The notes under the pieces are model-generated. The model was not told the origin of the DNA, ran no database searches, and saw only the letters and a list, made by a program, of their open reading frames with translations. A stretch of DNA of 64,000 bases from an uncultured Spirochaetota bacterium. Its GTDB lineage: Bacteria; Spirochaetota; Spirochaetia; SZUA-6; CAVTHK01. Location of the stretch: positions 288,001 to 352,000 of the forward strand of contig CAVTHK010000011.1 in NCBI GenBank assembly GCA_963734495.1. The letters are read 5' to 3'. Numbering within the stretch: position 1 is the first letter of the stretch; each line of letters begins with the position of its first letter. The position numbers and the translations under genes are program-made. This document shows, in pieces, positions 1 through 64,000 of the stretch.

Positions 1-573
1 GATGCTCCAGTCGCTGCAGCCGTCGATGCGCGCGGCGTGCTCCATGTCGAGCGGGATCGACTTCATGAAGCCGGAGAGGATGAACACCGTGGAAGGCAGG
101 CCCATGGCGAGGAAGATCAGGATGATGGAGGCCCGGGTGTCCATGAGCCCGAGCCGCTTGATCAGCAGGAACAGCGGGATGATCGCGGCCTTGAGCGGCA
201 GCATGATCCCGCTGAGGAACAGCATGTACACCAGGGTGCGCAGCCGGTAGTCGTAGCGCGAGACCCCGTAGGCGGCCATCGAGCCCAGGAGCAGCACGAA
301 GACCATCGCGACGAACGTCACGAACAGGCTGTTGGCGAAGTAGCGGCCGAACCCCTTGTCGACCCAGACGACCCGGTAGTTGTCGGGGACGGGGTTTGCC
401 GGGAGCGCGAACGGGTTCTGGAAGATCTCGCGCGTCGTCTTGAACGACGACAGGATCATGTTGAGGAGCGGGTAGAAGATCAGGACCGTGTAGACGGCCA
501 TGGCCGCGAATGCCAGGGTGAGCACGACGGCGCGGCCCGCGCCCCCGCCGCGGATGCTCAGGTCGGTCGTCAC
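1..573 (-). CDS. Carbohydrate ABC transporter permease (MalG-like), 3' end outside the window
   Basis: GTG at 573 overlaps the upstream gene's TGA. The frame reads TM helices and EAARIDGC (EAA loop). It is absent from the ORF track because it runs off the window edge. Confidence 0.85.
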   Translation of the reverse strand, partial: MTTDLSIRGGGAGRAVVLTLAFAAMAVYTVLIFYPLLNMILSSFKTTREIFQNPFALPANPVPDNYRVVWVDKGFGRYFANSLFVTFVAMVFVLLLGSMAAYGVSRYDYRLRTLVYMLFLSGIMLPLKAAIIPLFLLIKRLGLMDTRASIILIFLAMGLPSTVFILSGFMKSIPLDMEHAARIDGCSDWSI

Positions 574-1484
574 AGCTCGACCTCCCGGCCGCGCGTGCCG
601 GTGATCGAGCCGACGGAAGCCACGAACGTGAGGAGGTAGATGACCACGCCGATCGCGCTGCCGATGCCGATCTGCGGGTTGCCCGAGTCCACGGAGCCGA
701 AGGCGGTCCGGTAGAAGAGGGTCCCGATCGTGTCCGTCGAGTAGTTGGGCGCGCCGTCGAGGCCCGCCATCGTGTACACCTGCTCGAACACATTGAGGCT
801 GCCGATGATCGTGAGCACGGTGATCACGGTGATCGAAGGCACGATGAGCGGAAAGACGATCCGCCAGAACATCTTCCACTCCCGCACGCCGTCCAGGTAG
901 GCCGCCTCGAAGTAGTCGTTGGGGATCGCGTTGATCGCGGCGAGGAAGACGAGCGACGGGAATCCCACCCATCGCCAGATGTTCACGACGATGATGGAGA
1001 AGGTCGCGATCGACTCCTCGCCGAGCCAGGCCCGCGTCCAGTCGCCGCGTCCGATGAGCTTGAGGAACGCGTTCACGAGGCCGCTCGGCTTGAGGTAGAG
1101 CCCCCAGAGGAAGCCCACGGCCACGATCGAGAAGAGCACCGGGATGAAGAACACGCGCCTGAAGAACGCATGCCCGGCGACGCGGCGGCTGAGGAGGAAC
1201 CCGAACAGCAGGCCCGTCGTGTTCTGGAGCAGCATGGTCACGAGAAACCACTTGGCGTTGTTGCCTATCGCGCTGAAGAAGCGGTCGCGGTAGGGGAACG
1301 TCCCGAAGATCTTCCGGAAGTTTTCCAGCCCGATGTACCGGCCCCGGATCAGCTGCGTCCACTCGAAGAGGCTGTTGAACAGCGACACGAAGAGCGGAAG
1401 CAGGATGAAGACGGCGACGACAGCCATGCCCGGCGACACGAACAGGAGGATCCACAGTCCCTTGCGGACTTCGCTTCTCTTCAC
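570..1484 (-). CDS. Carbohydrate ABC transporter permease (MalF-like)
   Basis: GLENF, FFIPV, WRWVGF, EAAYLDG motifs and hydrophobic helices. Confidence 0.93.
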   Translation of the reverse strand: MKRSEVRKGLWILLFVSPGMAVVAVFILLPLFVSLFNSLFEWTQLIRGRYIGLENFRKIFGTFPYRDRFFSAIGNNAKWFLVTMLLQNTTGLLFGFLLSRRVAGHAFFRRVFFIPVLFSIVAVGFLWGLYLKPSGLVNAFLKLIGRGDWTRAWLGEESIATFSIIVVNIWRWVGFPSLVFLAAINAIPNDYFEAAYLDGVREWKMFWRIVFPLIVPSITVITVLTIIGSLNVFEQVYTMAGLDGAPNYSTDTIGTLFYRTAFGSVDSGNPQIGIGSAIGVVIYLLTFVASVGSITGTRGREVEL

Positions 1485-1559
1485 GGGCGCGCTCCGGTGT
1501 CGTCGGCTCGCGGGGCGAGGCGAGGGGCCGGGCCGGCGGCGCCGGCCCCTCCTTCGACC

Positions 1560-2844
1560 TTACTTCTTCTTGAACGGCTCGTAGTAGGTGGCGATGCCGT
1601 CCTGGATCTGCTTGGCCACCTGCGCCGGCGTCAGGTTGCCCGCCATCATGCCCTGCAGCGCGGCCTGCGCAAGCGTGGACCCCGTGGGCTGCTGGTACCG
1701 GAACCCCACCAGGAAGACGTAGGGCGTCTGGTTCTTCTGCAGCGTGAGGACCTTGGCGATGAACGGATCGGCGCTGGTGTCGACGCCCGGGACCGCGGAG
1801 ACCTGCTTGAGCGTCTTGATGAAGAAGTCGCCCGTGGTCTTGCTCGCGAAGAAGCGCAGCAGCTTCGCGGCCTGCTCCTTGTGGGTCGACTTGGAGCTCA
1901 TGCTGAAGTTGCCGTCCGCGTACGTCGAGACATAGCGCGTGTCGCCGGCCCTGGCCACCGGGCCCGGCATGAAGTCGAACTGCAGGTCCTTGTTCTGCTT
2001 GGCAAAGTAGCCGGCCTCGAAGGAGCCGCCGACAAAGTGGCCGGCCTGCTCGTTGATGAAGGCCGACTGCATGTCGGTGTAGGCGACTCCCATGTAGAGG
2101 TTGGGCAGGTAAGGGGCGAGGTCCTTGAGCCGCGCGATCGCGTTGACGAAGCGCGGGTCCTCAAAGGTGGTCTGGCCCTTGACCACGGCGTCGAAGAAAT
2201 CGTTCGCGCCGTAGAAGTTGGGGCACAGCGAGCCCATCGCCACCTCGAGGGTCCAGCCTTCCTTGCCGCCGTTGGCGAGGGGCTGGATGCCGGCCTTTTT
2301 CATCGCGGCGAGGTTCGCCAGCCACTGGTCCCAGGTCTCGGGCACCGTGAGGCCGAGCTTGTCGTACATCTTCTTGTTGTAGTAGACGCCCAGGGTCTGG
2401 CTCGCGAAGGGGACGCCGTAGACCTTGCCGTCCTTGATCGAGGTCGCGCCGCGCACCGGCCCCGCGGCGAAGCCCTTGAGCTCGGGCACCCACGACTCCA
2501 GCGGCTCCATGTAGCCGGACTGCGCGAACGTCTCGAGCCCGCCGTACGCGCGGCTCTGGAACACGTCCGGGCCCGAGCCGCCGCTCAGCGCCGCCGAGAG
2601 GATCGTGTTGTACTCGGTGTTCTTCTGCGCCGTCTGCACGACCGGTGATGCCGGGGTTCTGCTGCTGGAACGTTGCGAGAAGGCCGTTGTACGCCTCCAC
2701 GTCCTCGGGCCGCCACGTCCAGAACTGGATGGTGGCCTTCTGGCCGGGCTGCGCCGCCCCTCCCGCCTCCTTGCCGCCGGCTGCGAACGCGAAGGCCGCG
2801 AGCGCGACGAGCGCCGCAAGGACCAGAACGATTCTTCTGTTCAC
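1560..2844 (-). CDS. Sugar ABC extracellular solute-binding protein, 1-bp frameshift near 2640
   Basis: The N-terminus (MNRRIVLV..FAAGGKE..FWTWRPED) is in ORF 2161..2844. The body (GPDVF, YGVP, YYNKKMY) is in ORF 1560..2819. Confidence 0.88.
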
Positions 2845-2876
2845 GAGTCCCTCCGATTCGAAAGGAATATGCGATG

Positions 2877-2905
2877 ATTATAGGAATGGTCCGGTGCGCG
2901 GTCAA
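2877..2905 (-). promoter_or_regulatory. Sigma70-type promoter for the sugar ABC operon
   Basis: TTGACC-N17-TATAAT on the minus strand. Confidence 0.75.
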
Positions 2906-3000
2906 GAAAACGGGGGCCGTGAGGGCCGTGAGGGGCGTGCGCCCGCCCGCGCGCCGTCTGCGCGCGGTCTGCGCAGCCGTCGACAGCCGTCGCCGCGCGT

Positions 3001-3029
3001 TTGACGGGAGGGTCCGCCGGGTTTACCGT
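3001..3029 (+). promoter_or_regulatory. Sigma70-type promoter of the aldose epimerase, probably leaderless
   Basis: TTGACG-N17-TACCGT with ATG 6 nt downstream and no SD. Confidence 0.6.
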
Positions 3030-3035
3030 GACCCC

Positions 3036-3905
3036 ATGGCAACGATACGCAGCGCGGGGATCGAGGTCTCGGCAAAAACGCTCGGCGCGGAGCTCACCAG
3101 CATCAAGTCGGCCGACGGGACGGAGTACCTCTGGCACGGGGACCCGAAGTTCTGGGGGCGCCAGTCGCCGCTGCTCTTCCCGATCGTGGGCGCGCTTCCG
3201 GGCGGGGTGTACACGCACAGGGGAGCGAGCTACAAGCTCGGGAACCACGGCTTCGCCAGGGAATGCGAATTCGTCCTCGTCAAGGAAAAGCCCAGCGAGA
3301 TGATCTACGAGCTGCGGAGCAGCGAGAAGACCCTCGCCCAGTACCCGTTTCCCTTCGTCCTGCGCGTCGCGTACAAGGTGCGGAAGGCCGGGCTGACCGT
3401 CGAGTACACGGTGCGGAACAGCGGGGAGGAAACGATGATCTTCTCGATCGGCGCGCACCCCGCTTTCCGCGCGCCGATCGCGGCGGACGAGAGCCGCGGG
3501 GATTTCGACCTGATTTTCGAGAAGAAGGAAGACATCCGACGCCACTACCTCACGGCCGACAACGTGCGCAGCGGCGAGTCGGAGCCGTTCCTGCGGGGGC
3601 AGGATCGAGTCGCGGTGACGCCCGAGCTCTTCGAGAGAGGAGCGATCGTGCTCATCGACCACGTCTCGCGGCAGCTCTCCCTGCGCAGCCGCAAGTCCGG
3701 CCGCAGCGTGCGCGTGCGGTTCGACGGTTTCCCCTACCTCGGCATCTGGTCGCCGAAAGGCGACACGCCGTTCGTCTGCCTGGAGCCGTGGTACGGCGTG
3801 ATGCCGCTCGCAGGCTCGTCGCAGGAGCTGGCCGGCAAGGAAGGCTGCCTCAGCCTCGCCGCGGGCCAGGAGTTCCGCGCCGCGTACCAGGTCGATATCG
3901 GCTGA
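3036..3905 (+). CDS. Aldose 1-epimerase family protein (LacX-like)
   Basis: GAELTSI, EYLW, SPLLFPIVG, HGFAR, SIGAHPAF, FVCLEPWYG. Confidence 0.92.
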   Translation: MATIRSAGIEVSAKTLGAELTSIKSADGTEYLWHGDPKFWGRQSPLLFPIVGALPGGVYTHRGASYKLGNHGFARECEFVLVKEKPSEMIYELRSSEKTLAQYPFPFVLRVAYKVRKAGLTVEYTVRNSGEETMIFSIGAHPAFRAPIAADESRGDFDLIFEKKEDIRRHYLTADNVRSGESEPFLRGQDRVAVTPELFERGAIVLIDHVSRQLSLRSRKSGRSVRVRFDGFPYLGIWSPKGDTPFVCLEPWYGVMPLAGSSQELAGKEGCLSLAAGQEFRAAYQVDIG

Positions 3906-4590
3906 CCGCCGGGGACCCGAGCGCGCAGGACCTCAGCTCTTCGACGCTCACCGTCGTGAAGTCGCGGTGGACCGCGCTGCAGCCGACTGCGCGCGGCAGC
4001 TCCTCCGGGTCCGCGCCCGCCGTGATCACGACGTAAGGCATCCCGGCGGCGCGGGCCGCGAGGAATCCGGAGATCGAGTCTTCGAGGAGCACGCACGCCC
4101 CGGGCGCCACCTCGAGCTCCGCCGCCGCGCGCAGCAGGATCTCCGGGTCCGGCTTTCCCCTCGAGACGTGCGAGACGTTGAGGATCGTCCTGAACCTGTT
4201 CCGGATGCGCAGGCCGTCCAGCACCATGTCGACGTTCTCCGGCGGCGAATTGGACACGGCGGCGCACGGTACGCCCGCCTCGGCGAGCGCGGCCAGGAGG
4301 GCGGAAAGGCCCGCGATCTCGCGCATCACGGGGGCGAACGTCTCGCGATAGATGGCTTCCTTCTCGTCGGAGATACGGGCCGCGAGCCGGGCCCCGTCCT
4401 GCGGCCCGAAGAGGAAGCGGGCGTTCGCGTCGTTCGGCCGCGAGTGGATGTGCCTGCGATAGGTCTCGGGCGTGATCTCGACCCCGTGCCTGCGCCCGAG
4501 CTCGATCCACGCCCTCTCGTGATAGGCGCGGTTGTCCACCATGGTGCCGTCCACGTCGAAGAGGACGGCCCACCTGCTGTCATTCTGCAG
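3850..4590 (-). CDS. HAD-family phosphatase (beta-PGM/CbbY-like); start uncertain
   Basis: AVLFDVDGT motif I, KPDPE, EDS..G. Start is either CTG at 4590 after GGAGG, or ATG at 4583 with a 1-bp indel. Confidence 0.85.
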   Translation of the reverse strand: MQNDSRWAVLFDVDGTMVDNRAYHERAWIELGRRHGVEITPETYRRHIHSRPNDANARFLFGPQDGARLAARISDEKEAIYRETFAPVMREIAGLSALLAALAEAGVPCAAVSNSPPENVDMVLDGLRIRNRFRTILNVSHVSRGKPDPEILLRAAAELEVAPGACVLLEDSISGFLAARAAGMPYVVITAGADPEELPRAVGCSAVHRDFTTVSVEELRSCALGSPAVSRYRPGTRRGTPGPRRG

Positions 4591-5227
4591 AGCTTTCCTC
4601 CGTGCCTCGCGCCTTGAGCCTGAGGCCGCCCGCGCACAGGAAGAGCGAGGCGACGATCAGTATGAGGTGATACAGGCCGTTGCGGTCAACGGGCGAGAGC
4701 GCGTCGACACCGGCCGCCTGGACTGCGGACGCCGCGAAGCTCAGGGCGAGGCCCAGCGCCATCTGCCAGGAGCCTGAGCCGGACCGTGCCCCGGCCGCGC
4801 TCAAGACCAGGAGCGCGACCGCAACCGGCGTGTAGTCGAGGATGACGACGACGAAGCTGTCGATCCGGATCGCGAGAAACGCGAATACGGCAAGCTGCGC
4901 CAGGCCGGCGGCCAGCCACGGCGTCCACCAGGTGCCAGGCGCGAACTGCCTGACAGTGGTGAGCAGGGTGAAGAGCGCGAGCACGCCGGCTGCCAGCCAG
5001 GTGGCCTTCTGCATGACGGTCCTTGCGAGACCGCCGCCCCTCGGCTCGAAAAAGCCGTGGTCTATTCCTCCCAGAAGCGCGCTCACTCCCATGGCGAGCA
5101 TCGCCATCGCCCACAGCCAGGCCGCCGACCTGACCGACGGCCTCCTGCCGAGCAGAAGCCCGGCGAGCAGGAACACTTCGCAGGCCCATACGAAATTGGT
5201 GATCGCCGTGATCGCGAGAGGTGTCAC
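4580..5227 (-). CDS. Multi-TM membrane protein (DUF6962-like)
   Basis: About 7 hydrophobic helices; GGIDHGFF and DRNGLYH motifs. Confidence 0.65.
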   Translation of the reverse strand: MTPLAITAITNFVWACEVFLLAGLLLGRRPSVRSAAWLWAMAMLAMGVSALLGGIDHGFFEPRGGGLARTVMQKATWLAAGVLALFTLLTTVRQFAPGTWWTPWLAAGLAQLAVFAFLAIRIDSFVVVILDYTPVAVALLVLSAAGARSGSGSWQMALGLALSFAASAVQAAGVDALSPVDRNGLYHLILIVASLFLCAGGLRLKARGTEESSAE

Positions 5228-5268
5228 GCGAGACCCAGTAGAGCCACCTTTCCGGTCCGCGGTCAACC

Positions 5269-6276
5269 CTACCGGGGATGACCTTCGCCGCGAAGGTGTG
5301 CCAGGTGGCCTTCCGCCGCCTGGTAGCACCGGCTGTCGAACTGCTTGCCGAAGAAGAGCTCGACGGAGTCCGCGAAGAGCCGGTGCCACGCCTCGCGCGC
5401 CTCCGCGGTCACCGGGTGCGTGGCGAGCCCGTGCTTCTTCATCACGGCGATGGCGTCGCCATCGGCTGCCCGGAAACTCTCGCTGTTGGCCTTGGTCATC
5501 TCGAGGGCCGCGCGTTCGAGCCGCGGCCGCAGGCCGGGCGGGATCGAGTCCCAGGTGCGCGCGCTGACGACCAGGCCCCCGATGAACGGCGCCAGCTTCA
5601 GATCCGTCATGTTGCCGGCCGCGGCGAAATACTGGTTCGCAGCCGCCACGAGCGGGCTCGTGATGAACGCGTCGATGCCGCCCGTCTGCAGCTGCATCAT
5701 GACGTCGGCCGTGCCGAGCGTGACCGGCTGAAACCCCAGCTCGCGCCAGGCCTTCGCTTCGTCGGACCTGCCCTGCCATACCCACATCTTCTGCCTGCGG
5801 AGGTCATCGGGCCCGATGACCGGCCTGCGCGCGAAGACGTAGGCCCAGCCTGCGCGGGTCCACGCGAGGAGCTTGAAGCCCCTGTCCTCGAACTCCTTGG
5901 CGAGCTCGGGCGTCATCCTCTCTATCAGGTAGTCCAGCTCCTCATCGTCGGACACGAGCAGCGGCACCTGCAGAGCCAGAGACCCCGGAGCGATCGTCGA
6001 GAGGCCCGCGCCGGAGAGCGCCGCGGCTCCGAGCTGGCCTATCCGGATCTTGCGCAGCATGTCGTCTTCGTCTCCGACCACGCCTCCGGAGAAGATCCTG
6101 AGCGTCACGCGTCCCGCCGAGAGGAGACTCCACTCGGACGCCAGCTTCCGCAGCCCCTGCTCCCACGGCGAGCCCGCGGGCGCAAGAGTGCCCAGCTTGA
6201 TGACCTGTCCGTTTCCGCCTGCCGCAGCCAGGCAGAGAGCCCCGAGAATCACGGCAACGCGCTTCGCAGTCTTCAT
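5269..6276 (-). CDS. dctP: TRAP substrate-binding protein DctP (TPAT/TatP-like subgroup)
   Basis: IKLGTLAPAGSPW, GVVGDEDDMLRKIRIGQL; GGAGG RBS. Confidence 0.88.
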   Translation of the reverse strand: MKTAKRVAVILGALCLAAAGGNGQVIKLGTLAPAGSPWEQGLRKLASEWSLLSAGRVTLRIFSGGVVGDEDDMLRKIRIGQLGAAALSGAGLSTIAPGSLALQVPLLVSDDEELDYLIERMTPELAKEFEDRGFKLLAWTRAGWAYVFARRPVIGPDDLRRQKMWVWQGRSDEAKAWRELGFQPVTLGTADVMMQLQTGGIDAFITSPLVAAANQYFAAAGNMTDLKLAPFIGGLVVSARTWDSIPPGLRPRLERAALEMTKANSESFRAADGDAIAVMKKHGLATHPVTAEAREAWHRLFADSVELFFGKQFDSRCYQAAEGHLAHLRGEGHPR

Positions 6277-6289
6277 GCTCCTCCTCCCC

Positions 6290-7438
6290 TTACGCGGCGG
6301 CACGCTGCTGCCGGTTCGCCGACTCCCAGATCATCTCGGCCACCTCCCACACGGCATCGGGACGAGCGAGGCGTCTCGCGTTGGCCGCCATGCAGGGCAG
6401 CTCGTCACGGCATGACCCCAGCCATTCGGCCACCGTGTCGGCGACGCGCCGCGGGGTGGGCGCGTACGCCCCCGCGCCGCTCCGCTCTACGAGCGTGACG
6501 TTCGGAGTCTCCTGAGCCGCGATGGCGTCGTAGAGGATGATGGGCATGCCCACGACGCACGCCTCGGCGACGGTGTTGGCCCCCGCCTTGCCGATCAGGA
6601 TGTCCGAAGCCGCCATCATGGCCGGCATGTTGCCGACGAACGGGTAGACGCGGACCGGTGTCTGCCACTGCCTGGACAGGAGCCGCTGCCGCAGAGCCGC
6701 GTTCCGCCCCGCGACGACCAGAAGCTGGCATCGCAGCCGACGCGCGTCGATGGCCTCGACGACGTGGTCGAGCGAGCCCATCCCGTCGCCGCCGCCCGTC
6801 AACAGAAGGGTCGGCAGCCCGGCGTCGAGGCCGAGCTCCTGTCGCGCCTGTGCGCGCGACGGAAGCCCTTCGGAGAAGCGCGGGTGCACGACAAAGCCCG
6901 TAACCCGCAGCTTCGCCGCGGGCAGGCCGGCCCGGCGGGCCTTTTCGTAGCCGGCGCGGGAAGGCACGCAGCAGAGATCCATCGCGGCGAGGTACCAGCT
7001 GATGTGCGCCGGGCCGAGCTCCGATGACACCGTCACGAGCGCCGGCCGGCAGGCGCGATCGCCAAGGGCGAGAGACGCCAGCTGAACGAACCACGGGTGC
7101 ACGCTTACGATCGCGTCGGCGCAGCAGCCCTCGAAGAGCTGTCGTGCCTTGTGCCTCAGGACCGTTTCGTACAGCACGTTCTGGGCGGCCCGCGTGCCCA
7201 ACCGGCTGTCCGTCAGGGTGAAGGCAAGCAGCCGGTACGTCGACGGGCTTCGCCTGATCCATGCCGGATAGACGTCGGGGAACCGGTTGAACGGAAACGG
7301 GCTGTATTCGCGAAAGCCGTCCACCAGATCCACGCGGCAGTCGTCGCGGTGGCGGCTGAGAAGGGCGTACTGGAGCGCTTCGGCCACGGCGCGGTGGCCG
7401 CCCCCCGTGTCGGACATCAGCACGAGAATGCGTTTCAT
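6290..7438 (-). CDS. GT28 diacylglycerol glycosyltransferase (MGDG synthase/UgtP-like)
   Basis: ILVLMSDTGGGH, IVSVHP, LLTGGGDG, VVAGRN, KAGANTVAEA, QETPN. Confidence 0.88.
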   Translation of the reverse strand: MKRILVLMSDTGGGHRAVAEALQYALLSRHRDDCRVDLVDGFREYSPFPFNRFPDVYPAWIRRSPSTYRLLAFTLTDSRLGTRAAQNVLYETVLRHKARQLFEGCCADAIVSVHPWFVQLASLALGDRACRPALVTVSSELGPAHISWYLAAMDLCCVPSRAGYEKARRAGLPAAKLRVTGFVVHPRFSEGLPSRAQARQELGLDAGLPTLLLTGGGDGMGSLDHVVEAIDARRLRCQLLVVAGRNAALRQRLLSRQWQTPVRVYPFVGNMPAMMAASDILIGKAGANTVAEACVVGMPIILYDAIAAQETPNVTLVERSGAGAYAPTPRRVADTVAEWLGSCRDELPCMAANARRLARPDAVWEVAEMIWESANRQQRAAA

Positions 7439-7641
7439 GGCGCGGCCTCCCGGGCCGCCGCGCCGGACGCGTTCGGCCCGTGCAGTGCCTCCTCGATCTC
7501 CGCCCACTCGCGTTCCTCGCGCGTGGGAATGCGCAACAGCCACCTGACGAAGTAAAGAGCCAGCGGCAGACAGGCGGCCGCGATCAAGCCGCCCAGGCCG
7601 AAGGCCCGTTCGACGCCGTCCCGGAAAGGCCGCCTTCCCAT
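7435..7641 (-). CDS. Small single-TM hypothetical protein (68 aa)
   Basis: GGAGG RBS, one TM segment, ATGA overlap with the glycosyltransferase. Confidence 0.6.
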   Translation of the reverse strand: MGRRPFRDGVERAFGLGGLIAAACLPLALYFVRWLLRIPTREEREWAEIEEALHGPNASGAAAREAAP

Positions 7642-7723
7642 GTTGCCTCCCTGGGAGTTCCGCGCTTCTCGCACACGGGCGAAACTCCGGCACGCGCTTT
7701 GTCGCGGGCATAGCCGGTAAACA

Positions 7724-7739
7724 ATCAAGCCCCGTGCCA
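7724..7739 (-). promoter_or_regulatory. Putative sigma54 (-24/-12) promoter
   Basis: TGGCAC-GGGGC-TTGAT versus consensus TGGCAC-N5-TTGCW (mismatch at the -12 C); a GAFTGA activator lies nearby. Confidence 0.5.
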
Positions 7740-7937
7740 TCCGGGTTGTGTCGAGCCAACTCGCTTCGGGAAGGCGAGTTGCGTGCGAGCAGAGCGACGC
7801 AGGCGGCGTGGGTGGGCTGCAACGTCGGTTGCTCTGGTTGCAGGGGGAAGCGGGAAACGTCGCCTTGTGCCAGCCTCCGAACGCGTCTATCCTAGACGCG
7901 TACCAAAAAGTTCCTGGCCCCGGAAAAGGAGGCACCC

Positions 7938-10880
7938 ATCGCTGTCCTCCCGACGTGGCTGAACCTGGATTACCTGACCCTGATACGCTGGCCGTGCCTG
8001 ATCCTCTCGCTGAGCTGCACCGCGTACCTCTTTGCCCTCAGGAGCAACTACAGGCCGACCGTCCTGCTCGCGTGGAGCTTTGCCGGGGCCACGACGTTTC
8101 ACCTGGCGATGGTCCTCGAGTTCGCCGGCGACTGCTACTGGCGGCCGCACGCCCTCAAGACGCTCCTGCAGCCGATGCTGCAGATGGCCGGCCCGGCGGG
8201 CTTCCTGCTCCCGCTGCTTCTCTTTGCTTACGAATTCCCGCGCCGCGAGGAGAGCCTCGAGCGCGAGCGGCGGCTCTTCCTGTTCGCCTTTCTTGCGGTG
8301 GACGCGTTTCTGTCCGCGCTGACCGTCTACAACTTCGTGGTGCTGCAGAGGCTGAGGAGCACCTTCACGTTCGAGTCCGACTACTATCTGGCTCTCTACG
8401 TGAGCTTCGTCGCGCAGTTCTCCGTCGTCCTCGCCCTGCTCCTCCGCAAGACGGCGCGCCTGTCGGGCGCGGCCTCCGGGTCGCCCTGGCGCAGGCTGGC
8501 TCATCCGCAGGGCAGCGACGCCAGGGCGGTGCGCGCGGTTTCGGCGGTCCTGCTGCTCCCCTTCGGCTCCGCGGTCATCTGGGTGCTCCGATTCTGCCGG
8601 CTGCTGCCCGCGGTCGCCACGGCTTACCTCGTCTCCTTCTGCTTTCTCCTGTTTCACATGAGCTTCATCGTCGTGTACCTGAGCCGCACGGAGGAGCGCA
8701 CGACGCTCCAGGTCAAGCTCGTGGCCGGGTCTCTCGTGGCGGTGCTCGGGATACTCAGCATCGCGGCCGTCTACGCGGGAGTGCGTTTCGAGGCCGACTA
8801 CCGCGATCCGGACCTCGTCGCGCAGGGCGATGCGATCCGGTTCCGGCCCAACGCGCGCGGCAGCTACGACATCGCCGCCGGCGGGCTGCACTATGACGGC
8901 GAGCCGGGCGAGAAGATCGCGTCACCGCCTCCAGCCGGCGCGAGGCGGGAGATCCCGTTTGCGTTCCCCTTTTTCGGCGAGGCTTACCGCAGCCTCCGCG
9001 TCCTGCCGGGGCCTATGGTCTATCTCGGCGAAGACCTGCACGAGGACGGCTGGGGCGGGTATCACCCCCAGCCCGTGATCGCCCCGATCATCATGACCCT
9101 CGACCCCGACCGCGGCGACGGCGTGTTCGTCAAGGAGCGCGCAGACAGGGTGATCGTCACCTGGCTCGCCGTCCCGGAGGAAGGCAGCGACAACGTCAAC
9201 ACGGTGCAGCTCGGCCTCTACGCCGACGGGACGATCACGTTCTTCTACGAGACCCTTTCGCCGGACCTGAACTACAGGGCGACGCAGCTGCACGCGCAGA
9301 CGACGGCGGCCGTGCGCGGCCTCGACCCGGGCGCGGGCGGAGGCCATTCCGTGCCCTTTCCGCCGCGCCTGGTGGGGATCCACCCGGGCGGCCGCGACGC
9401 GGCGATGGAGCCGATCCGGTTCAAGCGCGACCTCCCCTACCGCAGCGGCGGCCGCGCCGCCATTTTCGAAGCCTACGACATACGCTACTACCGCTACATG
9501 CACGAACGCATGGCGTCCTTCGCCCTGCTCTTCGTCGCTTCGAGCGTGCTCGTGCTGTTCGCGTTTCCGCTCTCTCTCAGACAGAGCGTCATCAAGCCTC
9601 TTCGTTCCCTCTATGACGCGATGAAACAGGCGGACGACGGCGACCTCGGCGTGACGCTGGCTCCGGGGTACAACGACGAGATCGGGTTTCTCGGCCACTC
9701 CTTCAACCAGATGATGAGGTCGATCCGGCGGATACACGAGGCGTTCCGCTCTCTGGCCGACGACTCCCTCGACGGGATCCTCGTCGTGCTTCGGGACGGG
9801 AAGCCGGCGTACGCGAGCAGGGGCGTGTCGCAGATCACGGGCTACGCCCCCGACGAGATCATGCAGACCGATTTCGACGAGCTGCTGCGCACCGAGGAGT
9901 TCCGCGACGTCGCCGCGTACGTCGCGGGAGTCGCCGACAAGGGCGAGCCGCGGCACTGCGCCACGGAGATCACGACGGCCGCGGGCGTTCGCGTCCCGGT
10001 GGAGATCACGGTTTCGCGCACGCTCTGGCTGGGCGTTCCCGCCCGCGTGGCGGTCCTGCGCGACATCAGCTCGCGCCGGCGCGAAGAGGATCTCGCGCGG
10101 GCCCGGCTGGCGCAGCTCATGCGGACCGACAAGCTGATATCGCTCGGAGTCCTCGCCGCCGGCATGGCGCACCAGATCAGCACGCCGAACCAGGTCATCC
10201 TGTCCAACGTCACTCTCCTTCAGCGCGCTTGCCCGGAGCTCGTGGCGATGCTCGATGGTCGGTACGAGGAGGGCGGTCCCGTGGGCGGGCTCGATAAGGC
10301 GGATTTCCGCTCGCAGCTCCCGCACCTTCTGGACGCGATCGCCGGCTGCTCGCGGCGCATCGACTCGATCGAGAAGAACCTGAGAGCCTTTTCTCGCGAC
10401 GAGCCGGACAGGCCGCCGACGGAGCTCGACGTGAACACGGTCGTCCGGTCCGCGCTCGAGCTCGTCGAGACGACGATCAGGAAGGCGACGGCCAACTTCG
10501 AGGCGACTCTCGCGCCGGACCTTCCACCGGTCAGGGGCAACGCGCAGAGGCTCGAGCAGGTCTTTGTCAACCTGATCCTCAACGCGTGCCAGGCGCTGGC
10601 GGACCGCGACAAACGGATAGCGTTGGTCACCCGCCGCGAACCGGAGAGCAAGTCCGTCATCGTTGCGGTGGAGGACGAAGGCGTCGGCATCCCGCAGGAC
10701 CATCTGGACCGGATCACGGAGTACTTCTTCACCACGAGGCGTTCCTCCGGAGGCACCGGGCTCGGTCTCCCCATAGCCGACTCGATCGTGCGGGAGCACG
10801 GGGGCGCTTTGCGCTTCCGCTCCTCGCCAGGAGTCGGCACGCTCGTCGAAGTCGTGCTGCCAGGGGGGGCCGCTCCATGA
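7938..10880 (+). CDS. Membrane sensor histidine kinase (multi-TM, NIDO-like loop, HAMP, PAS, HisKA/HATPase)
   Basis: AHQISTP H-box, QVFVNLILNA, DEGVGI, GTGLGL, HAMP (DEIGFLG.SFN.M). The frame is open upstream of 8109 to an ATC at 7938 that follows AGGAGG. Confidence 0.9.
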   Translation: MAVLPTWLNLDYLTLIRWPCLILSLSCTAYLFALRSNYRPTVLLAWSFAGATTFHLAMVLEFAGDCYWRPHALKTLLQPMLQMAGPAGFLLPLLLFAYEFPRREESLERERRLFLFAFLAVDAFLSALTVYNFVVLQRLRSTFTFESDYYLALYVSFVAQFSVVLALLLRKTARLSGAASGSPWRRLAHPQGSDARAVRAVSAVLLLPFGSAVIWVLRFCRLLPAVATAYLVSFCFLLFHMSFIVVYLSRTEERTTLQVKLVAGSLVAVLGILSIAAVYAGVRFEADYRDPDLVAQGDAIRFRPNARGSYDIAAGGLHYDGEPGEKIASPPPAGARREIPFAFPFFGEAYRSLRVLPGPMVYLGEDLHEDGWGGYHPQPVIAPIIMTLDPDRGDGVFVKERADRVIVTWLAVPEEGSDNVNTVQLGLYADGTITFFYETLSPDLNYRATQLHAQTTAAVRGLDPGAGGGHSVPFPPRLVGIHPGGRDAAMEPIRFKRDLPYRSGGRAAIFEAYDIRYYRYMHERMASFALLFVASSVLVLFAFPLSLRQSVIKPLRSLYDAMKQADDGDLGVTLAPGYNDEIGFLGHSFNQMMRSIRRIHEAFRSLADDSLDGILVVLRDGKPAYASRGVSQITGYAPDEIMQTDFDELLRTEEFRDVAAYVAGVADKGEPRHCATEITTAAGVRVPVEITVSRTLWLGVPARVAVLRDISSRRREEDLARARLAQLMRTDKLISLGVLAAGMAHQISTPNQVILSNVTLLQRACPELVAMLDGRYEEGGPVGGLDKADFRSQLPHLLDAIAGCSRRIDSIEKNLRAFSRDEPDRPPTELDVNTVVRSALELVETTIRKATANFEATLAPDLPPVRGNAQRLEQVFVNLILNACQALADRDKRIALVTRREPESKSVIVAVEDEGVGIPQDHLDRITEYFFTTRRSSGGTGLGLPIADSIVREHGGALRFRSSPGVGTLVEVVLPGGAAP

Positions 10881-12316
10881 TGCGTCTCTTTCCGCAGGAT
10901 CCCGTGCTCGTCGTCGACGACGAAGCCCTGGTGGTGCAGAGCCTGACGAATTCGCTGCGCTCGAACGGCATCACGAACGTCGCCGGCTGCAGCGACGGCC
11001 GCGAGGTGCTGTCCCGGCTGCGGGCCGCGCCCGTGGAGGTGATCCTCCTCGACCTCACGATGCCCCACGTCACGGGCCGGCAGCTTCTGGACAGCGTCCG
11101 CGACGAGTTCCCCGAGATCCCCGTGATTGTCGTGACCGGGGCCAACGAGGTCGCCACGGCGGTCGAGTGCATGCGCGCGGGAGCCTTCGACTACATGGTC
11201 AAAGCCGTCGAGGAGAGCCGCCTGGTGAGCGGAGTGAGGAGTGCGATCGAGATCCGGGGCCTGCGGCGCGAATACAAGGACCTCTCCGCGCGGCTCATGC
11301 AGAACCGGCTTCGCCGGCCGGGCGCGTTTGCCGGCATCCTCACCCGCGATCCCGCGATGCAGCACCTGTTCATCCTCGCCGAAGCGGTCGCGCGCACGAG
11401 CGAGCCCGTCCTGATCACGGGCGAGACAGGGACCGGCAAGAACCTCCTGGCCCGCGCGATCCACGAGTGCAGCGCGAGGGAAGGCGCGCTCGTCGAGGTC
11501 AACGTGGCAGGGCTCGACGACCACTTGTTCGCCGACACCCTGTTCGGCCACCGCAAAGGCGCGTTCACGGGCGCGGTCGAGACGCGGGAGGGCCTCGTGC
11601 ACAAGGCGGCCGCGGGCACCCTGTTTCTCGACGAGATCGGCGACTTGACCATCGCCTCGCAGATCAAGCTCCTGCGGCTGCTCGACTCGCGCGAGTACTA
11701 TCCGCTCGGCTCGGACCTCCCGCGGAGGACCGACGCCAGGGTCGTGACCGCTACGAACCGGGACCTCCCGGCCCTCATGAGCGAGGGCAGGTTCCGGCGG
11801 GACCTGTTCTACAGGCTCTCCACCCACTGCCTGGCGATCCCCCCTCTGCGCGCGCGCAAGGGCGACCTCGCCCTGCTCCTCGATCACTTCCTCGAGGAGG
11901 CGTCGAGGGAGCTCGGCAGGCCGAAGCCCTCCATTCCTTCCGAGCTGCCCGTGCTGCTCCATGCCCACGACTTCGCAGGCAACGTGCGCGAGCTGCGCTC
12001 CCTGGTCTTCGACGCGGCGAGCCGACCGACGCGCGGCAGGCTGCCGCTCGCGGGATTCAAGGCGGCGATCGGGCCGGTGGCGGCGGCCGCGGCGGAGCGG
12101 CCGCCGGAGCAGCTGCTGACGTTCGCGGAGAAGCTGCCGACCCTCAAGCAGGCGGAGCAGATGCTCACGGATGAGGCGCTCAGCCGGTCGCATGGCAACC
12201 AGTCGATCGCCGCCGCGCTTCTCGGGGTGTCGCACCAGGTCATTAACCAGCGGCTCAGGCGGAGACGGCTGGAAAAGCCGCCTCAGCCCGGGAGCCGGGG
12301 CGCGCCGGGGGCCTGA
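10877..12316 (+). CDS. Sigma54-dependent (NtrC-family) response regulator
   Basis: VVDDE receiver, GETGTGK, GAFTGA, LFLDEIG, FRRDLFYRL, Fis-type HTH. Confidence 0.95.
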   Translation: MMRLFPQDPVLVVDDEALVVQSLTNSLRSNGITNVAGCSDGREVLSRLRAAPVEVILLDLTMPHVTGRQLLDSVRDEFPEIPVIVVTGANEVATAVECMRAGAFDYMVKAVEESRLVSGVRSAIEIRGLRREYKDLSARLMQNRLRRPGAFAGILTRDPAMQHLFILAEAVARTSEPVLITGETGTGKNLLARAIHECSAREGALVEVNVAGLDDHLFADTLFGHRKGAFTGAVETREGLVHKAAAGTLFLDEIGDLTIASQIKLLRLLDSREYYPLGSDLPRRTDARVVTATNRDLPALMSEGRFRRDLFYRLSTHCLAIPPLRARKGDLALLLDHFLEEASRELGRPKPSIPSELPVLLHAHDFAGNVRELRSLVFDAASRPTRGRLPLAGFKAAIGPVAAAAAERPPEQLLTFAEKLPTLKQAEQMLTDEALSRSHGNQSIAAALLGVSHQVINQRLRRRRLEKPPQPGSRGAPGA

Positions 12317-12331
12317 AGGCCGCTTTCTTCG

Positions 12332-12376
12332 TTGACAAATCGGGGTTCCGGCCTTACGATAACTAATATATCAGTT
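12332..12376 (+). promoter_or_regulatory. Sigma70 promoter plus candidate operator of the TRAP operon
   Basis: TTGACA-N17-TACGAT followed by the imperfect palindrome AACTAATATATCAGTT. Confidence 0.7.
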
Positions 12377-12389
12377 GAGGAGGGAAGAG

Positions 12390-13416
12390 ATGTCGCGATT
12401 TGCCAAGCTCCTGACCTGTCTGGCGCTGCTGGCGCTCCTGGCCGCGCTTCCGGCGTTCTCGGGCGGGAAGGGCGAGGACAAGGCTGCCGCCAAGCAGTAC
12501 GTCCTCAAGTTCAACCACGTCCTCACGCCGCAGGACCCCTACCACGGCGCGTTCCTCAAGTGGGCCGAGGCGGTCACGAAGAGAACCAACGGCGGCCTCA
12601 AGGTCGAGGTCTTCCCGAGCGCGCAGCTCGGCGTCGAGGAGGACATCCTCGAACAGATCCGCCAGGGCGCCAACGTCGGCCAGAACACCGACGCGGCGAG
12701 GCTCGGCAACTACGTCGCCGACATCGCGTGCATGAACGCCCCCTACTTCGTCGAGAGCCTCGACGAGGTCCAGAAGATCAGCTCGGCGCCCACGTTCAAG
12801 GCGTGGAAGGATCAGCTGGAAAAGACGCAGGGCTTCAAGATCCTCTCCTTCTACTGGGTGCAGGGCTTCCGGCAGATGTTCACCAACAAGCCGATCCGGA
12901 ACCCCGGCGACCTCGCGGGCATGAGGATCAGGACGCCGCCCGGCCCCGATCTGGCAGGAATCGATCCGCGCCATCGGCGCGACGCCGGTCGCCCTCGCAT
13001 ACGGCGAGGTGTACACCGGGATGCAGACGCGGGCCATCGACGGCGCCGAGCTCTCCTTTACCGCGGGCTACAACATGAAGTTCGCCGAGGTGTCCAAGTG
13101 CGTCTCCGAGACCCGCCACATCCTCCTGATCAACTTCGAGGTCATCAGCAGCAAGTGGTTCAATTCGCTGCCTGCGGAATACCAGAAGGTGCTCGAGGAG
13201 GAGTGCAACAAGGCAGGCCTGGAGGTCTCGCGAAGCTACCTCGAGAACCTCGACGTCCAGTCCGAGAAGGATCTCAAGTCCAAGGGCGTGACGATCGTCC
13301 CGGCATCGGAGATCGACATCAAGGCCTTCAAGGCTGCGGGCGAGAAGGCGTACCAGAAGCTCAACCTCGTCGCCGCGCGCGACAAGATCTACCAGGAAAT
13401 CGGGAAGAAGAAGTAG
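12390..13416 (+). CDS. dctP: TRAP solute-binding protein DctP, frameshift near 12940
   Basis: VFPSAQLG.EED and GMRIRTP, continuing in another frame as EVYTGMQTRAIDGAE to the stop at 13416. Confidence 0.88.
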
Positions 13417-13478
13417 CCATCGACGGGGGCCGGAGGGAGGGGCGAGCCCCTCCCTCCGGGCAGGGGGGAGCCCTCCGC

Positions 13479-14219
13479 ATGCTCTTGCGCGCAAAGACTG
13501 CCCTGGTCACCGGAGCGGCCCGCGGCATAGGCCGGGCCATTGCCCTGCGGTTTGCCTCCGAGGGGGCCTCGGTGGTGCTGGCCGACAGGCTGGACGCCGC
13601 GGACGTCGCCGAAAAGGTGACGCGAAGCGGGGGCCGCGCGTTGTCGTTCCGCGTGGACATCACCGATTCCGCGGCCGTGCGGCGCGTGGTGGCAGAATCG
13701 CTCGAGGCCTTCGGCTCGATCGATATCCTCGTCAACAACGCGGGGATCATCGCTCGCGGCACCATCCTGGAGCTGACCGAGGAGACCTGGAAGCGCGTTC
13801 TCGACGTCAACGTGAACGGCGCCTTCAACTGCTGTCAGGCCGTCATCCCTTCGATGGTGAGCCATCGCTTCGGCCGGATCCTCAACATCACCTCGGTCGC
13901 CGGCAAGACGGGCGACGTCACCGCGGCGCCCGTCTACGGCGCCTCGAAGGGCGCGATCAACGCCCTCACCAAGTCGCTCGCCCGGCAGCTCGCCGAGTTC
14001 GGCATCACGGCCAACGCGATCGCGCCCCACGCCATCGAGACGGACATGAGCGCGCAGTGGAGCGCGGAGAAGCGGGCGGAGGTGATCAGGGGCATCCCGC
14101 TGCGGCGGCTCGGCCGGCCCGAAGAAGTGGCGGAAGCCGCGGTCTTCCTGGTCTCCGAGGGCGCGGCCTTCATAACCGGCGAGGTCCTGGACCTCAACGG
14201 CGGGTTCTTCATGGACTAG
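13479..14219 (+). CDS. SDR-family (FabG-like) oxidoreductase
   Basis: TGAARGIG, NNAG, YGASK, ITGEVLDLNGG. Confidence 0.93.
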   Translation: MLLRAKTALVTGAARGIGRAIALRFASEGASVVLADRLDAADVAEKVTRSGGRALSFRVDITDSAAVRRVVAESLEAFGSIDILVNNAGIIARGTILELTEETWKRVLDVNVNGAFNCCQAVIPSMVSHRFGRILNITSVAGKTGDVTAAPVYGASKGAINALTKSLARQLAEFGITANAIAPHAIETDMSAQWSAEKRAEVIRGIPLRRLGRPEEVAEAAVFLVSEGAAFITGEVLDLNGGFFMD

Positions 14220-14297
14220 GGTGAAGGGCAGGTCCGATACTGTGAGTGCGGCCCGCGCGGAAGCGCCGCCGTCTGCTCATTCGGAGGGTGCAGGATC

Positions 14298-14810
14298 ATG
14301 AGGAAACCCTATGAGGTGGTATGCAGGGCCGAGATGCTCGTCGCGAGGTACGCGCTGTTCGCGCTCGCCTTCCTCGTGTTCGCGGCGGCGGTGGCGAGGA
14401 CCGTCCGGCAACCGATGAACTGGGCCATCGACGTAGCCACCTTTCTCTTTGCCTGGTGCGTCTTTCTCGGCGGAGACATCGCCATCCGGGAGGACCGCCT
14501 GTTCTGCATCGTCGTGCTCACAGAGAAGCTTCCGAAAAGGACCCAGCTCGTTCTCAAGGCGGCGAACTACGTCATCATCGGGATCTTTCTCGCGGGCATG
14601 ATCGGCTACGGCTCCTGGCTGTCCTACACCACGCGGCTGCGCACGTTCCAGGGCATACCCGGCTTCAGCTACACGTGGGTCACCATCAGCGTGCCGATCG
14701 GGTGCGCCCTGATGCTGGTATCCGCCATCCGCAGGATCGGGGAGATCCTCGCGACGATCCGCAAGGGGACCACGCTCGAAAAGGGCGGCGGGGTCACCGA
14801 GATCCTCTGA
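14298..14810 (+). CDS. dctQ: TRAP small permease DctQ
   Basis: 4 TM, W..FLG motif, position in the operon. Confidence 0.85.
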   Translation: MRKPYEVVCRAEMLVARYALFALAFLVFAAAVARTVRQPMNWAIDVATFLFAWCVFLGGDIAIREDRLFCIVVLTEKLPKRTQLVLKAANYVIIGIFLAGMIGYGSWLSYTTRLRTFQGIPGFSYTWVTISVPIGCALMLVSAIRRIGEILATIRKGTTLEKGGGVTEIL

Positions 14811-14828
14811 ACAGCCGCGGGAGAGAGT

Positions 14829-16112
14829 ATGACTCTGGTGCTGATCCTGTTCGTCGTCTTCATCCTGATGGGGATGCCGGTGGCCTTCGCCTTCGGCATA
14901 TCGGGAGTCGTGTTCTTCCTCCAGCAGCCGACGCTCCCGCTGACCATCCCCGTGCAGCTGGTGCTTTCCCAGACGCAGAGCTTCCTGCTGCTCGCCATCC
15001 CGTTGTTCGTGCTCGCGGGCAACCTCCTCAACGAGACCGGCATCACGGAGCGCGTGATGAAGCTGGCCTCCGTGCTGACCGGCCACATGCGGGCCGGGCT
15101 GGCCCAGAGCAACATGGTCCTGGCCGCGTCGCTGGGCGGGATCACCAGCTCGGCGATCGGCGACGCCACGATGCTCTCGCGCATGCTCGGGCCGGGCATG
15201 ATCAAGCGCGGCTACTCGCGCGGGTTCTCCGCCGGCGTCATCGGCTGCAGCTCGCTCATCACCACGATGATACCGCCCGGGATCGGGTTGGTCCTCTACG
15301 GGAGCATCGGCGAGGTCTCGATCGGCCGGCTCTTCGCGGCCGGGATGATCCCCGGGATTCTCATGACCATCTTTCTCATGGCGGCGGTATCGATGACCGC
15401 CCGGCACAAGGGCTACGTCGCCGAGCGGGAGAAGCGCGCGTCGCTCAAGGAGATGGCCTCGACCTTCGTCCAGAGCATCTGGGCCTTCCTCTTTCCTGTC
15501 ATCCTGATCGTCGGCCTGCGGTTCGGGCTGTTCACGCCGTCGGAGGCCGGCGCCTTCGCCTGCGTGTACGCCATCGTCATCGGGACCGTGGTGTACCGGC
15601 AGTTCACCTGGGAAAAGTTCGTCAAGACGCTCGAGAGCACCGTGGTGGACATCGGGATGGTGATGCTGCTGATCGCGCTCTCGGCCACGTTCAGCTACGC
15701 CACGATCTGGGAGCGGCTGCCGCAGCAGATGGCGGAGCTCATGCTGGGCATCTCGAACGTCCCCTGGGTCGCCATGCTGATCATCCTCGTGTTCCTGCTC
15801 CTGGCCGGCACGTTCATGGATTCGACGGTGCTGATCCTGATGCTGACGCCGATCCTGATCCCCGTCGCCGTCCAGCTCAACATCGACCTGGTGCACTTCG
15901 GCATCGTCATGGTCCTGACGCTGACGATCGGATTGCTGACCCCGCCCGAGGGGGCGGTCCTCTACATCATCTGCACGGTCTTCGAGTGCAGGATATGGGA
16001 CTTCGTCAAGGAGAGCGCTTTCCTGATGTTCTCGATCGTGCTGGTGGTGATCCTGGTGATCTTCTGGCCGGACATCGCCCTGTGGCTTCCGAACCTGATC
16101 TTCGGCAAGTGA
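14829..16112 (+). CDS. dctM: TRAP large permease DctM
   Basis: LLAIPLFVLAG, IPPGI, FTPSEA, GLLTPP. Confidence 0.95.
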   Translation: MTLVLILFVVFILMGMPVAFAFGISGVVFFLQQPTLPLTIPVQLVLSQTQSFLLLAIPLFVLAGNLLNETGITERVMKLASVLTGHMRAGLAQSNMVLAASLGGITSSAIGDATMLSRMLGPGMIKRGYSRGFSAGVIGCSSLITTMIPPGIGLVLYGSIGEVSIGRLFAAGMIPGILMTIFLMAAVSMTARHKGYVAEREKRASLKEMASTFVQSIWAFLFPVILIVGLRFGLFTPSEAGAFACVYAIVIGTVVYRQFTWEKFVKTLESTVVDIGMVMLLIALSATFSYATIWERLPQQMAELMLGISNVPWVAMLIILVFLLLAGTFMDSTVLILMLTPILIPVAVQLNIDLVHFGIVMVLTLTIGLLTPPEGAVLYIICTVFECRIWDFVKESAFLMFSIVLVVILVIFWPDIALWLPNLIFGK

Positions 16113-16161
16113 GCGGCCTGGCGCGCCGAGCCGCGGCAAGGTGCCGCGGCGCCCGCCGGCT

Positions 16162-16887
16162 TCAGGCCGTGCGCGCCCGTTCGGTCTCGACCTGGTATTC
16201 CTTCATGATGTTCTGCCGGCTCTGCTCCAGGTGCGCGCGGAGCAGCGAGACCGCGAGCGGCGAGTGGACGGACAGGTGCTCGAGGATCGCCTTGTGCTCC
16301 TCGAACGTCGCGCGCATTCCGTGGCACATGCTCAGCCCGTAGCGGTAGCTCATGCTCAGGTGAAGGCTGGTCTCGCGGTAGAAGCGCTCCAGGTACTCGT
16401 TGCCGGCGAGGCGGCAGATCTCGGTGTGGAACTGGTGGTCGAGCTCGATGTAGTGCCGGTCGGCGGCGCCGCGCTGCCGCGCTGCGGCCGCGATGGCTGA
16501 CATCTGCCCGACGATGCGGGCGAGGGGGGCAAGGTCCGCGGCCGTGACCGTGCGATAGGCCTTCTCGACGGCGAACATCTCGAGCATCTCGCGCGACTCG
16601 ATGGCCTGGAGCATCGTCTGCTCCGTGGGCCTGCGCACGTAGCAGTTGCTGCGGGGCCTGACCGCGACGATGTTCTCGGCTTCGAGGCGTTTGATGGCGT
16701 CGCGGATCGGCATCGGGCTCACGCCGAACTCGCGGGCGATCGCCTTGATATTGAGGGTGTCGCCGTAGCGGATGCGGCCGCGGATGATCTGGTCGACAAG
16801 GTGGTCGTAAACCATTCCGCTCAGGCTCGGTTGGGGCGCCTGCCCGACGCGGCGGACCAGGCGGCTCTTGCCGATTCGCCTCGACAT
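16162..16887 (-). CDS. GntR-family (FCD) transcriptional regulator
   Basis: FGVSPMPIRDAIKRLE HTH; D..FH, GN, EH..I FCD motifs. Confidence 0.92.
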   Translation of the reverse strand: MSRRIGKSRLVRRVGQAPQPSLSGMVYDHLVDQIIRGRIRYGDTLNIKAIAREFGVSPMPIRDAIKRLEAENIVAVRPRSNCYVRRPTEQTMLQAIESREMLEMFAVEKAYRTVTAADLAPLARIVGQMSAIAAAARQRGAADRHYIELDHQFHTEICRLAGNEYLERFYRETSLHLSMSYRYGLSMCHGMRATFEEHKAILEHLSVHSPLAVSLLRAHLEQSRQNIMKEYQVETERARTA

Positions 16888-16982
16888 CTCGCTCAATAGA
16901 GTACCCGAAAGCCCGCAGTGTTGGCAACACGAACGCCGCCGCCGCGCGCAACTGGGGAAGGGCCGCGACTGTCTCTGGATTC

Positions 16983-18611
16983 ATGATGGATGACGGCAAA
17001 GTGGACACGCTGGCAGCGCTGCTGCAGCAGAGCGTGGCGCGGTACGCCGGCCGGCCGGCGCTGAGCACCGTCGGGGGAGAGCCGATCACGTACGGCGAGC
17101 TGGGCGCTCGCGTCGCGGCTCTCTCCTCGCAGCTGCGGGCCTGCGGGATCGGTCCCGGCGATCCCGTGGCGCTTCTCGGCCGCAACATGCCCCTGTGGCC
17201 GGTCGCCTACCTGGCGATCGCCACGATGGGGGCCGTGGCGGTGCCGATCCTTCCCGATTTCTCCGAGGACGAGATCGGCAACATCCTGCGCCACAGCGGG
17301 AGCCGCGCGGCGTTCGTGTCGGTCCAGCAGCTCGGCCGGTTGCCGTCGATCGGCGGCGCCGTGCCGGTTCTGTTCAGGCTCGACGATGTCTCGCGGCTGA
17401 AAGGCGTCGACGCGGCGGGGCCGCGCGATGCCCCTCCTGTCCGCGGCGAGGACCTGGCGGCGATCATCTACACCTCCGGCACGACCGGCCGCTCCAAGGG
17501 CGTGATGCTGACCCACGCGAACCTGGTCTCCAACGTCAGGGCAACGGCGATCGCAGTCCCGATCCACGAGGACGATCGGCTCCTTTCCGTGCTGCCGCTG
17601 GCGCACACCTACGAGTGCACGCTCGGGCTCCTGATCCCGCTCATGTGCGGCGCCTGCGTGAGCTACCTCGACCGGCCCCCGTCGACGAGCGTCCTGCTTC
17701 CGGCTCTCCGGCAGGTGCGCCCCACGATGATGCTGACTGTGCCCCTGATCATCGACGGGATCTACAGAAAGTCGGTCCTCCCGCGATTTACCGGCAGCCC
17801 TCTGCTCCGGGCCGCCTATCGCCTCCCACCGGTCCGGCGGCTGCTCCATCGCGCGGCCGGCCGCAAGCTTCGCGCGACGTTCGGCGGCTGCCTGCGCTTT
17901 TTCGGCGTGGGCGGGGCCCCCCTGGCGGCCGACGTCGAGCGCTTTCTGCGCGAGGCTCGCTTCCCGTACGCCATCGGCTACGGCCTGACCGAGACCTCGC
18001 CGCTGATCGCGGGCTGCGAACCCGCGCTCACCCGTTTTCGCTCGACGGGGCCCGCGATCCCGGGCGTGGAGATCCGCATTGACGAAGTCGACCCGGCCAC
18101 CGGCGAGGGCGAGATCGTCGTGCGCGGGCCCAACGTGATGAAGGGCTATTTCAAAGACCCGGAGCGTACGGCCGAGGTGCTCGACAGCGAGGGGTGGCTC
18201 CGCACGGGCGACCGCGGCGTCGTGGACGCAAGCGGCTACGTGTTCATCCGGGGACGCAGCAAGACGATGATCCTGGGCCCCAGCGGAGAGAACATCTACC
18301 CCGAGGAGATCGAGGCGGTGATCAACGAGCATGACTTTGTCGAGGAGTCTCTCGTCTTCGAGTGGGAGGGAAAGCTGATCGCCCGCGTCCGGCTGGACTA
18401 CGAGCGGCTGCAGGAGAAGCTGCGCGTGGGCGCCGAGCAGCTCGCCCGCGACGCCGCGGCCCTGCTGCAGGACCTGCGCGGACGGGTCAACGGCAGGCTC
18501 GCCGCCTTTGCCCGGCTCGGCGAGGTCATCGAGCAGGTCGAGCCGTTCGAAAAGACGCCGACGCGCAAGATCAAGCGCTTCCTCTACGATCCGGGCGCCC
18601 GATCCCGCTGA
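16983..18611 (+). CDS. Long-chain fatty acid--CoA ligase (AMP-binding)
   Basis: IYTSGTTGRSKG, GYGLTE, GWLRTGD, SGENIYPEEIE. Confidence 0.92.
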   Translation: MMDDGKVDTLAALLQQSVARYAGRPALSTVGGEPITYGELGARVAALSSQLRACGIGPGDPVALLGRNMPLWPVAYLAIATMGAVAVPILPDFSEDEIGNILRHSGSRAAFVSVQQLGRLPSIGGAVPVLFRLDDVSRLKGVDAAGPRDAPPVRGEDLAAIIYTSGTTGRSKGVMLTHANLVSNVRATAIAVPIHEDDRLLSVLPLAHTYECTLGLLIPLMCGACVSYLDRPPSTSVLLPALRQVRPTMMLTVPLIIDGIYRKSVLPRFTGSPLLRAAYRLPPVRRLLHRAAGRKLRATFGGCLRFFGVGGAPLAADVERFLREARFPYAIGYGLTETSPLIAGCEPALTRFRSTGPAIPGVEIRIDEVDPATGEGEIVVRGPNVMKGYFKDPERTAEVLDSEGWLRTGDRGVVDASGYVFIRGRSKTMILGPSGENIYPEEIEAVINEHDFVEESLVFEWEGKLIARVRLDYERLQEKLRVGAEQLARDAAALLQDLRGRVNGRLAAFARLGEVIEQVEPFEKTPTRKIKRFLYDPGARSR

Positions 18612-18644
18612 CCGCGCGCCGCCCGGGAGCGCGGCCGGCCGCGG

Positions 18645-19484
18645 CTATCCCTTGACCGCGCCCGCGGTCATCCCGCTGATGAGCTGCTTCTGCACGAAGA
18701 AGAACATCACCACGACGGGCAGGGCGGCCACCACGCCGCCGGAGGTGAGCAGGCTCCACGTGATCTGGTACTCGCCGACCATGTTCTGAAGCGCGACCGG
18801 GATGGTGCGCACGCGGCTCGTGGTGAACACCGCCGCGTAGATGAACTCGTTCCAGGCCGTGATGAAGATGTAGATCGCCGTGGCCGCGATCCCCGGCGCC
18901 GCGATCGGGAACACGATGCGGACCATCGTGCCGAGGCGGCCGAGGCCGTCCATCTGGGCCGACTCGTCCAGCTCCGTCGGGATCGCCCGGAAGAAGCTCG
19001 TGAGCATCCAGGTTGAAAAGGGGATCGTGAAGGTCGAGTAGGCGATGATCAGCGCCGCGTGCGTGTCCATGAGGCCCAAAACGCGCATGATGATGAACAG
19101 CGGGATCAGCAGCAGCACGACCGGGAACATGTTGATGACGAGGAACTGCATCAGCAGCGGGCCGCGGAAGCGGAACCGGAAGCGCGAGAAGCTGTAGCTC
19201 GCGGTGAGCGTCAGCGAGAGTCCGAGCGCCGTGGTCCCCGAAGCCACGATCAGGCTGTCGCGGACGTTGCGGCCGAAGCGGATGTTCGCGAAGAGCCTCG
19301 CGTAGTTGTCCGCCGTCGGCCGGCGCGGGAAGTAGCGCACCTCGACGTTCAGGTCGCGCTCGGGCGTGATCGAGGTGATGAAGGTCCACACGTACGGGGC
19401 GATCGCGAACGCGACGATCCCGAGGACGGGGAGGTGGAGGCCGAGCAGCCTTCGCAGCCACCGCGCGCGCTTGCGCCGCTTCAT
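18645..19484 (-). CDS. Carbohydrate ABC permease
   Basis: ESAQMDG, WNEF, QKQLISGMTAGAVKG. Confidence 0.93.
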   Translation of the reverse strand: MKRRKRARWLRRLLGLHLPVLGIVAFAIAPYVWTFITSITPERDLNVEVRYFPRRPTADNYARLFANIRFGRNVRDSLIVASGTTALGLSLTLTASYSFSRFRFRFRGPLLMQFLVINMFPVVLLLIPLFIIMRVLGLMDTHAALIIAYSTFTIPFSTWMLTSFFRAIPTELDESAQMDGLGRLGTMVRIVFPIAAPGIAATAIYIFITAWNEFIYAAVFTTSRVRTIPVALQNMVGEYQITWSLLTSGGVVAALPVVVMFFFVQKQLISGMTAGAVKG

Positions 19485-20365
19485 GTCACCCGCTCCGATC
19501 GCAGCACCTTGGCCACGTACCCGGCCACGAACGCCGCCAGCATGAGCGTGAGCACCATCGCGATCGTCGCCGCGTAGCCGAAGTCGAGCGCCTTGTACGC
19601 CTTGATGTAGGCGTAGAGCGGCAGCGTGTGCGTGGCATAGCCCGGTCCGCCGCCGGTCATCACGAAGATGATGTCGAGCGAGTTGGCCACCCAGATGATG
19701 CGCAGCAGCAGCGAGGTGAACAGCACCGGCACGAGCAGCGGCAGCGTGATCGCGAAGAAGCGGCGGACCGGGCCCGCCCCGTCGACCTCGGCCGCCTCGA
19801 GCAGGCTCCCGGGGATCGCCTGCAGGCCCGCCAGGATCATGATGGCGAAGAAGGGGAAGCCCTGCCACATCAGGGCCACCATGATCGCGGGCAGTGCCGT
19901 CGCGTTGTTCGCGAGGAACGGGAAATAGTGCCGCAGCACGCCGAGGCGCACGAGCAGGTCGTTGATGACGCCCTGGTTCCCGTCGTACATCCAGCGCCAC
20001 ATGAGCGCCGTGATCACCGAAGGCGTCACCCACGGGATGACGATCAGGCTGCGAGCGATGCCGCGCCACCAGAAGTCGCGATTGAGAAGGAGGGCCGCCG
20101 CGAAGCCCAGGGCGAGCTGGAGCGCGACCACTCCGACGATCCAGACGACGGTGTTGCGCGCCGAGATCCAGAAGACCTCGTCGCGGCCGGCCGCGGCATA
20201 GTTGGCCAGGCCGACGAACCCGTGCTCCTTCGGCTTGTAGAGCACGTAGCGCATGAAGCTCAGGGCCATCGTCTGTACGATCGGGATGAAGATGATGAGG
20301 ATCGTGACGGCGATCGCCGGTGAGATGAGCGCGTAGGGAAAGAGGTCCCGGCCGCGGCTTCTCAT
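19481..20365 (-). CDS. Carbohydrate ABC permease
   Basis: FVGLANY, WQGFPF, EAAEVDGA, TGGGP. Confidence 0.93.
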   Translation of the reverse strand: MRSRGRDLFPYALISPAIAVTILIIFIPIVQTMALSFMRYVLYKPKEHGFVGLANYAAAGRDEVFWISARNTVVWIVGVVALQLALGFAAALLLNRDFWWRGIARSLIVIPWVTPSVITALMWRWMYDGNQGVINDLLVRLGVLRHYFPFLANNATALPAIMVALMWQGFPFFAIMILAGLQAIPGSLLEAAEVDGAGPVRRFFAITLPLLVPVLFTSLLLRIIWVANSLDIIFVMTGGGPGYATHTLPLYAYIKAYKALDFGYAATIAMVLTLMLAAFVAGYVAKVLRSERVT

Positions 20366-20419
20366 GAGCCTCCCGAGAGCGAAACGGGGGCGGAGCCGGC
20401 CGGCCCCGCCCCGACGGCG

Positions 20420-21667
20420 CTACTTGCTTGCGAAGAGGTTCGCGAACGCCTGCATCATCTGGGCGCTCGTGATCTCGCCGTTGAAGGCCCGCTGCATCTG
20501 CGCCGGCCAGACGGACTCGACGAACTCGGCCACCTTGGGATGCGCGGGGAGCACTCCCGCAAAGGGGGCCGAATCGGTGGTCGCCTTCATGAAGCGGTCG
20601 GCCAGCGCCTCCCTGGTCTGGCCGTTGGAGATGTTGATGGAGACCTGGCCCGACGACTTCTGCCACAGCGCGTTGTTCTCGGCGGTCGCGAGGAACGACA
20701 TCCACCTGAAGGCCCCGTCCTTGGCCCTGGAGGCCGCGAGCATGCCGTTCTCCTCGTCACCGAAACTGGTCCACGCGCCCTTTGTGCCCCGGGGCACCGG
20801 GTACGCCGAGAGCTTGTCCCCCAGCACGGCGGCCAGGTCCTTGGCGCTGCCCAGGTGGTGGATCGTGGTCGCGGTCCTGCCCGACTTCATGTTGGCGATG
20901 ATCTCGGCAAAGCCGTCGGTCGGCGTCGTCGGAGGGCTCACCTTGTGCACGCGGTACATGTCGATGAACCACTGGTTGGCGGCGACGGCTTCGGGCGTGG
21001 TCAGCCCGGACTTGCCCGCCGCATCGAAGAACTGGGCGCCGCTCGAGAGCACGAACGTGCCCCACCAGTCGTGGCCGCCGCGCCCGCCGCGGATCCCGAA
21101 GCCGTAGACGTCCGGCGTGCCGTCGCCGCTGGTGTCGCGCGTGAGCTTCTTCGCGACCTCGAGGAACTCGTCGCGGGTGGCCGCGGGCTTCAGGCCCGCC
21201 GCCTGCATCATGTCGACACGGTAGTACATGTAGAGGATGACCATCTGCAGCGGCATCAGGTAGCGCTTGCCGTCGCCGTACCTGGTGAGCGCCCACACGT
21301 TCTCGTACACGTCGGTCTTTCCGGGCCATGCATCGACGTACGCGTCGAGCGGCGCGAGGGCGCCCATCTCGACGAGCTGCGGCTGCCACCACAGCTTGAT
21401 CTGCGACACGTCGGGAGGCGTCCCGCCCGAGATCGCGGTAACCAGCTTCTGGTAGTAGCTGTTCCAGTCGATGAACTCGGGCACCACCTTGATCGCCGGG
21501 TTCTCCTTCTGGAATTTCTCGACGAGGGGCGTGAGCGATACCTCGGGCTTGTCGAAGTGATACCAGAACCTCACGGTCTGCGGGCCTGCGGCCTCGCCCT
21601 GCGGCGTGGCGAAGCCCGCCCCCGCAGCCAGGAGAAGGACGGCGAAAATGAAGGCTGCACTTCTCAT
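20420..21667 (-). CDS. Sugar ABC solute-binding protein
   Basis: Signal peptide, FQKENP.IKV, PPDV, MYYR.D. Confidence 0.92.
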   Translation of the reverse strand: MRSAAFIFAVLLLAAGAGFATPQGEAAGPQTVRFWYHFDKPEVSLTPLVEKFQKENPAIKVVPEFIDWNSYYQKLVTAISGGTPPDVSQIKLWWQPQLVEMGALAPLDAYVDAWPGKTDVYENVWALTRYGDGKRYLMPLQMVILYMYYRVDMMQAAGLKPAATRDEFLEVAKKLTRDTSGDGTPDVYGFGIRGGRGGHDWWGTFVLSSGAQFFDAAGKSGLTTPEAVAANQWFIDMYRVHKVSPPTTPTDGFAEIIANMKSGRTATTIHHLGSAKDLAAVLGDKLSAYPVPRGTKGAWTSFGDEENGMLAASRAKDGAFRWMSFLATAENNALWQKSSGQVSINISNGQTREALADRFMKATTDSAPFAGVLPAHPKVAEFVESVWPAQMQRAFNGEITSAQMMQAFANLFASK

Positions 21668-21748
21668 GGCAGTCCTCCTGTTTGCGGCGTCCCCCCAAGG
21701 GGGGTGACGCCTGTGATGAGGCCTTCCACGAAGGCCGTCGGGACCTCG

Positions 21749-22738
21749 TCAGACCTTGCGCCGGCGCCGTGCGGCGCCGTCGTCGCGCTTCTTGTCCCGC
21801 CTTGCGACCGCGCGGCGCGCGGCGGCGGCCACGGCCGCGGCGGTGAGGCCGTACTTCTCCAGGATCTCTGCGGGCTCTCCGCCCTCGCCAAAGACGTCGC
21901 GGACGCCGACCCTCTCCACGGGCGTCGGCTCGCGGCTCGCCAGGAGCTCGGCCACCGCGCCGCCGAGGCCGCCGAGGATCGAGTGCTCCTCGACCGTGAC
22001 GATCGCGCCGCAGTCGCGTGCCGCAGCCAGGACGGCGCGCTCGTCCAGCGGCTTGATCGTGTGCATGTTGATCACCCGCGCGCTCACGCCCCGCCGCTCG
22101 AGCGCGCCGGCCGCTTCCAGGGCGAGGGCCGCCATCCAGCCGGTGGTGATGAGCGCCACGTCCGTACCTTTGCACAGCACGTTGGCACGGCCGAGGACGA
22201 ACGGGTCGGCCGCCGCGGTGAGCGCAGGCGTCGGGATGCGCCCGAGTCGCACGTACACCGGCCCCACGTGCTCGGCGACGGCGAAGGTCGCCTTGTACGC
22301 CTCCGTCGCGTCGCAGGGAGCGACGACCGTCATGCGCGGAAGCACGCGCATCAGCGCGTAGTCGTCGATGCTCTGGTGCGTGGCGCCGTCGGCGCCGACG
22401 CAGATGCCGCCGTGGCTGGTGACGATCTTGACGTTCGCGTCGTTGTAGGCGACCGAGATCTTGACCGGCATGTTCGCCAGGCTCGTGGCGAACGTGGCGA
22501 ACGTGGTCGCGAAGGGGATCTTCCCGTTCATGGCGAGGCCGGCCGCGGTCCCCATCATGTCGTTCTCCGAGATGCCCATCTGGAAGAAGCGGTCCGGGAA
22601 CTCCTTTGCGAACCACAGGACGCGCACGGCGTCCGAAAGGTCCGCGGTGAGCGCGACCACGCGGGGGTCGGCACGGCCGAGATCGACGAGGGCGCGGCCA
22701 AAGCCGTCGCGTATCGGAGTCTTCTTGTCGAAGGTCAC
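21749..22738 (-). CDS. Transketolase C-terminal subunit
   Basis: GISENDM, DGATHQ, GPVYVRL, TIKPLD, EEHS..GGLG. Confidence 0.93.
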   Translation of the reverse strand: MTFDKKTPIRDGFGRALVDLGRADPRVVALTADLSDAVRVLWFAKEFPDRFFQMGISENDMMGTAAGLAMNGKIPFATTFATFATSLANMPVKISVAYNDANVKIVTSHGGICVGADGATHQSIDDYALMRVLPRMTVVAPCDATEAYKATFAVAEHVGPVYVRLGRIPTPALTAAADPFVLGRANVLCKGTDVALITTGWMAALALEAAGALERRGVSARVINMHTIKPLDERAVLAAARDCGAIVTVEEHSILGGLGGAVAELLASREPTPVERVGVRDVFGEGGEPAEILEKYGLTAAAVAAAARRAVARRDKKRDDGAARRRRKV

Positions 22739-23607
22739 AAGCCGTTCCTCTCCGCGGACGCGGGAAAGTCGCGAAAGACGTTCGAAGGCCCGAGCTCCTC
22801 GAGGGCCTTCGAGCACTGGTCGCGGCTCAGGGAGCCGCCATGCGAGGCGGCCGTGCCGGCCATAAAGGAGACGCCCCTGGCGATGGTCGTCCGCGCGACG
22901 ATGGCCTGGGGCCGCTCCTTCGGAGGCCGCGCCGCATCGAGGGCGCCCGTGACCGCCACAAGGTCGTGGCCGTCGATCTCACGGGCTTCCCAGCCGAAGC
23001 TGTCGAGCCGCTCCCGCAGAGGCTCGAGCCCCTTGATGCGGCTCACTTGACCGTCGATCTGGATGTTGTTCGCGAGCACCACCAGCGTGAGCGCGCCGAG
23101 CCGGTACTGCGCCGCGGTCATGAGCGACTCCCAGATGATGCCTTCCTGCATCTCGCCGTCGCCGACGAGGCAGACGACGCGGCTCTTCCGCCCGTCGAGC
23201 CGCAGCGCCAGCGCGATCCCGTTGGCCACCGAAAAGCCCTGGCCGAGCGGTCCGGTCGAAGTCTCCACCAGCCCCGGAAGGTGGCTGCGCGCGGGGTGGC
23301 CCTGCAGGCGGGAGCCGAGGAGGCGGAACGTGGCGAGCTCCTCGCGTGGGAGGAATCCGGCGAGGCTGAGCGCGGAGTACCAGCCGGCGCACGTGTGGCC
23401 GTTCGAGAGCACCAGTCGGTCCCTGTCCGGGTCGTCGGGCCGCTTCGGATCCGCCTTGAGCACGCCGCCGTAGAGCGCTGCAAAGATCTCGGCGGCGCCC
23501 ATGGCGCCTCCCGGATGGCCCGCTCCCGCGGCCGCCACCATCCGCACCGTGTCGCGGCGGATCTGCAGCGCCATCTGCGCGAGCCGGCCGAGGTCATACG
23601 CGCCCAT
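22735..23607 (-). CDS. Transketolase N-terminal (TPP-binding) subunit
   Basis: GHPGG, DR.VLS.GH, LQGHP, GDGEMQEG TPP motif, IDGHD. Confidence 0.93.
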   Translation of the reverse strand: MGAYDLGRLAQMALQIRRDTVRMVAAAGAGHPGGAMGAAEIFAALYGGVLKADPKRPDDPDRDRLVLSNGHTCAGWYSALSLAGFLPREELATFRLLGSRLQGHPARSHLPGLVETSTGPLGQGFSVANGIALALRLDGRKSRVVCLVGDGEMQEGIIWESLMTAAQYRLGALTLVVLANNIQIDGQVSRIKGLEPLRERLDSFGWEAREIDGHDLVAVTGALDAARPPKERPQAIVARTTIARGVSFMAGTAASHGGSLSRDQCSKALEELGPSNVFRDFPASAERNGL

Positions 23608-24337
23608 CGCGCCTCCCTTTTTGCACATGCGGCAGCCGCCGCTGCCGCGACATCTCCATGTGGTGCGCCATCGCCCGGGCCGACCGCCGCCTCGTCGTGG
23701 GCCTGCACGGCTTTCACGATCCGACGATGCTCCCGGATCGTCCGTCGAAACGACGCGGGTCCGCCTCGAGGAAGTCCCGGTTCATGGCGATGATCTCGGG
23801 GGTGAGCAGGCTGATGAGGGAGAGCGCGACGTCGTTGCCGCAGGCACGGGCGACGGCCAGGTGGAACAGGTGGTCCTCTTCGAGCGCCCGCGCCCCGCGC
23901 CGCGCCCGCTCCTCGAACTCCTCGCCCGCCCGGCGGATCTCGGCGAGCTGCCGGCTCGATCCCCGGCGAGCCGCCATGCGGGCGGCGTGGACCTCCAGGA
24001 CCGCCCGCATCTCCATGAGCTCGCCGGCGTCTTCGTGGTCGTCGAGGTTGCGGATGGAGGCGATCAGGCCGGCGAGCGCCTTGCCGCCGATCCCGGCGAC
24101 GACCGTGCCGCTCTGCGGCCGCGTGCGGATGATCCCGTAGAACTCGAGCTTCTTGAGCGCCTTGCGCACGTAGCCCCGCGAGACGCCGTAGCGCTCGGCG
24201 AGCCGCCTCTCCGAGGGCATCTTGTCGCCGGCGGCCAGGGCGCCGCTCGCGATGAGATCGCGCAGTCGGTCGAGCAGCGCCGTCTCCGGGCCCGCGGAGG
24301 CCCGGGCGGGGGCGGACTTGCGCCTGGTTCCGGCCAT
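23594..24337 (-). CDS. FadR/GntR-family regulator, apparent frameshifts at about 23745 and 23680
   Basis: MPSERRLAERYGVSR HTH and D.LFH. The C-terminal helices (EHRRIVKAV..HD, AMAHHM) lie in shifted frames ending at TGA 23594. Confidence 0.85.
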
Positions 24338-24341
24338 GGCT

Positions 24342-24395
24342 CCCAACTGGTTAACCAGTTGGGGATAGCGTAGGCGCCCCCGGCCCCGCTGTCAA
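24342..24395 (-). promoter_or_regulatory. Promoter and palindromic operator of the FadR-transketolase-ABC operon
   Basis: TTGACA-N17-TACGCT followed by the perfect 22-bp palindrome CCCAACTGGTTAACCAGTTGGG. Confidence 0.85.
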
Positions 24396-24439
24396 GGGAA
24401 TTCCCGGGGCGCCCGGGCGGAGCGCGCCGTCCGCGGCCT

Positions 24440-25510
24440 TTAGTAGAAGCCGCCCGCCTTGCGGGCCTTCTCCATGACGGCGACGCGGCGGCGGACGCTT
24501 TCGGGGGTGACCGCCTGCGGCCGGCCCTCGCGGATCGCGGCGTAGAGGGTCGCGTACAGGTCGAGGACCGGCTGCGCCGACGGCGTGCCGCCGGCTCCCA
24601 CGTCGGCCTTTCCCGGCGCCGTCCACGTGTCCGTCTGCCAGGGCAGCTTCTCGCTGTTGTAGCTGCGGTCGGGCGTGGGCTCGGTCGAGATCGGACGCGG
24701 GGGCATTTTCGACCAGTCGACCCATTTCCACTCCAGGCGGCCCGCGTCGCCCTTGAGCCCTCCCGCGGTGCCGCAGACCAGCCAGCGGTCCTGCCCGTAG
24801 GCCACGCAGTCCATGAGCTCGATCTCGACGGTCGGATGGCCCTTTCCGGTGAGGATGATCTTGAGGTAGTCCTCGGCGTCGCCGCTGCAGAGGCAGCGCC
24901 GCATCTCGCACCACACCTGGGGATCGCCGTCGCCGAAGAGCTCCATCGCGTGGTCGATCGGGTGAGGCCCATTGTTGTTGAGGGCCCCGCCGGAGAACGA
25001 AGTGAGCGTCTGCCAGTCCCAGCGGCGCTTGAAGCCGTGCCAGCAGATGCGCGCGAACTGGATCTCGCCGAGCAGGCCGCTCGCGCAGATCTCCATGACC
25101 TTGCGGAAGTCGGGCTCGAAGCGCCGCTGCTGGAACGGCTGCAGGACCCTCCCGGCCTTGCGGGCGGCCGCGATCATCGCGTCGACATCCGCGGTGACGA
25201 GGCCGAAGGGCTTTTCGCACAGCACGTGCTTGCCGGCCTGGAGCGCGGCGATCGCCATGGGGGCGTGATGAGCGTTCGGCGCCGACACGATGACGAGCTC
25301 CACATCCGGGTCGCCAATGACCTCGTCGGCAGACCTGTAGGCCCGGCATTCGAAGCCCTGCACGGCTTCCTGTCTGCGCGATTCCAGCGGGTCGGCGACG
25401 GCCACGAGCCGGAAGGTCTCCGGTTGATTGCGGATCGCCCGCGCGTGAATGTCCCAGCCGCTGCGGCCGAGCCCGACGATGCCCACAGCGATCGGCTTGT
25501 GCTTGCCCAT
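24440..25510 (-). CDS. Gfo/Idh/MocA oxidoreductase
   Basis: GIVGLGRSG, HVLCEKP, GGAL..GPH.ID. Confidence 0.92.
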   Translation of the reverse strand: MGKHKPIAVGIVGLGRSGWDIHARAIRNQPETFRLVAVADPLESRRQEAVQGFECRAYRSADEVIGDPDVELVIVSAPNAHHAPMAIAALQAGKHVLCEKPFGLVTADVDAMIAAARKAGRVLQPFQQRRFEPDFRKVMEICASGLLGEIQFARICWHGFKRRWDWQTLTSFSGGALNNNGPHPIDHAMELFGDGDPQVWCEMRRCLCSGDAEDYLKIILTGKGHPTVEIELMDCVAYGQDRWLVCGTAGGLKGDAGRLEWKWVDWSKMPPRPISTEPTPDRSYNSEKLPWQTDTWTAPGKADVGAGGTPSAQPVLDLYATLYAAIREGRPQAVTPESVRRRVAVMEKARKAGGFY

Positions 25511-25674
25511 CGGTCACTCCTGGTGCAAAGGTCGCCCTCATCCGGGCGCCCCTCGATACTGCCACGGACCCGCGGCGTTGTCGACCGCGGGGACCGAAGG
25601 CGGAAGGCCGCAGATGATCGAGGAGGAGCTTGACAGTCCTGCGCCGCCGCCCTCCAACTGAACGAGGGGCCACC

Positions 25675-26781
25675 ATGGAACGAATGAACGTCGGCATCAT
25701 CGGGTGCGGCGCGATCAGCAGGACGTATCTCCGAAACAGGGACATCTGCCCGATTCTGGACGTGACGAAGGTGGCGGACATCTTCCCGGTCGTCGCGGAA
25801 GAGGCGGCCGCGGAATACGGGGTGGCGGCCGTGAGCGTCGACGCCATTCTCCGTGACCCGGACATCGAGCTGCTGATCGTCCTCACGCCGCCTGCATCCC
25901 ACCACGAGCTGTGCGTCAAGGCGATGCGGGCGGGCAAGCACGTCTACACGGAAAAGCCGATGGGCATCGATACGCGGCAGTCTTCCGAGCTCCTCGCCGT
26001 GTCCGAGCAGACCAGGAAGCGCCTCGGCTGCGCCCCCGACACGTTTCTCGCGGGGGCCCACCAGCACTGCCGGCACATGCTGGACTCCGGCGCGATCGGC
26101 AGGGTCTTCGCAGGACACGCGGTCTTTACCGGGTCGGCCTACCCGGGCAAGCAGTTCTTCGCGGACCCGGGAGCCGGCCCGATGTTCGACCAGGGCGTGT
26201 ACCTCGTCACCACCCTCGTGAACCTCCTGGGGCCGGTCAAGCGCGTCGCTTCGTTCAACGGCGCGGCGCTCGAGGCCTATCGGCATCCCGTCACGAGCGC
26301 CGACATGCAGATCAGGGTGCCCACCTGGTTCACGGGGATACTGGAGTTCGGGTCCGGGGCGGCGGTGACCATGCTCAACGCATGGGGAATCAAGGAGCCC
26401 TACGGCCCGCATATCGACCTCTATGGAACGACCGGAGCGCTGTACGTGCCCGATCCTAACCAGCCGCGCGCCATAGAGTCCTTTACCATCACCCGAGGCG
26501 GAAAGCTGCAGGGCAAGCCGGAGGAATGGACCAAAGAGACCGTGGCGGTGACCTTTCCGAACGCCGGCCGGAACCCGCGGATTCTGGGCGTCGGCGACAT
26601 GGCTCATGCCATCCGGTCCGGCCGCCCGCACCGCGCGTCGGGCGCCCTGGGGCACCACGTCGTCGAAGTCATGGAGAAGCTCACCTCCTCGTGCAGGACC
26701 GGAGTCATCGAAGCCATCACGAGCGACCCCGGACGCCCGCAGCCCGTCGATCCGAAACTCGGTGAAGGTATCTTCGAATAA
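25675..26781 (+). CDS. Gfo/Idh/MocA oxidoreductase
   Basis: GIIGCGAIS, HVYTEKP, GCAPDTFL, GAGPMFD. Confidence 0.92.
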   Translation: MERMNVGIIGCGAISRTYLRNRDICPILDVTKVADIFPVVAEEAAAEYGVAAVSVDAILRDPDIELLIVLTPPASHHELCVKAMRAGKHVYTEKPMGIDTRQSSELLAVSEQTRKRLGCAPDTFLAGAHQHCRHMLDSGAIGRVFAGHAVFTGSAYPGKQFFADPGAGPMFDQGVYLVTTLVNLLGPVKRVASFNGAALEAYRHPVTSADMQIRVPTWFTGILEFGSGAAVTMLNAWGIKEPYGPHIDLYGTTGALYVPDPNQPRAIESFTITRGGKLQGKPEEWTKETVAVTFPNAGRNPRILGVGDMAHAIRSGRPHRASGALGHHVVEVMEKLTSSCRTGVIEAITSDPGRPQPVDPKLGEGIFE

Positions 26782-26792
26782 GGGAGAGCAGA

Positions 26793-27539
26793 GTGGCACG
26801 AGCAGCGATGCAGATGTACACGGTCCGGGACTACGGACGCGACCTGGCGGAGCGCCTCGCCCTGGTCAGGGCCGCCGGGTTCTCATTCGTCGAGATCAGT
26901 CCCACCGGAGGCTTCGACCTGACGGTCGAGCTTCTCGAGAGCCATGACCTGACCCCCGTCTCCTCCGGCATGGACATGAAGACGTGGAGCGACGCTCCGG
27001 CGGTCGAGGAGAACTTCCGCTTTCTCGAGCACTTTCGTGCGCGGGGATCGATGAACGGGTTCTTCCATTCGGACAAGGAGGCGGACTGGGTCTCCGCGGC
27101 CGCGAAGCTCGAAGAGATGGCACAGGAGTTCCGGCGGCGCGGCTTTGTCTTTGAGTATCACAACCACGATCACGAGTACCGCCTGAGCTTTGGCGGCCGC
27201 AACGCGCTGGACGTGCTCTTTGACCACGCCCCTTCGCTGAAGTACCAGATGGACATCGGCTGGGTCACCGCGGGGGGCGCCGATCCGGTGGCGATGATGG
27301 AGAGGTACCGGGATCGGCTCACATCTGTGCATGTGAAGGATCTTCCACGGTCGTATGCGCGGGGCTCGCGGGCGACCATGCCCGACCTCGGGCGAGGCGA
27401 GACTCCGATCGCGGAGGCGGTGCAGCGGGCGGTGGGGCTCGGTGTCGGCGACTTCATCGTGGAGAACGACTTCCCCGCCGACATCCCGGCCTTCTGCCGT
27501 CGGGCGTATCGTACGCTGGATCGCCTGCTGCGCACCTGA
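26793..27539 (+). CDS. Sugar phosphate isomerase/epimerase (xylose isomerase-like TIM barrel)
   Basis: QMYTVR, YHNHDHE, DIGW, HVKD, IVE.D. Confidence 0.88.
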   Translation: MARAAMQMYTVRDYGRDLAERLALVRAAGFSFVEISPTGGFDLTVELLESHDLTPVSSGMDMKTWSDAPAVEENFRFLEHFRARGSMNGFFHSDKEADWVSAAAKLEEMAQEFRRRGFVFEYHNHDHEYRLSFGGRNALDVLFDHAPSLKYQMDIGWVTAGGADPVAMMERYRDRLTSVHVKDLPRSYARGSRATMPDLGRGETPIAEAVQRAVGLGVGDFIVENDFPADIPAFCRRAYRTLDRLLRT

Positions 27540-27602
27540 GTCGGGCAGCAGGCCTCAGTCGCGGCGCGGTGAGCCTTCTTCAATTTCTCCCTTTTCCTGC
27601 GT

Positions 27603-27632
27603 TTGACCTTGCGGAGGGCGCGCCCCTATAAT
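27603..27632 (+). promoter_or_regulatory. Sigma70 promoter of the BMP ABC operon
   Basis: TTGACC-N18-TATAAT. Confidence 0.7.
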
Positions 27633-27679
27633 CGCGCGAATCTTCGCCAAAGGTCTCTGCAAGGGATGGAGGGGAAACC

Positions 27680-28678
27680 ATGAGAAGGATCTTCGCGGTC
27701 GCAGTGGGCGTGCTCGCGCTGGCTGCGCTGGCGTTCGCCGGGGGCGGCGGCGAGAAGAAGACGGCGGGCGAGTTCAAGGTCGCCGCGGTCTTCCAGACCG
27801 CCATCGAGGAGCCGTGGGACGGCGTCATCCACCAGGCATGCCTCAAGGCGCAGAAGGAGCTCGGCATCAAGTACGAGTTCGCGGAGAAGGTCGCCGCGGC
27901 GGACTTCGAGAAGGTGCTGCGCGAGTACGCGGAGCGCGGCTTCGACCTGATCGTCGGCGATGCCTTCCTGGCCGGCGAGGAGCCCTCGCGCCGCGTGGCC
28001 AAGGACTATCCGAAGATCGCGTTCGCCTTTGGCAGCGAGTTCGGGCCCGTGGCGCCCAACTACGCGGTGTTCGACAACTGGATCCACGAGCCCGCCTACC
28101 TCTGCGGCGTGATCGCGGGCCGCGTGACGAAGAAGAACGTGCTCGGCGTCGTGGCTGCCATCCCGATCGGCGAGGTCAACCGCCTGGTCAACGCGTTCAA
28201 GGCCGGCGCCCAGTCGGTCAACAAGAACGTCAAGGTCAAGGTGGCCTACATCGGGAGCTGGTTCGATCCGCCCAAGGCCAAGGAAGCGGCCCTGGCGCAG
28301 ATCGAGGCCGGAGCCGACCTCATCTACGCCGAGCGCTTCGGCGTCTTCGAGGCGGCCAAGGAGAAGAAGGTCCTCGCATTCGGCAACATGTCCGACCAGA
28401 GCTCGCTCGCTCCCGACACCGTCATCACCGGTCCCGTCTGGAACATGTACCCGACGATCGTCTACCTCATCGACTCCGTGAAGAAGGGCGCCTTTACCGC
28501 GCAGGACCTCAAGGACTGGTCGATGATGGCGAAGGGCGGGGCGAGCCTCGCGCCGCTGCACGGCTTCGAGCAGAAGGCGCCACCCGCCGTGCTCACCGAG
28601 GTGCGCGACCTGGAGAAGAAGATCATGGCCGGCACGCTGCGCGTGCCCATCGACGAGACTCCGGCCACCTCCGACTGA
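27680..28678 (+). CDS. BMP-family ABC substrate-binding protein (nucleoside-type)
   Basis: EPAYL.G..AG, GSWFDPPKAKEAA, GAD. Confidence 0.92.
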   Translation: MRRIFAVAVGVLALAALAFAGGGGEKKTAGEFKVAAVFQTAIEEPWDGVIHQACLKAQKELGIKYEFAEKVAAADFEKVLREYAERGFDLIVGDAFLAGEEPSRRVAKDYPKIAFAFGSEFGPVAPNYAVFDNWIHEPAYLCGVIAGRVTKKNVLGVVAAIPIGEVNRLVNAFKAGAQSVNKNVKVKVAYIGSWFDPPKAKEAALAQIEAGADLIYAERFGVFEAAKEKKVLAFGNMSDQSSLAPDTVITGPVWNMYPTIVYLIDSVKKGAFTAQDLKDWSMMAKGGASLAPLHGFEQKAPPAVLTEVRDLEKKIMAGTLRVPIDETPATSD

Positions 28679-28697
28679 TCCGAGAGCATCGCGGCCC

Positions 28698-30233
28698 ATG
28701 GCCGTCGACTCCGCCGGCGCGGGCGCCTCGCCCGCGCCGATCGTCGAGATGCGCGGGATCACCAAGCGCTTTCTCGACGTGACCGCCAACGACGGGGTGG
28801 ACTTTCTCCTCTACCCCGGCGAGATCTGCGCGCTGTTAGGCGAGAACGGCGCGGGCAAGACCACCCTGATGAACGTCCTCTTCGGCTACTACGCCCCGGA
28901 CGCCGGCGAGATCCGGCTCCGGGGCGAAGCGGCCGCCCTCGCCGCGCCCCGCGACGCGATCGCCGCCGGCGTCGCGATGATCCACCAGCACTTCACGCTG
29001 GTCCCGGTGCAGACCGTGCTCGAGAACGTCGTGATCGGGACCGGGCGCGGCCTGTTCCTCGACCTGCGGGCCGCGCGCAGGCGCCTCATGGACCTCGCGG
29101 GCCGCTTTGGCCTCGCGGTCGACCCGGACTCCCGCGTGTGGACGCTGTCGGTGGGCGAGCAGCAGCGCGTCGAGATCCTGAAGGCGCTGTACCGCGACGC
29201 GCAGATCCTGATCATGGACGAGCCCACGGCGGTGCTCACGCCGGGCGAGGTGAAGCAGCTCTTCGCGACGCTGCGCATCCTGGTCCGCGAGGGTCGGTCG
29301 GTCGTCTTTATCACGCACAAGCTCAACGAGGTCATGGAAGTCGCCGACCGGGTCGTGGTCCTCCGCGCGGGCCGCGTCGCCGCGGAGCGGCGCACTTCGG
29401 AGACGAGCCGGCGGGAGCTCGCGAACCTCATGGTCGGCCGCGACGTGCTCGAGCGGCTGGAGAAGCGCCCGATGGCCGCGGGCGAGGCGCGCCTGGAGAT
29501 CCTCGGGCTTTCGGTGCGCGGGGACCGGGGGCTCGAGGCCGTCCGCGACTTGCGCCTCACTGTGCATTCCGGCGAGATCGTCGGCCTCGCCGGGGTGTCG
29601 GGCAACGGGCAGCGCGAGCTCGCCGACGCGCTCTTCGGCCTGCGGGCGCGCGCGGCGGGCACGGTGCGGGTGGGCGGCGCGACGCTGCCCGCGGCGAGCC
29701 CGGCCGCGGCCGTGGCAGCGCGGATGGCGCGCGTGCCCGAGGACCGCATGGAGACCGGGCTCGTGATGGATCTCTCGGTGCAGGAGAACCTGGTGCTCGA
29801 GCGCCATGCCTCGAGCGATCTCGCGAGGGGCGGGCTCCTGCGCCGCCCGGCCATCGGGGCCTTCGCCGGGCGGCTCATCGGCGAGTACTCGATCAGGGCC
29901 GCAGGCCGGGACGCGGCGGTCAAGACGCTTTCCGGCGGCAACCTTCAGAAGCTGATCCTCGCCCGCGAGCTTTCCGGCGCTCCCGCGGTCGTGGTCGCCG
30001 CGCAGCCCACACGGGGCCTGGACGTCGGGGCGGCCGAGTACGTGCACAAGCGGCTTCTCGCCGAGAGGGAGCGCGGCGCCGCGATCCTTGTGATCTCCGA
30101 CGACCTCGACGAGATCTTCGCCCTCTCGGACCGCATCGCGGTGCTCTACGAAGGCGCCATCGTGGGCGAGGCGGCCGCGGACGCGACGACTCGCGAGCAG
30201 GTAGGGCTCTGGATGAGCGGGGTGCGCGGATGA
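28698..30233 (+). CDS. Nucleoside/sugar ABC ATP-binding protein (dual domain)
   Basis: GENGAGKT, LSVGEQQRVEI, LSGGNLQK, QPTRGLD. Confidence 0.95.
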   Translation: MAVDSAGAGASPAPIVEMRGITKRFLDVTANDGVDFLLYPGEICALLGENGAGKTTLMNVLFGYYAPDAGEIRLRGEAAALAAPRDAIAAGVAMIHQHFTLVPVQTVLENVVIGTGRGLFLDLRAARRRLMDLAGRFGLAVDPDSRVWTLSVGEQQRVEILKALYRDAQILIMDEPTAVLTPGEVKQLFATLRILVREGRSVVFITHKLNEVMEVADRVVVLRAGRVAAERRTSETSRRELANLMVGRDVLERLEKRPMAAGEARLEILGLSVRGDRGLEAVRDLRLTVHSGEIVGLAGVSGNGQRELADALFGLRARAAGTVRVGGATLPAASPAAAVAARMARVPEDRMETGLVMDLSVQENLVLERHASSDLARGGLLRRPAIGAFAGRLIGEYSIRAAGRDAAVKTLSGGNLQKLILARELSGAPAVVVAAQPTRGLDVGAAEYVHKRLLAERERGAAILVISDDLDEIFALSDRIAVLYEGAIVGEAAADATTREQVGLWMSGVRG

Positions 30234-31330
30234 TGAGGCTCGACGTCACGAGGCGCGAGCCCCTGCCGGGCTGGGGCCGCGCGCTGCTCTCGTTGGGGGC
30301 GGTGCTCGTCACGCTCGCGCTCTCGGCCATCCCGATTCTCGCCGCGGGCGGGGACCTCGGCAAGTCGTACTACTACCTGTTCCGGGGCGCGCTGGGCACC
30401 CGCTTCAACCTCCTCGAGACCCTGGTCAAAGCGAGCCCCCTGACGTTCGTCGGGCTGGCGGTCGCGTTCGCGTTCCGCGCCCGCTTCTGGAACATCGGCG
30501 CCGAAGGGCAGCTCCTGGCCGGAGCCATCGCCGCGACGTGGGTGGGGATCAACGGGGGCGGCACGCCCGCGTTCGTGCTGCTGCCGCTGGTCATCGCCGC
30601 CGGGTTCGCGGCCGGAGGTCTCTGGGCCTCGGTGCCGGCGCTGCTGAAGACGCGGCTCAAGGTGGACGACGTCGTCTCGAGCCTGCTGCTGAACTACGTG
30701 ATGATCCACCTGATGGGCACGCTGCTCTTCGGCCCGCTGCAGCAGCCGGGTTCGAGCTGGCCGCGCTCGCCCGAGATCGTGGCTGCCGCGCGCTACCCCG
30801 TGCTCATCGCGCGCTCGCGCTTCCACCTCGGCGTGCCGCTGGCGCTGCTCGCCGCGGCCGCGGTGTGGTTCGTGAACGCGCGGACCGTCTTCGGCTACAG
30901 GGCGAAAGCCGTGGGCGCCGGCCCGCGGGCCGCGCACTTCGGCGGCATCCCGACGGAGAGCGTGCTGCTGACGACGGCCTTTGTCTCCGGCGGGCTCGCG
31001 GGCCTGGCCGGGGTCGGCGAGCTCTGCGCGATCCACTTCCACCTGCTCATGGACATCTCGCCCGGCTACGGCTACACCGGCATCGTCATCGCCATGCTCG
31101 GGGCGCTGCATCCGGTCGGGGTGGTGCTCGCGTCGCTCTTTTTCAGCATCATCATCGTCGGCGCCCAGACCATGAGCCGCATGACGGGCGTCCCCGTTTA
31201 CATCGTCGAGGTGATCCAGGGGCTCGCGCTGATGGTGATGCTGGTCTTTATGCTGCTCGCGGAGTACCGCGTGCGGCTCGCCCGGCCGGGCGCCGGCGCC
31301 GCCGGCGCGACCGCGGAGGCCAAGGCGTGA
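30230..31330 (+). CDS. Nucleoside-type ABC permease
   Basis: WNIGAEGQ, SGGLAGLAG, GYGYTGI. Confidence 0.92.
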   Translation: MMRLDVTRREPLPGWGRALLSLGAVLVTLALSAIPILAAGGDLGKSYYYLFRGALGTRFNLLETLVKASPLTFVGLAVAFAFRARFWNIGAEGQLLAGAIAATWVGINGGGTPAFVLLPLVIAAGFAAGGLWASVPALLKTRLKVDDVVSSLLLNYVMIHLMGTLLFGPLQQPGSSWPRSPEIVAAARYPVLIARSRFHLGVPLALLAAAAVWFVNARTVFGYRAKAVGAGPRAAHFGGIPTESVLLTTAFVSGGLAGLAGVGELCAIHFHLLMDISPGYGYTGIVIAMLGALHPVGVVLASLFFSIIIVGAQTMSRMTGVPVYIVEVIQGLALMVMLVFMLLAEYRVRLARPGAGAAGATAEAKA

Positions 31331-32274
31331 GCGGCGAAGCCATCGGGGCGTTCGTTACGGGGCTCCTCGGCGCCGCGATGCGGATGGCGACGCCGATCAT
31401 CCTCGCGACGCTCGGCGAGATCCTCGTGGAGCGCAGCGGCGTCCTCAACCTCGGCATCGAGGGCATCATGCTGATGGGGGCGATGAGCGGGTTCCTCGTG
31501 ACCTTCGCCACCGGCTCGGTCTGGACGGGGTTCGCCGCGGCCGCGGTCGTCGGTGTCCTCTTCGGGCTGCTGATGGCGGTGCTCGCGGTGCACCTCGGCC
31601 TGAGCCAGCACGTGTCGGGCCTCGGCCTCACGCTGTTCGCCACCGGCCTGGCGATGTTCGTCTACAGGCTGCGCTTCGGCTCGCCGACGGTGCCGCCGAC
31701 CGTGACGCCCCTCGAGCCGGTCGCGCTCCCGCTGCTCTCGCGGCTGCCCGTGATCGGCCAGGGCCTCTTTACGCAGTACTCGCTGACCTATGTCGCCTGG
31801 CTGCTGATCCCGATCGTCGCGCTGCTGCTCTACCGCACGAGGGTCGGGCTCGCGATCCGCACCGTCGGCGAGAACCCGCTCGCGGCCGACACCGTCGGCG
31901 TGAACGTGAACGCGCTCCGCACCGCCTGCCTCGCGGTCGGCGGCGCGCTCATGGGGATCGGGGGCGCGTTCCTCACCCTCGCGCACCAGAACATGTTCCT
32001 CATCGACGTGATCGGCGGCAGGGGCTGGATCAGCATCGCGATGGTGATCTTCGGCAACTGGGACCCGCTCAAGGCGTCGCTCGGCGCGCTCCTGTTCGGG
32101 CTTCTCGACGGGCTGCAGCTCAGGCTCCAGGGAGTCGGCCTTCACCTTCCCTTCGACCTCTTTCTCATGGTGCCCTACGTCGTGACCGTGCTCGCCCTCA
32201 TCGGCGTCTCGCGCCGGGCAGGCGTGCCTGCGGCGCTGCTCAAGCCGTACCGGCGCGAGGAGCGCGGCGGGTAG
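31327..32274 (+). CDS. Nucleoside-type ABC permease
   Basis: ERSGVLNLGIEGIM, GENP, GRGWI, PY. Confidence 0.92.
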   Translation: MSGEAIGAFVTGLLGAAMRMATPIILATLGEILVERSGVLNLGIEGIMLMGAMSGFLVTFATGSVWTGFAAAAVVGVLFGLLMAVLAVHLGLSQHVSGLGLTLFATGLAMFVYRLRFGSPTVPPTVTPLEPVALPLLSRLPVIGQGLFTQYSLTYVAWLLIPIVALLLYRTRVGLAIRTVGENPLAADTVGVNVNALRTACLAVGGALMGIGGAFLTLAHQNMFLIDVIGGRGWISIAMVIFGNWDPLKASLGALLFGLLDGLQLRLQGVGLHLPFDLFLMVPYVVTVLALIGVSRRAGVPAALLKPYRREERGG

Positions 32275-32331
32275 GGCGCCGCGCGGTCCGGCGGCCGCAA
32301 TCGAGGCCACGGATTGCCTCGGGACAATGAC

Positions 32332-32360
32332 TTGCATTCAGGTTACGAATTATGTAACCT
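32332..32360 (+). promoter_or_regulatory. abiE promoter with overlapping inverted repeat (candidate autorepression operator)
   Basis: TTGCAT-N17-TAACCT, overlapped by AGGTTAC-N7-GTAACCT. Confidence 0.7.
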
Positions 32361-32368
32361 TGCTGTAA

Positions 32369-33025
32369 GTGCAGACGCTGACCGAAGACCTGTTTCGCCT
32401 CCAGCCCGCTGGCGGGCTTCTTGACGAAACGGTAGTTGCCAACCTCCATCCCGACCTCTCGGCAGGCGCCCGCAAGCAACTCGTCCACAGGGCGGTGAGC
32501 CGGGGAGAGGTCCTGCGTCTCAGGCCGGGCCTGTTCCTGCTGGCGCCCGAATACCGAAAGACGCACCCGCACCCTTTTGTCGTGGCCGGCTTCCTGCACA
32601 GCCCGTCGCACGTCAGCCTGGAGTCTGCGCTGGCTTATCACGGCCTCATCCCGGAGGCAGTGTACCAGGTCGGCAGCGTGACGATCGCGCGCTCCCGATC
32701 CTTTACGACACCGGTTGGCGTCTTCACGTTCCAGCGGGTGCCCACCTCGATGCCGCGAGCCGGCGTCGAGGCCGTCGAGGTTGCGCGGGACGCGTGGGCC
32801 TTTGTGGCGACTCCCCTGCGCGCGGTGGCGGACCTCGTCTATCTCGACAGGACGGTGCGCTGGGACGCCGACGGTCTCGGTTACCTCACGGAGTCGTTGA
32901 GGATCGACAGGCAGGATCTCGCGAACCTCTCCTTCGACCGCTGGGCGGAGATCCACGAGGCATTCCGCGACGCAAGAACGCGCGAGTATCTCGAAGGCCT
33001 GAAGGAGGCGGTGGCTCATGTTTGA
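32369..33025 (+). CDS. abiEi: Type IV TA antitoxin, AbiEi family
   Basis: RLRPGLF, PSHVSLESALAYHGLIPE, ATP.RA..D; overlaps abiEii. Confidence 0.85.
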   Translation: MQTLTEDLFRLQPAGGLLDETVVANLHPDLSAGARKQLVHRAVSRGEVLRLRPGLFLLAPEYRKTHPHPFVVAGFLHSPSHVSLESALAYHGLIPEAVYQVGSVTIARSRSFTTPVGVFTFQRVPTSMPRAGVEAVEVARDAWAFVATPLRAVADLVYLDRTVRWDADGLGYLTESLRIDRQDLANLSFDRWAEIHEAFRDARTREYLEGLKEAVAHV

Positions 33026-33881
33026 CAAGGTGCTTGCCGCGAAGATCAGGGACTACGCTCCCGGGGACGCGATGGAGCAGGAGAACGTTCTCCAGGAGAT
33101 CATGCAGCAGTACGTGCTGGCCGGCCTCTCGCGTTCGGGGCTGTTTACCGAAGCGTTGTTCCACGGCGGCACATGCCTCAGGATTCTCTACGGCACCTCG
33201 CGCTTCTCCGAGGATCTGGACTTCATGCTCAAACGGCCGAGCGGCGAGTTCCGGTGGGAGCCCCATCTCGCGCGAGTCCGCAGCGACTGCGCGGCCGAAG
33301 GCATCGAGATCGAGGTCCAGGATCGCTCTCGCGCGGACAGGGCGGTGCGCGCCGCTTTTCTCAAGACAGGTTCGATCGGAAAGGTCATCGACCTCGAGCT
33401 GCCCTTCGAGCGTTACCGTGCGCGCAAGATACGGATCAAGCTCGAAATCGACACGAATCCTCCGGCCGGCTCGAGGTTCGAGACGCGCTACGTGACCTTT
33501 CCGCAGACGGCCGCGATCACGACGCAGACGCTGGAATCCGGCTTTGGCACCAAGGCTCACGCCCTTCTCTGCCGGCCGTACGTCAAAGGGCGCGACTGGT
33601 ACGATTTCCTGTGGTACGTGTCCCGGCGCGTCGCGCCCAACCTCGAGCTCCTCGCGAACGCGCTGAGGCAACTGGGCCGATGGGCGGGGCAGTCGGTGCC
33701 CGTGAGCCCGCGCTGGTTCGTCGATGCGATGGGCGCCGTGATCCACGGCGTGGACTGGAACAAGGCGCGCGACGACGTCAGACGCTTTCTACCGCTGCGC
33801 GAGCAGGAGTCGCTCGTGCTGTGGGGCGCCCAGCTGTTCCTGCAGCAGCTCGAGAGACTCGAGAGCTACCTGCTCGCGTGA
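33018..33881 (+). CDS. abiEii: Type IV TA toxin, AbiEii/AbiGii nucleotidyltransferase
   Basis: FHGGTCLR, RFSEDLDF, K.HA, KGRDWYD. Confidence 0.92.
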   Translation: MFDKVLAAKIRDYAPGDAMEQENVLQEIMQQYVLAGLSRSGLFTEALFHGGTCLRILYGTSRFSEDLDFMLKRPSGEFRWEPHLARVRSDCAAEGIEIEVQDRSRADRAVRAAFLKTGSIGKVIDLELPFERYRARKIRIKLEIDTNPPAGSRFETRYVTFPQTAAITTQTLESGFGTKAHALLCRPYVKGRDWYDFLWYVSRRVAPNLELLANALRQLGRWAGQSVPVSPRWFVDAMGAVIHGVDWNKARDDVRRFLPLREQESLVLWGAQLFLQQLERLESYLLA

Positions 33882-33954
33882 ACGGGCATGTGCCAAGGCG
33901 GGCAGCAGGCGCGCATGGCCGGCGCCGGTGACGCCGGGGACTGACGGCGTCCTC

Positions 33955-34010
33955 GTGCGCGCGGGACAGGGGAGGCGCGCGGGACAGTGCGCGCGGGACA
34001 GGGGAGGCGC
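33955..34010. repeat. Intergenic direct repeat (two 24-bp copies, 32-bp period)
   Basis: GTGCGCGCGGGACAGGGGAGGCGC at 33955 and 33987, with a third GCGCGGGACAG core between them. Confidence 0.85.
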
Positions 34011-34098
34011 ACGTGCGGTACACTCCGACGGTGCGGGACCGGACGCGCAGGACGAGTTCAGCGTCCCCGTGACGATCCTGCCAGACAAGGAGAAAACC

Positions 34099-35561
34099 GT
34101 GTCCGTTTCCCAGCCCTTGCCCCGCTCGGAGCCCGAGGACGTGGGCATTCCCTCGTCCGCGGTGACGAGCTTTGTCGACGCCCTCGGACGCAGCGGACAG
34201 GAGGTCCACTCCTTCATGCTCCTCCGTCGCGGTGCGGTGGCGGCGGAGGCGTGGTGGAAGCCCTATGCCCCGGACCTCCCCCACATGCTCTTCTCGCTGA
34301 GCAAGAGCTTCACGTCTACCGCCGTCGGCCTCGCGGTGAGCGAGCGGCTCCTGTCCGTCGACGACCCGGTGCTCCGGTTCTTCCCCGAGCAGGCCCCCAG
34401 GCGCCCCTCGAAGAACCTCGAGGCCATGCGTGTCCGGCACCTGCTGACCATGTCCACGGGTCACGAGAAGGACTGCCTGGATCGGATGATGCGCGGGAGG
34501 AGCCGCGACTGGGTGCGCCGCATCCTGTCCCTCAAGGTGGAGCGGGAGCCCGGCTCCCTGTTCGTCTACAACAGCGGGGCCAGCTACCTGCTTTCGGCCA
34601 TCGTGCAGAAAGTCACGGGGCAGCGCCTCGTGGAGTACCTCGCGCCCCGGCTGTTCGAGCCGCTGGGCATCGAAGGAGCCGCGTGGGAGACCTGCCCGCT
34701 GGGCATCAACACCGGCGGCTGGGGGCTCTCCCTGACGACGGAGGACATCGCGAAGTTCGGCCTCCTCTACCTGCGCAAGGGACTGTGGGGCGGACGGCGC
34801 CTGCTCACCGAGGCATGGGTCGACGAGGCGACGCGCGAGCCAGATCTCCAACGCCGGCGGCGACAAGATCGACTGGACGCCAGGGGTACGGGTACCAGTT
34901 CTGGCGCTGCCGTCACGGGGCCTATCGCGGCGACGGAGCCTTTGGCCAGTTCTGCGTTGTGATGCCGGGCGAGGACGCGGTGCTCGCCATGACCAGCGGC
35001 GCGCAGAACATGCAGGCGATCCTCGACGCCGCGTGGGACACGCTGCTGCCCGCGATGAGCGACGGGGTCAAGGCAGTGCGGAAGCGGCAGCGGGAGCTGA
35101 GAAAGGCCTTGCGTTCCCTCAAGCTCGATCCGCCGCCTTTCCGCGACGACCCCGCGGCTTCGGCGGACATCGACGGCGCGACTTACGAGCTGGAGGCAAA
35201 CGACGCGAAGCTGCGCTCGATCGCCTTTTCGTTCTCCCGCGGGAAGCTGGTCCTCAAGCTGCGGGGACGCCGCACGAACACCTACCGCTGCGGAGCCGGC
35301 CGATGGGCGCCGGGGAAGGCCCGCATGGAGGATTCGCGCGATCCCTCGCGGCGACCCGTGCGGTGCGCCTACCGCTGGACGGAGCGCGGCGAGCTGGAGG
35401 TCACCATCAGGGCCATTGCCACGCCCTTCCGCACGACCTGCCGATGCCGGTTTGCCGGGGACGGCGTCGAGGTCAGCCTCGCGCAGAACGTGTCCTTCGG
35501 GCCTGCGGAGCTGCCGCCCATCGCGGGCCGGCGGGTGCAGGCCTCGAAGCAGGAGCCGTGA
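34099..35561 (+). CDS. Serine hydrolase, beta-lactamase class C/esterase-like; frameshifted near 34840-34885
   Basis: FSLSKS (SxxK), LLTMSTG, F.YN, then GYGYQFW..RGDGAFGQ in a shifted frame; AAGGAG RBS. Confidence 0.88.
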
Positions 35562-36684
35562 CCGACGCTCCGCGCCGCGGGCAACAGGTGCGGGCTTGAG
35601 CCTTCAGCCGCGCGCGGGAGGCCGCGCGGATGCGCGAGGCGAGCGAGGAGAGCCGGCCGTGCCTGGCGCGGCGGGCGCCCGCGTGTCCGGAACGGAAGTC
35701 CTTGAGGAGCGCCGTGATCTTGTCGTAGACGGCGCGGGAGAACGCCTTGCCCACGAGCATCTCGAACCCGCGATCCATCTCCGCGCGCCAGAGCTTCTCG
35801 TCCTGGGGAGGAAGCGGGTCCACGACGAGCCCGTGCTCGGTCATCACGCGCAAGGCGTCGGCCTCCAGGCGCGCCGTCTCCTCGTAGAGCTTGCGCTGGG
35901 CCCGCGAAACGGCCTCGAGCATCGCGGGGCGGTACGACTCCGGGACCTGCTGCCAGACGCGGTCGCTTACGATGATCGCGCCGAGCACCGGGGCCACGCG
36001 CAGGGAGCTCATGTGACTGGCGGGGCCGAACCACTGGTAGCCGGCGGCGAGGAGGGGGGAACCGTACGCTGCGTCGACCATGCCGCTCTGGAGCGCTACC
36101 ATGGTGTCGGCGATCCCCAGCGGCACGGGATCGAAGCCCAGGCCTATCCACGCGGCCAGCAGCGCCGGCTCGCCCGTGTTCACGGCCAGCCTCATGCGCT
36201 TGAGGTCGTCGGGCACGAAGATCGGCCGGCGGGAGAAGAATCGCACCCAGCCCGCCTTCTCCATCGCGAGGACGCTGAGGCCGTGCTTCTCGAGCTCGGC
36301 GACGAAGCCCGGTTCCGTTTTTGCAAGCACGTAATCGAGCTCGTCTTCGGTCTCGATGAGGAACGGCGTCGAGAGCGCGAGAATATCAGGGACGATCTGG
36401 TTCAGGGCCAGCGATGTGACGGCCGCCCCCTGGAGCTGGCCGATCCTGATCTTCCGCAGCATGTCCGGCTCATCGCCGGCGATCCCGCCCATATAGGTCT
36501 TGAGCTGGACCTGCCCTCCGGTGATCCGGATCCAGTCCGCGGCGATGCCGCGCAGCGCGTTGTCCCACGGCGAGCCGATCGGCGCCACGCTGCCGATCTT
36601 GATCGTGAGACCCCATCCCTGCGCCGCTCCCAGCGCGGCCGCGAAAGCAGCGGCCAGGGCGGCGTATCTCCGTCGTGCGGTCAC
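35473..36684 (-). CDS. dctP: Second TPAT-type DctP binding protein; true 3' end probably near 35690
   Basis: IKIGSVAPIGSPW and GIAGDEPDMLRKIRIGQL; paralogue of 5269..6276. Confidence 0.85.
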   Translation of the reverse strand: MTARRRYAALAAAFAAALGAAQGWGLTIKIGSVAPIGSPWDNALRGIAADWIRITGGQVQLKTYMGGIAGDEPDMLRKIRIGQLQGAAVTSLALNQIVPDILALSTPFLIETEDELDYVLAKTEPGFVAELEKHGLSVLAMEKAGWVRFFSRRPIFVPDDLKRMRLAVNTGEPALLAAWIGLGFDPVPLGIADTMVALQSGMVDAAYGSPLLAAGYQWFGPASHMSSLRVAPVLGAIIVSDRVWQQVPESYRPAMLEAVSRAQRKLYEETARLEADALRVMTEHGLVVDPLPPQDEKLWRAEMDRGFEMLVGKAFSRAVYDKITALLKDFRSGHAGARRARHGRLSSLASRIRAASRARLKAQARTCCPRRGASVTAPASRPAPAGPRWAAAPQARRTRSARG

Positions 36685-36808
36685 CTTTCCTCCAGCATAG
36701 ACGATACCGCTTGCAACACCGCACCGGCGACAGCCCGCCACCGGAGGACCAGCGGGCGCGCCGCCGCTTGCGACACGGGGTTTGCGCCGGAGGGCCCGAT
36801 GCCGCCCG

Positions 36809-37955
36809 CTACTGCCAGGCGAGCGAGCCGTCCTCGCGGAAGTTGAAGGGGCGGCGCCACGGCTGAAACGGGTGGCGCGCCGCCGCCTTCTCGTCCAGCT
36901 CGACCCCGAGCCCGGGCGTCTCGGGGATCTCGAGGTAGCCTTTGACGAGGCGGACCGGTTCCTTGACGACCTCGCGCCTCACGCCGGCGTCGTCCGGTAT
37001 GTACTCGAGAATGATGAAGTTGGACGTGCTCGCCGCGAAGTGCACGTTGACCGCCGTGGCCACCGGCCCGCACGGGTTGTGCGGCGCGACGGTCACGTAG
37101 CTCGCCTCGGCCATGGCCGCGATCTTCTTCATCTCGAGGAGGCCGCCGGTCACGCACACGTCGGGCTGGATGATGTCCGCCGCCTGAAGGGCCAGCAGGT
37201 CGCGGAACTCGTAGCGCGTGTACAGCATCTCGCCGGTGGCTATGGGGATGCCGACGTGCTCGCGCACCTTGGCCATCGCGGGACGGTTCTCCGGACGCAC
37301 CGGCTCCTCGATGAAGAAGGGCCGCATCGGCTTGAGCGCCTCGGCCAGCTCGATCGCCAGCGCGGGCTCGAAGACCTTGGCGTGCGGGTCGAGGCCGATG
37401 TCGATCGTCGTCGCCGACAGCGCGCGCGCACGGCCTCGCAGCGCCGCACGCTCTCGGCCACCACCTTGCCCCACGGGAGGCTGCGCGTAGTCCGGCGGCA
37501 GCGGGCTCAGCTTGAGCGCGGTGTAGCCGTAGCGGTCGATCGCCTGCAGGGCGTTCTCGGCCATCTCCTCGGGCGTGCGGCCGCCCGGGTTCTGGTAGAC
37601 GCGCACCTTGTCGCGGCAGCGGCCGCCGAGCAGCCTGTAGACCGGCAGGCCGGCCGCCTTGCCCGCGATGTCCCACAGCGCGTGCTCGATGCCGCTGATC
37701 GCGGCGCCGACGACCGACCCGCCGGGAAAGCGCGAGCCCGCGAACATCAGGTGGTAGAGACGCCTCGATGTCGCGCGGGTCGCGCCCCTCCAGCCACAGC
37801 GCGAAGTCGCGGATCGCCTCGACCGTGGCCTTGTCGGGGCCGCAGGAGTAGGCCTCGCCGAGGCCCGTGATCCCTTCGTCGGTCCGCACCTGCACGAAGG
37901 GGACGTTGCGGTTGCCGAAGCTGACGAGGAGGGTGTCGATGGCGGTGATCTTCAT
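36809..37955 (-). CDS. Mandelate racemase/enolase-superfamily dehydratase (galactonate dehydratase-like), frameshifted
   Basis: TDEGITGLGE, EHALWDIAGK..G.PVY.LLGG, FIEEP, IATGE, QPDV, APHNP; indels near 37760 and 37420-37480. Confidence 0.88.
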
Positions 37956-38008
37956 TCTCGTTCCTTTCCCCGAGTCTATCAGCACGCGGCGCCCGTGATC
38001 AAACGCGC

Positions 38009-38071
38009 ACTGGTTAACCAGTCCCGCGCGGCAACATTATGTTTGACTTCGCGGCCGACCGGGCTGATAAT
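38009..38071. promoter_or_regulatory. Operator palindrome and sigma70 promoter in a divergent region
   Basis: ACTGGTTAACCAGT at 38009-38022; TTGACT-N17-GATAAT at 38043-38071. Confidence 0.8.
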
Positions 38072-38090
38072 CGCTCGTCGGAGGTGGAAG

Positions 38091-39374
38091 ATGAGGAAAC
38101 TTTCGGTGTGCCTCGCGCTCCTCGCGCTCGGAGCGCTCGTCTTCGCCGGCGGCCAGAACGAGGGGGCCGCGGCCAAGGACTGGACCAAGGAGCCCGTGAC
38201 GCTGCGGATCGAGGCGGCGAGCTGGATCCTGCAGAAGTTCCCCGTGGAGGACGCGGGCAAGAAGTTCATGCAGGACCATCCGAACGTCAAGGTGCAGGTG
38301 ACGGCCATGCAGGACGCGAACCTCGACGCGTACATGCTGAACTGGGCCGCGGGCGACGTGAACGTCGACCTCTGCTTCGGCGGCTCCACGGCGACGGTCG
38401 CGAAGCTCGCCTACAAGGAGCTGCTCGCCCCGTGGAACGGCTTCTACACCGGCGACTTCACCCGCGACAAGTTCCTGACCCACTCGGTAGAGCTGAACAA
38501 GAAGGGCAGCGACTACTATGCCCTCCCGTTCATGGTCGAGGGCATGGCGCTTTCGGCCAACAAGGACATGATGGTCGACGCCGGCCTGAGCCAGGGCGGC
38601 AAGGTGACCTACGCAAAGACCCTGGACGAGCTGTACCTGCAGGCGAAGAAGATGACCAAGGGCACCGGCGCGGTCAAGGACGTCTACGGCTTCTCCTGGA
38701 ACTTCACGAACTTCGGCGATCAGTCGCTGTTCTTCGCGATCAACTGTCTCGGGGGGAAAGCGTACAATTCGGATGGGACTCCGAACCTCGACGCGCCGGA
38801 GATCGCGCAGCTCTTCAAGTTCATCAAGGCCGTCACGGTCGACGGGTACGGCAGCAAGGGGACGATCACCGACACCAACGCCGGGCGCGACGGGCTGTTC
38901 GCCAAGAAAGTGGCCATCATCCTCGAGGCCGCGTCGCGCGCCACCGAGGCGAAGCCGAAGATCGGGGACGCCGCGATCGTGGTCCCCTTCCCCGGCGAGG
39001 TGCAGAACGGCTCCTACATCTACGCTCACAACACCTACATCCCCAAGGCGACCAAGGTGCGCGACGCCGCCTGGGCCTTCATGAGGGAGCAGGCGCTCGG
39101 CAAGGAGTTCGCCAAGTTCGGCGCCGATAAGTTCGGCAAGTTGCCGAGCCTCAAGAGGAACTACGACGGGCTCAGCGTTGACTTTGCCGAGATCCAGCAG
39201 TGGCTCGCCAACCCCAAGGCGATCGGCGACATGCCCTGGGTCGAGGGCGCCAAGTTCAACTCCATGCTCTTCTCGCTGCTGCAGGAGATGGTCACCACGA
39301 ACTTGAGCGCGGACGACGCGGCAAAGCGGCTCAAGACCGAAGGGGCCAAGCTCAACCTCACGATGGTCAAGTAG
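38091..39374 (+). CDS. Sugar ABC solute-binding protein
   Basis: Signal peptide ..FAGGQNEG, HPNVKV, YYALP. Confidence 0.9.
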   Translation: MRKLSVCLALLALGALVFAGGQNEGAAAKDWTKEPVTLRIEAASWILQKFPVEDAGKKFMQDHPNVKVQVTAMQDANLDAYMLNWAAGDVNVDLCFGGSTATVAKLAYKELLAPWNGFYTGDFTRDKFLTHSVELNKKGSDYYALPFMVEGMALSANKDMMVDAGLSQGGKVTYAKTLDELYLQAKKMTKGTGAVKDVYGFSWNFTNFGDQSLFFAINCLGGKAYNSDGTPNLDAPEIAQLFKFIKAVTVDGYGSKGTITDTNAGRDGLFAKKVAIILEAASRATEAKPKIGDAAIVVPFPGEVQNGSYIYAHNTYIPKATKVRDAAWAFMREQALGKEFAKFGADKFGKLPSLKRNYDGLSVDFAEIQQWLANPKAIGDMPWVEGAKFNSMLFSLLQEMVTTNLSADDAAKRLKTEGAKLNLTMVK

Positions 39375-39430
39375 ACACCACGGGCGCCTCCCCGGGCCAG
39401 GGGAGGCGCCTCGTCCTCCGGGAGCCGCAC

Positions 39431-40345
39431 ATGGCGCTGTCGAGACAGCTCAGGAACGACGCCGCAGGGTGGGCCTTCGTGCTTCCGGCGTTCCTCTTCC
39501 TCTTCTTCTTCATGCTCTACCCGCTCGCCCATACCTTCATCCTGAGTTTCCAAAAGCTGAACTTCGTCTACGACAAGGGCCCGGTCTTCGTCGGGCTCGC
39601 GAACTACGCGGCGATCCTGCGCGACAGGAACTTCCTGATCGCCGTCGGGAACACGCTGCGCTTCGCCGCTTTCTACATCCCGACCATGTTCGTGCTCGGC
39701 TTCGCGGTCGGCTACCTCTTCTCCCGGTCGGACATGCTCGTCTCCCGGATCGCGAAGATCGTCCTCTTTCTCCCCATGGTGATCCCGATCTCGATGTCCT
39801 GCTTCATGTTCGTGTTCCTCCTCAACCCGCTGTACGGCCTGGTCAACAGCGTGCTCAAGGACACCCTGGGCCTTGTCTCCTGGGTGAGGGACTGGATGAA
39901 CAATCCCGGGACGGCTCTCTACGTGATCCTCACCGTGACGCTCTGGTACAGCGTCGGGTTCGTCGGGCTCCTCTTCATGGCGGGGATCCAGGCGGTGCCT
40001 CAGAGCCTGATGGAGGCCGCGCTCATCGACGGCGCCACGGCGCGACAGCGCATCGTCCGCGTGCTGCTGCCGAACCTGCGCGAGACCTACCTGATCGTCG
40101 GCATGCTCACCACCATCACCTCGCTCAAGCTCTTCGCGGAGGTAGTGGCCATGACCGGGGGAGGCAGCATCAACCAGGCGGGCGGACCGGGCACCGCGAC
40201 CCTCACCATGTACGTGGCGACGTACAAGGCCGCGTTCGTCAACTACGACATGGGCATCGCCTCGGCCATGGGCTACTCCATGGCGGTCATCATCGTCGGA
40301 TTCTTCGGCTTGAACTTCCTGATCAACCGCGCGGAGAGGGCTTGA
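39431..40345 (+). CDS. Carbohydrate ABC permease
   Basis: FVGLANY, EAALIDGA, GGPG. Confidence 0.92.
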   Translation: MALSRQLRNDAAGWAFVLPAFLFLFFFMLYPLAHTFILSFQKLNFVYDKGPVFVGLANYAAILRDRNFLIAVGNTLRFAAFYIPTMFVLGFAVGYLFSRSDMLVSRIAKIVLFLPMVIPISMSCFMFVFLLNPLYGLVNSVLKDTLGLVSWVRDWMNNPGTALYVILTVTLWYSVGFVGLLFMAGIQAVPQSLMEAALIDGATARQRIVRVLLPNLRETYLIVGMLTTITSLKLFAEVVAMTGGGSINQAGGPGTATLTMYVATYKAAFVNYDMGIASAMGYSMAVIIVGFFGLNFLINRAERA

Positions 40346-40348
40346 GAC

Positions 40349-41191
40349 ATGGTCGGCCGCAGCCGGTTGTCCGTCGCCGTCGTGAGCCTCTTCGTCGCGC
40401 TGGCGATGGCGCTCTTTCTCGTTCCGCTCGTGCAGACGATCTTCACGTCGATCAAGCCGAACATCGAGATCTACCGGACGCCCGTGCGCCTCTGGCCCGA
40501 CGCCCCGACGGGCGCCCACTACCAGCACGTGTTCACGAAGCTTCGCGCCGACTTTCTCCGCTTCTTTCGCAACAGCGTCGTCGTCACGACGGTTTCGGTC
40601 TTCCTCATGCTGTTCCTCGGCTCGCTCGCGGCCTACGGCCTGGCCCGCATCGACTTCCGCGGCAAGGGCTTCGTCATCTTCTTCGCCTCGTTCCTCGTCT
40701 CGATCCCGCTGATCATCACCGTCATCCCGATCTTCATGGTCGAGACCGCGCTGCGCATCAAGAACACGAACCTCGGGCTCATCCTCCCGTACACGGCCGT
40801 CTACATGCCGGTGCCTCTCTTCATCATCTACAGCTCGTTCCTCCGCATCCCGGGCGAGCTCGAGGATGCGGCCAGGATCGACGGCTGCGGCCGCTTCTTC
40901 ATCTACTCGCGCATCTTCCTCCCGATCTCGGTGGGCGGGATGGTGGCCGCCGGCATCGTCGCGTTCCTCAACTGCTGGGGCGAGTTCACGCTGGCGCTGA
41001 TCCTGAACACCAAGCGCAGCGCCACCACGCTCCCGATCGGCATCATGATGGTCAACCAGGAGGAGCAGGCCTGGGCGCTGGGGCCGATGTCGGCGGTCAT
41101 GGTGCTCTCGGTGATCCTCCCGATGACGCTCTACTTCTCCATGCAACGCTACTTCGTGCGCGGCCTGATGGAAGGCTCGCTCAAGGGGTAG
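40349..41191 (+). CDS. Carbohydrate ABC permease
   Basis: EDAARIDGC, WGEF, QRYFVRGLMEGSLKG. Confidence 0.92.
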   Translation: MVGRSRLSVAVVSLFVALAMALFLVPLVQTIFTSIKPNIEIYRTPVRLWPDAPTGAHYQHVFTKLRADFLRFFRNSVVVTTVSVFLMLFLGSLAAYGLARIDFRGKGFVIFFASFLVSIPLIITVIPIFMVETALRIKNTNLGLILPYTAVYMPVPLFIIYSSFLRIPGELEDAARIDGCGRFFIYSRIFLPISVGGMVAAGIVAFLNCWGEFTLALILNTKRSATTLPIGIMMVNQEEQAWALGPMSAVMVLSVILPMTLYFSMQRYFVRGLMEGSLKG

Positions 41192-41195
41192 GGGA

Positions 41196-42253
41196 TTGCC
41201 GCTCTCCCGAGTGCGCATCGCGTTCTACGGCACCGGCCGCTTCGCCTGCTCGACCCACATCCCGAACCTGCTCAAGGCTCCGGGGCGCCGAGATCGTCGC
41301 GCTCTGCGACAGCGCGCCGGCCGCGCTCGAGCAGGCTGCGGCTCTCGTGCCCGGCGCGGCCCGCTACGGCGACGCGGATGCGCTGCTCGCAGCGGGCGGC
41401 TTCGACGCGCTGTACTCCTGCGTGCCGGCGTTCGCGCGCACCGACGTCGAGGCCCGCGCCGCCCGGCCAGGGCGTCGCCCTCTTCAGCGAGAAGCCGCAG
41501 GCCGTGCGGCTGGGCGTAGCGCTGGCCATCGACGCCGCGGTGCGGGACTCCGGGGTCATCGCCACCGTCGGGTTCCGCGAGCGCTACCGGCCCCTGGTGC
41601 GGCGGGCGCGGGAGCTCTTTGCCGGCCGCGCGGCTCACGCACGCCGCAGTTCCTGCAGCACGCGAGGCCGCCGGCGGCCCGCCACAGCTGGTACCGCGAC
41701 GTCGCGCTTTCCGGCGGCCCCGCCCTCAACTGGGGCGGCCACGCGCTCGACCAGATCCGCTTCGTCACGGGCGAGGAGGTCGTCGAAGGCGCAGGCTTTC
41801 TGGGGCGCCGGCGACCTCTCGGGCTTCCCGCCTTCGCAGTCGCTGAGCTTCGTGCTCGAAAGCGGCGCCACCGCGACGCTCACCTTCATGACCAGCACCG
41901 CGATCGCGGATCGCTATCATCGCAACAGCTTCAGCTTCTTTCATCGTGACGGGGTGCTCTCGGTCGACGACTATGACGCCGTGCTCGTCGACGGCGCCGT
42001 TGCCTGCACCGGCGGGGAGTTCGACCCGTGGCTCGAGCAGGATCGGGCCTTCATCGAAGCCGTCCGCCGCGGCGACCCGTCCCTGCTGGCTTCCGATTAC
42101 CACGACGGGATCAGGAGCCTCGCGCCGATCCTGGCCGCGTGGGAGTCCGCGCGCAGCGGCGGGGCGGTCGTCGACGTGGCCGCGTACGCCGAGGAGTGCG
42201 CGGCATCACCGGACGCGGGTGTCCTGCCGCGATCCCAACCGCCTGTGCGTTGA
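41196..42253 (+). CDS. Gfo/Idh/MocA oxidoreductase with several frameshifts
   Basis: Pieces in three frames: IAFYGTG, EIVALCD, FSEKP, VGFRERY, SGGP..WGGHALD, FIEAVR.GD. Confidence 0.75.
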
Positions 42254-42278
42254 CAACTGCCGGGTGCCGTGAAACAAT
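42250..42278 (+). promoter_or_regulatory. Sigma70-type promoter of the family-5 ABC operon
   Basis: TTGACA-N17-AACAAT. Confidence 0.55.
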
Positions 42279-42434
42279 CGTTCGACCTCCGGCGCTCCGT
42301 TCGGAGGATCTCATTGGAACGGGAGGTGCAGACCGGAAACGAGTGAGGCCGCGGCGGCCGGGTCGCATGTCCCGACGCCGTTGGGTCACGATCTGCGAGG
42401 CGGCAAGCCGCCTCGATCGGAGAGAGGTGGAGAG

Positions 42435-44336
42435 ATGAAGTTATTCAATGCCGTTCTGGCGCTCCTTCTCTGTATCGCATGGTCTCTGCCCGCGGAGGGC
42501 GCGAAAGAGGGCGCAACCGCCGAGCCGACCAGAGCCGAGACGATCATTGTCGACATCCTGAGCGGACGCGATCCGAACGCCGGCAACTTCAACATCTGGG
42601 TGGCCGGTTTCCCCTCGGCATCCAAAGGCGTCCAGCAGTTCATGGTGCGGCCGCTGTGGATGACTGAATATGCCAAGGGCGAAGTCCTGAACGTCCTTGC
42701 AAAGGATCCCCCGATCTACAACGCCGACTTCACGCAGATGACCGTGAACCTGCGCGACGGGATCTACTGGAGCGACGGCGTCGAGTTCACGGCCGATGAC
42801 GTGGTCTACACGGTGCAGACCGTGATGAAGAACAAGGGCATGAGCTACAGCTCCGAGCTGAACCTGTACGTCGCCAACGTCACGAGCCCGGGCAAGTACC
42901 AGGTCATCTTCTCGCTCAAGACGCCGAACTCGCGCTTCCACGCCTACTTCCTGGACCGGTGGGGCGCGCTGAGGTTCATGCCCAAGCACGTCTTCGAGAA
43001 GGTCCAGGATCTCATGACGTTCACCAACTATCCCCCGGTGAGCCTGGGTTCGTACGTTCTGGACGACTACGACCCCCAGGGGTTCTGGTTCAAGTGGAAG
43101 AGGAGGGACGACTGGCAGCGGACCGTGGTGGGCAAGCTGTACGGCATGCCCCAGCCCAGGGTCGTGACCTTCTACTACTATGGCCCTCCTGAAAAGAAGG
43201 TCATCGCGCAGAGCCAGCACGAGCTGGACATGACGGACCTCACGCCCGAGGCGCTGCGCGCCGTTCTCGAGAAGAACCCCGCGAGCCGCGGCTACCGCAG
43301 GACTTATCCCTACTTCGTGAACGTCGACCCCGCGATCACGGGGATGCAGTTCAACGACGACAAGATGCCCTTCAAGCTGCGCGACGTCCGGTGGGCCATG
43401 ATCCTCTCCACCGACATCGTCGATGCCGTCATGACGGGGTTCGACGGCATGGGCACCCCGGGCGCCATGCTGCTGCCTCCGACGCCCGCCTACGAGAAGT
43501 GGTACTACAAGCCGATGCTGTCGTGGCTGCAGAACTACACCATCGACGTCGACGGCAAGCCTTTCAAGGCGTTCGACGCGAGCGTGCCTCTGCGCATTGC
43601 GCAGAAGGCCAAGGAGCGCGGCTACACCGTCCCGACCGACGAGGGCCAGATCCGCGAGATCTGGGGCGACGGCTGGTGGAAGTACGCGCCCGATGTAGCC
43701 GCGCGGCTGCTCGAGCGCAACGGCTTCAAGAGGGCCGCGGACGGCAAGTGGCTGCTTCCCGACGGCACACCGTGGAAGTTCACGATCATCACGATACCCA
43801 ACGCGGCGCATCCCCAGAACAGGAACGCCTTCGCGCTTTCCCAGCAGTGGAAGAAGTTCGGCATCGACGTTGACGTCGTGACATCGGACACATATGCCGC
43901 ACAAACTCAGCGCGGCCAGTTCGATGCCTCCACCCAGTGGCCCGCACGCGAGCCCTGGGGCGCGCACCCCGACCTGTTCCGCGGGTTCGAGCAGTGGTAT
44001 TCGGCGTACTACAAGCCGATCGGCGAGATGGCGATCGCGGCGCAGGCGGCTGCTTCCCGCTGGCACGACCCGAGGCTGGACAAGCTCACCGATGAGCTCA
44101 AGGCCACGCCGTGGGGCGACACCGACAAGATCATCAAGATCGGCATCGAGGGCCTCAAGCTCCTTGTCGACGAGATGCCGGGAATGCCGACCATCGCTTA
44201 CCCGGGCATCGTCGGATGGGACGAGACCTACTGGACCAACTACCCCGGGGCGGAGAATGTCTACACCCAGCCCTATCAGCACTGGCCGAACTTCGAGTTC
44301 ATGCTCCCGTACCTGAAGTCCACGGGAAAGAAGTGA
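42435..44336 (+). CDS. Family-5 (Opp/Dpp-like) ABC solute-binding protein, possibly oligosaccharide-binding
   Basis: LRDGIYWSDGVEFTADDV.YT, DVRWA, YWTNYP. Confidence 0.92.
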   Translation: MKLFNAVLALLLCIAWSLPAEGAKEGATAEPTRAETIIVDILSGRDPNAGNFNIWVAGFPSASKGVQQFMVRPLWMTEYAKGEVLNVLAKDPPIYNADFTQMTVNLRDGIYWSDGVEFTADDVVYTVQTVMKNKGMSYSSELNLYVANVTSPGKYQVIFSLKTPNSRFHAYFLDRWGALRFMPKHVFEKVQDLMTFTNYPPVSLGSYVLDDYDPQGFWFKWKRRDDWQRTVVGKLYGMPQPRVVTFYYYGPPEKKVIAQSQHELDMTDLTPEALRAVLEKNPASRGYRRTYPYFVNVDPAITGMQFNDDKMPFKLRDVRWAMILSTDIVDAVMTGFDGMGTPGAMLLPPTPAYEKWYYKPMLSWLQNYTIDVDGKPFKAFDASVPLRIAQKAKERGYTVPTDEGQIREIWGDGWWKYAPDVAARLLERNGFKRAADGKWLLPDGTPWKFTIITIPNAAHPQNRNAFALSQQWKKFGIDVDVVTSDTYAAQTQRGQFDASTQWPAREPWGAHPDLFRGFEQWYSAYYKPIGEMAIAAQAAASRWHDPRLDKLTDELKATPWGDTDKIIKIGIEGLKLLVDEMPGMPTIAYPGIVGWDETYWTNYPGAENVYTQPYQHWPNFEFMLPYLKSTGKK

Positions 44337-44404
44337 GATAGGGCCGATCTCGATCGAACGCCCTCCTCCCGCGAGGGAGGAGGGCTCGCCTGTGGAGACT
44401 CCGG

Positions 44405-45413
44405 GTGACCTTTCTCAAGCGATACCTGTCTGCCGCGCCTGTTCCAGTATCTCGTCGTCGTGTTCGTGGGCACGACGATCGTGTTTATCTCCACGCGCCT
44501 CGCGCCCGCGGACCCGGTCCAGCAGACCATCGAGAAGATCTCGGCGCAGGGCGGATACATGGATCCGAGGGTGGTGGAGGACTTCGCGAAGACGCTCCGC
44601 GAGCTCTACGGCTTGGAGGGAAACGTCCTCCAGCAGTACGGCGCGCTCTGGAGGCGCCTCGCCACCGGCGACTTCGGGCGGTCCTTCACCTACTTCCCCA
44701 CGCCCGTCATCCAGCTCATCCGGACGTCGCTTCCGTGGACGCTGGGCTTGCTGAGCCTCTCCTCCATCATGGCGTGGCTCATCGGCACCATGCTTGGTGG
44801 GATCGCGGGCTATGCCGGCCGGGAGAAGTGGGCCAAGTGGCTCGAGGGCGCGGTGATGGTGATACGCCCCATTCCCTACTACATCGTCGCCCTGATCGCG
44901 CTGATCCTCTTTGCCTACTTCCTGCCCATCTTCCCGATCTCGGGCGGGGTCGCGATGGGCAAGAAGACGACGCTCACCCTGAGCTTCGTCCTGAGTGTCG
45001 CGCGGCACGCGCTCCTGCCCGCCGCCTCATTGGTGGTCGGGGGCATCGGGGGCTGGTTCATCCAGATGAAGTCGCTCGCCTCGAACATCGTCGCGGAGGA
45101 CTACGTGACGTTCGCCCGCGCGGGCGGGCTGCCCAAGGGCAGGCTGATCTTCCAGTACACCATCCGCAACGCCATGCTGCCCCAGATCACGGGGCTCGCC
45201 CTCGCCCTCGGCCAGCTCCTCAGCGGCGCGCTGGTCGTGGAGTACGTCTTTTCGTACCCGGGCGTGGGCGTCCTGCTGTACCAGGCGATCACGCAGGGCG
45301 ACTACAACCTCACGATGGGGATCACGATGCTGTCCATCCTGGTCATCGCGACGGGAGTGCTCATCATAGACCTGGTCTACCCGCTCTTCGACCCGCGGGT
45401 CCGGTACCGGTAG
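44405..45413 (+). CDS. Opp/Dpp ABC permease B, frameshift near 44430
   Basis: GDFGRS, EDYVTFARA.GL, RNAMLP, FSYPGVG, DPRVRY. Confidence 0.9.
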
Positions 45414-45420
45414 GCGCGAG

Positions 45421-46293
45421 GTGAGAGCGATGTTCAGGGTGATCCGGGACCTGTTCCGCCATGACGCCAGGTTCGCCTTTGGATTCTGCGTGATCGTGGT
45501 GATCGTCTTTCTCGCGGTCCTGTACTCCTTCTGCCCCTACGACCTCACCATATGGAACTCCGTCCCCAGGGACCAGAGGCCTTCGATGAAGTACCTGCTC
45601 GGCACGACCTCCCAGGGGCAGGATGTCTTCTGGTACGCGACGGCCGCGGTGCGCAACTCGCTGTTCATAGGAGTCGTCGCGGCGCTGCTGTCGCGGGTCA
45701 TCGCGGTGCTGGTCGCCCTGATCGCGGGCTACCTGGGCGGCCGCTCCGACCGGGTCCTCATGTCGATCAACGACAGCTTCGTGGTCCTGCCCCTGCTCCC
45801 GGTCCTCGTGCTCGTAGCGTCGATGCTCCGGGGGAAGATGGGGATCTTCGGGCTCGGGGTGGTCCTGGCGATCTTCGGCTGGGCCTGGGACGCGCGGCTC
45901 ATCAGGGCGCAGATCCTGTCCCTGCGGGAGCGCGAGTTCACGAAGACCGCGATCCTCTCCGGCATGCGGCCGCTGCGCCTGGTGCTGGGCGAGCACCTTC
46001 CCTTTGTCATTCCTCTCATCATGGCCACCGCAATCAACAACATGATCTTCGTGATCGGGACCGAGATCGTGCTGGCGGTCTTCGGGCTCTCGAGCCTCGA
46101 GACGCCGACGCTGGGGACCATGATCTACTGGGCGGTCAATTACCAGTCGATGCTCCTGGGGTTCTGGTGGTGGATCCTCACGCCCGTCGTCCTCTGCATC
46201 CTGCTGATCCTCTCCCTCTACATGCTGTCGGTGAGCATCAGCGACTTCCTGGATCCGAGGACGAGGCTGCAGATCATCAAGGCCAGGGGGTGA
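45421..46293 (+). CDS. Opp/Dpp ABC permease C
   Basis: LLGTTSQGQDV, ARLIRAQILSLREREF, DPR. Confidence 0.92.
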   Translation: MRAMFRVIRDLFRHDARFAFGFCVIVVIVFLAVLYSFCPYDLTIWNSVPRDQRPSMKYLLGTTSQGQDVFWYATAAVRNSLFIGVVAALLSRVIAVLVALIAGYLGGRSDRVLMSINDSFVVLPLLPVLVLVASMLRGKMGIFGLGVVLAIFGWAWDARLIRAQILSLREREFTKTAILSGMRPLRLVLGEHLPFVIPLIMATAINNMIFVIGTEIVLAVFGLSSLETPTLGTMIYWAVNYQSMLLGFWWWILTPVVLCILLILSLYMLSVSISDFLDPRTRLQIIKARG

Positions 46294-47306
46294 CGCCCGT
46301 GCCGCTGATGCGGGTCGAGGATCTGAAGGCCTACTACCTCGTGGACGTCTACGGCGTGAGGCGCGAGGTCAAGGCCGTCGACGGCGTGTCCTTCGAGGTC
46401 GAAGAGAACAGTATCTACGGCATCGCGGGCGAGTCAGGCTGCGGCAAGACGTCGCTGATCAAGGTCCTGTCCGCGACCTCCGTTCCCCCGCTCGCCGTGC
46501 GGGGAGGCCGGGTCATCTACGACCTGGGCGACGGGAACGGATCCGTGGACCTTCTCCGCCTCGACGAGCGGGGCCTCAAAGATCTGCGCTGGGAGTTCAT
46601 GTCCTACATGCCGCAGGGGTCCATGAACGTGCTCAACCCCGTACGGCGCCTGCGCAACACGTTCGGGGACTTCGTGCGGGCGCACAAGGCCGAGACGACG
46701 CCGGACTTTCTCGCCGAGGTCACGGCGCACCTCGGCCACCTGGGCCTGCCGCCCGAGGTCCTCGCCTCCTACCCGCACCAGCTCTCCGGCGGCATGCGGC
46801 AGAGGACCACCCTTGCGCTCGCCACGATCCTCAAGCCCCGGCTGATCCTCGCAGACGAGCCGACGACCGCCCTCGACGTCGTGGTGCAGCGGGGCGTGAT
46901 TCAGCTCCTCAGAAGGATCCACGCGGAGCAGAAGAACACCATCGTCCTCGTCACCCACGACATGGCGGTGCACGCGAACCTGACCGACCGGCTGGCCATC
47001 ATGTACGCGGGGAAGATCGTGGAGGAGGCGCCGACCGCGGAGCTCTTCGGCTCGCCGCAGCACCCCTACACGAAGTTCCTCATCGGGTCGCTGCCGCGCA
47101 TCGGCGACAAGGCGCTCAAGGTGAGCGCGCCGGGCGCGCCGCCGTCGCTCTCGAGCCTGCCCGAGGGGTGCCGGTTCCACCCGCGGTGCCCGCACGCGAT
47201 GGACGTATGCAGGCGCGAGGAGCCCCGGCTCGTCGACGTGGCTCCCGGTCACCGGGCCGCGTGCTTCCTGCACGGCGGAAGAGCGGGTGAGGTGCAGCGT
47301 GGATAG
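46290..47306 (+). CDS. Opp/Dpp ABC ATP-binding protein D
   Basis: GESGCGKT, YPHQLSGGMRQR, DEPTTALD, GCRFHPRC. Confidence 0.95.
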   Translation: MTPVPLMRVEDLKAYYLVDVYGVRREVKAVDGVSFEVEENSIYGIAGESGCGKTSLIKVLSATSVPPLAVRGGRVIYDLGDGNGSVDLLRLDERGLKDLRWEFMSYMPQGSMNVLNPVRRLRNTFGDFVRAHKAETTPDFLAEVTAHLGHLGLPPEVLASYPHQLSGGMRQRTTLALATILKPRLILADEPTTALDVVVQRGVIQLLRRIHAEQKNTIVLVTHDMAVHANLTDRLAIMYAGKIVEEAPTAELFGSPQHPYTKFLIGSLPRIGDKALKVSAPGAPPSLSSLPEGCRFHPRCPHAMDVCRREEPRLVDVAPGHRAACFLHGGRAGEVQRG

Positions 47307-48294
47307 CGGCGGCGCGAAGCTCCTGTCGGTCGAGCACCTCAACAAGAGGTTCATCCTCGGGGGAGGCCTGTCGAAGATCAAGCTCCTCGCGGTGAGCAAC
47401 GCCTCCTTCGAGATGGGATCGGCGGGGCCGGAGATCTTTACGCTGGCCGGAGAGAGCGGCAGCGGAAAGACCACCGTGGCGCGCATGATCCTCGGCTTTG
47501 TCGAGCCTACCTCGGGCCGGATCCTCTACAAGGGCAAGGACGTCACCAGGACCCACGGAAGGGGAAGGCGCCTCGAGCTCATGAAGGACGTGCAGGGCAT
47601 CTTCCAGGATCCCTTTGACACCTTCAACCCGCTCAAGCGGATCGACACCTATCTCCGCGAAACGGCCCGCAACTACGGGATCGCTTCGGGCGGCAAGGAG
47701 ATCGAGCGCGTGGTCGGGGAGGCCCTTGCCGCCGTCGGGGTGTCGCTGCAGGAGATCAAGGGGCGCTACCCGCACGAGCTCTCGGGCGGCCAGGCGCAGC
47801 GGACCTCCGTGGCCCGCGCCCTGATCACGCACCCGTCGCTCCTCGTGGCGGACGAGCCGGTGTCGATGGTCGACGCCTCCCTGCGGATGTCGATCGTCAA
47901 CCTGTTCCGCAAGTTCAGGGACGAGCGGGGCATCAGCGTCCTCTACATCACGCACGACCTGGCCACCGCCTACTACGTGAGCGACCGGATCGCGATCATG
48001 CTGCGGGGCGTGGTCATAGAGATCGGCAGCGTGGAGAAGGTGCTGCGCGAGCCGCTGCACCCCTACACCCAGCTGCTCAAGGAGTCGGTTCCGGAGCCCG
48101 ACCCCGACGTCAAGTGGACCGACGAAATCTCTCTCGGCGCCCTCGAGATCAAGGAGTACGCCCAGGCCGGGTGCAAGTTCGCCGGCCGCTGCCCGCGCGA
48201 GATGCCGATCTGCAGGACCGTGGAGCCGCCGGAGGTCGAAATCGACGGCCGCCGGGTAAAGTGCCACCTGTACAAGCAGGGGACGACGGTATGA
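47299..48294 (+). CDS. Opp/Dpp ABC ATP-binding protein F
   Basis: GESGSGKT, YPHELSGGQAQR, HPYT, GCKFAGRC. Confidence 0.95.
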   Translation: MDSGGAKLLSVEHLNKRFILGGGLSKIKLLAVSNASFEMGSAGPEIFTLAGESGSGKTTVARMILGFVEPTSGRILYKGKDVTRTHGRGRRLELMKDVQGIFQDPFDTFNPLKRIDTYLRETARNYGIASGGKEIERVVGEALAAVGVSLQEIKGRYPHELSGGQAQRTSVARALITHPSLLVADEPVSMVDASLRMSIVNLFRKFRDERGISVLYITHDLATAYYVSDRIAIMLRGVVIEIGSVEKVLREPLHPYTQLLKESVPEPDPDVKWTDEISLGALEIKEYAQAGCKFAGRCPREMPICRTVEPPEVEIDGRRVKCHLYKQGTTV

Positions 48295-48333
48295 GCCCGG
48301 GCGGCCGGCCCGAGCCCCTTCAACTTTGATTCC

Positions 48334-48645
48334 TCAGAAGATCGTTTCGCCCACCCGGGCGACGACGCTCTCGCGCAGGCCTTTGACGCGCGCGGCAAAG
48401 GGCGCCATGTGCGGCGCCTTGCCGTGCGCCTGCAGCGCCGCGAGCGAGTTCCACCGCTCGACGAGCGTGATGCGGTCGGGATCGACGGGCTCCTGGATGC
48501 CGAGCGGGCTCGCCACCTCGCGGGTGTGCTCGTAGCCGAGGCAGCCCTCCTCCCGCAGCACGTGCGGCCGGACCTCCCGGCAGGCGTCGAGGAACTCGTT
48601 CATCTTCCCCTTCGCGATCTTCATGGTGACGACGACATAGACCAC
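48334..48645 (-). CDS. ABM-domain protein (YgiN-like putative quinol monooxygenase)
   Basis: E.GCL.Y, ERW.S..AL.AH..APHM; GGAGAGTGAGG RBS. Confidence 0.85.
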   Translation of the reverse strand: MVYVVVTMKIAKGKMNEFLDACREVRPHVLREEGCLGYEHTREVASPLGIQEPVDPDRITLVERWNSLAALQAHGKAPHMAPFAARVKGLRESVVARVGETIF

Positions 48646-48724
48646 GGGCTCACCTCACTCTCCGTCTTGCCTGCTTGCTGTCGCGGGGCATTCTAAGCCG
48701 CGGCCCCAGGCGCGGCAAGCGGAG

Positions 48725-49951
48725 TCACCGCGGCTGCGGGTCGCCGCGGAGCTCCGCGCCGTCGCGGAGCACGAGGCTGCGGCGCGGTGAGGTGCGCAGC
48801 GCTTCGAGCGCGCTCGGCGCGTCCACCAGCACGAGGCTGGCGCGCGAACCGGCGGCGAGGCCGTAGCCGGGCAGTCCGAGGACGCGCGCGGGGTTGACGG
48901 TGACCGTGTCGAGCATCGCGCGCAGCTCGTCGAGGCCCATCATGTGGCCCACGTGGGCCCCCATCTTCGCGACCTCGATCATGTCGGCGTTGCCGAGGGG
49001 GTACCACGGGTCCTCGTTGCAGTCCTGACCGCAGGCGACGCAGACGCCGGCCCCCATCAGCTCGCGGATCGGCGCCATGGACCGCGGCGCGGGATGATGG
49101 AAGCGGCCGCCGAGGTGGATGTTGATCAGCGGGTTGGCGATCACGTTCAGGCCCGCCTCCGCGATGAGGGGGATCAGCTTCCGGCTCACGTAGTAGGGGT
49201 CCATCATCGCCATCGAGGTCACGTGCGAGGCCGTGACTCTGCCCTGGAGGCCGAGGCGGATGGTCTCCGCGGCCAGGTGCTCGACGTGTCTCGACGTCGG
49301 GTCGTCGCTCTCGTCGCAGTGCATGTCGACCGGGAGGCCGCGCCCGGCCGCCAGCTCCAGGAGCAGGGTCACGCTGCGGCGGCCCAGCTCCGCGGAGCGC
49401 TCGTGGTGCGGGATTCCGCCGACGACGTCGACGCCGAGGTCCAGCGCTCTCTCGAGCTGGGGCAGCACGTCCGCGTCGTGGTAGAGCCCGTCCTGAGGGA
49501 AAGCCACGAGCTGGATGTCGATCCTGCCGCGGAGCTCCTCGCGGACGCCGACGAGGGCGCGCACGCCGCGGAGCTCCGGATCGCAGACGTCGACGTGCGA
49601 GCGGATCGCCTGGATGCCCATGGCGAGGGCGCGTTCGCAGTACTCGAGGGCGCGCGCGCGCACGTCCTCGACGGTGAGACGGCTGCGCTTGTACTCCCGC
49701 CAGTTGTCGATGCCTTCCCTGAGCGTGCCCGAGCGGTTGGGGACGCGCGTCAGCACCGAGTCGAGGTGGAAATGCGCGTCGACAAACGGGGGAAGCGCGA
49801 GCCGGCCCGCGGCGTCGACCTTGCGCTGCGCGGGAGCGGCGATCCGGGGCGCGACCTCCGCGATCGTCCCGCCGCGGATCGCGATGTCACGCGGCCCATC
49901 GGTGTCGAGGAGCGAGGCGCCCGTGATCAGGAGGTCGAGCACGCCTCGCAT
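48725..49951 (-). CDS. codA: Cytosine deaminase-like amidohydrolase (start possibly GTG at 49942)
   Basis: PFVDAHFHLD, GTL.EGI, QLVAFPQDG, GGIPH, HCDE, GQD..DPWYPLG. Confidence 0.88.
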   Translation of the reverse strand: MRGVLDLLITGASLLDTDGPRDIAIRGGTIAEVAPRIAAPAQRKVDAAGRLALPPFVDAHFHLDSVLTRVPNRSGTLREGIDNWREYKRSRLTVEDVRARALEYCERALAMGIQAIRSHVDVCDPELRGVRALVGVREELRGRIDIQLVAFPQDGLYHDADVLPQLERALDLGVDVVGGIPHHERSAELGRRSVTLLLELAAGRGLPVDMHCDESDDPTSRHVEHLAAETIRLGLQGRVTASHVTSMAMMDPYYVSRKLIPLIAEAGLNVIANPLINIHLGGRFHHPAPRSMAPIRELMGAGVCVACGQDCNEDPWYPLGNADMIEVAKMGAHVGHMMGLDELRAMLDTVTVNPARVLGLPGYGLAAGSRASLVLVDAPSALEALRTSPRRSLVLRDGAELRGDPQPR

Positions 49952-50049
49952 CCTACCACACGCGCGATCGGACCGCACCTGCCGGCGCCCCCCGGGAGGG
50001 CCGCCGCGCCGCCCGCGGGGCCGCCTGCGTCGCCATCGCCGGGCCGCAC

Positions 50050-50083
50050 GCGGGCTGGAAAGAACGGCGGGCTGGAAAGAACG
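50050..50083. repeat. Perfect tandem duplication, 2 x 17 bp
   Basis: GCGGGCTGGAAAGAACG twice, in the divergent region between codA and the PRTase gene. Confidence 0.9.
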
Positions 50084-50107
50084 CCTCGCCCGTGCTAACA
50101 CTGCCGC

Positions 50108-51283
50108 ATGGCTCCCAAAGCTGCGGAGAGGCTGGTCCGCCGTTTCAAGGACGAAGCCGTCGGAGTCTACCTGATCGAGCCCCCGCTCGAGGACGCCGAC
50201 CTTCACCGTTACGTGGTCTCGACGAGGGACACTCGGGACCTGATGAACCACCCCGAGATCATCAACTGCGACTTCACGCTCCTGATGGAGAACGGCGTCA
50301 CCAACATGCTCAAGGGGCTGAACATGCTGGAAAAGCTGAGCACGATCGCCTCCAAGACGGTCAACGTCTACCACATCCTCCGCGGCGGCCTGAACTTCGG
50401 CGTGCGGGAGGCGCTGCGCAAGGCGTTCGGGTACAAGTGGCACTCCAGCTCCTACATCTCGAGCCAGCGCGTGCTCAAGGAAGGGCGCTTCGAGATCAGC
50501 CAGGACACGTACCGCAAGTTCCTCGTGCCGAACAACGCGACCGTCTACTTCGGCGACATTGTCGCCTCCGGCATCTCGCTGGACAACGGCGTGCACTACC
50601 TCGCCTCGTACATGGAAAGGAACAACCTCGAGCTCCGCAACATGGTCTTTGTCACCATCGGCTGCGTCGAGGCCGAGCGCGTGCTGGCAAAGTGGCACCG
50701 CGAGTTCAAGGCGCGCTTCCCCCGCTACGAGCGCACGATCCTGGTCTATCTCGAGGGACGGTTCGCCCTGGCAGGCGATGACACGCCGCTCGTGAACAAG
50801 CTCAAGGACACCGACCTGCTGAAGAGCTGGAAGCTCGGCGCGCTCCTCTCGCCGGAGTTCGAAGGGTCGCAGTTCGGACGCATGATCGTCGGCCTCGAGG
50901 CCTGCGCGATCTACGACGGCGGCAAGAAGAGCTTCGAGCCGGTCAACCACATCCGCGACGTGCTGGAGTTCTGGGAAAAGCAGCTCGCCGCGGCCGAGCG
51001 AAGCGGCATGACGCTCTGGGGCGAGTACAACGCGCGCTTCCCGCTCGACATGTACTTCGCTGACATCGCCTCGCTCGCGGAGGGCGGCGCGGAGACGCTC
51101 GCGCGCGGCAAGGCGCCGCTGTGGCAGGGCCTGGAGCCGGACGAGTTCCGCAGGCTGCACGCCCAGTTCAGGCGGCTCTGGAGCCCCGACAGGATCCGCG
51201 CGGCGCAGCAGCCCGGAAGCCTGGCCCAGGTCTGCACGAAGAAGATCAGCTACCTCAAGAGCCTCGTCGCCGACGGAGAGTGA
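50108..51283 (+). CDS. Atypical type I phosphoribosyltransferase (UPRT-like)
   Basis: HILRGGLNF resembles UPRT ILRAG; YFGDIVASGISL resembles the PRPP-binding loop. Confidence 0.6.
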   Translation: MAPKAAERLVRRFKDEAVGVYLIEPPLEDADLHRYVVSTRDTRDLMNHPEIINCDFTLLMENGVTNMLKGLNMLEKLSTIASKTVNVYHILRGGLNFGVREALRKAFGYKWHSSSYISSQRVLKEGRFEISQDTYRKFLVPNNATVYFGDIVASGISLDNGVHYLASYMERNNLELRNMVFVTIGCVEAERVLAKWHREFKARFPRYERTILVYLEGRFALAGDDTPLVNKLKDTDLLKSWKLGALLSPEFEGSQFGRMIVGLEACAIYDGGKKSFEPVNHIRDVLEFWEKQLAAAERSGMTLWGEYNARFPLDMYFADIASLAEGGAETLARGKAPLWQGLEPDEFRRLHAQFRRLWSPDRIRAAQQPGSLAQVCTKKISYLKSLVADGE

Positions 51284-52203
51284 GGATCGTGGGCCGCACC
51301 TGGGACATCCTCGGCGCCGGCGCGGTCACCGTCGACGACCTGCTGTACGTGGACGAGTACCCGGCCGCGGAAAGCAAGATCAGGGTCAAGGCAAGCGACC
51401 GGCAGGTCGGCGGGCTCACGGCCACGGCCCTGGTCGCGGCCGCGCGCCTGGGCGCCCGCTGCGCCTTTGCCGGCGTGCTCGGACGCGACGAGCTCTCCGA
51501 GCTGGTCATGTCGCGGCTCTCGGCCGAAGGGATCGACCTTGCCGGCGTCGTCCGCCGCGACGCTGCGCGGCCGAGACACTCGACGATCATCGTCGACCTC
51601 TCGCGCAACACGCGCACGGTCCTGGTCGACACGGGCGGCATCGACGAGGACCCCGGCGTTCCGGGCGAGGCGGCGGTGTCGGCGGCGGCCGTCCTCTTTC
51701 TCGACCACACGCACGGCGCGCGGATGCTGCGCCTGGCGCGCGCCGCGCGGGAGAGGGGAGTGCCCACGGTGGCCGACTTCGAGCGCGACACCCTGCCGGA
51801 GCTCCGCGAGCTGATCGAGCTGACGGACCACCTCATCCTCCCCTGGTCTCTCGCCCGCGTCCTCACGGGCGCGAACGAGCCGGCGCACGCGGTGGAGCGG
51901 CTGCAGGCCGCGCGGCGCGCGGCGGTCGTCGTGACGCGCGGCGAGCAGGGCGCGTGGTACCTGGCCGCCGGCGCGGCAGGCGTCGCGCACCAGCCCGCCT
52001 TTCGCGTGCCGGTGGTGGACACGACCGGCTGCGGCGACGTGTTCCACGGCGCCTACGCCGCGGCGCTGGCCGAGGGCCTCGCCGCGGCCGATCGCGTGCG
52101 CCTCGCCTCGGCAGCCGCCGCGCTCAAGGCGATGCGCCGCGGGGGGCAGGCCGGCATACCGACCGGCGCCGAAGTGCGCGCGTTTCTCGCCGGGCGCGCC
52201 TGA
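51280..52203 (+). CDS. PfkB-family carbohydrate kinase
   Basis: GG...TA..AAARLG, VTRGEQG, VDTTGCGDVFHG. Confidence 0.93.
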   Translation: MRIVGRTWDILGAGAVTVDDLLYVDEYPAAESKIRVKASDRQVGGLTATALVAAARLGARCAFAGVLGRDELSELVMSRLSAEGIDLAGVVRRDAARPRHSTIIVDLSRNTRTVLVDTGGIDEDPGVPGEAAVSAAAVLFLDHTHGARMLRLARAARERGVPTVADFERDTLPELRELIELTDHLILPWSLARVLTGANEPAHAVERLQAARRAAVVVTRGEQGAWYLAAGAAGVAHQPAFRVPVVDTTGCGDVFHGAYAAALAEGLAAADRVRLASAAAALKAMRRGGQAGIPTGAEVRAFLAGRA

Positions 52204-52289
52204 TTTCGGTCCCGTCGGCCAAGCTGAGCAATTCTGTCATAAAAGAACTCAGTCCGCGGCGATTGCATGCAAAGGGATTGCGCAGCTCT

Positions 52290-52315
52290 TCGACATCTTG
52301 ATATAACTATGTCGA
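52290..52315. promoter_or_regulatory. Candidate ArsR operator
   Basis: TCGACAT-CTTGATATAACT-ATGTCGA inverted repeat in an AT-rich patch upstream of arsR. Confidence 0.65.
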
Positions 52316-52377
52316 GATCTGCCTGCGCCGCGGCGCGGGCGGTCTCGCGACGCGGGATGCCGCGAAAGGCGGAAGCG

Positions 52378-52743
52378 ATGCAGCACGAGCTCGAGGGACG
52401 GCTCGCCGCAGACAGGCAGAAAGCGGCCTCCGTCTCGGAGACGCTCCGGGCGCTCGCGCACCCGGTGCGGCTGCGCGCGGTCGCGATCCTGTGCGAGGGC
52501 GACGAGTGCGTGAGCGGGCTCGCCCGCAGGCTCGGCCTCAAGCAGGCGATCGTCTCGCAGCAGCTCCGCATCCTGCGCATGTCGCGGCTCGTCGCCACGA
52601 GCCGCGACGGGGGCTTTGTGCGCTACACGCTGGCGGAGCCGCGGCTCCGCCAGCTGGTTCGCTGCTTCGAGGGGTGCAGGGCGGCCGGCGAGGTCACCGC
52701 CCGCGCCCCGCGCATCGCGCGCAAGAGAGGAGTCGACAGGTGA
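52378..52743 (+). CDS. ArsR/SmtB-family repressor (BigR/SqrR-like Cys pattern)
   Basis: LRALAHPVRL, VSQQLRILR, R.G..V.Y.L; Cys in ILCEGDEC and CFEGC. Confidence 0.88.
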   Translation: MQHELEGRLAADRQKAASVSETLRALAHPVRLRAVAILCEGDECVSGLARRLGLKQAIVSQQLRILRMSRLVATSRDGGFVRYTLAEPRLRQLVRCFEGCRAAGEVTARAPRIARKRGVDR

Positions 52744-53276
52744 ACGTCGAACAGGAGCTCGCGGGGCTCAAGGAGAGGGTGGAAGCGCTGCCCGGCAAGG
52801 AGCACAAGCTCTCGATGGTCGTGTTCTCGGGCGAGCTGGACAAGCAGCTCGCCGCCATGATCATCGCCACGGGCGCGGCCGCCATGGGTATGAAGGTCGT
52901 GCTGTTCTTCACCTTCTGGGCGACCGCGGCGCTGCGCGATCCGGCGAAGCACGTGAACGGCAAGTCCTTCATGGGCCGGATGTTCGGCCTGATGCTGCCC
53001 AGGGGCAAGGGACGGCTCAAGCTCTCGCAGATGCACATGGCGGGCGCGGGCACGGCGATGCTCAAGGCTCTCATGGTGAGCAAGCGCGTCGCCAGCCTCG
53101 ATCAGCTCTTCGAGATCGCGGCCCAGATCGGGGTCGAGATCAAGATCTGCGAGATGTCGATGAGCCTCATGGGGTTCAAGCGGGACGAGATGATCGACTA
53201 CCCGAATCTCGAGGTCTGCGGGGTGGCGACGTTCCTCGCGAACGCCGGCGAGTCGTCGGTGCAGCTGTTCATATAG
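52740..53276 (+). CDS. DsrE/DsrF/DrsH-like (DsrE2-type) sulfurtransferase
   Basis: VFSGELDK, GAAAMG, FFTFW, CEMSM..MG, GVATFL. Confidence 0.9.
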   Translation: MNVEQELAGLKERVEALPGKEHKLSMVVFSGELDKQLAAMIIATGAAAMGMKVVLFFTFWATAALRDPAKHVNGKSFMGRMFGLMLPRGKGRLKLSQMHMAGAGTAMLKALMVSKRVASLDQLFEIAAQIGVEIKICEMSMSLMGFKRDEMIDYPNLEVCGVATFLANAGESSVQLFI

Positions 53277-53287
53277 GAGGTCGAGCG

Positions 53288-53527
53288 ATGGCGGACTACA
53301 CGGTGACGAAGACCCTGGACTTCAAAGGCCTGCCCTGCCCGATCCCGGTCGTCAAGATCAGCCAGGAGATCGGCAAGATCGCCGTCGGCCAGGTGGTCGA
53401 GGTGCTCACCACCGACCCCGGCTCGCTCGCCGACTTTCCGGCATGGGCGAAGACCACGGGCCACGCGGTGCTGGAGACGAAGCAGGAGCCGGGCCTCATC
53501 CGCATCTTCGTGAAGCGGCAGAAATAG
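53288..53527 (+). CDS. tusA: TusA-family sulfur carrier
   Basis: LDFKGLPCPIP (CPxP), TDPGS..DFPAW; AGGAGG RBS. Confidence 0.92.
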   Translation: MADYTVTKTLDFKGLPCPIPVVKISQEIGKIAVGQVVEVLTTDPGSLADFPAWAKTTGHAVLETKQEPGLIRIFVKRQK

Positions 53528-53529
53528 CC

Positions 53530-54351
53530 ATGCCCGATCAGCCGAACGTTCTCAGCGCCGCGACGGCCGCCGCCAGGCCCGCGGTGGAGGCGGTGTCCTC
53601 GGCGTCCAAGGCGATCGCGGGGGGATGGCTGGGGCCGGCGCTGGAGAATCTCTACTACTTCATCATGGTCCCGATGGTCTACCTGGCGATCGTCGCGCTG
53701 GTCGCCGGAGTGGCCGCGCGGATCGCGGTGATCGTCCGCGCGCCGGTCCACCCGTACCCCCTGCGGCTCTACCCCGCGGCCAGGGCCCCCGGGCTCGCGG
53801 CCCTGCGCGACACGTTCGCGATGACGCAGGTGCGGAAGCACAAGCCGGGGTTCTGGGCGTTCCTCATGATCTACCACGTCGCGTTCGCTCTGCTGATCCT
53901 CGGCCACCTCGACATCTTTTCCGGCATCAGCCTGCTGCCCGAGGGCTCGAAGCACATGCTCGGCGCGGGCGCCGTCGGCGTGGCCGTCACCCTGTCGCTG
54001 CTCGCGTTTCTCGTGCGCCGTTTCCGCAGCCCCGAGCGGGAGATCTCCACTCCGGGAGATTACCTCGTTCTCCTGCTCCTCCTTTTCATCTTCCTGCTCG
54101 GCGACGCCATCAGCTGGTCGAACTCGTGGGGGCCCCACGGCTTCGTCATCACCAAGGCGGACTTCGCGAAGTACTTCGACGGCCTGGCGAGCTTGAGCTT
54201 CCGCAACCCGAGGGAAGTCCTGCCCGGGTCGCACTATCACTTCATCGTGCTCCACGTGCTCCTCGCGAACCTCTTCCTCATCACGCTTCCGTTCACCAAG
54301 ATCATGCACACGTTCCTCGCCCTGCCGATCAACAGCCTGAGGAGGCGGTAG
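53530..54351 (+). CDS. NarI/DsrM/TmcC-like membrane cytochrome b
   Basis: TM helices with candidate haem His pairs (YH..LGH; LH..PFTKIMH) and RR..REISTPGDY. Confidence 0.82.
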   Translation: MPDQPNVLSAATAAARPAVEAVSSASKAIAGGWLGPALENLYYFIMVPMVYLAIVALVAGVAARIAVIVRAPVHPYPLRLYPAARAPGLAALRDTFAMTQVRKHKPGFWAFLMIYHVAFALLILGHLDIFSGISLLPEGSKHMLGAGAVGVAVTLSLLAFLVRRFRSPEREISTPGDYLVLLLLLFIFLLGDAISWSNSWGPHGFVITKADFAKYFDGLASLSFRNPREVLPGSHYHFIVLHVLLANLFLITLPFTKIMHTFLALPINSLRRR

Positions 54352-54391
54352 GAATGGACCGGGCGATACCGCGCGAGGGGAGGCACTAGCC

Positions 54392-55666
54392 GTGGACAAG
54401 GCGACACAGGGCAAATTGAAGGAGCTCTTCGCGTCCAAGCTGAACGGCGCGATGCGCCTGTACCTCGAGACCTGCGCCCGCTGCGGCGTCTGCGTCGAAG
54501 CCTGCCACGTCTACGCCTCGATGCCCGAGATCAAGCACACCGCCGTCGGCCGCGCCGAGGTGGTGCGGAAGCTGTTCCGCCGTTACTTCAAGCTGCAGGG
54601 CAGGGTCGCGCCGTGGCTCGGCGAGGTGATCGAGCTCGACGACGCGGCCGTGGACAAGGTCTACGACGCCGCCTACACGTGCACCGGCTGCCGCCGCTGC
54701 ATGACGTACTGCCCTTTCGGGATCGACACGCAGATGATCCAGTCGATCGCGAAGCTCCTGCTGATCGGCGCCGACCGCGAGCCCAAGCTGCTGTCCATGC
54801 TCGCCGACATGTCGATCGCCAAGGGCGAGACCGTCGGCGAGACGCGGGCGAGCTTCGAGGAGGCGGTGCGCAACCTCGGGCCCGAGGTGCGGGCTCTGTG
54901 GCCCGAGCCGAGCCGCCCGGGCGAGCCGCTTATCCCGGTGAATGCCGCGGGCGCCGACGTGCTCTACGTGGCGCTGGCGGGCAAGCACTCGATCGTGCCG
55001 GCCGCCGCGATCATGAACGCGGCGGGCGAAAGGTGGTCGCTGTCGTACTTCGAGGCCGTGAACTTCGGCGCCTTCGTGGGGGATTCGGAGAAGGCGCAGG
55101 CCATCGGGCAGCGGATCGTCGAGGAGGCCGAGCGGCTCGGGGTCAAGGAAGTGGCGATCGTCGAGTGCGGCACCGCGTTCCGATTCATGAAGTATATGAC
55201 CGGCAGCCATCCCTTCAAGGTGGTGGCCTTTGTCGAGCTCATCGCGCGCTACCTCCGCGAGGGCCGCATCCGCCTCGACCGCACGAAGGTTCACGGCAGG
55301 ATCACCTACCACGACCCGTGCCAGATCGCCCGCAACGGAGGCGTGATCGAGGAGCCCCGGCAGGTGATCAGGGCGCTCACGGGCAACTTTGCCGAGCTCC
55401 ACCCCAACCGCGAGGACAACTGGTGCTGCGGAGGCGGCGGCGGTCTCGTCGCGATGGGAGAGAAAGAGTTCCGGATGAAGTCGGCGCGCGTCAAGGCCGA
55501 CCAGATCCGGGCGAGCAACGCCAACATCGTCTGCACGGCCTGCGAGAACTGCCACACGCAGCTCACGGACATCAACGAGCACTACGGGCTCGGCATGAAG
55601 GTGGAGTTCCTGTCGAAGCTGGTGGCGGACGCGCTGCTGCCTCGGGAGACGGCGGAAACGAAATAG
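54392..55666 (+). CDS. DsrK/TmcB/HdrD-like Fe-S protein with CCG domain
   Basis: CARCGVCVEAC, CTGCRRCMTYCPFGID, YHDPC, CCGGGGG, TACENC. Confidence 0.9.
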   Translation: MDKATQGKLKELFASKLNGAMRLYLETCARCGVCVEACHVYASMPEIKHTAVGRAEVVRKLFRRYFKLQGRVAPWLGEVIELDDAAVDKVYDAAYTCTGCRRCMTYCPFGIDTQMIQSIAKLLLIGADREPKLLSMLADMSIAKGETVGETRASFEEAVRNLGPEVRALWPEPSRPGEPLIPVNAAGADVLYVALAGKHSIVPAAAIMNAAGERWSLSYFEAVNFGAFVGDSEKAQAIGQRIVEEAERLGVKEVAIVECGTAFRFMKYMTGSHPFKVVAFVELIARYLREGRIRLDRTKVHGRITYHDPCQIARNGGVIEEPRQVIRALTGNFAELHPNREDNWCCGGGGGLVAMGEKEFRMKSARVKADQIRASNANIVCTACENCHTQLTDINEHYGLGMKVEFLSKLVADALLPRETAETK

Positions 55667-55697
55667 CGGCGCCCCGCCGCTTTCGACGGGGCGCCGC
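55666..55697. terminator. GC-rich hairpin between convergent genes
   Basis: 11-bp stem GCGGCGCCCCG/CGGGGCGCCGC. Confidence 0.55.
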
Positions 55698-55718
55698 CGG
55701 GGGTACGGGGCCGGGCGC

Positions 55719-56339
55719 TCAGTCGACGTGGCCCCCGGCCGCGGCCTCGCCGTGCGCGCCGCCTGCCGCGGCCGCCTCGTAGAGGCGCTCGACCCAGTGC
55801 ACGTACTCCACGTAGGACTCGATCGCCTCCCTGCCGGCCGCGACGTCGCTCGCGGCGAACGCCTTCTTCTCCACGGCCTCCCCGAACTGGCGGTGCAGCC
55901 CGTCGCGCACGGCGTCGAGCAGGAGCGCCTCGAGCGCCTCGGGCTTGCCGTTCTCGAGGGCGCGGTCAGCCGCGGGAATCGCGGGCCCGAGGTCGCGGCC
56001 CGCGGGCTTGAGGCCGGTGTACGGGGCGCCTTCGCCCGCGCGGTGCAGCCGCACGAGCGTCTCGAAGAAGTAGTTGTCCGCGAGCTCGCGGCCTTCCGGG
56101 CTGGCCTTGCGCACGGCCAGCGTCTTCGCGAACGCCTGCCGCAGCTCAGGCTCCTGATCCTTCTGCACCCAGATCAGGACTCGGTTGACGTCCCTGGTCT
56201 CGAGGGCCGCCTTGCCGGCGGTCACGACGGGGCCGTCCACGCCGTCGCAGTGCGCGAACGCCTTGGGGCTGCCCAGGAACAGGAACGCGGACGCGGCCAG
56301 CACGGTGAGGGTGAGCGGAGCCAGGCTTCTCGTCTTCAT
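55719..56339 (-). CDS. Secreted DUF6448-like protein
   Basis: Signal peptide ending AFA, then HCDGVDGPVV, FFETLVRLHRAGEGAPYTGLKP. Confidence 0.75.
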   Translation of the reverse strand: MKTRSLAPLTLTVLAASAFLFLGSPKAFAHCDGVDGPVVTAGKAALETRDVNRVLIWVQKDQEPELRQAFAKTLAVRKASPEGRELADNYFFETLVRLHRAGEGAPYTGLKPAGRDLGPAIPAADRALENGKPEALEALLLDAVRDGLHRQFGEAVEKKAFAASDVAAGREAIESYVEYVHWVERLYEAAAAGGAHGEAAAGGHVD

Positions 56340-56478
56340 CTTTCTTCCTCCACTTGGGTTTTGGACGATCGCGGCGAGGATCGTCTCGTGGAAGCTATGG
56401 AGGAAGCGGAAGAGCGAACATGATCCAGATCAGATTGCCGCAGCGCGGCGTCAGTGCCTTCGCGCCGGGGTCCGCCCC

Positions 56479-56507
56479 TTGACCGCCGAATTCCCCCGGC
56501 TTAGGAT
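56479..56507 (+). promoter_or_regulatory. Sigma70-type promoter
   Basis: TTGACC-N17-TAGGAT. Confidence 0.65.
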
Positions 56508-56537
56508 GCGTCATTCCCCTCCACCGAGGAGCTTCAG

Positions 56538-57566
56538 ATGCGCGTGATGATCGTCGCCGACCGTCTCATTACGGCCGAGGTCTGGATGGAGCACCTCGAC
56601 AGGTCCGTCGGGAGCGGCGGCCTCGACATCGGCGTCCTCGACACCGCGTGGCCCGACGAGCCGTTCGTGAGCAGTGCCGAGATCTCGGAGTACCTCGGAT
56701 CCGAGGATGAGATCGCGGCGCGCGTCGGCGAGGCCGAGGTCATCCTCACCCATCACGGGCCCGTGTCGAAGAGGGTCCTCGACGCCGCGCCGGCGCTCAG
56801 GCTCATCGGCTGCTGCCGGACGGGCCCGACCAACGTCAACATCGCCGAAGCGACGCGCCGGCGCATCCCCGTCCTGTACTCTCCGGGCCACAACAGCCCG
56901 GCGGTGGCTGAGTTCACCGTGGGCCTGATGCTCGCCATGATCAAGAGGCTGCCTTCGGCGGACCGCTACCTCAAGCAGGGGATCTGGCGCGGCGACTACT
57001 ACCGCTACGACGTGGCGAACATGAGCCTCTCCCAGATGACGGTAGGGCTGATCGGCTTCGGCGCCATCGGGCGGCTGGTCTCGGATCTCGTCAAGCGCTT
57101 CGGGTCGCGCGTGGTGGTCCATGACCCGTTCGTGGCAGCCTCGCCGGACGCGGAGCTCGTCCCCTTGAACGATCTGCTGGCCCGGGCGGACATCGTCTCG
57201 CTGCACGCGAGGCTCAACCCGCAGACCAAGGGCATGATGGGGGCCGACCAGTTCGCGCTGATGAAGGCCGGGAGCTTTTTTGTCAACACCGCGCGCGGAG
57301 GGCTGGTCGACTACCGGGCGCTGTACGACGCTCTCGCCAGCCGCCATCTGGCAGGGGCGGCCCTGGACTGCTTCGAGCGCGAGCCGGTCGCGGCAGGCGA
57401 CAGACTGCTCGCGCTCGAGAATGTGGTGGCGACGCCTCACATCGCGGGCGCCTCGAAGTTGACCGCCCACCGGGCCGCCGGCGCGATCGCCGAAGACCTG
57501 GCGCGCTTCCTCGCGGGCGGGCGGCCGCTGCACTGCGCGAACGAGCAGGTCCTGCCCGTCGCCTGA
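56538..57566 (+). CDS. D-2-hydroxyacid dehydrogenase family protein
   Basis: GLIGFGAIG, SLHARL, VNTARGGLVD, EP, TPHIAG. Confidence 0.93.
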   Translation: MRVMIVADRLITAEVWMEHLDRSVGSGGLDIGVLDTAWPDEPFVSSAEISEYLGSEDEIAARVGEAEVILTHHGPVSKRVLDAAPALRLIGCCRTGPTNVNIAEATRRRIPVLYSPGHNSPAVAEFTVGLMLAMIKRLPSADRYLKQGIWRGDYYRYDVANMSLSQMTVGLIGFGAIGRLVSDLVKRFGSRVVVHDPFVAASPDAELVPLNDLLARADIVSLHARLNPQTKGMMGADQFALMKAGSFFVNTARGGLVDYRALYDALASRHLAGAALDCFEREPVAAGDRLLALENVVATPHIAGASKLTAHRAAGAIAEDLARFLAGGRPLHCANEQVLPVA

Positions 57567-57668
57567 GTCGCAGGGGCTCCAGCGCGTCGGCCTGAGCCGG
57601 TGCGACTGGCGCGACTGGCGCCCGCTCGCTTGACAAGAGCGCGTCCGCTCCGCTCTGCTGGTGGGCAA

Positions 57669-58855
57669 ATGCACCGCGTGCGCTTCCCGGTTCTCAAGAC
57701 TCTCTGCCGCAATCCCCGCATGCTCGGCCGTGCCGCCCGCCCTGGGCCTCCGGCTCATGCAATACATGCGCAAGTTCCGCGTGCAGCGGGTCGGCGCGAA
57801 CGAGATCCTTCATTCTCATCTTCCGCCTCTGAACAGCAGCGCCTACGCCCGCTTCGTCGAAGAGCACCTCCTCGGCCGCGCGGCCGGGCCCTCGCACGCG
57901 CAGGTCGGGCTGACGGCCGCCTGCCCGCAGGCCTGCGCCTTACTGCTACAACCGGTCGCGCAGCGGCGTCCCCATGGACACGCCGACGATCCTGAACGTG
58001 GTGCGCGAGCTCAAGCGCCTGGGCGTGTTCTGGATGGGATGGACGGGAGGCGAGCCCCTCCTCAACGGGGACATCGTGCGGATCACCGAGGAGGCATCCG
58101 ACGGCTGCGCGGTCAAGCTCTTTACGACAGGCTCGACGCTCACGCCGACTCTCGCCCGCGACCTCAAGGAGGCGGGTCTCTTTTCGGTCTGCGTGAGCCT
58201 CGACCACTGGAAGCCGGACGTGCACGATGCCCGGCGCGGCGTCGCGGGCGCATTTGCCACGGCGCTGCGGGCCATCGAGATCTTCCGCAACGTCCCCGGC
58301 CTCCACGTCGGGGTCTCGTCGGTCCTCTCCCGCGAGATGATCCGCGACGGGCAGACCGAAGAGCTGCTGGCTTTCCTCGAAGGGCTCGGCATCCACGAGG
58401 CCTGGCTCAGCGAGACCAAGCCGTCGGTCGAGGCATTCTGGAGCGACGACCAGGTGATCAGCGAGGACGAACGCCGCGGCCTCGTGCGGCTCCAGGACAG
58501 GGTCAACAGGAAGGCCGCCTTCACCTTGAATTATCTCGGTCATTTCGAGGGGCGCGAGCATTTCGGCTGCAACGCGGGCCGCAAGATGATCTACGTCGAC
58601 GCGTTCGGCGAGGTGAGCCCGTGCGTCTTTACGCCGATGACGCTGGGCAACGTCCGCGCGAAGCCGCTCGCGGAGATATGCGCGGAGATGGCCGCGCTGT
58701 TTCCGGGGGAATGCTCCTGCTTCGTCAACCGCAACTACAGGCTGCTTCAGAGCGCTTCGGCGGGCCGGATGCCGATTCCGCGCGAGGCGGCTCTCGCGAT
58801 GCTTGCCGATGCGCGGTTCGGTCCCCGCTCGCGGCTTCAGGAGCTCTCCCTGTGA
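57669..58855 (+). CDS. Radical SAM protein with SPASM/twitch domain; frameshifts near 57735 and 57940
   Basis: CPQAC(AY)C is restored by removing one base near 57940; TGGEPLL, VSLD, GCNAGR..Y.D..GEVSPC. Confidence 0.85.
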
Positions 58856-59256
58856 GTCGGCTCACCCCGTACAGGCTGGTCAGCCTCGCGCTCGCCGTGG
58901 GCTTCGCCGTGGCCGGCCTCGTCTTCCTGTTCTTTCCGGACGAGACGATCTCGCTCGGCCAGAGAGCCATCGGGACTCCGGTCGGGGAGAATCGCTTCTT
59001 CCTCATCCTGGCCTCGGCGTACATGTACGTCGTGACCGCGCTGGCCTGGTCGATGTTCCGCTCGCCCGACGAGCCGATCTACCCGCGGCTCCTCTGGCAG
59101 GCGAAAGCAGTCAGCTCGGTCCTGTCCTTCGGCTTCTTCCTCCTCCACGCGCCGCTGCCGATCTACCTCGCCAACGGTGTCGTCGATGGCGCCCTCGCGG
59201 TCGTCGTGCTCGTGATGTTCCGCGGGGTCGCGAAGACGCGCAGGAGCAGCGACTGA
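58852..59256 (+). CDS. 4-TM hypothetical membrane protein
   Basis: GTGA overlap with the radical SAM gene; four hydrophobic segments. Confidence 0.75.
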   Translation: MSRLTPYRLVSLALAVGFAVAGLVFLFFPDETISLGQRAIGTPVGENRFFLILASAYMYVVTALAWSMFRSPDEPIYPRLLWQAKAVSSVLSFGFFLLHAPLPIYLANGVVDGALAVVVLVMFRGVAKTRRSSD

Positions 59257-59270
59257 GCGGGCGATCCAGC

Positions 59271-59811
59271 ATGCGGCTGGCGCTGGCGCGTCTCTTCGTG
59301 CCGGCGGCCGTGAAGAAGCGGAAGCTCGGCGAGCTCGCCCGCCTGACCGCCCGCGCGTTCGCCGCCGAGCCGCCGGCCCTCGACGGGCTGCTGTGGCGTG
59401 CGCGGCTGGCAACGTACGGTCTCTACACCCGTCAGCTCGTGGAAAAGGCGATCGACCGCGGCGACGACCTCGCCGCCCTGGAGAGGCGCCTGTTCGAGGA
59501 GGCGCGGCCGTTCGGACGGGAGCTGGCGCGCGAGCTGCGCGTCTCTGGACCTCGATTCCGCGCTCGCCGCCGCGCGGGTGCTCTACCGGGCTCTCGACAT
59601 AGACTTCACCGCCGACCGGGGCGGCGGGGTCGTCGTGCGACGATGCTACTTCGCCCAGATCTACACCTACGACGTGTGCCGGGTCATGTCCGCGCTGGAT
59701 TACGGGATCCTCGCGGGGCTCGCCGGCTTCGCCACGCTGCGCTTCGAGCAGCGGCTGACCGGCGGAGACAGCTGCTGCCGCGCGCGATTCGAGCTGGAAG
59801 CCGCCTCATGA
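59271..59811 (+). CDS. ATC-hydrolase/V4R-like protein, frameshift near 59550
   Basis: RCYF..VC..MSALD.G..F..RLT.G..CC.ARF Cys pattern. Confidence 0.6.
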
Positions 59812-61106
59812 AGACCGCGGTCGTCGTGGGGACGGGCGCCGGCGGCGCCACGATCGCCCGCGAGCTCCAGGGCGCCTACGAGGTGACGGTGCTCGAGGCG
59901 GGCGGCGAGTTCCGGCCGTTCGCGGCGAGCCTCGCGGTTCCGGAGGCGCTCAAGCGGATCGGGCTCCTCTTCGACGAGCGCGAGATCCGGCTGATGTTCC
60001 CGGCGATGAAGATCGATCGGTCGAGCGACGGGGATGGTGCTCGTGCGCGGCATCGGGACGGGCGGCACCACCACGATCGCGACGGGAAACGCGCTCCGCG
60101 TGGACGCCGGCCTGGCCGCCGATCGGCATCGATCTGACCCCGGAGCTCGAGCAGCTGCGGACGCGAGATCCCCATCTCCACCGCGCATCAGGGGCGCTGG
60201 AGAGCAGACGACGCGAGAGCTGTTCGCGCTGTGCGCAGAGCATGGGCCTCGAGCCGGCGCCGCTTCCCAAGATGGGCGCGTACGAGTCCTGCCGCCGCTG
60301 CGGCCGCTGCGTGCTGGGCTGCCCCTACGGGGTCAAGTGGGACAGCCGCGCGTTCCTCCGCGACGCGATCGGCGCGCGGCGCGCGCCTGGTCACGGGCGC
60401 CCGCGCGCGAGCGTGCGCATCGAGTCGGGCCGGGCCACGGGCGTGCATGCGATCCGCGGCGGCACGCGCCGCTTCTACGCGGCCGACCTGGTCGTCCTGG
60501 CCGCGGGCGGGTTGGGCACTCCCGTCATCCTGCAGGGCTCCGGCATCGCCTGCGAGCCCACCCTCTTCGTCGACCCCGTTCTGTGCGTGGCGGCGCGGCG
60601 GAAAGGCGCGCTGCTCGACCGCGAGATCTCGATGCCGTTCGCGGTCCGCGCGAGGGCTTCATCGTGTCGCCTTACTTCGACTACCTGAGCTACTTCTTCA
60701 ACCGCCGGTGGAGCGCGCCCGGCCCGCGACACGGTCGAGCCTCATGATCAAGCTGGCTGATTCCTGTCGCGGCGGCGTCGAGGGGCGCAGGATCGACAAG
60801 GGATTGAGCGAAGAGGACCGGCGCACGCTGAAAGGGGCGGTGGACCTCTGTCTCGAGATCCTGCGCGGCCTGGGCATTGCGCGCGACGAGGTCTTCATGG
60901 GGACGCTCAACGCCGGGCACCCCGGAGGGATGCTGCCCCTCGGCCGCGGCGACGCGCAGTCGCTGCACCCGGCCCGGCTCCCGGAGAACCTCTTCGTGGC
61001 CGACGCCACGCTCCTTCCCCGATCGCTCGGCAATCCCCCCATCCTCACGATCATGGCGCTCGCAAAACGCGTGGCGCGGGCGGCGCGCGCGGCACAAGGC
61101 GCTTGA
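59808..61106 (+). CDS. GMC-family flavoprotein oxidoreductase with multiple frameshifts
   Basis: VVGTGAGG, VLEAG, G.GTGGTT, CRRCGRCVLGC, LAAGGLGTP.IL, HPGG, NLFVADA, NPPILTIMALA. Confidence 0.82.
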
Positions 61107-61123
61107 TCCGCACGGCAGGAGCG

Positions 61124-62190
61124 ATGATGACGAGGTATACGGCTTCGGTGGTTGGCTGCGGCGCCGGCGGAAGGCTGAGCCTCGACGCGTACGCCGCATC
61201 GCCGCGCTTCGACCTGGCCGCGGCCTGCGACCTGAAGCCCGAAGTCCTCGAGGCTGTTCGCAGGAAGTATCCGGGATCCGGACCTTTTCATCGCACCGCG
61301 AGATGTTCGACTCCTGCCCCACGGACGTCGTGAGCGTCTCGACGTTTCCGCCCTCGCACCGCGAGGTGACCTTCGACGCGCTTGCCCGCCGGCCCCGCGG
61401 CGGGCTCGAGCTTCCGCTGCGGGGAATCCTCGTCGAGAAGCCTCTCGCCGACACGGCCGCGGCCGGCAGGGAGATCATGCAGGCCGTCCGGCAGCGGGGC
61501 ATTCCGATGGTCGTGCCGCACGGCTGGCTGGCGCGGGACATCGCGCAGGAGATCAAGGGCCGCGTCAGGGGCGGCGGGATCGGCCGCCTGCTGCTGATGG
61601 AGGTCCAGTGCCGCCGGTGGGACATCATCAACGCGGGAATCCACTGGGTCCACTTCTTCCTGTCGGTGATCGAAAGGGAGCCTGTCGACTCTGTCATGGC
61701 CGCGGTCGACGCGACGACGCGGACCTGGCGCGACGGGATGCAGGTCGAGACCTCCGCGGTGACCTACGTCCAGATGAAGAGCGGCGCCCGGATGGTGATG
61801 CAGACCGGCGACGATACCGCGACCGCCCGGGGCGAGACCGTCTTCCGGTTCTACGGCGAAGGCGGGATGATCGAGTGGTGCCTCCAGGAGTCGTCCTACC
61901 TCGTGAACGGGAAGAACGTACCCGTGACGCCGCGCGACCCGCGCAAGCCGCATCAGCGTTACCTCGATCATCTCGCCGAGCAGATCGACAGCGGCCGCTT
62001 CGACTTCGAGATCCCCGATCTCTCGCTGACCGCGCTCGAGATCTGCGAAGCGGCCTACCTCTCGGCAGCCGGCCGATGCCGGGTCGCGTTTCCACTCGAG
62101 GGCTTCCGCGTCCCGCCGCCGTCGGACTGGGCGCCCGGCAAACCGTACTCGGGCTCCGGCGGCGGCCGCGACGGCCGGACGCTCGGCTGA
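61124..62190 (+). CDS. Gfo/Idh/MocA oxidoreductase, frameshift near 61280
   Basis: VVGCG, AACD, ILVEKPLA, GIHW. Confidence 0.85.
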
Positions 62191-62211
62191 TCCCGCCCCG
62201 GCGCTGCCCGT

Positions 62212-62239
62212 CCTAACACAAACCTAACGCCCCGCAAAC
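62212..62239 (+). promoter_or_regulatory. Putative Pho box
   Basis: CCTAAC repeated at an 11-bp period (62212, 62223, degenerate 62234) upstream of pstS. Confidence 0.6.
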
Positions 62240-62299
62240 ACGGAGCTATTGGAGACCGCGTAGCTTCGAGCCACGACACAGGTTCGAAGGAGGGGCATA

Positions 62300-63373
62300 A
62301 TGAAGAAGGTCATCGTGCCGGCCGCCCTGCTCGCGCTCGGTGCGGCGCTGTTCGCAGGCGGAAACGGCGAGGCGACGGCCGGGGTCGCCGCCCGGCCGGC
62401 GTCGATCGAGCAGCAGCCCGTGCTGCTGAACGGGGCGGGCGCCACGTTCCCGTATCCGATCTACTCCAAGTGGTTCGACGAGTACCACAAGCTGCACCCG
62501 TCGGTGCAGATCAACTACCAGAGCATCGGCTCGGGCGGCGGCATCCGCCAGATCACCGAGGGCACGGTCGACTTCGGCGCCACCGACGGGCCGCTGACCG
62601 ACGACCAGCTCAAGGCCTATCGCGACAAGTACGGCTACGACGTCCTGCACTTCCCGACCGTGGCCGGGGCGGTGGTTCCCACTTACAACATCCAGGGCTT
62701 CGCGGGAGAGCTCAACTTTACGCCCCAGGCGCTGGCCGGGATCTTTCTCGGCAGGATCACCAGGTGGAACGACCCGGAGATCGCGAAGGCGAATCCCGGG
62801 GCGAGCCTGCCGGGGGCCGACATCGTCGTCGTGCACCGTTCCGACGGAAGCGGCACCACGTACGTCTGGACCGATTACCTGTCGAAGGTCAGCGACGAGT
62901 GGAAGGCGAAGGTCGGAAAGAACACGTCGGTGAACTGGCCGGTGGGCCTGGGCGGCAAAGGAAACGAGGGCGTGTCGGGCCTCGTCAAGCAGACCCCCAA
63001 CTCCATCGGCTACGTCGAGCTGATCTACGCGGTGCAGAACAGCCTCGGGTACGGCAAGGTGCAGAACGCGGCGGGCCGGTTCGTCAAGGCCAGCCTCGAG
63101 ACGACGACCGCGGCGGCGGCCGGAGCGCCGATGCCCGACGACTTCCGCGTGTCGATGACGAACCCCTCCGGCGCCCAGGCCTACCCCATCGCGAGCTTCA
63201 CCTGGCTGCTCGTCCCGAGCAGGATCGCCGACGCCGCCAAGCGCAAGACGTTCGTCGACTTCCTGCACTGGATGGTCACCAGCGGCCAGGACCTGACCGA
63301 GGCCCTCGCCTACGCCAGGCTGCCGGCAGACGTCGTGACCAGGGAGACCGCGGCATTCGCCAAGGTCCAGTGA
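62300..63373 (+). CDS. pstS: Phosphate ABC binding protein PstS
   Basis: GAGATFP, YQSIGSGGG, DFGATD, RSDGSGTT, GKGNEGV, IGYVE. Confidence 0.96.
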   Translation: MKKVIVPAALLALGAALFAGGNGEATAGVAARPASIEQQPVLLNGAGATFPYPIYSKWFDEYHKLHPSVQINYQSIGSGGGIRQITEGTVDFGATDGPLTDDQLKAYRDKYGYDVLHFPTVAGAVVPTYNIQGFAGELNFTPQALAGIFLGRITRWNDPEIAKANPGASLPGADIVVVHRSDGSGTTYVWTDYLSKVSDEWKAKVGKNTSVNWPVGLGGKGNEGVSGLVKQTPNSIGYVELIYAVQNSLGYGKVQNAAGRFVKASLETTTAAAAGAPMPDDFRVSMTNPSGAQAYPIASFTWLLVPSRIADAAKRKTFVDFLHWMVTSGQDLTEALAYARLPADVVTRETAAFAKVQ

Positions 63374-63401
63374 GGGGGTCGCACATGAAGCAAACAGAGA
63401 C

Positions 63402-64000
63402 ATGACGACCGCAGTAGAACCGCTCAAGAGCGCGCCCGGCCGAGGCCGGGTGCGCGTCTTTCTGCACCGCCTCCGCAGCGGCGACCGTGCCGCGCACCTG
63501 CTCACGCTCATTTTTGCCGCGAGCATCCTGCTGATCACGGTGCTGATCTTCTACGAGCTCTACACGAACTCGGCGCTCTCACGGCGGAAGTTCGGATGGG
63601 CGTTCCTCTTTACCGGCACGTGGGACCCGGTCTTCGAAGAGTTCGGCGCCCTGCCGTTCATCTTCGGAACGCTGGTCACCTCGGCTCTGGCCCTGCTCAT
63701 CGCGGTGCCGGTAGGGATCGGCGCGGCCGTCTTTCTCGCGGAGCTGGCTCCCCCGAGGCTCTCCGACCCGATGACGTTTCTGATCGAGCTCCTCGCCGCG
63801 GTGCCGAGCGTCATCTACGGCCTGCTGGGGATCTTTATCCTCGTACCCATCATGCGCACGGTGGTCCAGCCCTTTCTCAAGGCGACGCTCGGGTTCCTCC
63901 CTCTCTTTCAGGGTCCCGCCTACGGCGTCGGCCTGCTCACGGGCAGCGTGATCCTGGCGATCATGGTCGTGCCGTTCATCATATCCGTTTCCCGCGAGGT
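63402..64000 (+). CDS. pstC: Phosphate ABC permease PstC (partial)
   Basis: WDP..FGALPFIFGTL, ELLAAVPSVIYGL; follows pstS. Confidence 0.93.
   Translation, partial: MTTAVEPLKSAPGRGRVRVFLHRLRSGDRAAHLLTLIFAASILLITVLIFYELYTNSALSRRKFGWAFLFTGTWDPVFEEFGALPFIFGTLVTSALALLIAVPVGIGAAVFLAELAPPRLSDPMTFLIELLAAVPSVIYGLLGIFILVPIMRTVVQPFLKATLGFLPLFQGPAYGVGLLTGSVILAIMVVPFIISVSRE

Follow-up and report, generated by a model that had tools for sequence, protein, structure and literature searches.

The HdrDE complex of cytochrome-containing methanogens reduces a cytoplasmic disulfide through a cytochrome b and a CCG subunit, using a membrane carrier in a redox loop. The available text of a recent study describes DsrMKJOP as having menadiol:DsrC-trisulfide oxidoreductase activity that frees sulfide (Barbosa 2024, PMC10861901). 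An HdrDE-like module running towards quinone, EMO of Syntrophus, is described in the accessible portion of a preprint (10.64898/2026.08.18.745454). Sulfur carriers of the TusA and DsrE2 families are tied to related enzymes; the role of DsrE2 itself is considered unclear (PMC11094781). We describe here a locus that combines both kinds of proteins. It lies in the window, the whole 64-kb stretch of DNA analysed, from a spirochaete-like MAG (83% complete), where five + strand ORFs and an operator-like inverted repeat span positions 52290-55666.

52290..52315, no strand: operator-like inverted repeat TCGACAT-N12-ATGTCGA (sequence reading and inverted-repeat scan)
52378..52743, + strand: ArsR/SmtB-type winged-helix regulator, 121 aa (Pfam HTH_5, 6.2e-12)
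52740..53276, + strand: DsrE2-like sulfur-carrier candidate, 178 aa (Pfam PF13686 DrsE_2, 1.6e-45)
53288..53527, + strand: TusA sulfur carrier, 79 aa (Pfam TusA, 2.6e-22)
53530..54351, + strand: DsrM/NarI-type membrane cytochrome b, 273 aa (Pfam Nitrate_red_gam, 2.6e-10, 40.7 bits vs cut-off 22.9)
54392..55666, + strand: DsrK-like cytoplasmic iron-sulfur subunit, 424 aa (Pfam CCG, 1.3e-14, and Fer4_8, 1.4e-12)
55665..55698, no strand: GC-rich hairpin of 15 pairs, adjoining the stop codon of the K-like gene

The regulator and DsrE2-like genes overlap by 4 bases (GTGA), and the next gaps are 11, 2 and 40 bases. For the DUF6448 gene, which converges on the operon, the hairpin looks like a terminator; with its T-run on the minus strand alone, it is only a probable terminator of the + strand transcript as well. 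A sequence-only reading of this DNA had described five genes of this content behind an inverted repeat, the regulator having cysteines close to its helices 2 and 5, and all of these features are present.

The two carriers each have one invariant cysteine. TusA keeps Cys17 of its CPxP motif in 44/44 related sequences, its gene is preceded by a GGAGG ribosome-binding site, and its nearest NCBIfam matches include YedF- and TusA-type carriers. In the DsrE2-like protein, Cys137 of the motif CEMSM is invariant at the related loci (44/44), and C160 is found in 28/44. The protein had been labelled DsrE2-type; it is a member of PF13686 and not a proven DsrE2, because it scores 74 bits against the cut-off of 210 of the NCBIfam DsrE2 equivalog. 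A role as sulfur donor is possible for pairs of this kind, since a second DsrE2-TusA pair in the host genome supplies a biosynthetic ThiF/MetY/JAB operon.

The DsrM-like protein has about five hydrophobic helices, as read from its sequence, and five well-kept histidines: H116, H235 and H242 in 50/50 relatives, H126 and H260 in 49/50. We take His116/His126 and His242/His260 to be candidate ligands of two haems b, by presumed equivalence with NarI. Against the TmcC, NarI and HmcE equivalogs the protein reaches just 27-31 bits. The DsrK-like gene starts with GTG behind a GGAGG, and its product carries two CX2CX2CX3C motifs (C28-C38 and C97-C107), one CCG domain (C310, C345, C346, C384, C387) and an invariant C259. 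All 14 cysteines are retained in 50-51 of 51 relatives; the minimum retention is 49/50 for the haem-ligand histidines and 50/51 for the ferredoxin-type and CCG cysteines.

The nearest named family of the K-like protein is DsrK (249.5 bits, cut-off 400), followed by TmcB (225.5, cut-off 735) and HmcF (206.5, cut-off 750); true DsrK proteins in co-resident genomes score 720-740 bits. In a tree built without an HdrD reference sequence, the K-like proteins form their own clade (51 rows, SH-aLRT 99); DsrK, a DsrK2-type group, and the TmcB-like and HmcF-like paralogues that these genomes also encode fall outside it. An identity with DsrK, TmcB or HmcF was rejected on these scores and this separation, which place the MK-like pair outside canonical DsrMK. 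Judged by sequence, the pair is a membrane haem/iron-sulfur enzyme that is akin to the final enzyme of sulfate respiration but not the same. The AF2 model of the K-like protein (pLDDT 87) has EtfD 9ojn as its best fold match (E 9.9e-12, TMq 0.65), followed by the HdrB chains 5odc_B, 7bkb_B and 8rwn_B; EtfD 9ojn is also its best PDB sequence match (2.6e-14), with the CCG part alone aligned (residues 256-409).

The DsrE2-TusA-M-K cassette is present at 43/50 related loci with readable upstream DNA, in Spirochaetota, Eisenbacteria, Nitrospirota and Desulfobacterota. It recurs among several phyla of anaerobes, mostly without sulfate respiration: 27 of the 43 full-cassette genomes are without DsrC and 31 without dsrA. 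The linkage of the MK-like pair to dsrE2-tusA, on which the earlier proposal depended, holds across phyla. Neither outcome named as refuting that proposal was observed, be it a pair grouping inside canonical DsrMK in a genome with dsrABC or a loss of this linkage elsewhere. Other genes are conserved at the related loci only among close kin, and no sulfur importer or rhodanese linked to the cassette was found in the host genome or at these loci. In close spirochaete relatives, genes for a cysteine desulfurase, ThiI, an Mrp/NUBPL-type Fe-S carrier and a flavodoxin lie up to 5 kb downstream; they are limited to close kin (8-12 loci) and are not in the window. Our literature search found no published study of a DsrE2-TusA-M-K unit.

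An ArsR-type regulator stands directly upstream of 26/43 full cassettes; 13 cassettes have no recognised regulator. The window protein scores 72.8 bits against HTH_metalloreg (cut-off 55) and 62.4 bits against BigR (cut-off 155) in NCBIfam, and the closest solved structures are SqrR 6o8l (3e-13) and BigR 3pqj (1.7e-12). Its cysteines are C39 in helix 2, C44, and a C-terminal pair C96-x3-C100. Across the window and 19 related loci, C96 and C100 are kept in 20/20, C39 in 18/20 and C44 in 1/20; the seven other ArsR-type regulators keep just one cysteine. The core of the inverted repeat, GATATAACTATGTC (52300-52313), fits a 6-2-6 palindrome GATATA-NN-TATATC and lies 65 bases upstream of the regulator's ATG at 52378, to which a second in-frame ATG at 52357 is an alternative. 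With up to two mismatches, the palindrome occurs at a fixed distance upstream of the regulator at 14/20 regulator-bearing loci, the 14 being the spirochaete ones; when the upstream regions were shuffled, the mean was 0.22 and the maximum 3. A strict sigma-70 scan gave no promoter at the repeat. The ArsR-type repressor probably occupies the palindrome GATATA-NN-TATRTC, and would be expected to leave this operator once reactive sulfur modifies its conserved cysteines.

Co-folding supports a predicted contact between TusA and the K-like subunit. The pair reached an ipSAE of 0.82 (runs 0.85, 0.80 and 0.82; best of three controls 0.00), a value that expresses model confidence and is not a measurement. 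The runs agree on at least 92% of contacts, with partner pLDDT of at least 88. The mark used is met by 116/157 solved complexes and 2/215 mismatched pairs, counts that are only rough with our own alignments. No TusA-CCG complex is known to us to have been solved, which makes it unlikely that the model merely reproduced a structure it had learnt. In the model, TusA contributes residues 14, 16-18 (including Cys17), 20-22, 42-49 and 51-53, and the K side includes 385, 388 and 389, which flank the ligands C384 and C387; the Cys17 loop would therefore dock beside the CCG cluster ligands. One subclade (L045, L047, L049, L050, L052) lacks the carriers and retains M and K. Here the K surface predicted to face TusA agrees with the consensus at 15-20/39 positions, vs 62-65% in the rest of the protein; in TusA-linked sisters it matches at 28-29/39, with 71% in the rest. 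This divergence, with Fisher p = 0.006 (L049) and 0.12 (L050), represents a single evolutionary event.

We propose, with a probability of roughly 45%, that the module is a quinol-driven reductase freeing sulfide from sulfur on TusA or DsrE2. The four structural genes would build one membrane-bound redox system, in which the DsrM-like cytochrome b would take electrons from membrane quinol and pass them through two haems b to the DsrK-like subunit, and there through two [4Fe-4S] clusters to a CCG-type (non-cubane) cluster. This cluster would act on zero-valent sulfur at Cys17 of TusA, perhaps in the form of a persulfide or of a sulfur atom bridging to Cys137 in the DsrE2-like protein, which probably loads TusA or partners with it. 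Sulfide would be freed and the carrier thiol(s) restored. If the CCG cluster acts on TusA-bound sulfur, then TusA, possibly with DsrE2, would replace the DsrC-trisulfide of DsrMK and the CoM-S-S-CoB of HdrDE. The host would then gain DsrAB- and DsrC-independent disposal, or respiration, of sulfane sulfur, perhaps with energy conservation.

The sequence-only reading had envisaged such a "stand-alone" module, with an MK-like pair reducing (or oxidising) carrier-bound persulfides, and this interpretation is partly supported. The docking speaks for it, as does our search of the host genome, where dsrA, DsrC and any other CCG protein, including the sHdr type, were not found; at 83% completeness of that genome, the word stand-alone is to be softened. 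Among the points against a reductase, menaquinol reduction of persulfide is thermodynamically tight, and HdrDE-like modules can, as in the case of EMO, also run towards quinone. The sub-threshold DsrE2 score, the offset helix-2 cysteine of the regulator, the cassettes with no recognised regulator and the missing linkage to a sulfur importer or rhodanese weigh against the proposal too. With MenA, ferrochelatase and a true NarI (249.5 bits) in the host, a haem b enzyme that draws on quinol is plausible there. MenB above the cut-off was found in 0/27 genomes, host included, and MqnA in 0/25 genomes of family f5 and not in the host. In genus g16, MenA exceeds the cut-off in 1/16 cassette holders vs 4/5 non-holders. 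The quinone supply of the M-K module is doubtful.

The first alternative, which we regard as unlikely, is the opposite direction: the K-like subunit would oxidise sulfide and the thiol of TusA (or DsrE2) to a carrier persulfide and send electrons through the cytochrome b to quinone. Such an SQR-like route would detoxify sulfide or mobilise sulfur and would yield sulfane sulfur bound to protein. Menaquinone oxidation of sulfide is exergonic, the host with its true NarI could respire with nitrate, the second DsrE2-TusA pair illustrates sulfur donation, and the K-TusA co-fold is compatible with both directions. EMO can reduce quinone, in the part of the preprint available, and has been proposed as the link between sulfane-sulfur oxidation and menaquinone in sHdr clusters (PMC11094781); SqrR/BigR/SoxR-type repressors govern sulfide or sulfur oxidation genes in the accessible text of PMC10451225. 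However, the cassette is linked to no downstream consumer of TusA persulfide, and many of the carriers reduce sulfate or ferment in sulfidic, acceptor-poor habitats with no obvious sink for sulfide oxidation. The studied close relatives, HdrDE and, in the available text on it, DsrMK, also work reductively, oxidising quinol- or phenazine-type carriers.

A second alternative, very unlikely in our view, keeps the carriers as substrate and changes the adduct to a thiosulfonate or mixed sulfur-oxygen species such as TusA-S-SO3- from thiosulfate or tetrathionate, which would make the complex a reductase linked to thiosulfate or tetrathionate in the cytoplasm. In Metallosphaera cuprina, DsrE3A and TusA bear thiosulfonate beside an Hdr-like complex (available part of PMC4175335; cited in PMC11094781), and YedF- and TusA-type carriers are among the matches nearest to our TusA; however, the cassette carrier belongs to the DsrE2 and not the DsrE3A family, and a YeeE/YedE thiosulfate importer was neither found in the host (83% complete) nor linked at related loci. 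Least probable is a functional but indirect linkage, in which the MK-like proteins would work for some other electron donor or acceptor of the cytoplasm, like EMO/EtfD with ETF, and DsrE2-TusA would merely provide sulfur for building or repairing unusual clusters or for thiolated cofactors: the EtfD fold match, the Fe-S and sulfur genes downstream in close kin and the carrier-less subclade fit it, but those genes are missing from the window, the cassette has neither etf nor other donor genes linked to it, the modelled TusA Cys loop sits beside the CCG ligands where a substrate is expected, and the TusA-facing surface altered upon TusA loss, as expected of a substrate site.

Several known systems are close to the cassette or its parts. 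The regulator has its nearest solved relatives among the persulfide-sensing repressors SqrR, BigR, SoxR and sHdrR (PMC10451225, PMC12423496), with which it shares conserved cysteines in helix 2 and the C-terminal helix, a palindromic site and a position directly upstream of sulfur genes; it differs in a helix-2 cysteine three residues later than in SqrR/BigR (HMMER alignments), in two C-terminal cysteines (CxxxC) instead of one, and in its sub-threshold BigR score. The YTD cluster of sulfur disproportionators (YedE-TusA-DsrE-like and two hypothetical proteins) also joins TusA to a DsrE2-like protein in anaerobes that handle intermediate sulfur species (PMC8528874), but it has no redox module, and its YedE-like permease was not found in the host and its two hypothetical proteins are missing. 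In sHdr with its TusA/DsrE2/DsrE3 relay (Tanabe et al. 2024, PMC11094781), and in the DsrE3A-TusA system of M. cuprina as far as the available text of PMC4175335 describes it, carriers are genetically tied to a CCG enzyme, in sHdr delivering sulfur to it; sHdr (HdrAB1B2C1C2 and LbpA) is soluble and oxidative, in contrast to the membrane-bound, DsrMK-type enzyme of the cassette. EMO/EtfD (9ojn), as the accessible part of the preprint describes it, is likewise an HdrDE-like module with non-cubane clusters and haems b, but consists of one fused polypeptide, partners with ETF and runs towards quinone.

HdrDE resembles the cassette in its membrane cytochrome b and CCG-cluster subunit; its substrate is a small-molecule heterodisulfide, whereas the K-like subunit is predicted to dock a carrier protein. 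DsrMK, the core of DsrMKJOP, provides in DsrK the best NCBIfam match of the K-like protein: both systems have a NarI-type dihaem cytochrome b, a cytoplasmic subunit in which a single C-terminal CCG domain accompanies two ferredoxin-type clusters, the gene order M then K and, in our proposal, protein-bound zero-valent sulfur as substrate. The cassette K differs in its sub-threshold score and separate clade, in a host (83% complete) without DsrJOP, DsrC and DsrAB, and in partners, TusA and a DsrE2-like protein with one invariant cysteine each, vs the two-cysteine arm of DsrC. New here are the predicted placement of TusA on K and the divergence of that surface.

The cassette consists of five co-directional ORFs on the + strand (window 52267-55666). 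Their content agrees with the sequence-only reading, which had named an ArsR, a DsrE2-type protein, TusA, a NarI-like protein and a CCG protein. The corresponding Pfam matches are HTH_5, DrsE_2 (1.6e-45), TusA (2.6e-22), Nitrate_red_gam (2.6e-10), and CCG together with a ferredoxin-type dicluster. These profile-based domain assignments are firm. The gaps between successive genes are -4, 11, 2 and 40 bases.

Features of the cassette locus (window coordinates)
52378-52743, +, ArsR-type regulator, with a second in-frame ATG at 52357
52740-53276, +, DsrE2-like protein, whose GTG start overlaps the regulator stop as GTGA
53288-53527, +, TusA, with a GGAGG box in front
53530-54351, +, NarI/DsrM-type cytochrome b (M)
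54392-55666, +, DsrK-like iron-sulfur protein (K), with a GGAGG box in front
55665-55698, GC-rich hairpin of 15 pairs just after the K stop codon
55719-56339, -, DUF6448 gene (1.3e-58), convergent to the cassette

Alignments of the regulator with its relatives begin at residue 7-9 of the shorter form, which starts at 52378. A strict sigma-70 scan found no promoter upstream of the regulator. The DUF6448 protein has a signal-peptide-like N-terminus, and no counterpart of its gene adjoins the cassette in any related locus.

The K subunit contains two CX2CX2CX3C motifs (C28/31/34/38 and C97/100/103/107), followed by C259 and the CCG cysteines C310, C345, C346, C384 and C387; each of these cysteines is conserved in 50-51 of 51 sequences. 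With these two motifs and its C-terminal CCG motif, K agrees with what we take to be the definition of a DsrK-type protein (two CX2CX2CX3C and a C-terminal CXnCCGXmCXXC). AlphaFold models K with confidence (pLDDT 87, pTM 0.87). EtfD of M. smegmatis (9ojn, TMq 0.65) is the best solved match to this fold, ahead of a LutA model and HdrB chains, and no DsrK structure is among the fold matches.

The scores of K are below the cut-offs of all three related equivalogs: 249.5 bits for DsrK (NF045796, cut-off 400), 225.5 bits for TmcB (NF045724, cut-off 735) and 206.5 bits for HmcF (NF045711, cut-off 750). Paralogues of the K family were collected from 24 genomes with a cassette relative and labelled from NCBIfam. 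On the DsrK model, cassette copies of K score 235-270 bits versus 720-740 bits for true DsrK in the 14 genomes where both reside; a further DsrK-like class scores 330-346 bits. TmcB-like (720-732 bits) and HmcF-like (446-508 bits) paralogues belong to clades other than that of cassette K. The K tree (92 rows, quick IQ-TREE, LG+C20, rooted with a TfrB/HdrD-like protein) covers cassette-type K and co-resident paralogues. In this tree, a single branch (SH-aLRT 99) separates the 51 cassette-type K sequences from all other rows, and their sister is a Bathyarchaeia sequence (SH-aLRT 99). Outside this clade fall canonical DsrK together with the 340-bit DsrK2-type class, as well as TmcB-like and HmcF-like proteins, a group of DsrK-like paralogues adjacent to DsrC and an unnamed group. 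The position of the MK-like pair outside canonical DsrMK, on which the sequence-only reading depended, is thus borne out by both the score and the clade of K. Judged from these sequences, K forms a distinct clade, for which we claim no particular sister group. A remnant of canonical DsrMK, Tmc or Hmc was considered and is rejected from score and tree.

The DsrC-adjacent DsrK-like paralogues lie about 1 kb from a gene for a DsrC-family protein in four genomes of Eisenbacteria and unclassified MAGs (L094, G021 C19; L095, G006 C51; L096, G029 C81; and G028 C179). They form a clade of their own (SH-aLRT 100), and none of the four genomes has a dsrA match; these genomes may hold a pair of DsrC and a DsrK-like protein without DsrAB. 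At least 120 metagenomic clusters of K-like proteins were found at 67-83% identity, annotated solely as "(Fe-S)-binding protein" or "Fe-S oxidoreductase".

The M subunit matches Nitrate_red_gam PF02665 with 40.7 bits (gathering score 22.9) and scores far below the cut-offs of the NarI, TmcC and HmcE equivalogs; a PDB sequence search with M retrieved only NarI (E 0.5-1). It has about five hydrophobic helices, and H116, H126, H235, H242 and H260 are each conserved in at least 49 of 50 sequences. The pairs H116/H126 and H242/H260 are spaced by 10 and 18 residues, which are presumably the spacings of the NarI haem ligands, an equivalence of spacing rather than of aligned residues.

Both carriers are assigned to their families and stay below the equivalogs within them. 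TusA has 78.9 bits on PF01206 (cut-off 28.6) and 44-46 bits on the E. coli TusA and YedF equivalogs (cut-offs 78-79); its C17 in the CPxP motif (PCPIP) is present in 44 of 44 sequences. The other, candidate carrier has 155.2 bits on PF13686 (cut-off 25) and 74 bits on the DsrE2 equivalog NF047629, below the cut-off of 210, and is therefore called DsrE2-like rather than DsrE2. Its C137, in the motif CEMSM, is invariant (44/44); C160 is found in 28 of 44 sequences.

When each species was represented by a single genome, the scan yielded 54 loci, whose gene content was typed by tblastn. The linkage of dsrE2 and tusA to the MK-like pair, proposed from the single locus, is conserved in several phyla: DsrE2-TusA-M-K occur in the same order in 43 of the 54 loci. 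These full cassettes were found in Spirochaetota, Eisenbacteria, Nitrospirota, Desulfomonile/Desulfarculaceae/Syntrophaceae and unclassified MAGs. The other 11 loci include one cut inside the cassette (TusA-M-K), three cut at the K gene and seven with M-K and no upstream carriers. Clustering of all flanking ORFs gave no other gene common beyond close kin; besides the four genes and the regulator, no transporter, rhodanese or SQR-type gene is conserved near the cassette. There is no DsrC match in 27 and no dsrA match in 31 of the 43 full-cassette genomes, and the spirochaetes among them have neither.

In the host's order, a K-like gene was found in 17 of 92 genomes, namely the host and 16 of the 21 members of a single genus that belongs to a different family. 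The only genus mate of the host (99% complete) has none. There, PAP2, DUF6675 and GDPD genes lie between the genes for a PfkB kinase and a 2-hydroxyacid dehydrogenase, in the place of the cassette and the DUF6448 gene (window 52112-56537 compared with L109, G075 C12 23000-29000), and the two flanking genes are kept at 78-81% DNA identity. Since the genus mate has other genes at the same spot, the cassette is a unit that was gained or lost there.

Downstream of K, 8-12 close spirochaete loci have genes for a flavodoxin, an Mrp/NUBPL-type Fe-S carrier ATPase and a second ArsR-type regulator, as well as for a class-V aminotransferase of the cysteine-desulfurase type and ThiI. These genes (L002-L005, L008, L020, L028, L029 and L043, about 50-5500 bases 3' of K) are all absent from the window.

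The docking of TusA on K, for which the sequence-only reading had suggested a co-fold, is predicted. Co-folding of K and TusA, each with a 32-row alignment, in three runs and with three controls gave an ipSAE of 0.82 (0.85, 0.80 and 0.82 in the individual runs) versus 0.00 for the best control. In the calibration of the tool, 116 of 157 solved complexes and 2 of 215 mismatched pairs attained this score; with own alignments, as used here, these counts are approximate. The runs have at least 92% of contacts in common, with a partner pLDDT of 88 or more. On the TusA side the predicted interface comprises residues 14, 16-18 (P-C17-P), 20-22, 42-49 and 51-53, ending in the family-specific stretch TDPGSLxDxPxW, whose letters are invariant or nearly so in the 32-row alignment. 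On the K side it comprises residues 133-164, 195-201, 219-225, 353-356, 385, 388 and 389, of which 385, 388 and 389 lie next to the cluster ligands C384 and C387; the K residue in contact with Cys17 is not named in the output.

Five of the seven carrier-less loci (L045, L047, L049, L050 and L052) group in one subclade (SH-aLRT 100) nested among the Desulfobacterota sequences. For one of the five, the same genome holds a full cassette besides this second copy. We compared the match to the consensus at the 39 interface positions of K with that in the rest of the protein. The interface/rest ratio is 0.96-1.21 in TusA-linked cassettes and 0.62-0.79 in the carrier-less subclade, where 15-20 of the 39 interface positions match versus 62-65% elsewhere. 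Otherwise invariant positions are changed in this subclade (L137 to K/R, D139 to K, G197 to E, H199 to P and H388 to F/Y), and its TusA-linked sisters L034 and L036 retain 28-29 of the 39. By Fisher's test p is 0.006 for L049 and 0.12 for L050, and the divergence represents one evolutionary event. The subclade has lost dsrE2-tusA, and the surface of K predicted by the model to contact TusA is rebuilt in all five loci. The change of this surface on loss of TusA is a pointer to TusA docking, not a proof of it.

A conserved ORF follows K in three of the five subclade loci; in L049, the sole locus scanned (5267-9089), it encodes a metallo-beta-lactamase-fold protein and is followed by a SulP permease gene. 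The sixth carrier-less locus, L053, is from a spirochaete and has unrelated genes upstream, and the seventh, L055, is fragmented. In L053 (1-2900) genes for a small secreted protein and a BcrAD/BadFG-like ATPase precede M-K; its K is 68% identical and retains 28 of the 39 residues that are predicted to contact TusA.

The nearest solved relatives of the regulator are the persulfide sensors SqrR (3e-13) and BigR (1.7e-12), and its score on the BigR equivalog is 62.4 bits, below the cut-off of 155. Among 20 regulators of this type, C39 is conserved in 18, and C96 and C100 in all. In the HMMER alignments the helix-2 cysteine of SqrR/BigR aligns with A36, three residues before C39; the alignment extends as far as C96, and C100 is about one residue from the expected position of SqrR C107. 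According to PMC10451225, two common cysteines of SoxR, SqrR, BigR and sHdrR become sulfur-bridged, and the defining sensor cysteines are C41/C107 in SqrR and C50/C116 in SoxR. The inverted repeat noticed earlier at 52290-52315 is present, and its core fits a 6-2-6 palindrome found in 14 of the 20 loci with this regulator type (shuffled mean 0.22); the palindrome is absent from the six Desulfobacterota loci of this type. The 43 full cassettes have 19 regulators of this type, seven other ArsR-type regulators with a single conserved cysteine and four MarR-like proteins, and in 13 none was recognised. Thiol-based sensing by the regulator in the window is plausible from these sequence features; it would not be universal among cassettes. 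A literature search with "TsoR", the name of the regulator's weak NCBIfam match, gave only an unrelated paper.

The nearest cassette relatives of the host genome (5.38 Mb, 18 contigs, 83% complete) are labelled Spirochaetota. The search for dsrAB, dsrC and sHdr proposed by the sequence-only reading found no dsrA and no DsrC/TusE-family protein in the host genome, and K is its sole DsrK-family match and sole CCG domain. Since K is the sole CCG domain, the host has no protein of the sHdr, GlpC or LutA type. The sHdr system is rejected on this CCG-domain search, which found no CCG protein besides K and so no HdrB-type protein. A YTD gene cluster is likewise rejected, the YedE/YeeE-like permease being missing: PF04143 has no match in the host, and the permease is not conserved beside the cassette in related loci.

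Elsewhere in the host there is another DsrE2-TusA pair, which is only distantly related to that of the cassette (33-35% identity). This second pair lies in an operon for a MetY-like Cys/Met PLP enzyme, ThiF, DsrE2, TusA and a JAB-domain protein (L106 4849-8177, corresponding to about 354848-358176 on contig C9 of the host). This is a biosynthetic sulfur-carrier context, and the operon looks like protein-thiocarboxylate sulfur amino-acid synthesis using a DsrE2-TusA relay.

In the host, MenA is over its cut-off (116.7 bits), and a genuine NarI (249.5 bits) and ferrochelatase are present. The three genes map to C17:15950-16609, C1:302170-302910 and C1:473574-474470. Searches of the host and of the 25 genomes of the family rich in the cassette found neither MqnA nor MenB over cut-off; weaker UbiA-family matches occur in all 26 genomes searched. 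For the host, NarI, MenA and ferrochelatase without a match for MenB or MqnA are suggestive of nitrate respiration that relies on salvage of a naphthoquinone precursor; that a naphthoate precursor is salvaged is a guess. In genus g16 (G102-G122), MenA over cut-off was found in one of 16 cassette holders versus four of five non-holders, which may be a single split among kin genomes. With MenA present and MenB/MqnA not found, a quinol donor is neither supported nor excluded.

No RNA run contains more than 0.12 of the sampled words. From one soil RNA library, three short contigs that derive from a relative match 52220-52423 (6 differences), 53201-53412 (10 differences), which spans the dsrE2-tusA junction, and 54136-54302 (3 differences). 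These three contigs are too little for claims on transcription, operon structure or habitat.

A full-text literature search gave no description of the cassette, and none appears in the consulted passages of PMC8528874, PMC6018796, PMC10504309 and PMC11094781. In DsrMKJOP, as outlined in PMC10861901, electrons of menadiol pass through the DsrM haems to the non-cubane cluster of DsrK and on to the DsrC trisulfide, and sulfide is released. By analogy with this complex, our leading reading is that the cassette encodes a quinol:carrier-sulfane-sulfur oxidoreductase, in which TusA would act in DsrC's place, either by itself or through a bridge to the DsrE2-like protein. The direction of the reaction is the main uncertainty of this reductase reading, and quinone supply is the second doubt. 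Sulfide oxidation by menaquinone is an easier reaction than the reverse. HdrDE-like modules can run towards quinone, as EMO does according to a preprint (10.64898/2026.08.18.745454); EMO is also proposed in PMC11094781 to connect sulfane-sulfur oxidation to menaquinone.

Extending the reductase reading, we speculate, as a rather unlikely possibility, that the cassette encodes a fourth terminal reductase of the DsrK/HdrD type, for which the "heterodisulfide" would be a sulfur bridge between Cys17 of TusA and Cys137 of DsrE2, and that it would serve an energy-conserving, Mo-free respiration of zero-valent sulfur spread by gene transfer. If so, this would be a minimal redox-loop sulfur respiration without DsrAB/DsrC or Psr/Sre, of benefit to fermentative spirochaetes, Eisenbacteria and others. 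More generally, to our knowledge the substrates or partners of DsrK/HdrD-type enzymes are so far of three kinds: CoM-S-S-CoB, the DsrC trisulfide, and ETF. A widespread form wired to TusA and to a member of the DsrE2 family would represent a new substrate class and provide a concrete partner for the poorly understood DsrE2 family. It would also uncover a capacity for sulfur cycling among anaerobes of wetlands and sediments (Spirochaetota, Eisenbacteria and uncultured lineages), organisms that are overlooked when surveys rely on dsrAB, psr or sqr as markers.
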